Below are positions 1 to 32,000 of a stretch of 32,000 bases of DNA, piece by piece. The DNA comes from Candidatus Heimdallarchaeota archaeon. Lineage in GTDB: Archaea > Asgardarchaeota > Heimdallarchaeia > Heimdallarchaeales > Kariarchaeaceae. The notes below the pieces were generated by a model. That model saw nothing but the letters and a program-made list of their open reading frames with translations. It had not been told where the DNA came from and ran no database searches. Every line of letters begins with the position of its first letter. The first letter of the stretch is position 1. Position numbers and translations under genes: made by a program. Location of the stretch: contig JASBSB010000003.1 of assembly GCA_030149205.1 (NCBI GenBank), positions 30,001 to 62,000 of the forward strand, read 5' to 3'.

Positions 1-1
1 C

Positions 2-799
2 TCTCAGGGTCTTTTAATAGGATTGATATTAATATTAATTTATTTTGGTATAAAAGTAAGTTTTGGATTAATTGATTTTTATGCTTCAAGAGAGAGACAA
101 AAGGTAGATATTGAATCAAGAAATCTTGTTGAGCTCTTTACATTAATTTCAAAAATGACAATTGTCACTTTAATCATTCTATGGGGATTGTCATTAGTAG
201 GAGTAAACATTACAGTCCTAATTACAAGTTTAGGAATATTCAGTGTTGCTATTGCCTTTGGTGCACAAAATATTATAGCAGACACAATATCTGCACTCCT
301 TATTCTAATTGACAAACCATTTCAAATTGGTGATTTTGTCTCAATTGGGAATGATTCCGGGACAGTAACAAAAATAGGAACGAGATCAACTAGATTACAA
401 ACGACCACTGGAAACATGTTAATTATCCCAAATAGAGATGTTTATTCATCCAGGATCAATAATTTTAGACGAATGGACAAGAGGAGAATAATTTACACAG
501 TAGGGTTATCTTATGATTCTGATGTTAAGAAACTTAAAATGGCTTTACCATTGGTTAAAGAAATAGTTGACAGCCATGAATCAGTTCAGTTTATCAGAGC
601 CTATTATGTTAATTTTGGTTCGTATACTTTTGATTTACAGTTAACTTATGATATTCTTACTGGTGATTATGAAACCTACTTAAGAGTTCAACAAGAGATA
701 TTTTTAGATATTCTTGAAAGATTCACAGAGGAAGATATAAACATGCCATATCCCATTCAAGAAGTAAGAATGGCACAATTGAGATCTGAATCTGTGTAA
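2..799 (+). CDS. mscS: Small-conductance mechanosensitive channel (MscS family), 5'-truncated by the window edge
   Basis: TM segments followed by SLGIFSVAIAFGAQNIIADTISALLILIDKPFQIGDFV and IGTRSTRLQT...LIIPN, the typical MscS TM3 and beta-domain signature. The frame is open from base 2, so the TTG at 23 is not the real start. Confidence 0.93.
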   Translation, partial: SQGLLIGLILILIYFGIKVSFGLIDFYASRERQKVDIESRNLVELFTLISKMTIVTLIILWGLSLVGVNITVLITSLGIFSVAIAFGAQNIIADTISALLILIDKPFQIGDFVSIGNDSGTVTKIGTRSTRLQTTTGNMLIIPNRDVYSSRINNFRRMDKRRIIYTVGLSYDSDVKKLKMALPLVKEIVDSHESVQFIRAYYVNFGSYTFDLQLTYDILTGDYETYLRVQQEIFLDILERFTEEDINMPYPIQEVRMAQLRSESV

Positions 800-835
800 T
801 TTTGTCTTTCAACTTGAACAATTTATGAAATCTTC

Positions 836-2083
836 TTAATTAAGGAATAATCTACCCTTCTTAACGACAATCATTCCACTTTTAACAACAGCATGATAAT
901 TACTCATATCTGATAAAACTGAGATGTTATTTAATGGATTTTTCTCTAGGATAACTAGGTCAGCGAGGTTCCCTTCCTTAATTGAACCAATTAATTTGTT
1001 ACCAATTAATTCTGAGGCAATCGATGTTGCTGATTGCAGAGCGCGAATCTCATTCATTCCTAAATCTTTGACATAAGAAATAATTTCTAGATGAGAGGTT
1101 CCATGCGGGTTCCCTGGAACCCCAGCATCAGTTCCACAGGCAATTTTAACGTTTTTCTGAACGGCTACTTTGTGATGTTCTATCATTGCGTTGTCAACTA
1201 AATTCGTCTTTTGCTGAATTTCTGGGGGTAATTGCTTCATTAATTCGGGTTTATCATTGAACTTTGAGGTTTGAGTTGGAACCAAAAAAATACCCTTTGT
1301 TTTCATCTCTTCTAAACTATCCTCACTCACAATACTCCCGTGTTCCACGCTGTCTACACCAGCATCAACAGCATGCTGAATTCCATTTGTGCTATGAGCA
1401 TGAGATGCAACTTTCATTCCTAACCTGTGTGCTTCTGTAACCATTTCTTCCAATTCCTCAGATTTCCAGAGTGTTCTTTCAAGTTGGGATTCTTGGCCGT
1501 GAAGAACACCTCCAGAGGTCATTGTTTTAATGAAGTCAGAGCCCTTGGTTTTTCTGTCTCTGACAGCTTCAATCACCCCATTTTTTCCTGCAAGGACTCG
1601 ACCTTCCTCTACAAACTTAGCTAGGTATCGTGGTCCAAAAAATTCTTGATTCCCCCATTGAGAAATAGGCTTTTGAGCAACATACAGATTTGGACCAACC
1701 AAAGTTCCATTATTTATTGAGTGCTTTAAAGGGGAACCCCAGTCAGCTCCTCCACAATCTCGTAATGTGGTGAATCCAGTTCTCAAATGGCGAAGAGAGT
1801 TATTATAGGCAACATAATATTCTGCCCCTTGTTTTTTCCGCATTAATTCTTTTGCCCAATCCACCTCAGATGAACTTTCAAGGTGAACATGACAATCAAT
1901 AAATCCAGGAAAAATGAATTTCTCAGATAAATCGATTTCTTTGTTTGTATCATTAAGATCTGTTGAATCACTATTTGAAATGTTTGTTATTTTTGTTCCC
2001 TCTATTGTTATATCCTTTCCTGGGACCATTTTACCTTGAATAGAATCAAAGAATGTTGCATTTTTTAGAACTAGATTTTCCAT
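836..2083 (-). CDS. Metal-dependent amidohydrolase (Xaa-Pro dipeptidase-like subfamily)
   Basis: N-terminal beta domain, then PGFIDCHVHL (HxH), GFTTLRDCGG, IKTMTSGGV (carboxylated Lys), ASHAHS, VEHG and GTDAG. The substrate cannot be determined. Confidence 0.9.
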   Translation of the reverse strand: MENLVLKNATFFDSIQGKMVPGKDITIEGTKITNISNSDSTDLNDTNKEIDLSEKFIFPGFIDCHVHLESSSEVDWAKELMRKKQGAEYYVAYNNSLRHLRTGFTTLRDCGGADWGSPLKHSINNGTLVGPNLYVAQKPISQWGNQEFFGPRYLAKFVEEGRVLAGKNGVIEAVRDRKTKGSDFIKTMTSGGVLHGQESQLERTLWKSEELEEMVTEAHRLGMKVASHAHSTNGIQHAVDAGVDSVEHGSIVSEDSLEEMKTKGIFLVPTQTSKFNDKPELMKQLPPEIQQKTNLVDNAMIEHHKVAVQKNVKIACGTDAGVPGNPHGTSHLEIISYVKDLGMNEIRALQSATSIASELIGNKLIGSIKEGNLADLVILEKNPLNNISVLSDMSNYHAVVKSGMIVVKKGRLFLN

Positions 2084-2103
2084 ATGAATTAGTTAATTTA
2101 GAG

Positions 2104-2109
2104 TTTAAA
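2104..2109 (-). promoter_or_regulatory. Probable TATA box (TTTAAA) of the amidohydrolase gene; leaderless spacing
   Basis: TTTAAA lies 21-26 nt upstream of the ATG at 2083, and there is no SD motif. Confidence 0.45.
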
Positions 2110-2146
2110 GATTTGTTGGGTAAGAAAATTTCAGGTGTCATTAATT

Positions 2147-2329
2147 TTATTTTTTTCTGTTGTCTGTTTTTTTAAAGGAAGATTCTTCAATAATAAAATT
2201 TTCAACAGCTTCTCTGACAAAGGCTGCTTTACTTTTGTATTGTTTGGTCTTAATCAATTGATTAATTTTTTCAGTCATTGCAAATGGGATTCTAAAAGTA
2301 ACAGGAGCAAGTTTATTATCCTTATTCAC
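2147..2329 (-). CDS. Ribbon-helix-helix (CopG/MetJ/Arc-like) DNA-binding protein
   Basis: PVTFRIP beta strand, helix FAMTEKINQLIK, then YKSKAAFVREAVENFI, the classic RHH pattern. 60 aa. Confidence 0.8.
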   Translation of the reverse strand: MNKDNKLAPVTFRIPFAMTEKINQLIKTKQYKSKAAFVREAVENFIIEESSFKKTDNRKK

Positions 2330-2377
2330 GTACTTTGGAATCTCTCTGACTAATAAAAGGATATGGAAATATGAGTG

Positions 2378-3808
2378 TTAATACGACAAGAAGACTTTTG
2401 ACTCATTTACAAATAATGACAGCATCTCATGTATCTCAGTAGTCATATTTAACACCCCATTTGTCAACGGATTTGCATCATTTTCTGAGAGAAGAAAGTT
2501 TATTTGAGCTGCAGTTGCCCTCAGTAACCCTTTCATCTGGGTAGCCTTGACTAGGGCATTCACTTCCAACGGGTAAATGGCTACAGATAACATAAATTCG
2601 TCATTGCCTGATCTAGTTCTTGAATTTTCAAGAGTGAATATTATATTAATAGATGCAAATTCATTATCTGCATGAATAAATGGGTCAAATTCGTTCACTC
2701 CAGTTGTATCCATTAAGTTCGGAATGATTTTAAGTTTCTCCAGCAATAAGTCATTCGAGGTAGGAGGTGCAGAAAAAACGAGCTTGGGTCCAATAATTTC
2801 ATCAAAGTAAGAGAGGATTACAAATACTTTCAAATCTTCATTCCCACCCATAAATATTTTAGGAGTTCTAGGGTCAAAATTTATCACTACTCGGTAAAGG
2901 TCTAACTTCTTGTGGTTTGTAGAATACATCTTTGCACTAGGCCAACTCACTTCGGAATTTTTCAAATAATTTGGCCCTGTTAGTGAAGGCCGTGTAGTAC
3001 TTGTCTTACTTAATAGCGAGGTAAGTTCTAATTGTTCCCAACTCGGAAAAACAAAATCTACTTGTTGAGAAACATCCCCAAAATTTCGAACAAAAGATTG
3101 AAAACTCTCTTTTAGTAATGATTTAAGAAGGTCAATTGGAATTTTTCTCTTAATTGAGTTTAGCGTGCGTACAAAGAGGGAATCCAGTTGTCTAAATACA
3201 ATTTTCTGCTTTTGCAGAGAATTTATTCCCTCATGAACTTTTATTTGTAAAACTTGATCACTTACTAAAAATCTATCAGGGTACTTTTTCTGTAAGTTGT
3301 TAAATTGACGAGTGACAATTTTTTCAATTTCTATTCTGTAGCTTGTTGCAGCATAGCTTATGACAATTTGATAAAAAACCGAATAAAGGAAAGGAACAAT
3401 TAATAACTTTGATTCACTGTACTTCAATTGTGAAGCTAAAAATCTTGATAAAACAAACCCCAGATCATTTCTGGTAAAGGGTTTATACAAGACATCCTTT
3501 GCCCCATTTCTGAGAAGATAATCCACCTCTATTTTGTTTTGTAGATCTGATAAAACCACCACATAAACATCATTGTTTATAGATAACAGACCCTTGAGAA
3601 CATCTAGTGATTTCATATCTGGTAAAGTGGTATCTAGAAAAATTATTTTTGGATGTAGATTTCCGGATGCTCTGAATGAATCCTTTCCCTCAGCATTCGT
3701 ACCGATGACATTAAAACCGAGGAAACTCAATTCGTCCAGTAACAATTGACGAATATAGATCGAATCATCAATTATTAAGACTGTCTTCAGAATATCCATT
3801 AATTCCAC
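2378..3808 (-). CDS. Response-regulator receiver domain + helical middle region + C-terminal uDENN/longin-like (FLCN/NPRL2-type) domain
   Basis: Receiver motifs are intact: LIIDD, FLDTTLP (phospho-Asp), VVLS, YKPF. The C-terminus has VILSYFDEIIGPKLVF and FTLENSRTRSGNDEFMLSV. The start is GTG 3808 or ATG 3799. Confidence 0.8.
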   Translation of the reverse strand: MELMDILKTVLIIDDSIYIRQLLLDELSFLGFNVIGTNAEGKDSFRASGNLHPKIIFLDTTLPDMKSLDVLKGLLSINNDVYVVVLSDLQNKIEVDYLLRNGAKDVLYKPFTRNDLGFVLSRFLASQLKYSESKLLIVPFLYSVFYQIVISYAATSYRIEIEKIVTRQFNNLQKKYPDRFLVSDQVLQIKVHEGINSLQKQKIVFRQLDSLFVRTLNSIKRKIPIDLLKSLLKESFQSFVRNFGDVSQQVDFVFPSWEQLELTSLLSKTSTTRPSLTGPNYLKNSEVSWPSAKMYSTNHKKLDLYRVVINFDPRTPKIFMGGNEDLKVFVILSYFDEIIGPKLVFSAPPTSNDLLLEKLKIIPNLMDTTGVNEFDPFIHADNEFASINIIFTLENSRTRSGNDEFMLSVAIYPLEVNALVKATQMKGLLRATAAQINFLLSENDANPLTNGVLNMTTEIHEMLSLFVNESKVFLSY

Positions 3809-3875
3809 ATTTAGGTTAAACTCATAAGTATTTCAATTCTTATAATATTTTAGGTTATTTTTCCCCAAATATTAA

Positions 3876-5138
3876 TCAAGCTTGATTATTATACGTCCCT
3901 TCGTCAGCCAACAATTCACTAATTCTTAGTAACTGGTTGTATTTTGAGACTCTTTCAGTTCGAGCAGGTGCGCCTGTTTTTATCCTTTCTGCACCCCACC
4001 CTACAGCAAGATCTGCGATAAAGGTATCCTCAGTTTCTCCTGATCGGTGGGATATTACAACACCCCAGTCCTTTGACTTTGTGAGATCAAAGGCTTCTCT
4101 TGCCTCAGTGAGAGTTCCAATTTGATTGACCTTTAATAACAAATAGTTCATTGCATTTTTATCAATTGCTGTTTTAATTCTATCTACGTTTGTCACAGTA
4201 AGATCATCGGCGACGACTGCAATATTTTTAGGTAGCTTTGAGATGAGTTGAGAGAAGGAGGAGAAGTCATTTTCATCAAACGGGTCTTCAAGAGATATTA
4301 ATGCTGGATAGGTTTTTGTCAGGTCAACAAAATAGTCTACAAGTTCTCCTGAATCAAAATGCTTTTCGTCAAGGTGATATTTTCCATCTTTGTAAAATTC
4401 TGATGCTGCAGCATCTAGCCCAAAATAAAATTCTTTCTTTAGACTGTAACCTGCTTCATTCACAGCATGGGTCAATGCGTCTAAAGCGTCTGAAGCTAAA
4501 TCTATTGGTGGTGCAAATCCCCCTTCATCACCTACATTAGTCGCAGTTCCCCCATATTTTTTCTTCAGGTAGACTTTCAATGTGTGGTAGACCTCAGAGG
4601 CAGCACGAATGGCTTCAGGGAAAGTGTCGAACCCTAAGGGTAAAATCATGAATTCTTGTATTGCAAGCTTTCCCCCTGCATGTTTACCACCGTTAATTAC
4701 GTTTAACATAGGTGTTGGAATTCTTTTACCAGAACCAAGATATTGAAATAAAGGAATATTTTTTTGATTTGCTACAGCCTTAGCGCTAGCAATACTGACT
4801 CCTAAAATTGCATTTGCCCCTAAATTAGCTTTGTTTGGGGTTCCATCAAGTTCTATCATTAACTTGTCTAATCCCTCTTGGTGAGATGCATCGAATCCTA
4901 TTACTTTGGGGCCAATAATTTCTTTAATATTTTTAACTGCATTTAATACCCCTTTACCGAGATATCTTTTACCTCCATCTCTTAGTTCAACAGCCTCATA
5001 TTTTCCTGTTGATGCACCTGAAGGGACAGTAAATCTTCCGGTTGAATGAGAGGTGGAAACTTCACATTCTACAGTTGGATTTCCTCGAGAATCTAAAACC
5101 TCTCTTGCATGAACTTTCTTGATTTCAAATTCATTCAT
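3876..5138 (-). CDS. eno: Enolase (phosphopyruvate hydratase)
   Basis: AREVLDSRGNPTVE, VPSGASTG, GGKH, QEFMI, GDEGG, DAAASEF, EDP, LLKVNQIG, SHRSGETED and KTGAPARTER; catalytic and Mg-binding residues are present. Confidence 0.99.
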   Translation of the reverse strand: MNEFEIKKVHAREVLDSRGNPTVECEVSTSHSTGRFTVPSGASTGKYEAVELRDGGKRYLGKGVLNAVKNIKEIIGPKVIGFDASHQEGLDKLMIELDGTPNKANLGANAILGVSIASAKAVANQKNIPLFQYLGSGKRIPTPMLNVINGGKHAGGKLAIQEFMILPLGFDTFPEAIRAASEVYHTLKVYLKKKYGGTATNVGDEGGFAPPIDLASDALDALTHAVNEAGYSLKKEFYFGLDAAASEFYKDGKYHLDEKHFDSGELVDYFVDLTKTYPALISLEDPFDENDFSSFSQLISKLPKNIAVVADDLTVTNVDRIKTAIDKNAMNYLLLKVNQIGTLTEAREAFDLTKSKDWGVVISHRSGETEDTFIADLAVGWGAERIKTGAPARTERVSKYNQLLRISELLADEGTYNNQA

Positions 5139-5212
5139 GGTTGTTAAATAAATCAGTTTTATTAATGCTATGGGATATTTCTCAAGATCAATATTTCATT
5201 TTTATGTGAAAA

Positions 5213-6343
5213 TTAGACAACCCAATCTTTAATTTGGTTTTGAGAAAGGTTAGCTAATTCAGATAGCTTTTGTGCATGATCTGTAATTTCTTGTAAGGAT
5301 GCCGCTTGTTCTTCTGCAGCGGCTGCTGCTTCTTGAGATGAGGCAGCTGTATTCTCTGCGACCCCAGCAATACTGTTGACTGCATTTACTATGTTTTGTA
5401 CTGCACCCCTGATGTTTGAATTAATATTATTGGTTATCTCAGATATAGAAACAGCTGCACCTTTAGATTCTTTTGAAAGTTTTCTAACCTGTTCAGCGAC
5501 AACTTGAAATCCTTGTCCAGCAGCACCTGCACGAGCAGCCTCAATTGCTGCATTTAAAGCAATTAAATTCGTTTGCTCGGCTATGTCTAGGGTTATGTTT
5601 GAGGTTGTAGAAATCTGTCTGATAGAGTCCTCTACAATGAAAACCATCTCAGATAAGATCTTTGAAATTTCATCGATCTGACGAACTTGTTCAGCAGCAC
5701 CTTCTGCTATTGTCTGGATTGTTCCAGTTACCTCCTCTGTGGTTGCTGCAACCTCTTCACTTCCTGATGCAAGTTCTTCTGCTGAATCAGCAACCTGCAT
5801 TGCAGATGATTTTATTGCCGCAATTACCGTTCTTACAGTATTTGCAAGCATTCTGTTAGCTTCAACCAACCTTCTCGCTTCCCCGCTACCCCTCGTCCTT
5901 CCTAATATTTCTACGGAAAGGTTCCTCTCAGCGAACTGTGTAGACTGTTCCGCAACTGCTTTTAAAGGTTTCACGACTCTTTGTTCTAATGTTATCGCTA
6001 AATAAAATGATACAATGAATATTACAGCGGTTATTAAAAATGCCAAATTAGTATTATTGATGGTATAATTTGTGGGTATTGATGTCGTCTGAGCACCCAA
6101 GGTTGTTAGCAGGTAGAAGAAAACTCCGAAGGCAATATATCCCCCAATCATTGCTACAGTGAATGCACGTCTTGAAATGTTAGATGTAAACCTCAAGCGA
6201 TCTATAAAGGGATTTATTAAAGGGAGCTTGAAATTGAAAACTGGTAAGATAATTAAAAACAAGACTAATAACACAGCTTCATAAATTATAATTTGGATCA
6301 GAAGATTCGTTACCGAAGTTACATCGAAGTAAATATAACCCAT
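5213..6343 (-). CDS. Methyl-accepting chemotaxis protein with about 3 TM helices, HAMP and a short signalling domain
   Basis: [36 protein letters not shown] hairpin tip; HAMP-like [20 protein letters not shown]; methylation-consensus segments [10 protein letters not shown] and [10 protein letters not shown]. Confidence 0.95.
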
Positions 6344-6437
6344 ACTTCTACTCTATTTCTTGACTTTTTATCCCTTCCCAACAAAAATTATATTTGTTCT
6401 ATATTCATGAAAAAAATCTAAGCAATGAATTGAGAAG

Positions 6438-7469
6438 TTACGCATATGTAGAATTCATCAGAGTTTGTCTTATGGCTTCTTTCAAGAGAGGGATGTTCTC
6501 CCCTGTCTTAGAACTAACTTTTAAAAAGGCAAACTCTGAATCTGAGAATTTTAGTTGACTCTCTAAACCTGAGATGAGTCTTTGAATTGATGCTTCGGAA
6601 ACCTTCTGTTTTAAATCAGACTTAGTCCCCACGATAATGAAATCTATTCCCATCCCTTTATTTTTTAATAGCTCTTTTAGCCAATACTCTATTCTAAGAA
6701 AGGTTGAATTTTCTGACAGATCGAATACAATGACACCTAGAGAGGATTGAGAAAGAAAACTGGTTCGTAAGGGTATGTAGAAATCCTTACTACTAATATC
6801 AACTAATTGCCCAAAAATGTGGAAGTTATATCCCTCATATTCAATATCTTCAATATTTGCTCCAACTGTTGTTATGTAATCTTCTACAAAGTTTTTTTCG
6901 AGCAAAGCTCTCTTTAGGTTAGTTCTCCCAACTCCTGGCTCTCCTAAGAAAACAACCTTGGCTGGGTTATCCTTAGACCCTATTATTAGCTTCTTGCTTT
7001 TTGTGTCTTTCTTCTGAATTGGGAATTGTATAATTTCTTCTTTCTCTTCTTCTACTTTAGATTCAGAGTTTACCTCAACTCCAAATGTTGAATAACCCTC
7101 AGGAACAAACTTTTGTGGTGTTGGGATATTAAAAATTGTTGACTCTTCGGCTGCGGGATTTTTATGCATAAGACGAGCAGTGTCAGTTAATTTGTTAAAT
7201 TCCTGTTTCTTATTAAAGAAATAGTCGTGGATTAGTTCAGGACTAATAACAAAATTTGGTTCTTCAGGATTATCTTCACCTGTAGACTGAGACTGACTTT
7301 TTATCATCTTCTCAACTCTTTTCACTTCACTTTCATAATAAATTAATTCTTGCTTGTATTTTGCCTCTGAGATTACACCTGAGTTAACCTTGTTAAACCT
7401 TCCGCTAATCCATTCGAAAAGCTCTGCAAGGTAATCATCCCAGTCGGAAGAATCAATTTCTTTATCCAC
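6438..7469 (-). CDS. Rab-like small GTPase domain with an acidic N-terminal extension of about 170 aa; G1 and G3 are degenerate
   Basis: G1 GEPGVGRT, G2 YITTVGA, G3 LVDISSK, VIVFDLS...TFLRIEYWLKEL, G4 VGTKSD, G5 VSSKTGENI. GTG start. No C-terminal Cys. Confidence 0.88.
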   Translation of the reverse strand: MDKEIDSSDWDDYLAELFEWISGRFNKVNSGVISEAKYKQELIYYESEVKRVEKMIKSQSQSTGEDNPEEPNFVISPELIHDYFFNKKQEFNKLTDTARLMHKNPAAEESTIFNIPTPQKFVPEGYSTFGVEVNSESKVEEEKEEIIQFPIQKKDTKSKKLIIGSKDNPAKVVFLGEPGVGRTNLKRALLEKNFVEDYITTVGANIEDIEYEGYNFHIFGQLVDISSKDFYIPLRTSFLSQSSLGVIVFDLSENSTFLRIEYWLKELLKNKGMGIDFIIVGTKSDLKQKVSEASIQRLISGLESQLKFSDSEFAFLKVSSKTGENIPLLKEAIRQTLMNSTYA

Positions 7470-7489
7470 AGATTTTTATTGTTGAAGTA

Positions 7490-7505
7490 ATAAATAAGCT
7501 TTTTC
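7490..7505 (-). promoter_or_regulatory. BRE-TATA-like element (GAAAAAGCTTATTTAT) upstream of the GTPase gene
   Basis: A purine-rich run followed by TTATTTAT, 21-28 nt upstream of GTG 7469. Confidence 0.5.
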
Positions 7506-7535
7506 AACATATTTAACTATATTTTCTGTGTTCGT

Positions 7536-8291
7536 TCATTTCTCAGTCAAATATTCATGTTCGATTTTGGTTTTAATCTTGTAGAAAAGCATCAACATCT
7601 GGTTTTTGTTCTCAGTCGCGTAAATTATTTTCCCTGCAAGTATGTAATTCGTATCATAAATTCTTGATAAAACCAGTGATTCTTTAAATGAATGGTTTCC
7701 CTGAAAAAATACGTTTGATTCTCCAACCCAATCTTTTTCGAATGGTAGTTGAGAGCACAAGTTCATCAACAGTTCCATAGAATCCTCTTCTCCAAAAAAC
7801 TGATGTATCAAACCCCGCTCTAGGTGAATTAAAGATAAATTATTAAATTCGATCTCCTCAAAATTATCTAAGACGTGGACACTGGAAAGAACAGAGTTTG
7901 TGATTTGTAAAAATTCAGTGGAATTTGATAATATTAACTTAATTTGGTCTATAATTGAAGGAGAGGGGACATAACTAAATATTACTGTATCATCTAACCT
8001 ATCACCAATAAATAAAATTACCTTTTCCATAGTTTTTTTCGTATGGGCTATATTATCAAATTTATCTGTAAATGCAACGTAGGATAATCCTTTATGTCCA
8101 ATCACTAAGATACGTAATGCTCCAATTTCTGCCTTCTCAAACTCATAATCTCTATCTAAATTGTCGGTAAACATTATAAGAGCCCCAACCAGTCCGGTCA
8201 TAAGTGAGGAATCAACTGCTATAGAATCATCATCAAAAAGCTCAAAACCGATACCTGAGCCAGAGTCTAGCACCAAAAGCTTTTTTATCAA
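7536..8291 (-). CDS. Longin-domain protein, probably two tandem longin-like domains
   Basis: Domain 1 reads b1 KKLLVLD, b2 GIGFELF, a1 DSSLMTGLVGALIMF (D-x-x-L-x-x-G-x-x-x-A-L-x-x-F, as in small longins), three strands, then a2. The C-terminal half repeats a b-b-a-b-b-b-a pattern. TTG start. Confidence 0.7.
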   Translation of the reverse strand: MIKKLLVLDSGSGIGFELFDDDSIAVDSSLMTGLVGALIMFTDNLDRDYEFEKAEIGALRILVIGHKGLSYVAFTDKFDNIAHTKKTMEKVILFIGDRLDDTVIFSYVPSPSIIDQIKLILSNSTEFLQITNSVLSSVHVLDNFEEIEFNNLSLIHLERGLIHQFFGEEDSMELLMNLCSQLPFEKDWVGESNVFFQGNHSFKESLVLSRIYDTNYILAGKIIYATENKNQMLMLFYKIKTKIEHEYLTEK

Positions 8292-8306
8292 TGTTTATTC
8301 ATTTTT

Positions 8307-8323
8307 TTAGCTTATTAAGCTAA
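8307..8323. repeat. Perfect inverted repeat TTAGCTTA-t-TAAGCTAA overlapping the putative TATA box of the longin gene
   Basis: Read directly: 8-bp arms with a 1-nt spacer. TTAATAA on the minus strand lies 21-27 nt upstream of TTG 8291. Confidence 0.6.
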
Positions 8324-8404
8324 TTTGTTGGAGGCTCGATATTTTCCTTAGTTTATCTTTTGTAAATATTTATTTTTATATTATTTAGTGTTAAGATTAA
8401 TCTA

Positions 8405-8414
8405 TTAAGCTTAA
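8405..8414. repeat. 10-bp palindrome TTAAGCTTAA in the divergent intergenic region
   Basis: Read directly. It is centred at 8409.5, the midpoint of the 8292-8527 spacer. Confidence 0.5.
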
Positions 8415-8527
8415 AACTGAACACTTATGAATCCTACAATTTGTGAGCAAGTATTTCAAAAAAGCACAAATAGGTTCAACGCTAAATTGTAAAACTTTAT
8501 TTATTATGTTTCAATCAAAAATTAATA

Positions 8528-9400
8528 ATGTTTGGGAATGAGAATGCTGATTCAAAATATGCATGGAAGGCAAAATATGAACAGGCCTCACAGCATGCGA
8601 ATGGTTTGCAACAGAGAATTCACGAGTTACAGGGGGTAATTAATGAGTATGAGGAAGCCATCAATAAATTGATTGAATCAAATAAAGGTCTAGAACAAGA
8701 TAATGGATATCTTCGTAAAATGATAGAAGAGAAAGATTCAGAGCTCAATGCATCACGAGAACCAGTATCCAAGCAAAATAAAACTACCTTGCAAGCTTCC
8801 CAAATTGTGTCACCTATTAGTTCACAAAGTAACTCCAACTCGTATCCAATAATACAGAGTCTCTTGATCCCTATGATGTTGAGAGAATTTCATGAAGATG
8901 ATTCAGATAATTTTGAAATATTCCAACAATTTGTGGAGGCTGTTATTCAGGAGGGACAGACTGAGGCAAAAATTGTAGGACTACTTGTCAAACATGGGGG
9001 AAAAGGACCTATTAATAAGGTAAAAGAGCGAATTAATTCTTCAGACTTTGATTTTGCACTTGATCAACTCACAAGATCAAACATTATAAAAATTCATCAA
9101 AATGAAATCATCCTCTCTACTATTTTTGAAGGAGGGAGCTCTGAGATGGATTGGGACTCAATGGACGTTCCGGACATGTTTGAAACATTACAGAAAATTG
9201 TGGAAACAACACCTCCAACCGAATTGGCAGGAATACTGGAGGGATTCCGAGATTCTCTACAAAATAGAGACATTCCGGCAACCACTGTATTCTTTTCCAT
9301 AAGAAAAACAATTGAAAGAGTAAAAAAGGACAATATCACAGTAAATGCACTGAAAAAAGAGATTAATGAGTGGGCTGGAAAAATATTAGGTTCCTTTTAA
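8528..9400 (+). CDS. Hypothetical protein: N-terminal coiled coil, S/Q-rich linker, winged-helix-like segment, C-terminal helical domain
   Basis: Heptad pattern over residues ~10-78. EAKIVGLLVKHGGKGPINKVKERI...FALDQLTRSNIIKIHQNEII resembles a wHTH. A TTTATT box lies about 27-32 nt upstream. Confidence 0.7.
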   Translation: MFGNENADSKYAWKAKYEQASQHANGLQQRIHELQGVINEYEEAINKLIESNKGLEQDNGYLRKMIEEKDSELNASREPVSKQNKTTLQASQIVSPISSQSNSNSYPIIQSLLIPMMLREFHEDDSDNFEIFQQFVEAVIQEGQTEAKIVGLLVKHGGKGPINKVKERINSSDFDFALDQLTRSNIIKIHQNEIILSTIFEGGSSEMDWDSMDVPDMFETLQKIVETTPPTELAGILEGFRDSLQNRDIPATTVFFSIRKTIERVKKDNITVNALKKEINEWAGKILGSF

Positions 9401-10168
9401 TTAAACCATGGTAATACCATATTTTATAAGGAGAGGTTCTGCTTCATCGTAATTATCAAGTTTGACAATTTTCATGCTATTTTTGTAAAATTCTAAGTTG
9501 AGGTTGTTAACCGCATTGTTCACACGTCTTACTTTGAAAGGTGAGCTTGTATGTTTTGCAAACAGATAGATAGTCTTTTTCCCCTCGTCAATTAACACCA
9601 CATCGTGTTCTTTCTTAACGAAGTTATTATCACGATATTCAATCATTTTTTCAGAATTTTCGTCAAACCAGAATGCCCTCGTTTGTGGTGACGTGACAAG
9701 TTCAATTATATGATTCAATAATTCCTTACCAAAATTTTCATCAATTGACTCCTTCCTTACTTTTTGAGAATTTTTTGAGAAAAACATCTGAAGATAGGGT
9801 TCTATTAAACCAGTTGCCCTTCTAACATCACTTATCCTTTCTTTAGGAAAAATCAGTACAACTCCTAAATGTGTACCATGATCAACCAACCTAGAGTCTG
9901 AAGAACTATTATAGTCAACGAGTGTTAGAAAAAATAAAGCTTGAACATCTTTTCTTCCTTTCACTGGAACAGGTCCTATAATTTCACTCTGTTCTTTCTC
10001 TCTTCCCTCCATAAGTCCAGCCAATGATAATAAGTGGGCTGCTGTTATGAAAGCAAGGTCTTCAGAAAGTGTTGAGACATTAGAGATAATTTCTGGCCCA
10101 GCTTCAGTCACTAATGTAACGAAGATTCCTTGAATTAAACTTTTAGGATCTTTTATTTTGTATGACAT
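9401..10168 (-). CDS. uDENN/longin-like domain fused to a C-terminal gelsolin-like domain
   Basis: N-terminal GIFVTLVTEAGPEII, IIGPVPV and ALFFLTLVD...DSRLVDHG; C-terminal HDVVLIDEGKKTIYLF...SS followed by a long helix, matching the gelsolin repeat. Confidence 0.68.
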   Translation of the reverse strand: MSYKIKDPKSLIQGIFVTLVTEAGPEIISNVSTLSEDLAFITAAHLLSLAGLMEGREKEQSEIIGPVPVKGRKDVQALFFLTLVDYNSSSDSRLVDHGTHLGVVLIFPKERISDVRRATGLIEPYLQMFFSKNSQKVRKESIDENFGKELLNHIIELVTSPQTRAFWFDENSEKMIEYRDNNFVKKEHDVVLIDEGKKTIYLFAKHTSSPFKVRRVNNAVNNLNLEFYKNSMKIVKLDNYDEAEPLLIKYGITMV

Positions 10169-10200
10169 TCAGCGTTCTCATACTCACCCTAGGCAAGTTC

Positions 10201-10213
10201 TTTATTAAGCTTA
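10201..10213 (-). promoter_or_regulatory. TATA-like element TAAGCTTAATAAA upstream of the uDENN-gelsolin gene
   Basis: TTAATAAA lies 33-40 nt upstream of ATG 10168 and overlaps the palindrome TAAGCTTA (10206-10213). Confidence 0.45.
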
Positions 10214-10255
10214 GTGATTCTCATTAACAGTGTGACAGTAATTCATTAAATAATG

Positions 10256-12073
10256 TCAATATGATTTTAAATTATCTAAACTCGTGTTTACTATCATCAG
10301 AGGTTTTTTCATCTCAAAGATTAACGGGTTCAAAACCCATGTAAATGGATCGAATGCGACCACCCTATCTGCTGTGCTTAGGGGAAACTCGCCATTTTCA
10401 TTAAATCCCAGAAGCAAACCTGAATAGAGGGTTAATTTTTGATACAAAATAGTATTATCTTCAATTTCGTCTCCCTGAAGTCCATCAATAAAAGTAAGAT
10501 ATAGATTATTCCAAGGATTTTTCCCAGTCAATAATTGCTCGGAAAGGGCTAGTAAAATTTTGATTTGGTACCAATGATGTCTTTGAAATGTGAATTGATC
10601 TGCAATTGAATTAATCAACTTGGTGCCAAGGTTGATCGACTCTCTGTTATCTACCAGTACTCCGTTTGTCAGTAATATTTCAGAAAACAACAATGTTTCT
10701 TTAGGAAGGACAGCTAAGTTTTCACCCTTAAACAAAAATCCGAATCTTTTTAAAAATTCTTGAATATTAGGTTTCTGTCTGATATATAGGTCAGTCACAG
10801 CAACAACAATTAAACAGGTATTAAGTATATCACGGAATTGTAAAAACCTGGAGCTTTCTGTGATAGATTTCAAATCATTTAATGTTGTTAAGACATTAGT
10901 GAGCTGTTCTGTTAAAATTTCAAAATATGTTTGAAATAAATTTTTAATTCCTGGTTGGTTTATTACTATGACCTGAGGAAAAGTTGTGACATTGGGGTAT
11001 CTACCAGATGTGAATTTGTTATAAAGTTGCAATACGTCTTGTGTGTGCCTGCCAATATCAGATTTAATCCTCCAGATCTCGACTTCATCAATTAATCGTT
11101 TCATCTCAAGGTCTGAATTTGGGTTAAAGTTCTTGTTAATTTTACCTTCGTCATATAAACGTTTTAATTCATCTATTATTGATTCTACCTTATTACATTT
11201 ACTATCAATAAGGTCAGCGACAGTGTACACAATCATCTCAATTGAAGTTAATTGAATATTATTATTTCCAGTAAAGTTTTCCGGAAGGATTAACCCGCTA
11301 ATAACGTCAGCTTTTAGTCCTATATTAACCAGAAACTGATTTTGATAAAGGATAGATTGAAGGATATCCTTTATTGAATCAAAGATTATTTGTGAGTTTA
11401 AGAGTTGATCATAAGCGATAAACGTTAATATTGAAAAATATGTCTCTACAAATTGGTTTAGGAGTCCAAAATTTTCAATAGATTCCTCTAACCATACGCC
11501 TAAAGATGCAACCGGAATATTGGGTAATCCAACTGCAGGAGACGCAAATAAGCTAGCTCTTGCAAGGAAGTAATTATAAAACAAACTAAACTCTTGAAAA
11601 GACTTAATTGAATTCTTTGTAATCTCAATCGTTGGGATGAAATCAACAGAACTAGTCTCCAAATTGGTAAGAACTTGAGCTAGGATATTGGTTAGCCCAA
11701 TAATTTCTGTGTCTATTGTTAAAGCAGAGGTTGTGCTAAGACTTGCCAACACATAATTCATCAAGGTTTCAATTTTAAGATCAATTTGTTTATCCATCCC
11801 TGAAAGTTCATTAAATAATGAAACTAAACCCTGTTGTAAATCAAGTAAGGCATCACGTTTAGTTTGAATGGGAATCTTATCAAAAGACCCTATAGTGGAA
11901 ATAAGTTCGTGTAAATTACTCAGCTTATTTTTGATAACAATAATTTTCCCTTGTGTCTCCGTTTGTCTTTGGATATAATTTAGAAGTTCTGATAGAACTT
12001 CAGATGCCCCATTTGTCAGCTCACTAAATGGACCTACAGGAATTGTATTCATATCTAATAAAATAAGAGACAT
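10256..12073 (-). CDS. Hypothetical 605-aa protein, predominantly alpha-helical, L/I/N-rich
   Basis: Long ORF with amphipathic helical periodicity and no recognisable catalytic motif. A TTTATATA box lies at 12102-12109. Confidence 0.75.
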   Translation of the reverse strand: MSLILLDMNTIPVGPFSELTNGASEVLSELLNYIQRQTETQGKIIVIKNKLSNLHELISTIGSFDKIPIQTKRDALLDLQQGLVSLFNELSGMDKQIDLKIETLMNYVLASLSTTSALTIDTEIIGLTNILAQVLTNLETSSVDFIPTIEITKNSIKSFQEFSLFYNYFLARASLFASPAVGLPNIPVASLGVWLEESIENFGLLNQFVETYFSILTFIAYDQLLNSQIIFDSIKDILQSILYQNQFLVNIGLKADVISGLILPENFTGNNNIQLTSIEMIVYTVADLIDSKCNKVESIIDELKRLYDEGKINKNFNPNSDLEMKRLIDEVEIWRIKSDIGRHTQDVLQLYNKFTSGRYPNVTTFPQVIVINQPGIKNLFQTYFEILTEQLTNVLTTLNDLKSITESSRFLQFRDILNTCLIVVAVTDLYIRQKPNIQEFLKRFGFLFKGENLAVLPKETLLFSEILLTNGVLVDNRESINLGTKLINSIADQFTFQRHHWYQIKILLALSEQLLTGKNPWNNLYLTFIDGLQGDEIEDNTILYQKLTLYSGLLLGFNENGEFPLSTADRVVAFDPFTWVLNPLIFEMKKPLMIVNTSLDNLKSY

Positions 12074-12101
12074 TCTACTTACCCAAAACGAACACTTATG
12101 C

Positions 12102-12109
12102 TATATAAA
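12102..12109 (-). promoter_or_regulatory. TATA box TTTATATA for the 605-aa gene
   Basis: Consensus archaeal TATA box 29-36 nt upstream of ATG 12073. Confidence 0.55.
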
Positions 12110-12217
12110 TCTTTTATAACACACCGAACCAATTATTAGAATTCTACCTTCCTCTGAAAGAGTTCACTGATTTCATACTTATCAAACCTTTAATTAACCA
12201 TCTAATAATTAAATCAT

Positions 12218-13642
12218 GTGTCGAAAGGCTCTATGGAATCAAAAATATCAAAGATTCAGACATTGATATCTCAGGGGAAATTTACATCAGCTGAAAAGCT
12301 AGTTAATGCCTTAGTTCAGGATAGACAAAGAGAGGTTACCAGACTGTTGAATAAACCAGATCAGAAAACTACTCTTAGAGTATTTTCAGAACTTCAAAAT
12401 GCATTATTTTTACAAGGGGTGGTCAATTTGAAGTTAAATAAATTTGATCAGGCAAATGAGATTTTTGATAAAATTCTTGCTGTTTATAAAAAGAAACCTG
12501 TGAAAAAAGAAATTGGAGCAAATAAGTTTATTTCAATTATTTGGTTACAAAAATTTGAATTAGCAAAACTGACAAATGATCCACAAATAGCAAAATTGAG
12601 CATTAAAAACGCACTGAAATTTTCAGAAGATACTGGAGCCTTTGAGACTCAAACCTACATCCAAGCCTTGGATTATTCATTTATTATTGATGACCACAAA
12701 TGGTTCAATCAATTACACAAAAAACTGAAAAGAAAGTTAAACAAAAATGAAATTGAGGGATCAAATCAAATTATAATCTTATTGCTTGCATATCAAATTT
12801 TGGGAGAGAAAAATACTAAAAAGAAGGTAGAGACTTTAAAGAAAAGTCTTGATGAGCTAGATGAAGACCAAACAATACTCTTAATTTCCAAACTATTGCT
12901 TCTATCAGAGGTGGGTGAGATGGATAAAGAAGTTCAGATTCTCACTTTGAATTCTGCATTCAGGTTATTAAAAGTAGGAATCTCAAAACCTGACCCTAAC
13001 ATAATTAATTCAATTACAAACATTCTCGTCCAGGTACCGAAGGTTCTTAATGATCTAAACCTGTTAATCAAGGATCCAATCGTTACAATTGAAGAGATTC
13101 GAGACATAGATGAAATGGATCAATTCAGTGTCATTCCCTGGATTCCTGCCTTAATGTTAGAATTTTACAGATCTAGTAATGTTAACATATTAGAGATATT
13201 TGAAAAAGTTGCAACGGAATGGGATTCAGATTTGTTTGAAAATAGTCTCTTATTGTACCTACTCTACAGAATAATTGGAGAGGGATATTTAGAAATAAAC
13301 CCCAAGAAGGCGGTTCATTATTTTGAACTAATTCATAATTCTAATTTTGATAGTAGATCTATTGAGGATACCCTACATCTGGTAGTTCTTTATTACAATT
13401 CGAAAAGGTATAATGATGCATATTTGATAAATAGAAAATTATTGAAAGCACTTAGAAATAAACCGATAACAAATTCAAAGATACAGATTGAATTATTAGA
13501 TTTTCAATTAAAAACAGAGCTTGGAAAACATTTTGAACCTGTAAACTTTCAGCATTTCACACAACGAGCGTTAAACCATCTAGAAAACGGAGATCCTTTA
13601 GTACAACAAATAATTGACTTTAAAGAAAAGCTGAATAATTAG
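12218..13642 (+). CDS. TPR-like alpha-solenoid protein
   Basis: TPR-type segments LFLQGVVNLKLNKFDQANEIFDKILAVY, GEGYLEINPKKAVHYFE and LVVLYYNSKRYNDAYLINRKLL. The start is GTG 12218 or a downstream in-frame ATG. Confidence 0.7.
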   Translation: MSKGSMESKISKIQTLISQGKFTSAEKLVNALVQDRQREVTRLLNKPDQKTTLRVFSELQNALFLQGVVNLKLNKFDQANEIFDKILAVYKKKPVKKEIGANKFISIIWLQKFELAKLTNDPQIAKLSIKNALKFSEDTGAFETQTYIQALDYSFIIDDHKWFNQLHKKLKRKLNKNEIEGSNQIIILLLAYQILGEKNTKKKVETLKKSLDELDEDQTILLISKLLLLSEVGEMDKEVQILTLNSAFRLLKVGISKPDPNIINSITNILVQVPKVLNDLNLLIKDPIVTIEEIRDIDEMDQFSVIPWIPALMLEFYRSSNVNILEIFEKVATEWDSDLFENSLLLYLLYRIIGEGYLEINPKKAVHYFELIHNSNFDSRSIEDTLHLVVLYYNSKRYNDAYLINRKLLKALRNKPITNSKIQIELLDFQLKTELGKHFEPVNFQHFTQRALNHLENGDPLVQQIIDFKEKLNN

Positions 13643-13670
13643 ACTCCAATTAGTTACTTCTTGCCTTTAA

Positions 13671-14522
13671 TTACTTCTTAAATTTCTTAAATGCAGAAAT
13701 ACTGGTCAGTGTAATTATCATAACTCCAATCCAAGGTAAGAAAGCACCTGTTCTCAATTTTGTGGTTAAGGGTATATTTACTAATATGGTTACAAAAGTT
13801 AGAGACTGTTGGATTTTCACTGGATAAAACACTTGAGTCCCATTTTCAAGTTTGGCAGTATTTGAAGTTAAAGTGTATTTAAATTGTTGAAGTATCCCCG
13901 ATTGTTTTGTATAAGTCATTAGCAAAGAAATTGTACTATTTAGTAATGTCAGTTTCGATATTAACAATTCAGATGGAATCATCTTCAAATAATCAGAAAT
14001 AGGGTTAACTGATCCACCGAGTGTTAGAGAGGTGATATTCGTATTTAACTGTAGATTTAGACTTGTGAAATCTTGAGTTACGTTTGCAGATAGAAAGGGG
14101 GATGTGTTATTAGATGATTTCAACAAATTTGCTGCACCACTTAATTGATTTCCATAAGAAGTTAGCCAATCAGATTTACCATTAAATGAAGTAGGTAAGA
14201 CAATTGGTATTCCACCTGCAGGGTATTCAAAGGAACCAAAATTAGGTACAGAAATGATTTGCATGTTCACTGACACCTTAGGTGTTGAATTTAAAAAGTT
14301 TGAAGTGTAAAAGTAACCAGTATTATTAATATTTGTCACATTAAATGTCAAAGGTATTGAAGTAAGTTTTTTTGATCCCAAAGATGGAAAATTATACGAG
14401 AGGTCTTGCAAATACGACAATCTGTCTCCGTTTGCGACTTTCCAGACTGTGGGTGTAGACTGACCACTTACTGGACTAATTAGCAATAGCAACAGAATCC
14501 ATAATAGATTTACTCTTTTCAC
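13671..14522 (-). CDS. Secreted surface protein with signal peptide and C-terminal membrane anchor (resembles Asgard choice-of-anchor-type families)
   Basis: Signal peptide MKRVNLLWILLLLLISPVSG; WKVANGDRLSY, IPIVLP and YTKQSGIL; C-terminal TM helix followed by KKFKK; several N-x-S/T sequons. Confidence 0.7.
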   Translation of the reverse strand: MKRVNLLWILLLLLISPVSGQSTPTVWKVANGDRLSYLQDLSYNFPSLGSKKLTSIPLTFNVTNINNTGYFYTSNFLNSTPKVSVNMQIISVPNFGSFEYPAGGIPIVLPTSFNGKSDWLTSYGNQLSGAANLLKSSNNTSPFLSANVTQDFTSLNLQLNTNITSLTLGGSVNPISDYLKMIPSELLISKLTLLNSTISLLMTYTKQSGILQQFKYTLTSNTAKLENGTQVFYPVKIQQSLTFVTILVNIPLTTKLRTGAFLPWIGVMIITLTSISAFKKFKK

Positions 14523-14575
14523 AATATTAGTGAGATTACCACCTATTTAAACAGATTGAATTCTCCTAAATTAAC

Positions 14576-15142
14576 CTAATCAATTACCTCTAATGGTTTG
14601 TTGTTGATTATTTTATTGAAATTAGCCACTAACGATGGATCAGTTCTAAATAAACCAAATTTGGTGGAAGTTGTCATCCACCCATTACTGTATCGAGAGG
14701 CAACACAGGTATGAAACCCTTTCATTAATATTATTAGACCCTTGGATTTTGTTTTTTTGAAAAGTTCATCTGCAATTTCAAAAGTAAGTGATTCCTGAAT
14801 TGAGGGTTTTTTAGAGATATATTGTACAAACCTTACAACCTTAGATACCCCTAAGACAGACTTCTCAGGGATATAACCAATAAATGCCTTACCAAAGTAT
14901 GGAAGGAGATGGTGTTCGCAGATAGACCAAAATTCTGTCTCTACAACCACAATTTCATCATAGTCAGTTTCAAACTGTTTAAAATCATTAAATTCAGTTT
15001 TAAGGGGCTTAGAATACGATTGTAAAAATCTAATCCATCGTTTTGGGGTATTTTGTAAGACCTCATCATCAACAATTCCTAAGTCTTTTAATAGCTCACG
15101 AATAGTGATTTCATATTTATTGACCAGATCTACATCTGTCAT
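14576..15142 (-). CDS. folE: GTP cyclohydrolase I (type IA, FolE)
   Basis: TPKR, SICEHHLLPYFG (Zn ligands Cys and His), GVSK, IQE and FHTC (third Zn ligand). Confidence 0.92.
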   Translation of the reverse strand: MTDVDLVNKYEITIRELLKDLGIVDDEVLQNTPKRWIRFLQSYSKPLKTEFNDFKQFETDYDEIVVVETEFWSICEHHLLPYFGKAFIGYIPEKSVLGVSKVVRFVQYISKKPSIQESLTFEIADELFKKTKSKGLIILMKGFHTCVASRYSNGWMTTSTKFGLFRTDPSLVANFNKIINNKPLEVID

Positions 15143-15218
15143 CAGTATCCATATCAGTGAGAAAATAAATATACTTAGTTTTAGACAAAGTTTTATTTGG
15201 TTATATTAGGATATTTTA

Positions 15219-17003
15219 TTATATTTCCAAAAGTGAAAGCATCTTCTTTAGATATAATAGCATAGATTTAGCTTGAAGAACATTCAACCGTACAGTTGGT
15301 TTTTCGTATACCCTTAGAATCCTGCCCATATTTTGGGTAAATTCTTTCTTATTTATTTGATCTGGAAATGTTTCTACGAAAAATGAAGTTAGGTAATTTA
15401 GATTTTTAGGGGTAAGTTCTGTGAACCTAACATCTTTTTCAACCCTTGTCAAAAGTCTTCGTGTCAAATCCTTTATTGGCTGACCATATGCGCCGCTTTC
15501 CTTAATCTCTTCCAGTTCTTTATCAAAAGTCGAAACTCCTCGTTCTCCTCGCCTCTTCGTCAATAGGATAGGTTTTAATCTCTTAGATTTAGGAACAACT
15601 ATTTTTCCAAGAGAATAAGCTGTCAAGGGGACAAAGGGAGCTAGTAAGGGAAACATACTGAAGTTTGCGAGTAATTTCAGGAAGGAAGTCGTATAAAGAG
15701 CAGGAGAAGTTATGCTTTGATATGTGTGACCAAAATCAAAGTATACTGGAACAGTTCCATTGCTTAGTAAATTAGAAGCAGCAGATTTGACCACATTTTT
15801 CGCAAATATCAAATTGTCGTTTTCATGAATTTGAGATGTCCAACGATTGATAAAAATACTAGGATCAGCAATGAAAATAATTTTTCCGCCACCGGGAAAG
15901 ATAGGGAGGTTTAAAGCAAGTGAAAACGCATTATTTCCCCATTCTGTTGGGTTTGGTTTTGCAGTATTATCTGCTGCCGCTTTGATATTGGTTTCAATCC
16001 ATGATTGTTTAGAGGAATATAATGGAAAAAGAAAATCAAGTTGACTAAATATGTTTAAGGAGGAACTTGATTGAGATCCAGAGACCTGAGACAAAGATAG
16101 CTGGCTAAGAGGTTGCCATACAAGTTCGTGTACTGTTTTTGTAACCCCATTTGAATCTGTGATTGTCTTACTCACATTTAGCTGTATTGAAATTATCGAG
16201 GCCATTTCTGTTTGAATTTTATTTACATTTTGAGTTATAGAGAACGGCGTATTCGTTTTGTCAATATTTACAATTAGAGGACGGTTTGGATTTTGATTAT
16301 TACTCCCAACATCCATCAAAACCGATCTGTTAAACCCAAACCTTTTGATAACTGTCCCAATCAATTTGAATATCCCATCAGCAATTGAACTTGAACCACC
16401 ACTCACATCTACACCTGGTATCGAACCTCCACCTGGCACCTTACCAGAGAGAAAACTTTTTTCAGTTTGAGCCTGTTGGGGATTAGAGCCTGTAAAGTTA
16501 GCAAGCATCTCACTGAAGGTGGGCATTTTAAATCCAAACGCATTAGTCTGCGAATTTACTAGTTTTGCCGTTGCATCATAGCTTTCGAATGCCTTAAAGA
16601 GAGGTTCAAGAATCTGATTTCCAGAGCCAAAGTCGTCTGCTATCACTAAAGACCCTCCTCTTAGAAGGAAAAGAAGTAGAGACATAAACTCCGTATCATC
16701 ATAAGATGCAGAAGGTCCAATAACCATCAATACTCCAGATTTGTTTACTCGGTTTAGTGCGTTTAGATTTGAAACCAAATTCTCTGTTTTGTATTGAGGA
16801 AGCCCGGAGCCGGTTTTCACAGATTCCAAAGACTGTCTGAAGACAGAAAGTCCGTCATATGCGGTACTGTAAATGGAATAGGTCTGACTTGAGCTTGATG
16901 TGTATGAGAGAAATATGGGGGCAACCCCAACAACAAAAACAAAAATGAGAAGAGTTACCTGTAGATACCCCTTTAATTTTAATGACTTCTCTCTTACACT
17001 CAT
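15219..17003 (-). CDS. DUF4350 (GldG/GIFT-like) membrane protein
   Basis: N-terminal TM; YSIYSTAYDGLSVFRQSLE; VLMVIGPSASY...FLLRGGSLVIADDFGSGNQIL; GKIIFIADPSIFIN...DNLIF; a second hydrophobic segment and a basic C-terminal region. Confidence 0.8.
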   Translation of the reverse strand: MSVREKSLKLKGYLQVTLLIFVFVVGVAPIFLSYTSSSSQTYSIYSTAYDGLSVFRQSLESVKTGSGLPQYKTENLVSNLNALNRVNKSGVLMVIGPSASYDDTEFMSLLLFLLRGGSLVIADDFGSGNQILEPLFKAFESYDATAKLVNSQTNAFGFKMPTFSEMLANFTGSNPQQAQTEKSFLSGKVPGGGSIPGVDVSGGSSSIADGIFKLIGTVIKRFGFNRSVLMDVGSNNQNPNRPLIVNIDKTNTPFSITQNVNKIQTEMASIISIQLNVSKTITDSNGVTKTVHELVWQPLSQLSLSQVSGSQSSSSLNIFSQLDFLFPLYSSKQSWIETNIKAAADNTAKPNPTEWGNNAFSLALNLPIFPGGGKIIFIADPSIFINRWTSQIHENDNLIFAKNVVKSAASNLLSNGTVPVYFDFGHTYQSITSPALYTTSFLKLLANFSMFPLLAPFVPLTAYSLGKIVVPKSKRLKPILLTKRRGERGVSTFDKELEEIKESGAYGQPIKDLTRRLLTRVEKDVRFTELTPKNLNYLTSFFVETFPDQINKKEFTQNMGRILRVYEKPTVRLNVLQAKSMLLYLKKMLSLLEI

Positions 17004-17005
17004 AA

Positions 17006-17455
17006 TTACTGTGGTCTCCTCTTAACTCTTTTTCTTGGCTTTCTTCGTTTCATTTTTTTCTTGCCTTTCTGCTTTACAGAATCAGTGCCAACCTGTTTAA
17101 TCATCGAGCTGAACTGATTCAGTACTTGGTCTACCTCTGAGAATTGCTCAGAATTTACAGTTAGAGGACTATATTTTGCAATTTCAAAGGTTTCAATTAG
17201 TGGTCTCATTACATTGAAATCAATATTGTAATTTTCGTCAAGTAACTTGACGTATTCACGGGCAGTTTGTGCCTCTTCTCTTCTCAAGTTTGCAAACACC
17301 CTACCCTGCGCTTCAATAGCATAAAAAGCGTTTATTGTTGCTTCATTATAATCAGAGTTGCGTGCTGCATCCTTTACCTTGTCCAGTGCTTTTGACACAC
17401 TGATCTCACTTTCTTTATTTTTATTATCTTTCTTTAGGAAATCAAGTATTCCCAT
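17006..17455 (-). CDS. Stand-alone DUF4129-domain protein with a very basic tail
   Basis: QTAREY...PLIETFEIAKYS motif; tail KQKGKKKMKRRKPRKRVKRRPQ. I moved the start to ATG 17455, which has a GGTGA SD and lies 1 nt after the upstream stop. Confidence 0.78.
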   Translation of the reverse strand: MGILDFLKKDNKNKESEISVSKALDKVKDAARNSDYNEATINAFYAIEAQGRVFANLRREEAQTAREYVKLLDENYNIDFNVMRPLIETFEIAKYSPLTVNSEQFSEVDQVLNQFSSMIKQVGTDSVKQKGKKKMKRRKPRKRVKRRPQ

Positions 17456-17456
17456 A

Positions 17457-20400
17457 TTATTCACCATCCTCGAAACTAAAGTCCTCAAAATCATCTTCTT
17501 CGATGAATTGGGTCTTCGCTCCAGTTGCAATCAAAGTTTGGATTGTAACCTCTAGTGCATCGAAAGCCTCCTTCCAATCATCTAAGGTTATCTCATCTTT
17601 CCCATACTTTGCTTTTTCAAATTTATAAGCCAGAATGTTCAGTACAATCACATCAACTGAGGTGATTGAACCTATCTGAGCTACATACATCCTAACAGAC
17701 ATATTATATTTTCTCGGAACCTGTAGAACTTCCTTTCCAGCTCTTTCCAAGGCCTGCCATATAAGGAGAATTGACTCGCGGTAATTTCCCTGGTTTGCTA
17801 ACCTCCTTATATCATCAGTTATGTCAGCAAGTCTGCTGGTTAGCAGCTTTTCACGTTGCCTTCTTCGATACCTCTCAATTAAACTATGACGACGATAGTA
17901 CAGTATCAATACCCCTAACCCAAAAATAAATGCTGCAACAATGAATAGGAAGCTTTGGGATTGTGGATTAACGTTACTTAGGTTAGTAGTTAAAGTAATG
18001 TTTGCAGTAAATGTCTGACCATTTGACACAAAAGTTGTTTGAGTAGTTATTACTGTCCCACTTGGAATTTGTGGAAATGCAGAAATTACAAATTTTGCGC
18101 CCCCAGCATTTACATTCACAGTATTGCCAAACTTATCTTGAACCTTAAAGCTCCATTGAATTGTAGCATTAACCGCATATTCTTTTAATGGAATTGTATA
18201 AACCTCCGTCACAAATGCATTTTTACCAATTGAAGTCGATTTGAACAATGTTGTTTCAATTATAATTTGACTTCCATTTGCATATGTAAAAACCAAGGTG
18301 ACATTTACAAGACCTATTCCTGATGAGAACAGATCAGAAGCATTGAACGATATTGAAACGGTCTCGTTGTCCCACAATTCATAAAAAGTTGCATTGTTTA
18401 ATGGTCTTGGGCTTATCGGAAAAGCCTGTCCGAATTGGTTTTTGATAATTGGTGTAGTTACAACTGGTAAAGACGTATCTACAACGATTGGGTTATGGAT
18501 TGTGGTTGAACCAGAAAAGACCTTAGACACAAAGTCTGTCAATGCTTTATTTCCTACAGTATCACCATATCTAAACCTATAATCAACTTCTACAAGAAAC
18601 TGCAATAAAGAAGAGTTAAACTCAAATTGAAATTGGTTCCCACCAATATTTGTCATGTTTACTATAGATAATTGTCCCCAGGATGTCGTGTTGAATCTGG
18701 TTATTGGATCAATCAATCTTGTTCGATATTGAATCTCTACAAATGAAATCCCAGTAGCATCGGCAGGAGCATTAAAAACAACAAAAAGCTTACTACCATT
18801 GGTTACGGTTCCAATATAGATCCCAAGCTGAGTACTATTTACCTGTACTGCAGTTTTAATATCTACAGGAGTTACAGAAGAATCACCCATTTTTATCATT
18901 AACCCGTTGGTTGAAGCTGGTCCTCTGGGTCTTGTGGTTTGATTCCATTGGGGAAGACTCCTTGAATCTGCGATATTGGTTACTTTGGGATCATAAGCTG
19001 GTGGTCTTCTCGTCGTCCCATCTAGATTTAACCCATTTCCAGCGAGGTCATACGCAATAAAATAGAACTCAACCCATCTACCATTATCAGTAACCCCCCT
19101 AAATGGTACTGTATAGGTAAATACTGCGTTTGTGGTATCATTTATCATTGTGGCCTTTGTAAATGAACCTGAGAATGTAGCATTAATTGGAGAATTTATT
19201 AGATAGTTCGAACTGTATCTGTAATAAATTGTTACATTTCGCATATTGTCAGCTGTTAATGTAAAAGAAAGAAATGAGATACTAATGGTTACTGAATTAG
19301 GAGAACCATTGTCTCCAGAAATAAGCAATTTAGTTAGATCAAAATTAGGTTTCGAATGGTCAGGACCAAACAGAGTGAATTGTTTAGTAACTGTTGCTAA
19401 AACCGCTAGACTGGGGTCTAACAATTTTGCAGTAAACACAAACCCATCTCCTTCAAAATTGGTTAATCTATCTTTGTTGATACCGGATGGGTTTAAAATC
19501 TGAGTAATTGTAGATAACGGCAGTGTAAACACACCATTGTTTGTAGCATTAACAATTTGATTTCCTCCGTTTTTCACAGAGTTATAAAATATTATAGTTT
19601 CACCAATCTGAATGTAATACCCCAGAGGTGCCCTGTTAAAAGCATCTCGAACAGTTAAGCTTATGTTAGCAGTAGGACTTGTGAGTAACCCATTGAATGT
19701 TATGTTAAAGATAGGGGTGTTTATACCATTCATCTGGTATCCAAGAGCTTTCTGAGTTACAAATTGAGGGTTGTTGGTGTAATCAAAGGATCCGTAAGAA
19801 TTAGATAGTCCCAGGGGATTCAACCATTGATCATTTGTGGTTAAAGGGTTATCCACCTTGATTACCACATTAAACGTTCCAGTACCCGTGGTATAAGAAA
19901 GAAGAGTGACTGTTACTGAAAATTGACCCAAAGAGTTTGATTGAGTCTTAATTAACTGAACGTTTAATAAATTACTATCGTTTATGAAAATTGAAATACC
20001 GACCAAGTTTGCTGGATTTGCAGCTGAATCAGTAACAGAACCAGTAATTGTAAATTGTGAGCCAACGGTAAGATAGGTTGATGTTGTGGATGGAATTGTT
20101 GAGGTAACTGTTAAAGTTTGAACTGATCCCTGTAATTTTATAGTCTGAGTAATGGTCTTTGGTGTAACACCTGCAATAGTTGCATTATTGTTTGAGTTCA
20201 TTTCAAATGTGATAACTATATCTTTTGTCACATCATTATACGTACTTGTGTTAAGATTGAATTTGAAATTAAACTTACCATTTGAATCGGTTTTCCCCAG
20301 TTGATTCACTAAAGTTAGAGAATTATACACCATTGTGACTTTATACTGTACTCCTACCAATGTCGTGGGACTTACTCCCCCAGATACAGTCAGGGTTCCA

Positions 20401-21515
20401 GTGAAATTGACCAGTTGATTTGCTCTTTGGTACCTTTTGATTGGATCAAACGCGACAGCAGCGACAGTTGTACTAAGGCCAAATACGTAGTTGACATCAA
20501 CAGTTAACACCGTTTTGTTTGAGATTACAGGTGAGGTTAAGTTGGTCTCAGAATTAAATTCCAAGTAGGGGAGAAATGCAAGGTAATTTGCCAATGATAC
20601 TGTTTCTGCTATATTGATACTTACTGTCTGGGAACCGGTATTCGAGGCAATTGAAATAGATGAAGAGCTAAATGGGACATTCGAAGCAGACGCCTGTGTT
20701 GCAGTATTCGCAGTCCCCGTAGTAACGGGAGTATAAACTTCAGATAATGAATATGTGATAGCTGAGGTAGAAACTACAGTATTGAATTCATTTTGATATG
20801 TAAAGGTTGCAGGATTAAATGGACTGGTATCTGAATGTTCCAATGTTATAAGTATATTGTAAGGGGTGTTTGGGGGGACTGTAGTAACAAGTTGGTCGGT
20901 TGTGATTTTGAGTGTTATAACGTCAAAAACAGTAATCACGCCAGATTTTACAGTTCCAGGTAACCTAAATAGAGAAGGGTTACCTCCAAAATAAACTGAG
21001 TAATTATGTGCACCTATATCAGCAACTGTATAAGTAAGTGCGAAGTTGAATGTGCCTCCAGAGCCAGTTACTACAGATTGATTTGCATATCCTTCTCTGA
21101 TCAGAATTACTGTTTCTCCTACCCAATAATCATTTGGAGCTGATGATTTCAAAACACCATTAATATTCAGTTGAACACCAATTTGAGTTTTATAATTCTG
21201 AACTGCAAGGGTTTTAAAGCCAGTCTTTTGTTTGGGAAGAGATTGTAATTTAAAATCGTAATTTTGGATATTATTTTTATTTTGATTCATATTAGTTGTT
21301 ATCTCTTCATTTGACTTTGTAGGAACCTCTGAGTTTAAACCAGGTTGAGATAAAATTATTGAGGATTTCGAATTGTGACTGTGAGAAGTTAAATTAGTTG
21401 GGATGTTAGTTTTTGAGCTATGGATGATCCTTGCTGATTCTTGAAAAGCAATTGTAGTAAAAACTGAGCTTGTAAGAAGCACAAACATTAGGACAACTAG
21501 GTAAACTTTCTTCAT
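17457..21515 (-). CDS. 1352-aa surface protein: signal peptide, multiple Ig-like beta-sandwich modules, one TM helix, cytoplasmic DUF4129 and acidic tail
   Basis: Signal peptide MKKVYLVVLMFVLL; recurrent TDSNGKF, TGSGGTF and SNSLGQF Ig-like motifs; about 30 N-x-S/T sequons by hand count; TM FLFIVAAFIFGLGVLILYY; LAYKFEKAKYG (DUF4129). Confidence 0.85.
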   Translation of the reverse strand: MKKVYLVVLMFVLLTSSVFTTIAFQESARIIHSSKTNIPTNLTSHSHNSKSSIILSQPGLNSEVPTKSNEEITTNMNQNKNNIQNYDFKLQSLPKQKTGFKTLAVQNYKTQIGVQLNINGVLKSSAPNDYWVGETVILIREGYANQSVVTGSGGTFNFALTYTVADIGAHNYSVYFGGNPSLFRLPGTVKSGVITVFDVITLKITTDQLVTTVPPNTPYNILITLEHSDTSPFNPATFTYQNEFNTVVSTSAITYSLSEVYTPVTTGTANTATQASASNVPFSSSSISIASNTGSQTVSINIAETVSLANYLAFLPYLEFNSETNLTSPVISNKTVLTVDVNYVFGLSTTVAAVAFDPIKRYQRANQLVNFTGTLTVSGGVSPTTLVGVQYKVTMVYNSLTLVNQLGKTDSNGKFNFKFNLNTSTYNDVTKDIVITFEMNSNNNATIAGVTPKTITQTIKLQGSVQTLTVTSTIPSTTSTYLTVGSQFTITGSVTDSAANPANLVGISIFINDSNLLNVQLIKTQSNSLGQFSVTVTLLSYTTGTGTFNVVIKVDNPLTTNDQWLNPLGLSNSYGSFDYTNNPQFVTQKALGYQMNGINTPIFNITFNGLLTSPTANISLTVRDAFNRAPLGYYIQIGETIIFYNSVKNGGNQIVNATNNGVFTLPLSTITQILNPSGINKDRLTNFEGDGFVFTAKLLDPSLAVLATVTKQFTLFGPDHSKPNFDLTKLLISGDNGSPNSVTISISFLSFTLTADNMRNVTIYYRYSSNYLINSPINATFSGSFTKATMINDTTNAVFTYTVPFRGVTDNGRWVEFYFIAYDLAGNGLNLDGTTRRPPAYDPKVTNIADSRSLPQWNQTTRPRGPASTNGLMIKMGDSSVTPVDIKTAVQVNSTQLGIYIGTVTNGSKLFVVFNAPADATGISFVEIQYRTRLIDPITRFNTTSWGQLSIVNMTNIGGNQFQFEFNSSLLQFLVEVDYRFRYGDTVGNKALTDFVSKVFSGSTTIHNPIVVDTSLPVVTTPIIKNQFGQAFPISPRPLNNATFYELWDNETVSISFNASDLFSSGIGLVNVTLVFTYANGSQIIIETTLFKSTSIGKNAFVTEVYTIPLKEYAVNATIQWSFKVQDKFGNTVNVNAGGAKFVISAFPQIPSGTVITTQTTFVSNGQTFTANITLTTNLSNVNPQSQSFLFIVAAFIFGLGVLILYYRRHSLIERYRRRQREKLLTSRLADITDDIRRLANQGNYRESILLIWQALERAGKEVLQVPRKYNMSVRMYVAQIGSITSVDVIVLNILAYKFEKAKYGKDEITLDDWKEAFDALEVTIQTLIATGAKTQFIEEDDFEDFSFEDGE

Positions 21516-24500
21516 TTTTGCAACCTACCTTTATTTATCGCATTTAATTCAGGACTGATAGTCTGAAATTTGAGTGGTTCTATCCTGGATGTATTTGGCA
21601 AATTCAATCCAGAAGCCGGAGGTGAGGCAACACTAATAACAAAAAATGTGCTAGATGTACCATTCTTGATTAGATTATATCTACTAAATCCATCGCTCAC
21701 GACAATAACATAGTATTGACCTGCCCCTATATCACTAGCGTTCACATTTAACGTTGAGCTTGCGTTACCTAATGAGTCAGTAATTAATCCTCCCGAAGCA
21801 TAGGTGGTTGGGTGGGTCACAACTTTTGAAAGGTTATAGTATGCTGAACTTTCCGTCTGACCTGCAATGAAAGTTGCAAACGAATTGTAATCAGTAATCC
21901 CTGCTCCGTCATATAATGCTTTATTCACAAACATGTATTGCAATGGAGCATTAGCTATTCCTGCTGGTTGAGCTAGTAGTGTAGCGACTGATAACATTGT
22001 AGTGTTTACTTGCCATGTATTGTATATTTTTCCTGATGAAATAACAGATGTGTTAAAGTATGCTGAGTTTAACATCGCTGCTTGACTTGACACTAAAACA
22101 GCAACTGGGTTTGAAAAAATACTTGTTCCTTCCCAATAGGCTAAAAAGAAATAAATCTGATCATTTACTGGGTAGGTTGCACTTTTATTGAAACTAAATG
22201 TCATCTTCCACTTAGAATTACCAGTTGAATTTGTAGTAGATGGATTAGAACCAACAGTCATTATCCCTTGAGCAAAACTCTTAGCGTTTGAAATTGCTGT
22301 TTGTCCCAAATTTGCTAGATTTAATGAATTATATTGAGATTGTGTGAAAAGAAGCAGGCTAACAGATTGCGAAGACATGACATTACTTGGAGACTGAGTA
22401 CTTGATTTGTAAAGTGTTGTTACTAAATTAAACCCGACTTCAGGCGTAACAATATACCCTGTCGCATTTACACCAGAAATAGTTTGTGGGACAAGTTTTT
22501 CACCAACTAGCACACTAGTCCCATTACGTATCCACCCAATACCTGTATAATTGTAACTCAATCCAGATATTGCGGCAATTCCATAGCCATTTGTGGGCAA
22601 TCCAGAACCAGGGTTTATAGCTGCAGCTATATCCATTGCCTTGACTGTGGTTATAACCGTTGTTGAGGTTCCAATGGTAAGATTCCCCAGATCATTTACA
22701 GTTCCATTCAGTAAATAATAACCTTTTGAGTTAGTTTGAAAATTGCCAAATGTAATTCCTGCAGTTGTGGGGTCTTTAATGGAACCCGATTGAACTTGCA
22801 GTAGAGTTTGTTCATCATAAAATTTCATTAGTAGGTTTTGATTTGCAGCGGGACTTCCACTAAGGCTTGCACTTACATTTATTTGGAAATTGTTTCCAAA
22901 AGTCTGTAAATTAAACGGGATTTGAGGAACTGAGCTTTTCCCTGAGGTAGTAGAAACTTTTATTTTAGTTTGTGTACTCATAGCGTTTCTACCATAGGCC
23001 ACAATTCCATTGGCGAGTTGGCTAAATATTGGAATTGGGTTAAATATTGCCCAACTATAATATGTACCGGTTGAATTTTGCCAAGGAATAAGTGATTCCA
23101 CCCAATAATGAATATCTTTCATCTTTAATTGTATTTCATTCCCTTGGATAGCCCCTCCAGCCAAACCTAAAACTAATCTCGTGGGAATATTGAATGATCG
23201 TAACATATTAACATACCCAGGAAGTAGTTCTTTAAGCCCCCATGACAATGCACCATTACTTTCTAACGCTTGGTAAAAGTAATGACCCTTGTCTGTACTT
23301 CCCCCGGTTGTTGGTTGACCTTGTACTGGATCTAATGATAAGGTTCCCTTTTGATATGCATCTAAAATTACACTTTGAATAAAATTGGTCACTGCAACTG
23401 TGGCAGAGTAAACTGAGGTATTTCCTGCAAAACTGTTTTTGAATTCATTATATTTTCGGGTAAAAGCATCAGCTACACCAATTTGTTGATTTTGGTAGAT
23501 ATAGTTTTGTTGACCTGGCAATGAGTTAACACCCCAAGTTGATGAAACTCCTGCCCCATTCGACTGTAATTTTGTCGCGGGAACTCTATCACTTGGAATC
23601 CCTGCAAAATAGTTGGAAATTTGGCTAAGAGGTACTGAACGAGAGCTAATTGATGATTTATCTTCAGCTTTCCAAACAGCAGGGACAACAATGCCACCTT
23701 GAGAGGTGGACTGAGAGAATTTAGCCGAAATTCGAGGTTGTTCATTTACTCCTCTTACAACAGATGAACTTACAAGTGATACATTATTATTAGAAAAATA
23801 AGAATATGATTTTGTATCTGCAAGTTGTGAACCGTAGAGAGAGTTCCAAAATGAAAGTAAAGGTTGATTATAAGTCGACCCAATAGTATAATAAGAGTTT
23901 GAAATTTGAAAACTTCTTAGTGAAGATGGATCTTGTCCAGTTGTAGGAACAGTTGTTGGGATGAATGGCATTGTGGTTACAGTGTCACCTTGCTTAAAAT
24001 CATTTGCAGTTGGATCCCAGGTATCTGAGATTTGCCACCGAAACAGGTAAATGTCACGTTGAGGGTTTAACCCAAGTCCATCTGTTGGGGTAACATTGGC
24101 AACAATCTGGTTAGCCAAATTAGGTGTCATTCCGTTTAATAGTTTCATAAGAGCATTTGATAACTCATCATAAAATGGAGAGGTCAATTTTGAAAGGTCA
24201 AACTGTGTGTTGTTTGGTTTAAATTGATTATCTGGAATCTGCCGTACGATGTAAGGCTCAATAAAGAAGGGTGATATCAATGAAGTGAAAATAAGAACCA
24301 CAATTGTAATGGTAACCAATTGTCTAAATGATTTATTCCATTTTTTAGGGTTGAATCCTTGGGTAAATATTGCATACCCTAAAAATGTTGCAATAGTTGT
24401 TCCCACAATTCCAGTTATCGCAAATTGAAGGATAGGATTCATGGTCGTAAAAAAGGAATGAATTCCTCTAAAAAGTCCGTTGCTTGAATTTGTGAATGAA

Positions 24501-24697
24501 CCTATACTATCAAGATATGCTATGAGTGCATAAGTTCCAAAGATAGCTCCAAATGTTATCTGAGGGATTTTTTTTGGTGGTATTGAAGGTAACTTAATAC
24601 GTGGTTCTTTTCTCCTAAATTTTTTAATAACGACATTCCCTTCTTTATCGAGAGTTCGAATGGTAATTCCTTTCTTTTTCCTTTTTTTTGAGCTCAT
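21512..24697 (-). CDS. Transglutaminase-like (TgpA-type) membrane protein lacking the catalytic Cys; 3 N-terminal TM helices and a beta-rich C-terminal ectodomain
   Basis: MLRSFNIPTRLVLGLAGG...IHYWVE...WAIFNPIP is the TGase core. The translation contains no Cys. Its stop overlaps the next start (ATGA), and it has a GGTGGT SD. Confidence 0.82.
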   Translation of the reverse strand: MSSKKRKKKGITIRTLDKEGNVVIKKFRRKEPRIKLPSIPPKKIPQITFGAIFGTYALIAYLDSIGSFTNSSNGLFRGIHSFFTTMNPILQFAITGIVGTTIATFLGYAIFTQGFNPKKWNKSFRQLVTITIVVLIFTSLISPFFIEPYIVRQIPDNQFKPNNTQFDLSKLTSPFYDELSNALMKLLNGMTPNLANQIVANVTPTDGLGLNPQRDIYLFRWQISDTWDPTANDFKQGDTVTTMPFIPTTVPTTGQDPSSLRSFQISNSYYTIGSTYNQPLLSFWNSLYGSQLADTKSYSYFSNNNVSLVSSSVVRGVNEQPRISAKFSQSTSQGGIVVPAVWKAEDKSSISSRSVPLSQISNYFAGIPSDRVPATKLQSNGAGVSSTWGVNSLPGQQNYIYQNQQIGVADAFTRKYNEFKNSFAGNTSVYSATVAVTNFIQSVILDAYQKGTLSLDPVQGQPTTGGSTDKGHYFYQALESNGALSWGLKELLPGYVNMLRSFNIPTRLVLGLAGGAIQGNEIQLKMKDIHYWVESLIPWQNSTGTYYSWAIFNPIPIFSQLANGIVAYGRNAMSTQTKIKVSTTSGKSSVPQIPFNLQTFGNNFQINVSASLSGSPAANQNLLMKFYDEQTLLQVQSGSIKDPTTAGITFGNFQTNSKGYYLLNGTVNDLGNLTIGTSTTVITTVKAMDIAAAINPGSGLPTNGYGIAAISGLSYNYTGIGWIRNGTSVLVGEKLVPQTISGVNATGYIVTPEVGFNLVTTLYKSSTQSPSNVMSSQSVSLLLFTQSQYNSLNLANLGQTAISNAKSFAQGIMTVGSNPSTTNSTGNSKWKMTFSFNKSATYPVNDQIYFFLAYWEGTSIFSNPVAVLVSSQAAMLNSAYFNTSVISSGKIYNTWQVNTTMLSVATLLAQPAGIANAPLQYMFVNKALYDGAGITDYNSFATFIAGQTESSAYYNLSKVVTHPTTYASGGLITDSLGNASSTLNVNASDIGAGQYYVIVVSDGFSRYNLIKNGTSSTFFVISVASPPASGLNLPNTSRIEPLKFQTISPELNAINKGRLQK

Positions 24698-24711
24698 ATT
24701 ACCACCAAATA

Positions 24712-24730
24712 TTCAAGATTTAATCTTGAA
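24712..24730. repeat. Perfect inverted repeat TTCAAGATT-t-AATCTTGAA upstream of the surface operon
   Basis: Read directly: 9-bp arms with a 1-nt spacer, 15-33 nt upstream of ATG 24697. Confidence 0.65.
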
Positions 24731-24854
24731 CAGGGTTAAATTAACTTATTTTCATTCATACTTATCTTTAATAAACTTAATCGAATCAGGTTACTTTTAT
24801 GATTGAATTTACTCAGTCCTTATCCTAATACAAAACAGGTTTGCAATTTTTCAA

Positions 24855-25484
24855 TTAATTACGAGTTCTTAGATCATTTGCTATCAAATCCACAATAATT
24901 GAAATGGATTGGTCACCCTTAATACGGATAAACGAGTACTTTTCCTGTAATCTCTCATACTTTTGGTGTAAAATCCTTAATTTAGTTAAATCTTCGAATT
25001 TTTCCTTTACCACCCTATTTTGTTTGGTTAACCTTTCCATTGCCTCTTCCGGGGATATATCGATGTAATAAACTATGTCTGCCTCGGGTACATGAGAGTT
25101 TATTTCTTCTAACCAACTCATTTTCACCTCACCAAGACTTTGATACACTATTGATGAGTACTTATATCTGTCAGAAATAACGGTGAACCCCTCGGTCAAC
25201 TTAGTTTTAATTTTGTAGGAGTAATGTTCAATTCTATCGGCAGCAAAAAGCAAAGCGTCAACTTGTGGAATAGAATCAGGTGATTTTAGATAGGTTCGAC
25301 ATAACTTCCCTATGGGGCTTGAGGTAGGTTCATTGGTAATAATGTGTTTAATTTTTAATTCATTAAGCTTTTCACTTAATTTCTTGATAATTGTAGTTTT
25401 ACCTGACCCATCTATTCCCTCAATAACTACAAATTTGCCCAATTTTGTTTGACTCTCCACAACTAGTTCACTGAAGTTATTCAC
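24855..25484 (-). CDS. tmk: Thymidylate kinase
   Basis: VIEGIDGSGKTT P-loop, TNEPT, ALLFAADR and SDRYKYSSIVYQ. GTG start. Confidence 0.96.
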   Translation of the reverse strand: MNNFSELVVESQTKLGKFVVIEGIDGSGKTTIIKKLSEKLNELKIKHIITNEPTSSPIGKLCRTYLKSPDSIPQVDALLFAADRIEHYSYKIKTKLTEGFTVISDRYKYSSIVYQSLGEVKMSWLEEINSHVPEADIVYYIDISPEEAMERLTKQNRVVKEKFEDLTKLRILHQKYERLQEKYSFIRIKGDQSISIIVDLIANDLRTRN

Positions 25485-25535
25485 TTAAATTTATTGTATC
25501 TTTCGAAATTTAAACACAAGTATTATCAATTTCCA

Positions 25536-26552
25536 TCAAATTTGCTCAAGTTTTTCAATTACCTCGTTTACATCATCTTCAGAAATCATTCGATTGGTTG
25601 TAAACCTAACGGTGGTTTGACCAAAAGGTACAATGAGTATTCCCAGCTCCTCCAACTTTTGGACAGCTACTGTAGAATTTTCAAATTTTCCTGAGACATC
25701 AGCGACCAGTATGTTAGTTTGGGGTTCTGTAATCTTAAATCCAAGATTTTTAAGCCCTATAGCTAATTTCTGTGCATTTTGATGATCCTCTACCAAGCGA
25801 GTTCTCATGTTTTTTAATGCAAACAAACCTGGTGCAGCTATTACTCCTGCCTGTCGCATCCCACCCCCAAGCATTTTCCTCTTCTTTCTTGCCTTCTTAA
25901 CAAAAGATTCACTTCCAGCCACCATAGATCCAATTGGGGCACTTAATCCCTTTGAAAGACAAAACTGTATTGAATCTAAATTTTTTGTGTAGTCCTTTAA
26001 ATCCGCATTGTAATAAATTGCTGCATTGAATATTCTAGCACCATCTAAATGCACTTTTAATCCCAGTTCATGCGCCTTTTCAGCAGTCTTGGATATATCT
26101 TCAGGTGAAAAAGCAACACCGCCATGTCTGTTGTGAGTGTTTTCTAAGGACAGAAGGGTAGGTTCTGGAAAATGGATATTTGCAGGTCTAATATTTTGCT
26201 CAAGTTGCTCAGGAGAGATTAACCCATGTTCTGTATCAATCAATTTAGGAATAACACCCGCAACTGCAGAAATTCCGCCCACCTCATAATAATAGATATG
26301 TGATTGACTTTCTAACAATAATTCATTCCCTGGTTTTGTTTGTGATAACACTGAAATTAGATTTCCCTGAGTTCCACTGGAGACTAACAATGCATCCTCT
26401 ACATTGAAAAGGTTTGCTGCATACTCTTCTAACTGATTAACAGTTGGATCATCTTCAAAAACGTCATCACCCAGAGGAGTGTTGATTATTGTTTCTAACA
26501 TTTCCTTTGTGGGGATTGTGATTGTATCACTCCTTAAATCAATAATGTGCAT
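25536..26552 (-). CDS. ltaE: Low-specificity L-threonine aldolase (PLP-dependent)
   Basis: IDLRSDT, GDDVFEDDPTV, ENTHN, HLDGARIFNAA, FCLSKGLSAPIGS (PLP Lys) and GGGMRQAG. ATG 26552 is preferred over TTG 26555. Confidence 0.96.
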   Translation of the reverse strand: MHIIDLRSDTITIPTKEMLETIINTPLGDDVFEDDPTVNQLEEYAANLFNVEDALLVSSGTQGNLISVLSQTKPGNELLLESQSHIYYYEVGGISAVAGVIPKLIDTEHGLISPEQLEQNIRPANIHFPEPTLLSLENTHNRHGGVAFSPEDISKTAEKAHELGLKVHLDGARIFNAAIYYNADLKDYTKNLDSIQFCLSKGLSAPIGSMVAGSESFVKKARKKRKMLGGGMRQAGVIAAPGLFALKNMRTRLVEDHQNAQKLAIGLKNLGFKITEPQTNILVADVSGKFENSTVAVQKLEELGILIVPFGQTTVRFTTNRMISEDDVNEVIEKLEQI

Positions 26553-26666
26553 CAAGTTGATGATACAACCGTGTTTGATAAATTTAATTGTTGAGGAATT
26601 TTCTGTGAGAAATAATATTGTTATGTTGTAATAATTAATTAAATTATTTGCTATGTTGAATATATC

Positions 26667-28694
26667 CTATTTTTCTATATTAAATTCTGAGAGGATAGTG
26701 TTCAATTCACTTGCGACTGTAGCAATTTCTGCAGCTTGGTAACTTATTTCATGTAACATTGAAACCTGTTCTGTTGTGGCTGCATTAGCTTCCTGTGTGT
26801 TTGATGCTGTGGTTTCTGAAATATCTCTAATATCGCTAACCTCATGTATCACATTGTCAATTGTTCGACTAATCTTAAATGAGATCTCATCAATTAACCC
26901 AGAAATTTGATTTGCATAGTTCTTCGTATCGTCAGAGAATTCCCTAACATTTTCCGCAACAATACTAAACCCTCTACCAAAATCACCAGCTTTTGCGGCT
27001 TCAATCGATGCGTTTAAACCTAGGATGTTTGTCCTCTTTGCCACTTTCTGGACAAAGATAGAGGTGTCTGCTATCCTTGAGGTAGCATCTGTGACTTCTT
27101 TAAGGTGTCCCTTTAACTTATCTGATACCTCAGCGATTAATCTGTTTTGTTCACTTGCACCATATGCGATGCTAGAGATTGTATCAGATACCTGTGAGAT
27201 TGATGCAGAGGCTTCTTCAGAACTTGAAGCCATGGTTTCAGAGATTGATGAAAGGGTTTCACTAGACTCTGCAAGTTTTGCTATGAGAAATTGCAGAGAT
27301 TCCACGACCGAATTAAACCCGATTTGGATCCTCCCAATTTCTCCAGCTGATATATGCTTAAATTTCTTTATGCTAAGGTCTCTTTCAATGATCTTAGAGA
27401 AACCTTTGTCAAGTTGGATTGTCAATCTACGTAAATTAATCAAGAGAGGTACAACGAATAAAAATATCAACAATCCAATAAGTGAAACAAGAATAAGCCT
27501 AACCAAAAATATCTGATTCAATCTTTGTTGAATATAACCGGTTAATAGAATTCTAAAGTTTTGACTTTGAGCAGAAACAATAGCAATCAAAGTCGAAAAA
27601 TCACTAATTATCTGTGAAATCTTAGCTGGGACAACCAATGTTGATGTATCTATTAAAGATTGGATACTTGTAGAGACAATATCTAAGAACTGTAAAGACT
27701 TCTTTGTTGTTGGATAAATAGCATTTGTTGAGTTGAAGCTGATATTATATAAATCCTTGAATAGCTTTGATTCATTACTCTGTAGTTTAATGTATCCTAC
27801 GGAATTCGGGTTTAAGACCTGTTGAAGTGAGGAGTTAGCTGAAAGTTGGAAAAGATCAATTTTTTGACGGAACCTTGATGCCTCTCTTTGTATAACTGAA
27901 ATTTTCTCTGTGAACATTACAGCGTTAAACTGCACTAAGAAAGAATAAAGTTCATTTAAGTTTGTCTTTACATTATCTGCTACTTTGAGGACTGAATAAG
28001 CATACTTTAGAAGAGTACTGTTATTTGTTGCATTCGCTGTCTGGAAAAGTGTATGTAAACTCGTGGTAATTTCACTTAATTTTATTGTAACATTGGCAAA
28101 GGTTCCAGTTTGAGAAAGACTACTTCCTTGTCTATAGAACCCAGTTAGATTCGCAACCGTGTCAGCAAAATTGTTTAAGTTATTATAATAATTTATTTGG
28201 TCAGTAGATAGTGTTGAGAAAATGGGTGGTAATCCGAACTTCATCTCATTTTTCACATTGTCGAACAAGATGTTGATGGCGCTTGAATTTAACAAGTTAA
28301 TACTGGTTTTATATTGATTTAGATTGTATCCTTCGTTATCTCTCTGAGTAATTTTTTGACTAAGTAAACCCAGTAGGGAATTAATTTTGGTTAGATTTTT
28401 ATTGTAATCAAGTGTTTGAGGGCTTTTCTCTCTCCAACTAACAAGCAACCCATCAACTGACTGAGATTGGAACAGGTTTACCATCTCCTGCTGAACTTGA
28501 TACATTAAATTAGTTATATTTTGATCTCTTAACTGGTACTGAGACCCCCTGTTTATATCTGATGCTAACTGAAGGTTTTGAGTTCTGTTGTATGCCTCAG
28601 GTATAACTAGAGCCATTATGAGTAACAAAATCACTAAAACCACACGTGTGGTTATTGATAACGTTCTTCTGGAATGAAGATTTTCTGCTGACAA
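26667..28694 (-). CDS. Methyl-accepting chemotaxis protein with a large helical extracellular sensor and a short signalling domain
   Basis: Two TM helices flank about 360 aa rich in sequons; tip VAKRTNILGLNASIEAAKAGDFGRGFSIVAENVR; methylation-consensus segments ASSSEEASAS and ASNTQEANAA. TTG start with a GAGGT SD. Confidence 0.93.
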   Translation of the reverse strand: MSAENLHSRRTLSITTRVVLVILLLIMALVIPEAYNRTQNLQLASDINRGSQYQLRDQNITNLMYQVQQEMVNLFQSQSVDGLLVSWREKSPQTLDYNKNLTKINSLLGLLSQKITQRDNEGYNLNQYKTSINLLNSSAINILFDNVKNEMKFGLPPIFSTLSTDQINYYNNLNNFADTVANLTGFYRQGSSLSQTGTFANVTIKLSEITTSLHTLFQTANATNNSTLLKYAYSVLKVADNVKTNLNELYSFLVQFNAVMFTEKISVIQREASRFRQKIDLFQLSANSSLQQVLNPNSVGYIKLQSNESKLFKDLYNISFNSTNAIYPTTKKSLQFLDIVSTSIQSLIDTSTLVVPAKISQIISDFSTLIAIVSAQSQNFRILLTGYIQQRLNQIFLVRLILVSLIGLLIFLFVVPLLINLRRLTIQLDKGFSKIIERDLSIKKFKHISAGEIGRIQIGFNSVVESLQFLIAKLAESSETLSSISETMASSSEEASASISQVSDTISSIAYGASEQNRLIAEVSDKLKGHLKEVTDATSRIADTSIFVQKVAKRTNILGLNASIEAAKAGDFGRGFSIVAENVREFSDDTKNYANQISGLIDEISFKISRTIDNVIHEVSDIRDISETTASNTQEANAATTEQVSMLHEISYQAAEIATVASELNTILSEFNIEK

Positions 28695-28700
28695 TCTTTC

Positions 28701-28733
28701 TTACCTCTATAGCTTTGATTTATTTTTAAGCTA
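28701..28733 (-). promoter_or_regulatory. TATA-like element (TAGCTTAAAAATAAA) and SD (AGAGGTAA) of the second MCP gene
   Basis: The TATA-like run lies 28-35 nt upstream of TTG 28694, and the SD ends 6 nt upstream of it. Confidence 0.5.
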
Positions 28734-28777
28734 AAAAAGGTATTGAGAGTATTTCAATTGAATTATAAATAATTTGT

Positions 28778-29782
28778 CTATAATTCCCTAGTGGGGGATT
28801 GTGAAGAATTAAATAAATAGTTACCCAATACACGTAATGCTGGGCTGCCTCTAATTTCTTGGTCGAAAAATGGGATTTGGATTATGTTATATGATGCAAA
28901 AAGCCTTTGAAGTGTTTCTAAACTTTTTTTCTGTCCAGAAGATCTTGCCATACAAAATTTACAGTCCAAATTTTCAGGCATTATTTGATTGACAATAATG
29001 GAATTTACCTTGATATTTTGTCTCTTCAATTCAGCAACAAGCCTTTCAGATTCGTTTATTGCCATCACAGTAGGTATTGTAACGACGATGAATTCTGTTT
29101 TCTTCTCGTCCTGGAAAAACATACGCAAATCTTCAATCATCGTCTGAAGATTCTCTATAACCTCAATAGTTCGATCTTTTTGAGTTTCCACTCCAAAGAT
29201 TGATTTAAATCCCCCAAATATGTTGTTAATTTTAGCTTTAAGTCTCATTGTTTTGCTTAGAAAAACATCCAAAAAGCCAGGTAGTGATAATAATCTCAAA
29301 GTGTGGCCTGTTGGTGCAGTGTCAAAAACCACCTTTTGATACCCTTCATATTCTGGTTGTTTTAGAACCTGAAGAATTTTTGCAATTGCCAGAGCTTCAT
29401 CAAATCCAGGTGGCATTGTTGTCAACAAATCGTTTATCTCTTCTAGGCCAAAGGAATTTATTGATTGTTTCAATTCATCTTTGCTGCTTCCCGCCATGTT
29501 TAATAAGTCTGCAAAATCATCTGATGATTGTTCGGGATCAAGTTCCAGGGCAAATAAATCTCCATTAGAATCAATGACTTTTGTTATTTGACCTTGGATA
29601 AAAATTTGATCGAATGAATCAGAGAGTGAATGAGCTGGGTCTGTAGAGATTACCAGAGTTTTTTGACCAGCTTCTGCCAAGGATAATGCAGTAGCTGCAG
29701 CGGAGGAGGTTTTACCGGTACCACCTTTTCCGCCGACTAAAATGAATCTCTTTTCATTATCACTTAGAAGATAACTTAACAT
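28778..29782 (-). CDS. ArsA/Get3(TRC40)-family ATPase; single-domain, Get3-like
   Basis: Deviant Walker A GGKGGTGKTS, switch I STDPAHSLSD, PPGFDEA, switch II DTAPTGHTLRLL, and C-terminal CKFC. Confidence 0.92.
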   Translation of the reverse strand: MLSYLLSDNEKRFILVGGKGGTGKTSSAAATALSLAEAGQKTLVISTDPAHSLSDSFDQIFIQGQITKVIDSNGDLFALELDPEQSSDDFADLLNMAGSSKDELKQSINSFGLEEINDLLTTMPPGFDEALAIAKILQVLKQPEYEGYQKVVFDTAPTGHTLRLLSLPGFLDVFLSKTMRLKAKINNIFGGFKSIFGVETQKDRTIEVIENLQTMIEDLRMFFQDEKKTEFIVVTIPTVMAINESERLVAELKRQNIKVNSIIVNQIMPENLDCKFCMARSSGQKKSLETLQRLFASYNIIQIPFFDQEIRGSPALRVLGNYLFNSSQSPTREL

Positions 29783-29790
29783 TTTGTCAC

Positions 29791-30360
29791 CTATTGAAAG
29801 AACTGCTTCTTAACAATTAAGATTATGATGGGTATCAATAAAATTAGTGAACTCATCAAAAATATATTTTGCCATTGAACCTGTAAAGTAGATGGAGGTT
29901 GGCCCAGTCTAACTTCTAAATAAACTGGATCAGATTTTGCAGAATATTTGTTCCCGTTTGCATCTTGATAGCTAATGGTTGTTGGTTCAAGTGTAAAATT
30001 CCCTGATTTTTTGAAGATTAAATCATATGAATACACATAACTTGAGTTACTGTCAAATTCCAACAATTTAGGAGAGGTGAATCCAATTACATTTTGTGCA
30101 GTCCACGTTGAGAAGGCTGGTTCAGTGATGCTTAGGTTGAATGCTTTTTGTAATCCAAAATTTGTTATATTCACAGAAACTCTAATTGCAGAATTCACCA
30201 GTATGAAACCTGTAACGTTAGCATATTTTTGAATTTGTAATGCTGGCGTGTTCGGTATTGGGGTATGATTATATATTGGTATAGATGATACAGAATGAAC
30301 CTGAATCAATAGAAAAAAGACAAATCCTAACACTGCCATATACCTAAGAATCTTTTTCAT
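29791..30360 (-). CDS. Secreted Ig-like (BatD/DUF11-like) protein with a C-terminal TM anchor
   Basis: Signal peptide; LQIQKY...VSVNITNFG...AFNLSITEP; YSYDL...GNFTLEPTTISY; C-terminal TM helix followed by KKQFFQ. Its stop overlaps the GGTGA SD of the Get3-like gene. Confidence 0.75.
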   Translation of the reverse strand: MKKILRYMAVLGFVFFLLIQVHSVSSIPIYNHTPIPNTPALQIQKYANVTGFILVNSAIRVSVNITNFGLQKAFNLSITEPAFSTWTAQNVIGFTSPKLLEFDSNSSYVYSYDLIFKKSGNFTLEPTTISYQDANGNKYSAKSDPVYLEVRLGQPPSTLQVQWQNIFLMSSLILLIPIIILIVKKQFFQ

Positions 30361-30536
30361 CAGGTTGAAATCAAATACTTGGGTTATAAACTTGTCACTC
30401 TTGACTTACACTAATAAATTATTGAACTTTAGAAATTTCCTTCCCACCATTATTTAGTATTGAGACCTTGTATTCGTTGAAGTAGAGATGTGTAAATTAA
30501 TTATAAAATGGGAAACGGTTTTCTATATTGTTGAGT

Positions 30537-30974
30537 TTATGTAAAGCTTACGTTTGGAATTTTATATGTGGTTGAACTTTGCCCTGTTGGAGTCCATGTG
30601 ATAAGAACATCATATGTTCCAGCTGTGACACCAGTAAAGTAAAAGGTGACTGTATTCGAACCTTTCGTCACAGCAATTGCCGTATTCGGAGTCCTAGTAA
30701 CTGTTGCTGAGGAGTTTATTAGTTCAACTTGTGTAATTTGACCCGGATTTGAAGCGTCTAGAACTACTTTGTATGTAGCGACATTTGTTGAATTAACTGT
30801 TGAAGTAAGGCTATTTGTTAAGGTTAATGTTCCTTTCGGTGTCAGTAGTGGTAATACAAAGGCATAAATTACTGCACCTGCTGCAACAGTCAGAGCTATT
30901 AGTAATACTACTGCAATGACCGGAGAAACTGATTTCGCTTTCTTTTCGATAGATACCATGATTTTTTTCACCAT
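30537..30974 (-). CDS. Archaeal type IV pilin (class III signal peptide)
   Basis: EKKAKS|VSPVIAVVLLIALTVAAGAVIY followed by a T/N-rich beta domain. The start is likely ATG 30974 or 30959 rather than TTG 30986. Confidence 0.88.
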   Translation of the reverse strand: MVKKIMVSIEKKAKSVSPVIAVVLLIALTVAAGAVIYAFVLPLLTPKGTLTLTNSLTSTVNSTNVATYKVVLDASNPGQITQVELINSSATVTRTPNTAIAVTKGSNTVTFYFTGVTAGTYDVLITWTPTGQSSTTYKIPNVSFT

Positions 30975-31084
30975 TGGTTTTGGCAAATCAGATTGTTTGA
31001 TTTCCCGTATAACAATTCATCTTATGGTATTTAACTTTTATTGCTAATTATCTCTGTTATTCTGTTAAAAAAGTCAGTTATGAC

Positions 31085-31573
31085 TTACTGTACAAGCTCT
31101 TTAACCATTACCAATGCACTTTCTCCATCATTATAATATCTTTCAAGTGTTTTTGCAACGAAAAAGCTTAAATTCTTATAGAGATGAATTGCTGCCACAT
31201 TTGATTCCCTGACCTCCAGAGTTACCTCCTTAATATTCTCCATCAAAAGTAGCCTGTTTAACACAAAATCCATCATACCTTTTCCAACTCCTTGACGTCT
31301 ATATTCTGGTAACACAGCAACACTAATAATGTGACCTTTTGGATATTTTTTAAGAAATAACTGTGAAAGTGGAAATTTCTCAATACGGGTAATTATATAA
31401 CCAATAATTTTTTTATCACTGACGGCTACAACACTGCTTTCCTTCCAATCTTTGATTAACTGAATAAAGTAACCTACGGGATAGTTTTCTGGGAGAGAGA
31501 TTCTGTTAATAGCTATTATACTTTCAAGATCATCAATGCTTGGATTTCTATAGGTGATGATTGATTGTTCCAT
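31085..31573 (-). CDS. ard1: N-terminal acetyltransferase, Ard1/Naa10-type GNAT
   Basis: INRISLPENYP (Ard1/Naa10 signature), KGHIISVAV, RRQGVG, LEVRESN and YYNDGE; the pattern is very similar to Sulfolobus Ard1. Confidence 0.9.
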   Translation of the reverse strand: MEQSIITYRNPSIDDLESIIAINRISLPENYPVGYFIQLIKDWKESSVVAVSDKKIIGYIITRIEKFPLSQLFLKKYPKGHIISVAVLPEYRRQGVGKGMMDFVLNRLLLMENIKEVTLEVRESNVAAIHLYKNLSFFVAKTLERYYNDGESALVMVKELVQ

Positions 31574-31645
31574 TAGTTAAATCGTTTAAAACAAACCCAT
31601 TTATAATTCTCATGATTGTCATTCTAAAAATCGTGAAAAGTTTTT

Positions 31646-31999
31646 TCAAATTGCCTTATATTGCAAATCGTGAGTGTAATTCAATGTGTAACTACTCAAT
31701 ATACCACTAACCACAACTTTGATATCTATAGGTAAATTTTGATCAACATTTAGAACTTTTGATGTGTCAAAAATTAGGGTTCCTCCAATGACAACTTTTC
31801 CAACTAAACGACCCATTATATTCCAATCTGTATTTGAAAGCAAGGTTCCAGTGATGGTAGATAACTTTACATTTATCTCAGAGATATGTTCTGCAAGGTT
31901 TCCGGGATCAGAAATCTGAAGCTGTATCTGATAAAATAGGTAGGTTTTTATTGTACCGTTTACTGTTAATTGGTAAGACCTTCTAAATGAGGTGTCGAC
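31646..31999 (-). CDS. C-terminal part of a beta-rich hypothetical protein, truncated by the window edge
   Basis: By hand translation the frame is open from 31999 (VDTSFRRSYQLTVNGTIKTYLFYQIQLQISDPGNL...) to the stop at 31646, so the listed 65-aa ORF is only its tail. Confidence 0.7.
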   Translation of the reverse strand, partial: VDTSFRRSYQLTVNGTIKTYLFYQIQLQISDPGNLAEHISEINVKLSTITGTLLSNTDWNIMGRLVGKVVIGGTLIFDTSKVLNVDQNLPIDIKVVVSGILSSYTLNYTHDLQYKAI

Positions 32000-32000
32000 C

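Follow-up and report, generated by a model that had tools for sequence, protein, structure and literature searches.

An Asgard response regulator with a predicted GAP-type longin output domain

Organisation of the receiver-longin gene and its neighbourhood

Near one end of the 32,000-nucleotide stretch of DNA analysed here (the window), we found a 476-codon open reading frame on the minus strand (2378-3808), which opens with GTG at 3808 and closes with a stop codon at 2378-2380. Because the identical database protein has 473 amino acids, the real start is likely the ATG at 3797-3799; an AT-rich, TATA-like stretch was seen by eye ~45 nt upstream of this ATG. We modelled the whole protein with AlphaFold2 (AF2) from a 95-sequence alignment. 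The model (mean pLDDT 88.4) shows four parts, i.e., a receiver (residues ~8-120; 3449-3787, minus strand), a helical middle domain (residues ~121-269; 3002-3448, minus strand), a low-confidence linker (residues ~270-322; 2843-3001, minus strand) and a C-terminal longin domain that the AF2 model and the fold searches place with the FLCN/NPRL2/SMCR8 type (residues ~323-476; 2381-2842, minus strand). The longin domain closes the polypeptide at residue 476, and the full protein carries neither the DENN core of FLCN nor the C-terminal domain specific to NPRL2.

The receiver matches PF00072 with 49.3 bits (curated Pfam cut-off 30.2; E 6.4e-13, residues 10-116) and displays the (beta-alpha)5 pattern in the AF2 model; when the whole protein was compared with Pfam, nothing else scored above cut-off. 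A preliminary description of this DNA had listed an IIDD motif, a phospho-acceptor aspartate, a beta4 serine and a KPF motif, and all of them lie where it had placed them (I12-I13-D14-D15, D59, S87 and K109-P110-F111). S16, D59, K109 and P110 are invariant across 10 full-length orthologues. The receiver carries a complete set of phosphorylation residues, with Asp59 (codon 3632-3634, minus strand) as the phospho-acceptor.

Five long helices and a single beta hairpin make up the middle domain, which is modelled with pLDDT >90, is conserved among orthologues and is present also in a paralogue, P0102, described below. Residues 117-320 gave no meaningful Pfam match and no usable ESM Atlas feature match, and the matches returned by a whole-model search against AFDB clusters were driven by the receiver, not the middle domain. 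The linker falls below pLDDT 50 in the AF2 model at residues 270-277, 293-297, 301-310 and 315-322, and is probably flexible or disordered.

The genes around the receiver-longin gene lie on the same strand, in the order 251-aa protein (7536-8291, minus strand), Ras/Rab-like small GTPase (6438-7469, minus strand), methyl-accepting chemotaxis protein (MCP; 5213-6343, minus strand), enolase (3876-5138, minus strand), the receiver-longin gene itself and a small RHH protein (2147-2329, minus strand). The 251-aa protein, whose gene adjoins that of the GTPase, belongs to no Pfam family and has counterparts of 38-41% identity in two collinear congeneric genomes, encoded there on the opposite strand. 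The GTPase (PF00071, E 3.9e-22) is extended by 160 aa at its N-terminus, and its G motifs are degenerate; the MCP (PF00015, E 7.6e-24), between the GTPase and enolase genes, is collinear in loci L004, L005 and L041. Two congeneric genomes are collinear over the whole block, with identities of 67-70% for enolase, ~50% for the MCP and 32-35% for the GTPase as well as the receiver-longin protein. Orthologues in two other genera sit among purine-synthesis, VTT-domain and ParA-type genes, with no MCP adjoining. A conserved operon with the GTPase and the MCP was therefore rejected as a general feature: the collinearity is limited to the genus, so the neighbourhood reflects shared ancestry and is not operon evidence.

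Elsewhere in the window lie a second MCP (675 aa, 26667-28694) and two very large overlapping open reading frames (17457-21515 and 21512-24697, both on the minus strand; 1352 and 1061 aa) which have no Pfam match and stand upstream of DUF4129 and DUF4350 proteins. An ArsA/Get3-type ATPase (PF02374, E 4e-80; 28778-29782, minus strand) adjoins a TRAP_beta match (PF05753, E 4e-11; 29791-30360, minus strand), together a putative eukaryote-like membrane-protein-targeting pair.

Distribution of the protein and its likely phosphodonor

Among 201 genomes of the phylum, we found full-length matches in all six sampled genomes of the protein's own family and in two belonging to a second family of the order; elsewhere, any matches were to the receiver only. 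Four of the six own-family copies are complete, one is cut by a contig end and one is split by two TAG stops. In this split orthologue (L016; G178:C73:9450-13436), the receiver-helical part contains the two in-frame TAG codons and the longin domain forms a separate 168-aa frame, an arrangement that could represent a pseudogene, a natural split or an assembly error.

We next consider the kinases and receivers of the genome, whose assembly is 93.5% complete. HATPase_c matches comprise two CheA proteins (C1:128736-130667 and C10:3632-5419), GyrB, MutL, Hsp90 and TopoVI-B, and no HisKA match passed the cut-off. There are eight receiver matches: three CheY-like proteins, a 371-aa frame in the C1 che cluster (probably CheB), the 476-aa protein, P0102, a small single-domain protein and a weak match. 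The chemosensory set also includes CheW and six MCPs, one of them two genes upstream of the receiver-longin gene; neither archaellin (PF01917) nor CheF (PF04283) was found in this 93.5%-complete genome. With the two CheA proteins as the sole receiver kinases found, and with neither archaellin nor CheF detected, the receiver-longin protein may therefore be a chemosensory output. We take CheA as the most likely phosphodonor and hold this to be fairly probable, on the ground that no other kinases were found in an incomplete assembly.

The alternative is that the receiver takes its phosphate from small phosphodonors, or from a histidine kinase that escaped detection or assembly, and that the MCP neighbour is coincidental. 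We hold it to be a lesser possibility, though one with several observations on its side: the incompleteness of the assembly, the absence of MCP genes beside the orthologues of other genera, and a receiver that scores ~49-53 bits against PF00072 compared to 90-98 bits for the three CheY-like proteins. Standing against it are the lack of any HisKA, or of any kinase-type HATPase_c beyond CheA, among the genes found, and the distribution of CheW within the order. The families with the full-length protein have CheW, and a large genus lacking that protein has none (0/19), a comparison that spans few independent lineages; moreover, the families of the order without CheW are also without the full-length protein, and mostly without any receiver match.

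The C-terminal domain is predicted to adopt a longin fold nearest to the FLCN/NPRL2 class

In the eukaryotic complexes FLCN-FNIP, GATOR1 (NPRL2-NPRL3) and C9orf72-SMCR8, the catalytic arginine is carried by a longin-type domain, the GAP targets being RagC/D for FLCN, RagA/B for NPRL2 of GATOR1 and Arf for SMCR8 of the C9orf72 complex. The preliminary description had read the C-terminal domain of the present protein as an FLCN/NPRL2-like uDENN/longin domain, and the fold searches bore this out. Folded alone, the domain gave an AF2 pLDDT of 90.4 and a pTM of 0.87, and its elements run b-b-a-a-b-b-b-a-a-a, which is the longin order; the model shows the arrangement by which a GAP-type longin fold is recognised (b-b-a-b-b-b-a-a, no N-terminal helix). 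Foldseek searches against the PDB returned NPRL2 in GATOR1 (9o5d_D, E 8.5e-6), yeast Npr2 (8adl_S) and FLCN (8dhb_J), as well as a Lokiarchaeal longin (8yqg), NPRL3 and Lst4, and the list obtained against AFDB/Swiss-Prot was headed by NPRL2, SMCR8, C9orf72 and LST7. In the ESM Atlas, the shape search matched Asgard longin clusters at TM 0.71-0.76, NPRL2 at 0.67-0.69 and C9orf72 at 0.72, and the feature search was in agreement with it, the nearest clusters being those of Promethearchaeota. Since these searches agree, the modelled fold is certainly that of a longin and not an unrelated one, and its best matches (NPRL2, FLCN, Lst4, SMCR8 and C9orf72) make the FLCN/NPRL2 class the nearest subtype in the model comparisons, by a modest margin, as generic longins score only ~2 Z units lower. 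The roadblock fold (MglB/Roadblock-LC7; N-terminal helix, a-b-b-a-b-b-b) was ruled out by the longin order of the elements; MglB (6h5b_C) was matched only at a Foldseek E of 0.047 and TM 0.32.

At the level of sequence, residues 300-476 had no Pfam match at E<=10, including to PF11704 (Folliculin) and PF06218 (NPR2), and three HMMER family profiles (2, 95 and 94 rows) run against all PDB sequences gave coiled-coil or chance matches only, with no FLCN or NPRL2. Three of 96 homologues match PF11704, weakly (best E 2e-4). No sequence-level bridge from the C-terminal domain to eukaryotic FLCN/NPRL2 was detected.

An invariant arginine and fusions to GTPase domains point to a probable action on small GTPases

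Searched on its own by word indexing, the C-terminal domain gave no homologue; relatives came from an exhaustive profile search of 1.84 billion representatives, which returned 96 at E<=1e-3, and by our estimate this sequence family exceeds chance. Two features picked out in the preliminary description proved to be present and conserved. The first is the string SYFDEIIGPKLV with its Gly-Pro hairpin at the start of the domain (residues 333-344), in which Gly340-Pro341 (2786-2791, minus strand) open strand 2 and are at least 90% conserved in 95 homologues. The second is the arginine of RTRSG, Arg399 (2612-2614, minus strand), which the model places in the beta4-beta5 loop and which constitutes the sole invariant column in alignments of 94-96 homologues. 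In the same alignments F335, G340, P341, F377, N388 and F391 show a conservation of at least 90%, and position 400, a serine in the 476-aa protein, is glycine in at least 90% of homologues.

GAPs are a minority among longin domains, most of which serve as GEFs or platforms; in the GAP longins FLCN and SMCR8, the catalytic arginines are R164 and R147, respectively. A Gly-Pro (GP) motif at strand 2, beside the arginine finger, has been described as specific to the GAP longins FLCN, NPRL2, SMCR8 and C9orf72 and as absent from the longins of FNIP2, NPRL3, TRAPP and DENND, and both the motif and the finger occur in Asgard longins (PMC12290439, Traffic 2025). The published finger of NPRL2 is Arg78 (cited in PMC8213707). 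In the VIA alignment, which pairs the range 8-158 of the model with 5-144 of the NPRL2 chain, Arg399 (R82 of the model) falls within a few residues of Arg78, a correspondence of ranges and not of single residues. It is consistent with Arg399 being the counterpart of the NPRL2 finger, and is not proof of it.

The domains that accompany the longin in its homologues bear on its function as well. Pfam assigned Arf to 19 of the 96, Ras to 17, PAS to 18, HATPase_c to 4 and REC to 11. By shape, the longin domain also matches two Atlas clusters, with 122 and 274 members, of Asgard proteins that carry Arf/Ras domains. We regard the fusion to GTPase domains as the strongest comparative argument that the longin domain would act on small GTPases. 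In the literature examined, we found no demonstrated GAP activity for any Asgard longin.

Our preferred reading, to which we give a probability of about 0.6, is that the protein is an Asgard response regulator with a GAP-type longin output, in which Arg399 would serve as a GAP on a small GTPase under the control of Asp59, with CheA feeding the receiver. The longin could instead be a non-catalytic platform or a GEF, as in Mon1-Ccz1, TRAPP, DENN or Ragulator, with the arginine needed for binding or folding and phosphorylation controlling recruitment rather than hydrolysis. We hold this to be unlikely, given that the best structural matches are GAP-type longins, that the GP motif is reported absent from FNIP2, NPRL3, TRAPP and DENND (PMC12290439), and that the arginine, invariant in 95 of 95 sequences, sits in an exposed loop, as is typical of a catalytic residue. 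An output unrelated to GTPases, whether another regulated protein or membrane interaction (such as those of SNARE and adaptor-sigma longins) or a phosphorylation-dependent oligomerisation, appears highly improbable, as in about one fifth of the homologues the domain is covalently joined to an Arf/Ras GTPase domain and the GP and arginine motifs fit the GAP class.

Which GTPase a GAP-type longin output would act on is a matter of choice among many, the genome encoding at least 25 small GTPases, including one Rag-like protein of 529 aa (G000:C2:203692) and several that are Arf-like. The neighbouring GTPase (6438-7469) is a candidate partner by position only. A strict-threshold homologue search with it returned itself alone, and the orthologues used for motif comparison were taken from the genome searches. 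Its P-loop, GxxGVGRT, has arginine for the invariant lysine, likewise in the orthologues; its switch II reads DISSK in this genome compared with DLGGQ in orthologues, and its further motifs are TKSD and SSK. Because of the lysine-to-arginine change in the P-loop and the DISSK in place of DxxGQ, it may not cycle, and may be a poor GAP substrate; it is possibly a pseudo-GTPase. A complex prediction with two longin copies, GTP/Mg and the domain of this GTPase scored 0.31 against a mark of 0.32, which neither supports nor opposes an interaction.

Paralogues of the longin and of the receiver-helical module

The genome holds further proteins related to one or other part of the receiver-longin protein. 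A stand-alone longin of 174 aa (G000:C4:85698-86222, minus strand) shares 29% identity and the same GP motif and arginine, and a 365-aa protein (G000:C12:24172-25269, plus strand) shows a weak match (E 6e-4) with GP and arginine present and an N-terminal half that has no assignment.

P0102, a 423-aa protein (G000:C1:186210-187481, equivalent to L023:2211-3482; minus strand), combines a receiver with the helical module and is 25% identical to the 476-aa protein over residues 10-235, which span both. Its C-terminal domain starts with a Gly-Pro hairpin, has no conserved arginine in the corresponding loop, and was placed by language-model features with the same Asgard longin clusters. Profile-profile comparison of the longin family with this domain was not significant (probability 0.3%, E 0.21). 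That P0102 carries an arginine-less longin is accordingly a lead, drawn from the language-model features and from reading the sequence. P0102-like genes accompany the orthologues in eight of the sampled genomes, this one included; here, a small GTPase is encoded ~4 kb from P0102 (C1:191707-192231). By analogy with FNIP or NPRL3, P0102 could be a non-catalytic partner, and the two proteins would then possibly form a pair with and without a finger, as in FLCN-FNIP; this too we offer as a lead only.

In another family of the order, a locus (L058; G086:C133:2400-4000, frame 37-1341) encodes an N-terminal match to the receiver-helical part followed by what reads as a roadblock/LC7-like C-terminus. 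Seen both with P0102 and with this roadblock-like C-terminus, the receiver-helical module suggests a modular cassette.

Discussion

NPRL2-like longins fused to two-component signalling domains have been reported in Asgard archaea by Liu et al. (bioRxiv 10.1101/2020.10.19.343400; Nature 2021). The protein described here is an additional member of this class, as it unites in one polypeptide an Asgard (Promethearchaeota) receiver and an NPRL2/FLCN-like longin, and its GAP function, like that of the class, is predicted. The reading given in the preliminary description, which did not know the architecture as characterised, is supported, but the fusion class itself had already been reported. Compared with that class, the protein differs in having a conserved helical domain of 150 residues and a linker of 50 residues between receiver and longin, in having full-length orthologues only in its own and one other family of the order (among the genomes searched), and in residing in a genome where CheA proteins are the only kinases found. 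What our analysis adds is the helical middle domain and its conservation, the restricted phyletic range of this subfamily, the set of paralogues and the CheA-only kinase repertoire. With the Asgard longins of FLCN/SMCR8 type (PMC12290439), the protein shares the GP motif and the conserved arginine. The longin of the Lokiarchaeal Roadblock-Longin protein (8yqg) is fused to a roadblock, not a receiver, and is 11-16% identical.

We propose that the longin domain probably dimerises and in this form binds a small GTPase, whose GTP hydrolysis Arg399 would stimulate. Phosphorylation of Asp59 would change the packing or the oligomeric state of the receiver-helical module, and the changed module would in turn make the tethered longin available or withdraw it. 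The phosphodonor would most likely be one of this genome's two CheA kinases, making the protein an output of the chemosensory pathway.

The eukaryotic longin GAPs resemble the protein in giving the best structural scores, in the Gly-Pro at strand 2, and in a beta4-beta5 arginine at an NPRL2-like spacing from the GP motif. They differ from it in that the archaeal protein lacks both the DENN core and the NPRL2 C-terminal domain and is not detectably homologous to them in sequence, and in that its control is proposed to come from the fused receiver and not from nutrient-sensing complexes. In logic only, the arrangement also recalls the Frz-MglA/MglB/RomR system of Myxococcus xanthus, where a CheA-type pathway and receiver proteins act on a Ras-like GTPase via a regulator of the roadblock/longin superfamily. 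There, however, MglB is a roadblock-fold homodimer without an arginine finger, and receiver and GAP reside in different proteins; we imply no homology.

A bolder conjecture, which we consider doubtful, is that the Che system (two CheA, six MCPs) of this apparently archaellum-less archaeon steers no motor, and signals instead through a pair formed by the finger-bearing regulator and the finger-less P0102, which would set the nucleotide state of small GTPases. If true, this would constitute a prokaryotic, phosphorelay-driven forerunner of the longin-GAP/Rag logic of eukaryotic nutrient sensing.

In the nutrient signalling and the diseases of eukaryotes, Rag and Arf GTPases are under the control of longin GAP complexes (folliculin, GATOR1 and C9orf72-SMCR8), whose origin has been traced to Asgard archaea; to our knowledge, no archaeal member of the class has been tested. 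The protein is a compact and tractable candidate, with one receiver bearing a clear phospho-site, one longin bearing a single invariant arginine, and an apparently CheA-only genome. It bears on whether the GAP-type longins of archaea are real GAPs, and on whether eukaryote-like GTPases came under phosphorelay control before eukaryotes arose.

Follow-up and report, generated by a model that had tools for sequence, protein, structure and literature searches.

The closest described relatives of the protein analysed here are the Rab-like GTPases of Asgard archaea, of which the Thorarchaeota Rab (7EZB) has a solved structure (PMC10933270). These proteins share with ours the Ras/Rab fold, the G2, G4 and G5 motifs, the absence of a C-terminal prenylation Cys and a gene position near longin/roadblock genes; a C terminus without a prenylatable Cys is usual for Asgard GTPases (PMC10933270). 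However, the Thorarchaeota Rab, like all 21 paralogues of our protein in its own genome, has a GK[ST] P-loop and a DxAGQ G3 motif, lacks an N-terminal hairpin and linker and has no fixed MCP-type chemoreceptor gene as a neighbour, and in each of these it differs from the family described below.

A second comparison is with Rnd1/3, RGK and the N-terminal domain of p190RhoGAP, in which, as in our protein, the base and Mg contacts are kept and catalytic and switch-II residues are substituted. Like this class, our protein is expected to bind GTP without hydrolysing it and to act via partners (PMC10211241, PMC5593906). In contrast, our protein is archaeal, has Arg in place of the P-loop Lys and degenerated very recently, within one genus. 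Rnd1/3, RGK and the p190RhoGAP N-terminal domain keep the P-loop Lys.

Substitutions of Ras Gly60 block the GTP-driven movement of switch II, and substitutions of Ras Gln61, including Q61K, abolish hydrolysis. Our protein naturally has Ser and Lys at the positions that are altered in the Ras G60A mutant and the oncogenic Q61K/L/R forms; in contrast to those mutants, its substitutions are natural and occur alongside Arg16 and Ser59. When the Walker-A Lys of a P-loop NTPase is mutated to Arg (RecA K72R, Rad51 K191R), the protein typically binds nucleotide and hydrolyses it poorly. The family described here has the same exchange at the same structural position, but whereas RecA K72R and Rad51 K191R are engineered ATPase mutants, here a GTPase clade has fixed Arg in nature, together with an apparently compensating Ala59→Gly change. 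Few residues in biology are as conserved as the P-loop Lys.

Two further systems bear on the gene neighbourhood. MglA/MglB and Frz of Myxococcus likewise combine a Ras-like GTPase, a roadblock-type regulator and an MCP-based chemosensory link (PMC4546325). Unlike the GTPase described here, MglA has the usual Lys in its P-loop, lacks an N-terminal hairpin and is not encoded beside its MCP; as judged from gene order, our GTPase and its neighbouring MCP may be functionally analogous to MglA and Frz. Mon1-Ccz1, Fuzzy-Inturned and BLOC-3 are longin-domain Rab GEFs with a tandem longin/roadblock arrangement like that of a 251-aa protein encoded beside our GTPase, although the latter has two domains rather than three and its GEF role is putative.

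The gene, its G motifs and its fold

The gene lies in a 32,000-nucleotide stretch of DNA from Candidatus Heimdallarchaeota archaeon, hereafter the window (G000:C7:30001-62000, where G000 is the window's own genome). The host genome comprises 3.3 Mb in 12 contigs, the locus is on a 474-kb contig and the GC content of the window is about 34%. The features of the locus, all on the minus strand, are as follows.

6438-7469, minus strand: whole gene, Ras-superfamily GTPase with an N-terminal hairpin and an Arg P-loop; 343 aa, GTG start, TAA stop at 6438-6440
7284-7451, minus strand: two-helix hairpin, residues 7-62 (AlphaFold2 pLDDT >90, alignment, profile search)
6990-7283, minus strand: low-complexity, partly acidic linker, residues about 63-160 (pLDDT 31-56, predicted disordered)
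6441-6989, minus strand: Ras-fold G domain, residues about 161-343 (Pfam and Foldseek)
6921-6944, minus strand: G1/P-loop GEPGVGRT, Arg182 for the invariant Lys (AGA at 6924-6926)
6867-6869, minus strand: G2 Thr201, equivalent of Ras Thr35, family-invariant (alignment)
6786-6800, minus strand: degenerate G3, D224-I-S-S-K228 for DLGGQ (Ala59/Gly59→Ser, Gly60→Ser, Gln61→Lys)
6615-6626, minus strand: G4 TKSD (orthologues NKxD), Lys283 and Asp285 kept (orthologue comparison)
6507-6515, minus strand: G5 SSK (orthologues SAK), Ser319 and Lys321 kept (orthologue comparison)
5213-6343, minus strand: MCP-type chemoreceptor, 376 aa, 3′ of the GTPase gene and co-directional (Pfam PF00015, E = 7.6e-24)
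7536-8291, minus strand: 251-aa tandem longin/roadblock protein, 5′ of the GTPase gene and co-directional (AlphaFold2 and Foldseek)

Pfam identified a Ras domain (PF00071) over residues 171-328 with an E-value of 3.9e-22 (79 bits compared with a cut-off of 21.6), and the closest solved structures by sequence were the Thorarchaeota Rab 7EZB, Rab25 and Rab6 (E about 2e-13). An earlier sequence-only reading had described a Rab-like GTPase with Arg for Lys in the P-loop and DISSK in G3, and both changes were found again when we re-read the DNA. Plus-strand nucleotides 6924-6926 are tct, which gives AGA on the minus strand and Arg182 in the protein, and in pairwise alignments to solved relatives DISSK lies under the DLAGQ/DTAGL of Rabs. 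G1 is therefore GEPGVGRT instead of the GxxxxGK[ST] of a competent GTPase, and G3 is DISSK instead of DxxG followed by Gln. As that reading also stated, the G2 Thr (T201), the G4 motif [NT]KxD (TKSD) and the G5 motif SxK (SSK) are retained. The Rab-like label holds loosely, for the Ras/Rab fold. It did not extend to the features of eukaryotic-type Rabs: the protein ends in ...MNSTYA without the prenylatable Cys, whose absence had been claimed correctly, and the RabF1-F5 motifs (IGVDF, KLQIWDTAGQE, RFRSIT, YYRGA, LVYDIT) were not recognised by eye on the alignments, in which the window protein reads VGANIE, QLVDISSKD, FYIPLRTS, FLSQSS and IVFDLS at the corresponding sites.

We compared these motifs with those of the other GTPases of the same organism by a six-frame scan of the G000 genome. 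Because the P-loop Lys was present in 22 of 22 other GTPase-like ORFs and a recognisable D-x-x-G-type G3 in 19 of the 22, the P-loop and G3 changes are not a matter of chance. Within this genome, Arg together with a missing G3 glycine was seen only in the window gene.

AlphaFold2 was run on the window protein with the family alignment. The pLDDT of the G domain was mostly 87-95, and Foldseek aligned the model to Ras/Rab structures with target-normalised TM scores of 0.80-0.91; the NRAS Q61K structure 9bg3 was among the fold matches. The acidic N-terminal extension of about 170 residues, previously left without an explanation, was resolved by the model as the helical hairpin of residues 7-62 followed by a disordered linker. 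The window hairpin matched the hairpin profile with an E-value of 5e-27 and keeps all eight invariant residues of the alignment (Y13, L14, L17, W20, Y38, Y44, E48 and R51). It had no Pfam match, and searches of the profile against PDB sequences and of the ESM Atlas (residues 1-100) gave nothing usable. By profile search, no other GTPase gene in G000 encodes the N-hairpin.

Genomes of the family designated f1 below also encode the hairpin as a separate protein of 80-100 aa that carries a STSIAGLRKKL motif at its C terminus, and weaker-matching small ORFs resembling it were seen in f4 genomes. The G000 copy (C4:634908-635168) lies between glmS-like and ribosomal-protein-L11-like ORFs (by eye), neighbours that give no hint of its role.

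Conservation and distribution of the Arg P-loop

A word-indexed protein search returned only the window protein itself. The family was found by an exhaustive HMMER search of 1.84 billion representatives together with related genomes, and amounts to about 14 representative clusters. Full-length relatives, at 23-36% identity, have the same layout as the window protein: some 60 conserved residues at the N terminus, a low-complexity linker of variable length and a G domain. The P-loop was GxxxxGR[ST] in 15 of 15 f1-type orthologues and had GK in all 13 aligned canonical paralogues. A scan of metagenome contigs, which served as a background count, returned Lys-P-loop paralogues and no further family members; at the metagenome loci, 78 related GTPase domains could be scored, and each had Lys and none Arg.

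Three differences between the clade and its paralogues are fixed, Lys16→Arg, Ala59→Gly and Phe64→Tyr (Ras numbering), and all three positions surround the gamma-phosphate site. P0008 and P0010 have lost the Arg (Arg→Thr in GTGTT and Arg→Cys in GVGCT, respectively). As both carry Ala59 again, with a G3 of DLAGA, the alignment points to a structural coupling between Arg16 and Gly59. The f1-type orthologues otherwise keep Thr35, DLGGQ, NKxD and SAK. Since Thr35, DxGGQ, NKxD and SAK are intact in proteins that carry it, Arg alone is no mark of a dead enzyme, and as judged from the aligned sequences the Lys→Arg change is a family trait rather than decay or error. The window protein has the GR[ST] P-loop of the family and keeps Tyr64 as Tyr231, but it has Ser226 at position 59 and lacks DLGGQ; its sequence marks it as a derived family member.

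The naturally fixed Arg clade, with its accompanying change at residue 59, constitutes a test of an Arg P-loop in the Ras fold. It also bears on the proposal, made with the sequence-only reading, that homologues be aligned and that substitutions private to this assembly would speak against the pseudo-GTPase interpretation. The two substitutions turned out to have separate histories: Arg is conserved in the 15 orthologues, whereas DISSK was seen only in the window lineage, so that this half of the stated objection applies, although DISSK is not a sequencing artefact.

A profile search for the hairpin covered 83 genomes of the class, with the following matches by family.

Family f1: 10 of 11 genomes
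Family f4: 3 of 3 genomes
Family f2: 0 of 31 genomes
Family f5: 0 of 22 genomes
Family f7: 0 of 12 genomes
Family f6: 0 of 2 genomes
Family f3: 0 of 1 genomes

Across these 83 genomes the GTPase family was confined to two Heimdallarchaeial (Kari-like) families, f1 and f4. It is taxonomically narrow, and all claims made about it here are bioinformatic. The f4 genomes contain two hairpin-GTPase paralogues, one with GERSVGRS and a ruined G3 (HDVDHT) and the other with GSSGSGKT and ELDSGKQ, and P0021 has GAGKT, DIGDK, TKHD and SEK. Given the degenerate f4 paralogues and P0021, non-canonical active sites recur in the hairpin-GTPase family. The family thereby offers a graded series for the origin of pseudo-GTPases, from members with intact motifs through those with Arg→Thr/Cys and varied G3 degenerations to the recent DISSK copy. 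The tree gave no conclusion on whether Arg or Lys was the ancestral P-loop state of the hairpin family; the window and f4 sequences sit on long branches, and their placement is unreliable.

In the full-text literature that we searched, we found no natural Arg-P-loop clade of Ras type, no archaeal pseudo-GTPases and no Asgard GTPase-chemoreceptor pair. Surveys of Asgard GTPases (PMC10933270; bioRxiv 10.1101/2024.02.28.582541) contain no mention of an Arg-P-loop family, and the latter refers to unannotated 'rapidly evolving derivatives' and 'potentially novel GTPase subgroups' among these proteins. The family is apparently small and undescribed. Its novelty is that of a pseudo- or atypical GTPase inside the known Ras superfamily.

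Chemoreceptor and longin neighbours

The gene order 605aa-255aa-290aa-251aa longin-GTPase-MCP-enolase-REC is common to the window and to two genomes of the same genus, G001 and G003. Because attachment of the long window branch in the tree had a support of 5, orthology rests on synteny and on the hairpin, and these identify the window gene as the family's positional orthologue in G000. Of the 476-aa, 255-aa and 605-aa proteins, only the first had a Pfam match, to a receiver domain.

The sole constant neighbour of the GTPase gene across f1 genera was the MCP gene (about 370 aa). In 8 other f1 genomes, which are kin rather than independent samples, it is directly 3′ of the GTPase gene and co-directional with it, with 43-192 nt to the first ATG; in G007 the two genes are adjacent but divergent. 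The gap in the window is 94 nt and contains a T-run and a TATA-like sequence (by eye). As with the hairpin family, orthologues of this MCP occur in f1 and f4, with 41-60% identity over nearly the full length, and none was seen in the 25 f2 genomes searched. In f4 the MCP and hairpin GTPase genes are on different contigs. Gene order suggests that the GTPase works with the adjoining MCP and that the hairpin may be the docking element, and the co-variation of Arg16 with Gly59 and Tyr64 suggests that the Arg P-loop is functional. In the archaeal lineage closest to eukaryotes, such a pairing points to a link between small GTPases and chemosensory signalling that is undescribed in the literature searched.

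We considered the possibility that the MCP is an orphan that signals only via the GTPase, and rejected it. The G000 genome contains CheW/CheA-type genes and six MCPs, and the window MCP has N-terminal hydrophobic TM-like segments and a canonical hairpin-tip motif (both by eye). In view of the CheW/CheA-type genes, the number of MCPs and the retained tip motif, it is a normal array-forming receptor.

The 251-aa protein on the other side of the GTPase gene had no Pfam match. Its AlphaFold2 model (pLDDT 88.7) consists of two beta-beta-alpha-beta-beta-beta-alpha modules, and Foldseek matched it to Mon1/Ccz1, Fuzzy-Inturned and BLOC-3 with E-values of 9e-9 to 1e-6 and a probability of 1.0. Structure prediction thus backed the longin neighbour that had been named from the sequence, and the modelled fold makes the protein a candidate GEF/GAP-type regulator. 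Genomes across the order carry about two members of the 251-aa family each, but its gene adjoins the GTPase gene only in genus g1, and in G001 and G003 it is oriented opposite to the window arrangement. Outside the genus, a phosphoribosyltransferase-like ORF is 5′ of the GTPase gene in five genera, and one further genus has another kind of ORF at that position (both by eye). The longin gene was therefore rejected as the conserved partner; across genera that partner is the MCP gene.

Divergence of the window copy and its interpretation

DISSK, TKSD and SSK were found only in this genome's lineage, the orthologues having DLGGQ, NKxD and SAK. Taking as clade-invariant the G-domain columns with the same residue in 14 or more of the 15 orthologues, we found the window protein to differ at 23 of 51, compared with 0-5 for the orthologues in a leave-one-out comparison. 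At 2.03 substitutions per site, its terminal branch is about 4-fold the median of 0.47 (orthologues, 0.16-0.64). G-domain identity between the window protein and its G003 and G001 counterparts is 36-39%, compared with 74% between those two. The corresponding values are 52-56% versus 69% for the adjoining MCP and 67-70% versus 81% for enolase. As these two neighbours diverged less than the G domain, the acceleration is gene-specific. The MCP closest to that of the window is from G002 (60% identity), whose contig begins inside the GTPase gene. The resulting GTPase fragment of 97 C-terminal residues has canonical NKID and SAK motifs and is 57-63% identical to G003 and G001 but 31% to the window protein. 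Since this fragment is canonical, the burst is confined to the lineage of the window genome. The DISSK state itself comes from one assembly, and no relative exceeds about 39% identity. Sequencing error was rejected as its source, as there are many independent substitutions in an open frame, with no indels or local low-quality patch.

Several features point to continued selection on the window gene. No stop interrupts its 343 codons after about 2 substitutions per site and at a GC content of 34%, which argues for selection because stops arise easily in an AT-rich genome. Clade-invariant positions that contact nucleotide or Mg were kept in 10 of 12 cases as against 18 of 39 other positions (Fisher p=0.044), a modest support in which the contact positions were picked from knowledge of Ras structure. 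The base and Mg residues kept are F194, T183, T201, D224, K283, D285, S319 and K321. Two contacts changed: Asn became Thr in G4, as in two other G000 GTPases, and Ala became Ser in G5. What the window copy lost is the gamma-phosphate sensor Gly60 and the catalytic Gln61. From the frame, hairpin, fold and contacts, our reading is that the gene is under selection, and is neither an assembly error nor a dead gene.

On the Ras and Walker-A precedents described above and the retained base and Mg contacts, the window protein is probably a nucleotide-binding pseudo-GTPase that neither hydrolyses GTP nor switches. The model is as follows. Arg in the P-loop is a fixed family trait, and the ancestral protein, with the other G motifs intact as they are in most members, probably still bound GTP and switched, perhaps slowly. 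In f1 the protein would act with the adjoining MCP through docking of the hairpin. In the window lineage the G domain then evolved rapidly: DISSK replaced the Gly60 and Gln61 equivalents, while the residues for base, Mg2+ and alpha/beta-phosphate persisted through the burst, as did the fold, the hairpin and an open frame. The predicted outcome is a protein that binds guanine nucleotide without hydrolysis and without the canonical spring-loaded transition of switch II. It could serve as a constitutive or partner-regulated adaptor, for which the tandem-longin protein and the MCP are candidate partners. For this copy, the earlier suggestion of retained guanine binding with impaired hydrolysis and switching is the best reading; its treatment of both changes as one event is not upheld. 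The analysis shows the sequence states, their distribution, the synteny, the accelerated rate and the predicted folds; nucleotide binding, loss of hydrolysis and the partners are inferred.

Arg might instead take over the role of Lys in a working GTPase with an unconventional site, to which a partner, for example a longin/roadblock GAP or the MCP, supplies catalytic residues in trans, and the DISSK copy would go on cycling. There is precedent in RapGAP, which supplies catalysis in trans for Rap, a protein that lacks Gln61. An Arg that is fixed and co-varies with Gly59 argues for a functional rather than a dead site, most family members keep Thr35, Gly60 and Gln61, the GDP and Mg contacts are kept, and a candidate regulator of the longin/roadblock class adjoins the gene. 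However, the window copy lost Gly60 as well as Gln61, and 45% of its clade-invariant positions changed, including switch II and alpha2, which fits release from the constraints of cycling better than refinement of a mechanism; no trans-acting catalytic residue was identified. We therefore consider trans-catalysis unlikely for the window protein. The site could also have been abandoned altogether, leaving a nucleotide-free scaffold of which only the fold and hairpin are used, like CENP-M or the middle domains of p190RhoGAP. Arg16 with Ser59 and Ser60 may crowd the phosphate site to the extent that perhaps no nucleotide is bound, the window branch is very long, and the G motifs have degenerated independently several times in the family (P0008, P0010, P0021 and the f4 HDVDHT paralogue). 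Retention of the base and Mg residues while nearly half of the other invariant positions changed would be unexpected for an unused pocket, and makes such a scaffold decidedly improbable.

Finally, the gene might have no function, being in decay or an artefact of a single assembly. DISSK and the 23 private changes come from one assembly only, and the inverted longin gene relative to the sister genomes shows that the locus was rearranged. Against this, the 343-codon frame has stayed intact in an AT-rich genome through about 2 substitutions per site, the structural core and the invariant residues of the hairpin have been preserved, the substitutions are spread over many codons on a 474-kb contig, and the Arg is common to 15 orthologues. 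Loss of function is highly improbable on these grounds, and the nucleotide-binding pseudo-GTPase remains the preferred reading.

A broader proposal, which we regard as quite unlikely, concerns the whole family. Its members would be Ras switches in which Gly59 and Tyr64 compensate for Arg in the P-loop, and the hairpin would couple them physically to a dedicated chemoreceptor. This would make them Asgard examples of small G proteins tied to a receptor, with signals passing into the Che pathway or branching off it. In this scheme the window copy would be locked and no longer cycle, its regulation having been handed to the newly co-oriented tandem-longin protein.

Gene order around the GTPase and inversion of the tandem-longin gene

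The gene encoding the 251-aa tandem-longin protein lies 66 nt upstream of the GTPase gene and is co-directional with it in the genome under study. We compared this arrangement with that in two genomes of the same genus, in which the tandem-longin gene is divergent from the GTPase gene, whereas the orientation of all other neighbours is unchanged. As only its orientation differs, we conclude that the inversion affected this gene alone and took place in the very lineage whose GTPase evolved fast. An imperfect inverted repeat flanks the gene, although this repeat may be no more than a shared TATA-like promoter element.

Tandem-longin gene and flanking repeat (window coordinates unless a locus is named)
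7536-8291 (-), tandem-longin gene
L017:3075-3956 (-) and L019:3116-3889 (-), the same-genus loci used for comparison
7488-7507 / 8487-8506, 20-nt imperfect inverted repeat, TTATTTATTA-like

Four further proteins are syntenic with the GTPase within the genus, and the 290-aa protein was also found at the loci of two related genomes (G005 and G009). A second, longer chemoreceptor (MCP) is also encoded in the window. In total the genome has six MCPs, and its contigs C1 and C10 carry genes of the CheW/CheA type.

Syntenic neighbours and second MCP (window coordinates)
2378-3808 (-), 476-aa protein, response-regulator receiver domain at its N-terminus (Pfam E 6e-13)
8528-9400 (+), 290-aa protein, no confident Pfam match
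9401-10168 (-), 255-aa protein, no confident Pfam match
10256-12073 (-), 605-aa protein, no confident Pfam match
26667-28694 (-), 675-aa ORF, MCPsignal

Tandem-longin paralogues and related ORFs

In other genera two tandem-longin paralogues lie side by side (G004:C331:229-1739, G006:C177:3370-5002 and G011:C378:254-1781), and this adjacency suggests a heterodimer like Mon1-Ccz1. In the genus studied here the two paralogues are apart. In the genome under study (G000), a further small GTPase (C4:161281-161859) is encoded some 5 kb away from the second copy (C4:167109-167870).

Another family of the same class (f2) encodes ORFs of about 330 aa with an N-terminal P-loop, which reads LGLEGSGKST in the L145 version. 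In their C-terminal segment they carry a homologue of the tandem-longin protein's first longin/roadblock domain. This pairing of a GTPase with a roadblock domain recalls the architecture of the Rag GTPases.

ORFs in f2 genomes G027 and G030
L144:1387-2376 (-)
L145:1405-2391 (-)

Hairpin and arginine P-loop in other proteins

The helical hairpin of the GTPase N-terminus also occurs as a stand-alone protein of 80-100 aa with a conserved basic motif, STSIAGLRKKL, at its C-terminus. This protein is encoded in genomes of family f1, including the one studied here, in which glmS-like and ribosomal-protein-L11-like ORFs (judged by eye) flank the gene. Small ORFs in family f4 match it more weakly.

Stand-alone hairpin protein
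G000:C4:634908-635168 (-), the copy in the genome studied here; also at loci L038, L039, L042, L043 and L045

An arginine P-loop occasionally arises outside the hairpin family, since the first G domain of the tandem-GTPase protein P0037 (371 aa) reads GDFQVGRT. The DxxG motif is absent throughout P0037, which is thus likewise without a recognisable G3.

Follow-up and report, generated by a model that had tools for sequence, protein, structure and literature searches.

The gene under study occupies positions 9401..10168 of the window, by which the whole stretch of 32,000 nucleotides that was analysed is meant, and lies on the minus strand. According to the list of open reading frames and the translation, this gene (P0001) starts with ATG and encodes 255 amino acids followed by a stop codon. 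A TATA-like box, TTAATAAA, was read directly from the sequence at 10201..10208 on the same strand. This candidate element precedes the ATG by 32 nt and lies in the spacer of 87 bp between P0001 and the upstream gene. The latter (10256..12073, minus strand) is co-oriented with P0001 and encodes an all-helical protein of 605 aa, an alpha-solenoid from a family that is so far uncharacterised. The nearest GTPase gene, three genes downstream (6438..7469, minus strand), encodes a 343-aa small GTPase with a Ras-family domain at residues 171-328 (Pfam Ras, E 3.9e-22). A 251-aa protein is encoded at 7536-8291.

The AlphaFold2 model of the 255-aa protein had a mean pLDDT of 85.6 and displayed two domains. 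Residues 7-162 (9683..10150, minus strand) form a longin domain of the FLCN/NPRL2/SMCR8-C9orf72 class, as found by the model, VIA-align and Foldseek. A single, ProGel-like gelsolin-fold domain spans about residues 162-255 (9404..9682, minus strand), and was recognised by profile search, VIA-align, Foldseek and hhalign. An earlier note on this DNA, which was made from the sequence, had proposed a longin-type half and a gelsolin-fold half in one protein, and both assignments were upheld by the model and by the structural matches. Foldseek, suggested there as a check, returned longin-class matches for the N-terminal half and gelsolin-class matches for the C-terminal half. A Pfam search with the fusion protein and 21 relatives gave nothing meaningful, with no match to PF00626 (Gelsolin), Folliculin, NPR2 or DENN, and a single-sequence phmmer search with the fusion protein against the PDB retrieved no match. 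The longin-gelsolin fusion is a new domain architecture made from two known families. The author of the earlier note did not know it as described, and no description was found in our literature search either.

The fusion is conserved across the whole Heimdall class. In the architecture search that had also been suggested, a match to the fusion family was found in 81 of the 82 genomes of the class, often with several paralogues; in 77 genomes the E-value was 1e-46 or lower. Among 1.84 billion proteins, 29 cluster representatives of the family were retrieved.

The longin domain and its conserved motifs

The order of secondary-structure elements in the AlphaFold2 model of the N-terminal domain, b-b-a-b-b-b-a-a, is that of the longin fold. 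The best VIA-align match was the Lokiarchaeota longin domain 8yqg_B (Z 12.1), followed by C9orf72-SMCR8 (7o2w_A, Z 11.1), FLCN/FNIP2 (6nzd_H, Z 10.3), and Lst4 and NPRL2 (4zy8_C and 8fw5_B, each with Z 10.0). The matches in the Atlas and in AFDB bear the names C9orf72, NPR2 and Folliculin/SMCR8 longin, and AFDB neighbours are named exactly 'Folliculin/SMCR8 longin domain-containing'. At the sequence level the domain gave no match to Pfam Folliculin or NPR2. A longin-only profile retrieved no relevant chain from the PDB, the sole match being MdcA (E 1.3).

Motif conservation was calculated from an alignment of 62 family sequences. The GP motif Gly24-Pro25 (10094..10099, minus strand), located at the start of strand 2, was found in 100% of them, and Asp22, just before it, in 85%. 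At strand 3, the residues of Gly65-Pro66-x-Pro68 (9965..9976, minus strand) were 100%, 95% and 98% conserved, respectively. Asp91-x-Arg93 (9890..9898, minus strand), which the model places in the beta4-beta5 loop, displayed 95% conservation of each named residue, and Gly98 was invariant (100%). A GP motif located within strand 2 or directly ahead of it is a hallmark of GAP-type longins; it is present in FLCN, NPRL2, SMCR8 and C9orf72 and absent from the longins of adaptins, TRAPP and DENND proteins, and the combination of GP motif and Arg finger, a published hallmark of GAP longins, has been reported in Heimdall longins (PMC12290439). By its position in the loop, the one criterion of this equivalence, Arg93 is a candidate counterpart of the arginine finger Arg78 of NPRL2, Arg164 of FLCN or Arg147 of SMCR8.

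The domain had previously been labelled uDENN/longin-like. A fold of the longin/uDENN type is what the model contains, and this part of the label can be kept. The generic uDENN part was abandoned, since all of the 62 sequences have the GP motif and 95% have Arg93, which marks the domain as a GAP-type longin. DENND10 matched the longin part alone (Z 7.1, model residues 6-162), without the core and downstream DENN modules.

It could also be considered that the longin domain is non-catalytic, serving as a GEF-type platform or as an effector or adaptor that reads the state of a GTPase (Mon1-Ccz1, TRAPP, Ragulator and SRX being examples), or that it is unrelated to GTPases, in the manner of SNARE- or adaptor-sigma-like longins. 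Most platforms built of longin and roadblock domains are indeed GEFs or scaffolds (PMC10933270), the model gave weaker matches (Z 7-9) to Mon1-Ccz1, AP sigma/mu, VAMP7 and roadblock proteins, and the missing Pfam Folliculin or NPR2 match points the same way. However, the top matches, at Z 10-12, are all longins of the GAP class, and adaptins, TRAPP and DENND proteins lack the GP motif (PMC12290439) that is invariant here and accompanied by a loop Arg conserved at 95%. A non-catalytic role is thus unlikely, and assignment of the domain to the GAP class is preferred.

The fusion protein shares with FLCN (with FNIP), NPRL2 (GATOR1) and SMCR8-C9orf72 the longin fold (Z 10-11), the GP motif and, as a putative counterpart, a conserved Arg in a loop. 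It differs from them in its size of 255 aa and in having a gelsolin domain in place of a DENN or NPRL2-type C-terminal domain. The Heimdallarchaeial 'Folliculin/SMCR8 longin domain-containing' proteins (PMC12290439) and the NPRL2-like longin fusions of Liu et al. belong to the same longin class and the same archaeal group, and have the GP motif and the Arg. The architectures described in these reports are stand-alone longins, longin-DENN, longin-NPRL2-CTD and two-component fusions (PMC12290439; Liu et al. 10.1101/2020.10.19.343400); the main texts of these two sources mention neither a gelsolin fusion nor a GTPase operon.

Foldseek alignments of 170-190 columns to NPRL2 and C9orf72 had prompted the idea that the C-terminal half is a small DENN or NPRL2 C-terminal domain. 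This idea was ruled out by VIA-align, which confined those matches to residues 7-162, while residues 162-255 match gelsolins.

The gelsolin domain, calcium and actin

Every element of the gelsolin repeat that had been listed in the earlier note was located in the given order: RAFWF (164-168), MIEY (175-178), HDVVLIDEG (188-196), TIYLF (199-203), SS (208-209), a long helix (210-228), KIVKL (233-237) and E242-x3-L246-x4-G251. A profile of the C-terminal domain, built from 21 family members and searched against 177,635 PDB sequences, matched ProGel 7c2f_B from end to end (E 7.6e-6) and also villin V3 (E 6e-4). The full-length family profile also matched ProGel 7c2f_B, with E 1e-4. VIA-align superimposed 87 of 88 residues on the Thorarchaeota ProGel 7c2f_D (Z 11.8, rmsd 2.2 A, 21% identity). 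The next matches, at Z 9-11, were adseverin, gelsolin, fragmin, villin, and the Heimdall and Loki 2DGels. Foldseek of the gelsolin half against ProGel gave a probability of 1.00 and a TM by target of 0.68, and hhalign with domain 2 of the 2DGel encoded by the same genome found the correct register (E 0.0047). The gelsolin fold consists of a mixed beta-sheet with a long helix on one side and a short one on the other. The resemblance to gelsolins is well beyond chance. By its sequence and its predicted structure, the C-terminal domain is classified as a true, divergent member of the gelsolin superfamily that is nearest to ProGel.

With ProGel, the single-domain prototype of the Asgard gelsolin/cofilin proteins (7c2f; PMC7444086, PMC9433394), it has in common the fold, a detectable homology, the single-domain form, the missing calcium site and the 'LD' Asp. 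It differs from ProGel in being placed behind a 160-residue longin domain, in lacking W-x-G and in having no Pfam Gelsolin match. The known Asgard gelsolin architectures, among them those of 1DGelX and 2DGel, are ProGel alone, gelsolin with a C-terminal coiled coil, and two-domain gelsolins (PMC7444086; PMC9433394).

The equivalent of the gelsolin 'LD' Asp is Asp194 (9587..9589, minus strand), which is 87% conserved in the family and is aligned to the corresponding Asp in ProGel and in the 2DGel of the same genome. In calcium-binding gelsolins, this Asp is a ligand of the type II calcium. The family alignment places Phe203-Ala204-Lys205 (9554..9562, minus strand) where W-x-G is expected, so that of the D-W-G signature the Asp alone is left in the fusion protein, the Trp being replaced by Phe203 and the Gly by Lys205. 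Across the family, column 203, the Trp position, contains mostly Leu (59%), Ile (16%) and Tyr (9%), and column 205, the Gly position, is variable. ProGel and 2DGel keep the D-W-G signature (PMC7444086).

The long helix of the gelsolin fold covers residues 210-228 in the AlphaFold2 model (9485..9541, minus strand). Lys212 occupies the position of the type II Glu (+9), a column in which the family has Arg (41%), Glu (12%) and Lys (11%). The hydrophobic residues at positions 216, 220, 223 and 227 are conserved, and the exposed face (214, 215, 217, 218, 221, 222 and 225) is variable and polar across the family. The substitutions described in the earlier note, namely Lys for the calcium Glu and F-A-K for W-x-G, with the first Asp kept, were thus confirmed as Lys212, Phe203-Ala204-Lys205 and Asp194. 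The calcium independence that had been deduced from them agrees with the missing type II site. The lack of calcium sites is no special feature, since ProGel likewise has none and is calcium-independent (PMC7444086). For the same reason, the missing type II site does not bar the domain from the gelsolin superfamily.

The earlier note had further suggested that actin capping or severing could be placed under GTPase control. In a broader form, the gelsolin domain would be a working actin binder (by ProGel- or cofilin-like side binding, bundling, capping or severing), and actin remodelling would be under calcium-independent control of a small GTPase. In favour of this tentative explanation, ProGel is the nearest relative in both sequence and structure; this protein decorates filaments and has been crystallised together with actin (PMC7444086), and every Asgard gelsolin-domain protein characterised so far acts on actin (PMC7444086; PMC9433394). 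Moreover, the genome encodes one conserved actin (G000 C2:232002-233135), and Asp194, Glu177 and Tyr201 are aligned to identical residues in ProGel.

Actin-binding gelsolin domains occupy the cleft between subdomains 1 and 3 of actin, and in gelsolin G1 the long helix contacts actin. In the fusion family, however, the solvent-side positions of this helix are variable and polar, the D-W-G signature is down to its Asp, with L/I/Y/F at the Trp position and no conservation of the Gly. The same genome already has genes for canonical gelsolins, in which the signature is complete and the calcium ligands are present. When 553 neighbour ORFs of 41 family loci were searched with actin and 1DGelX-like queries, no actin or gelsolin gene was found, and ProGel itself binds G-actin weakly (PMC7444086). 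As judged from the sequence, actin binding by the gelsolin half is doubtful, given that W-x-G and the calcium Glu are lost and that residues on the outer side of the long helix vary. The proposal of capping or severing under GTPase control was weakened by the reduced signature, the variable helix face and the canonical gelsolins of the genome.

Linkage to GTPase genes and proposed function

An Arf- or Rag-type GTPase gene was found within two genes of the fusion gene in 17 of the 41 family loci, and within 7 kb in 20. These GTPase-linked loci are spread over five lineages of the family tree. In locus L099, whose three genes lie at 4974-5981, 5985-6977 and 6992-7759, a pair of GTPase genes is followed by the fusion gene, with gaps of 0 and 11 nt. 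In family f5, the neighbours have the Rag-type HKxD motif and match Pfam Gtr1_RagA with E 1e-34 to 1e-39. The 3.3 Mb genome of the window contains at least 18 matches to that GTPase model, from which a chance adjacency within 14 kb was put at roughly 8%. In other clades, the first operon GTPase displays DLGGH, with His at the position of the catalytic Gln. A profile of the C-terminal extension (~130 aa) of the operon GTPases found no sequence in the PDB. The Rag and Arf types associated with the fusion genes are the substrate classes of the eukaryotic longin GAPs. The gene link between fusion and GTPases is better supported than the earlier note could know, because family members adjoin Arf/Rag-type GTPase genes in several lineages.

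In the clade of the window (families f1 and f4), no GTPase gene was found within two genes of the fusion. Close orthologues of the operon GTPases were not found in the genome of the window either, the best match showing 32% identity over the G domain. The 343-aa GTPase encoded three genes downstream has the P-loop GEPGVGRT, with a Lys-to-Arg change, and no DxxG motif; the same gene block is present in the congeners L076 and L077. By its proximity, this protein is a candidate partner of the fusion protein.

Taken by its sequence and model, the fusion protein most likely regulates GTPases and carries an adaptor domain that does not depend on calcium. More precisely, it may be a Heimdall-group-specific regulator or adaptor of small GTPases, in which a longin domain of the GAP class is joined to a calcium-independent gelsolin binding module (probability about 0.55). 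We infer that the longin domain would probably dock a GTPase of the Arf/Rag family through the Gly-Pro hairpin and the loop with the conserved Arg93, its most likely role being that of a GAP or of a subunit of one. By analogy with the eukaryotic longin GAPs, it may act as a longin dimer. The gelsolin domain, having no calcium site, would tie the GTPase module to a second partner independently of calcium, for which actin and the co-occurring 605-aa alpha-solenoid protein are the candidates. The strongest form, in which the family would serve pairs of Arf/Rag-type GTPases as their archaeal GAP, or as a subunit of it, and would physically couple the state of the GTPase to actin filaments via the ProGel-like domain, is considered rather improbable.

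Work on the eukaryote-like proteins of Asgard archaea has so far treated the regulators of actin (profilin and gelsolins) apart from those of small GTPases (longin and roadblock proteins), and here one conserved protein combines a module from each set. The GTPase partners of the Heimdallarchaeia GAP-type longins are a published open question (PMC12290439), for which the tight operons, with two Arf-type GTPase genes followed by the fusion, and with Rag-type neighbours in another clade, name concrete candidate pairs. Should actin turn out to be a ligand of the gelsolin half, the protein would link a small-GTPase switch to the actin cytoskeleton, as the first such case in a prokaryote. If both GAP activity and actin coupling were true, the closest archaeal relatives of eukaryotes would possess, in a single polypeptide, a forerunner both of actin remodelling under GTPase control and of the longin-GAP complexes of lysosomes.

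Some observations were counted against a role as GTPase regulator. Longin domains are more often GEF platforms than GAPs (PMC10933270), the clade of the window lacks a close GTPase gene, the nearest one has an altered P-loop and no DxxG motif, the longin half has no sequence match to Pfam Folliculin or NPR2 or to a relevant PDB chain, and Arg93 is equated with the eukaryotic Arg fingers by its place in the loop.

The 605-aa protein as a possible partner

The gelsolin fold may also have abandoned actin and become a protein- or peptide-binding or scaffold module, as in Sec23/Sec24. It would then replace the DENN or NPRL2 C-terminal domain and bind the 605-aa protein, a paralogue or the C-terminal extension of the GTPase; this, too, is put forward only as a possibility. 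The Sec23 gelsolin domain, which is part of a Sar1 GAP, binds PPP motifs and not actin (PMC7594496). Its counterpart in Sec23a matched the model by VIA-align with Z 8.0, without a sequence match. Sar1 has His at the position of the catalytic Gln, as does the operon GTPase with DLGGH. The loss of the actin-related signature and the variable helix surface fit such a module as well. Like the COPII proteins Sec23/Sec24 (Sec23 being the Sar1 GAP), the fusion protein would contain a gelsolin-fold domain with no known actin binding within a small-GTPase regulator. It differs from them in its 255 aa and its longin N-terminal half, whereas in Sec23/Sec24 the gelsolin-like domain is preceded by zinc-finger, trunk, beta-barrel and helical domains, and a longin is absent. 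On the other hand, the domain resembles actin-binding gelsolins (Z 9-12, E 7.6e-6) clearly more than it does Sec23. If the gelsolin half does not bind actin, archaea would offer a parallel to Sec23 in which a GTPase regulator has taken up a gelsolin fold, and this would bear on how gelsolin-type domains were reused before eukaryotes arose.

In the proposed regulator or adaptor with a calcium-independent gelsolin module, the 605-aa protein is the candidate partner offered by the gene neighbourhood. It was found in 10 of 11 members of f1 and in all three of f4, and none was found in f2, f3 or f5-f7, a phyletic pattern that equals that of the fusion clade of the window. Its adjacency to the fusion gene is not universal within f1 and f4, and the spacer has its own TATA-like box, both of which speak against a scaffold role bound to this protein. 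The protein gave no Pfam and no Atlas match, and generic HEAT/ARM/TPR-like solenoids were its sole structural matches (TM 0.1-0.25). Its AlphaFold2 model had a pLDDT of 81 and a pTM of 0.85. The two genes are adjacent in several genera, the 605-aa gene adjoining the fusion gene in L010, L011, L012, L013, L017, L020, L021 and G052.

Domain assignment of the two halves

The gene at 9401-10168 (-) is an ORF of 255 codons, and its product represents a new domain architecture, a longin-type domain joined to a gelsolin domain, made from two known families and conserved across Heimdallarchaeia. The AF2 model, built on a 21-sequence alignment, had a mean pLDDT of 85.6. Pfam gave no match on the protein or on 21 relatives.

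In the model, the C-terminal half comprises strands 163-169, 174-177, 190-194 and 199-203, helix 210-228, strand 233-237 and helix 240-249. The gelsolin repeat read earlier from the sequence was confirmed, with RAFWF, MIEY, HDVVLIDEG, TIYLF, SS, the long helix, KIVKL and E-x3-L-x4-G found in that order. When the full-family profile was compared with the PDB, the solved chain of ProGel, the single-domain gelsolin of Thorarchaeota, was matched from end to end (E 1e-4). With a profile restricted to the C-terminal halves, ProGel was retrieved at E 7.6e-6, followed by villin V3 (E 6e-4). ProGel was also the best structural match among the representatives (Z 11.8, rmsd 2.2 Å over 87/88 residues, 21% identity), ahead of adseverin (Z 10.9), gelsolin (10.4) and the two-domain gelsolins (2DGels) of Thor (9.8), Heimdall (9.2) and Loki (8.9), with fragmin and villin also found; the gelsolin-like domain of Sec23a reached Z 8.0. 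With hhalign, the family profile aligned in the expected register to domain 2 of the 2DGel encoded by the source genome. Since profile, model and hhalign all give gelsolin, the idea that this half is a small DENN domain or an NPRL2-type C-terminal domain was rejected.

The N-terminal half was modelled as strands 14-21 and 24-30, helix 36-52, strands 63-69, 72-85 and 99-108, and helices 109-131 and 144-159, in the order found in longins. The closest structures were a Lokiarchaeota longin (Z 12.1), C9orf72-SMCR8 (11.1), FLCN/FNIP2 (10.3), Lst4 (10.0) and NPRL2 (10.0), while generic longins, roadblocks, Mon1-Ccz1 and DENND10 scored between 7 and 9. Neighbours in the Atlas and AFDB bear the names C9orf72, NPR2 and 'Folliculin/SMCR8 longin domain-containing'. 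The longin-type domain proposed in the earlier note is thus upheld by the element order and by Z values of 10-12 to GAP-class longins, and the model places this half in the GAP class.

Across 62 family sequences, the strongest constraint was found in the loops of the N-terminal domain: D22 (85%), G24-P25 (100%), N30 (90%), G65 (100%), P66 (95%), P68 (98%), D91 (95%), R93 (95%) and G98 (100%). In the model Arg93 lies in the beta4-beta5 loop, which we take to be equivalent to the loop carrying Arg78 of NPRL2, and it is a candidate arginine finger. A 2025 survey described a 'GP motif' that immediately precedes strand 2, beside the arginine finger, and sets the GAP longins FLCN, NPRL2, SMCR8 and C9orf72 apart from adaptin/TRAPP/DENND longins; according to the survey, Heimdall longins retain both features, and it asked if their partner GTPases are of the Arf-related or the Rag kind (PMC12290439). 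G24-P25 of the fusion protein occupies the exact position of this motif.

Distribution of the family

Among 1.84 billion cluster representatives, searched exhaustively with HMMER, 29 relatives were found, nearly all of about 250 aa and aligned end to end; AlphaFold DB holds a 256-aa member without a name. When 400 genomes of the phylum were searched with the profile, 81 of the 82 genomes of the class gave a match, 77 of them with E ≤ 1e-46, and the matches listed span approximately profile positions 1-250. Up to seven matches per genome were present in several genomes. Full-length matches also occur in three other families of the phylum; in the remaining lineages the matches were weak (E 1e-6 to 1e-14) and probably cover the longin alone. 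The source genome encodes one full-length copy and three proteins having the N-terminal domain alone in common with it (loci L007, L008 and L009). These three match the longin half of the profile exclusively, which shows that several architectures make use of this kind of longin.

Published Asgard gelsolin types are ProGel, the one-domain 1DGelX and 2DGel, the last with C-terminal extensions. This literature never mentions longin, and gelsolin is never mentioned in that on Asgard longins, roadblocks, Rag and Arf GTPases. No paper combining gelsolin domain, longin domain and fusion was found in a search that lay outside the supplementary tables of large Asgard surveys.

One clade of the fusion family, in another lineage of the class (f5; L110:6986-9133 (+) and L111-L113), has longer members of 340-350 aa, which carry an additional region at the C-terminus; two such genes stand in tandem in one genome, and Rag-type (HKxD) GTPase genes flank them.

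Possible actin binding by the gelsolin half

Binding of actin by the gelsolin half is considered rather unlikely. In its favour, the nearest relative is ProGel, which decorates actin filaments and has been crystallised on actin, and Asgard one-domain gelsolins are calcium-independent (PMC7444086). ProGel and 2DGel retain the D-W-G signature (PMC7444086), whereas the fusion family conserves the Asp alone. In the fusion protein Asp194 is kept, the W-x-G position reads F-A-K and Lys212 stands nine residues past that Phe, so that a calcium ligand is missing, as had been noticed from the sequence. On the long helix, the 62 sequences keep hydrophobic residues at 216, 220, 223 and 227, which suggests that these positions are buried, and the variable polar positions 214, 215, 217, 218, 221, 222 and 225 argue against an actin-binding surface. 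Also against an actin role, the source genome encodes a canonical 2DGel, in which both domains have the complete signature and the calcium ligands, as well as a 1DGelX-like protein. Actin and 1DGelX-like queries found no match among the 553 ORFs of 41 family loci, which likewise counts against binding. The gelsolin fold of Sec23, the Sar1 GAP, binds proline motifs and not actin (PMC7594496), which shows that GTPase regulators can use such a fold to bind other ligands. On the capping or severing of actin, the interpretation in the earlier note is weak.

GTPase genes and the gene neighbourhood

Neighbourhoods of 14 kb were collected around 40 genes of the fusion family, drawn from five families of the class, and all 553 ORFs were clustered. 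Small GTPases were the sole neighbour family recurring across lineages, with a gene within two genes of the fusion in 17/41 loci and within 7 kb in 20/41. The source genome (3.3 Mb) gave at least 18 matches to the GTPase model, which sets chance adjacency within 14 kb at about 8%. Related genomes are not independent observations, but the link is seen in five distinct lineages of the tree of the fusion family. The fusion family is genomically tied to Arf/Rag-type GTPases, and the GTPase control proposed from the sequence is plausible. For Lokiarchaeon MK-D1, one paper on Asgard longins and GTPases places small GTPase genes generally outside operons of longin genes.

In f3 and f7, the fusion gene is directly preceded on its strand by two Arf-type GTPase genes encoding 320-340 aa, with gaps of 0 and 11 nt at L099:4974-7759 (+) and of 126 and 98 nt at L083:4836-8466 (+), where a third, Ras-type GTPase (175 aa) follows downstream. 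The first GTPase matches Pfam Arf (E 1e-36 to 1e-44) and has GLxxAGKT, DLGGH, which puts His at the catalytic Gln position, and NKxD; the second retains the P-loop and NKxD and lacks DxxG. Both end in an extension of about 130 aa, whose profile retrieved no PDB sequence and whose pattern is b-b-a-b-b-b-a-like. The flanking GTPases in f5 are Rag-type, with HKxD, and match Gtr1_RagA (E 1e-34 to 1e-39). Such tight units supply directly testable regulator-GTPase pairs.

The window's protein groups with f1 and f4 (tree support 99/97), a clade with no GTPase within two genes of the fusion gene. Directly upstream on the same strand is a 605-aa gene (10256-12073 (-)), an arrangement that recurs in three congeners, another genus (G052) and an unrelated metagenomic contig (32% identity). 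Its family was found in 10/11 genomes of f1 and 3/3 of f4 and in none of the remaining 69 genomes of the class; this pattern coincides with the clade to which the window's fusion protein belongs, and the genes are often adjacent. The protein was modelled as an all-helical alpha-solenoid (pLDDT 81, pTM 0.85) without a Pfam match, an Atlas match or a specific structural relative. In the 87-bp spacer between the two genes, TTAATAAA resembles a TATA box and lies 32 nt ahead of the start codon (ATG) of the fusion gene.

Downstream, a convergent gene for a 290-aa coiled-coil protein (8528-9400 (+)), its position conserved within the genus, ends at 9400 and the fusion gene at 9401, leaving no spacer for terminators. 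A 251-aa gene and that of a 343-aa GTPase with a C-terminal Ras-family domain (6438-7469 (-)) are also conserved downstream within the genus. The P-loop of this GTPase reads GEPGVGRT, with Arg replacing Lys, and the window copy lacks DxxG; the copies of two congeners share the replacement (GESGVGRS, GESAVGRT) and retain DLGGQ.

The window comes from a Heimdall-group Asgard archaeon; it also encodes TRAP-beta, ArsA/Get3, an archaeal pilin and GTPases of the Ras/Arf type, as well as a 476-aa response-regulator receiver protein (2378-3808 (-)) in which Pfam matches the receiver domain and nothing more. A second gelsolin-GTPase neighbourhood of the source genome was found on contig C4, where a 207-aa protein (L004:1054-1677 (-)), with a canonical gelsolin domain (LD...W-S-G) at its N-terminus and a further C-terminal part, is encoded divergently from the adjoining gene of a 173-aa Rab-like GTPase (L004:1860-2381 (+)).
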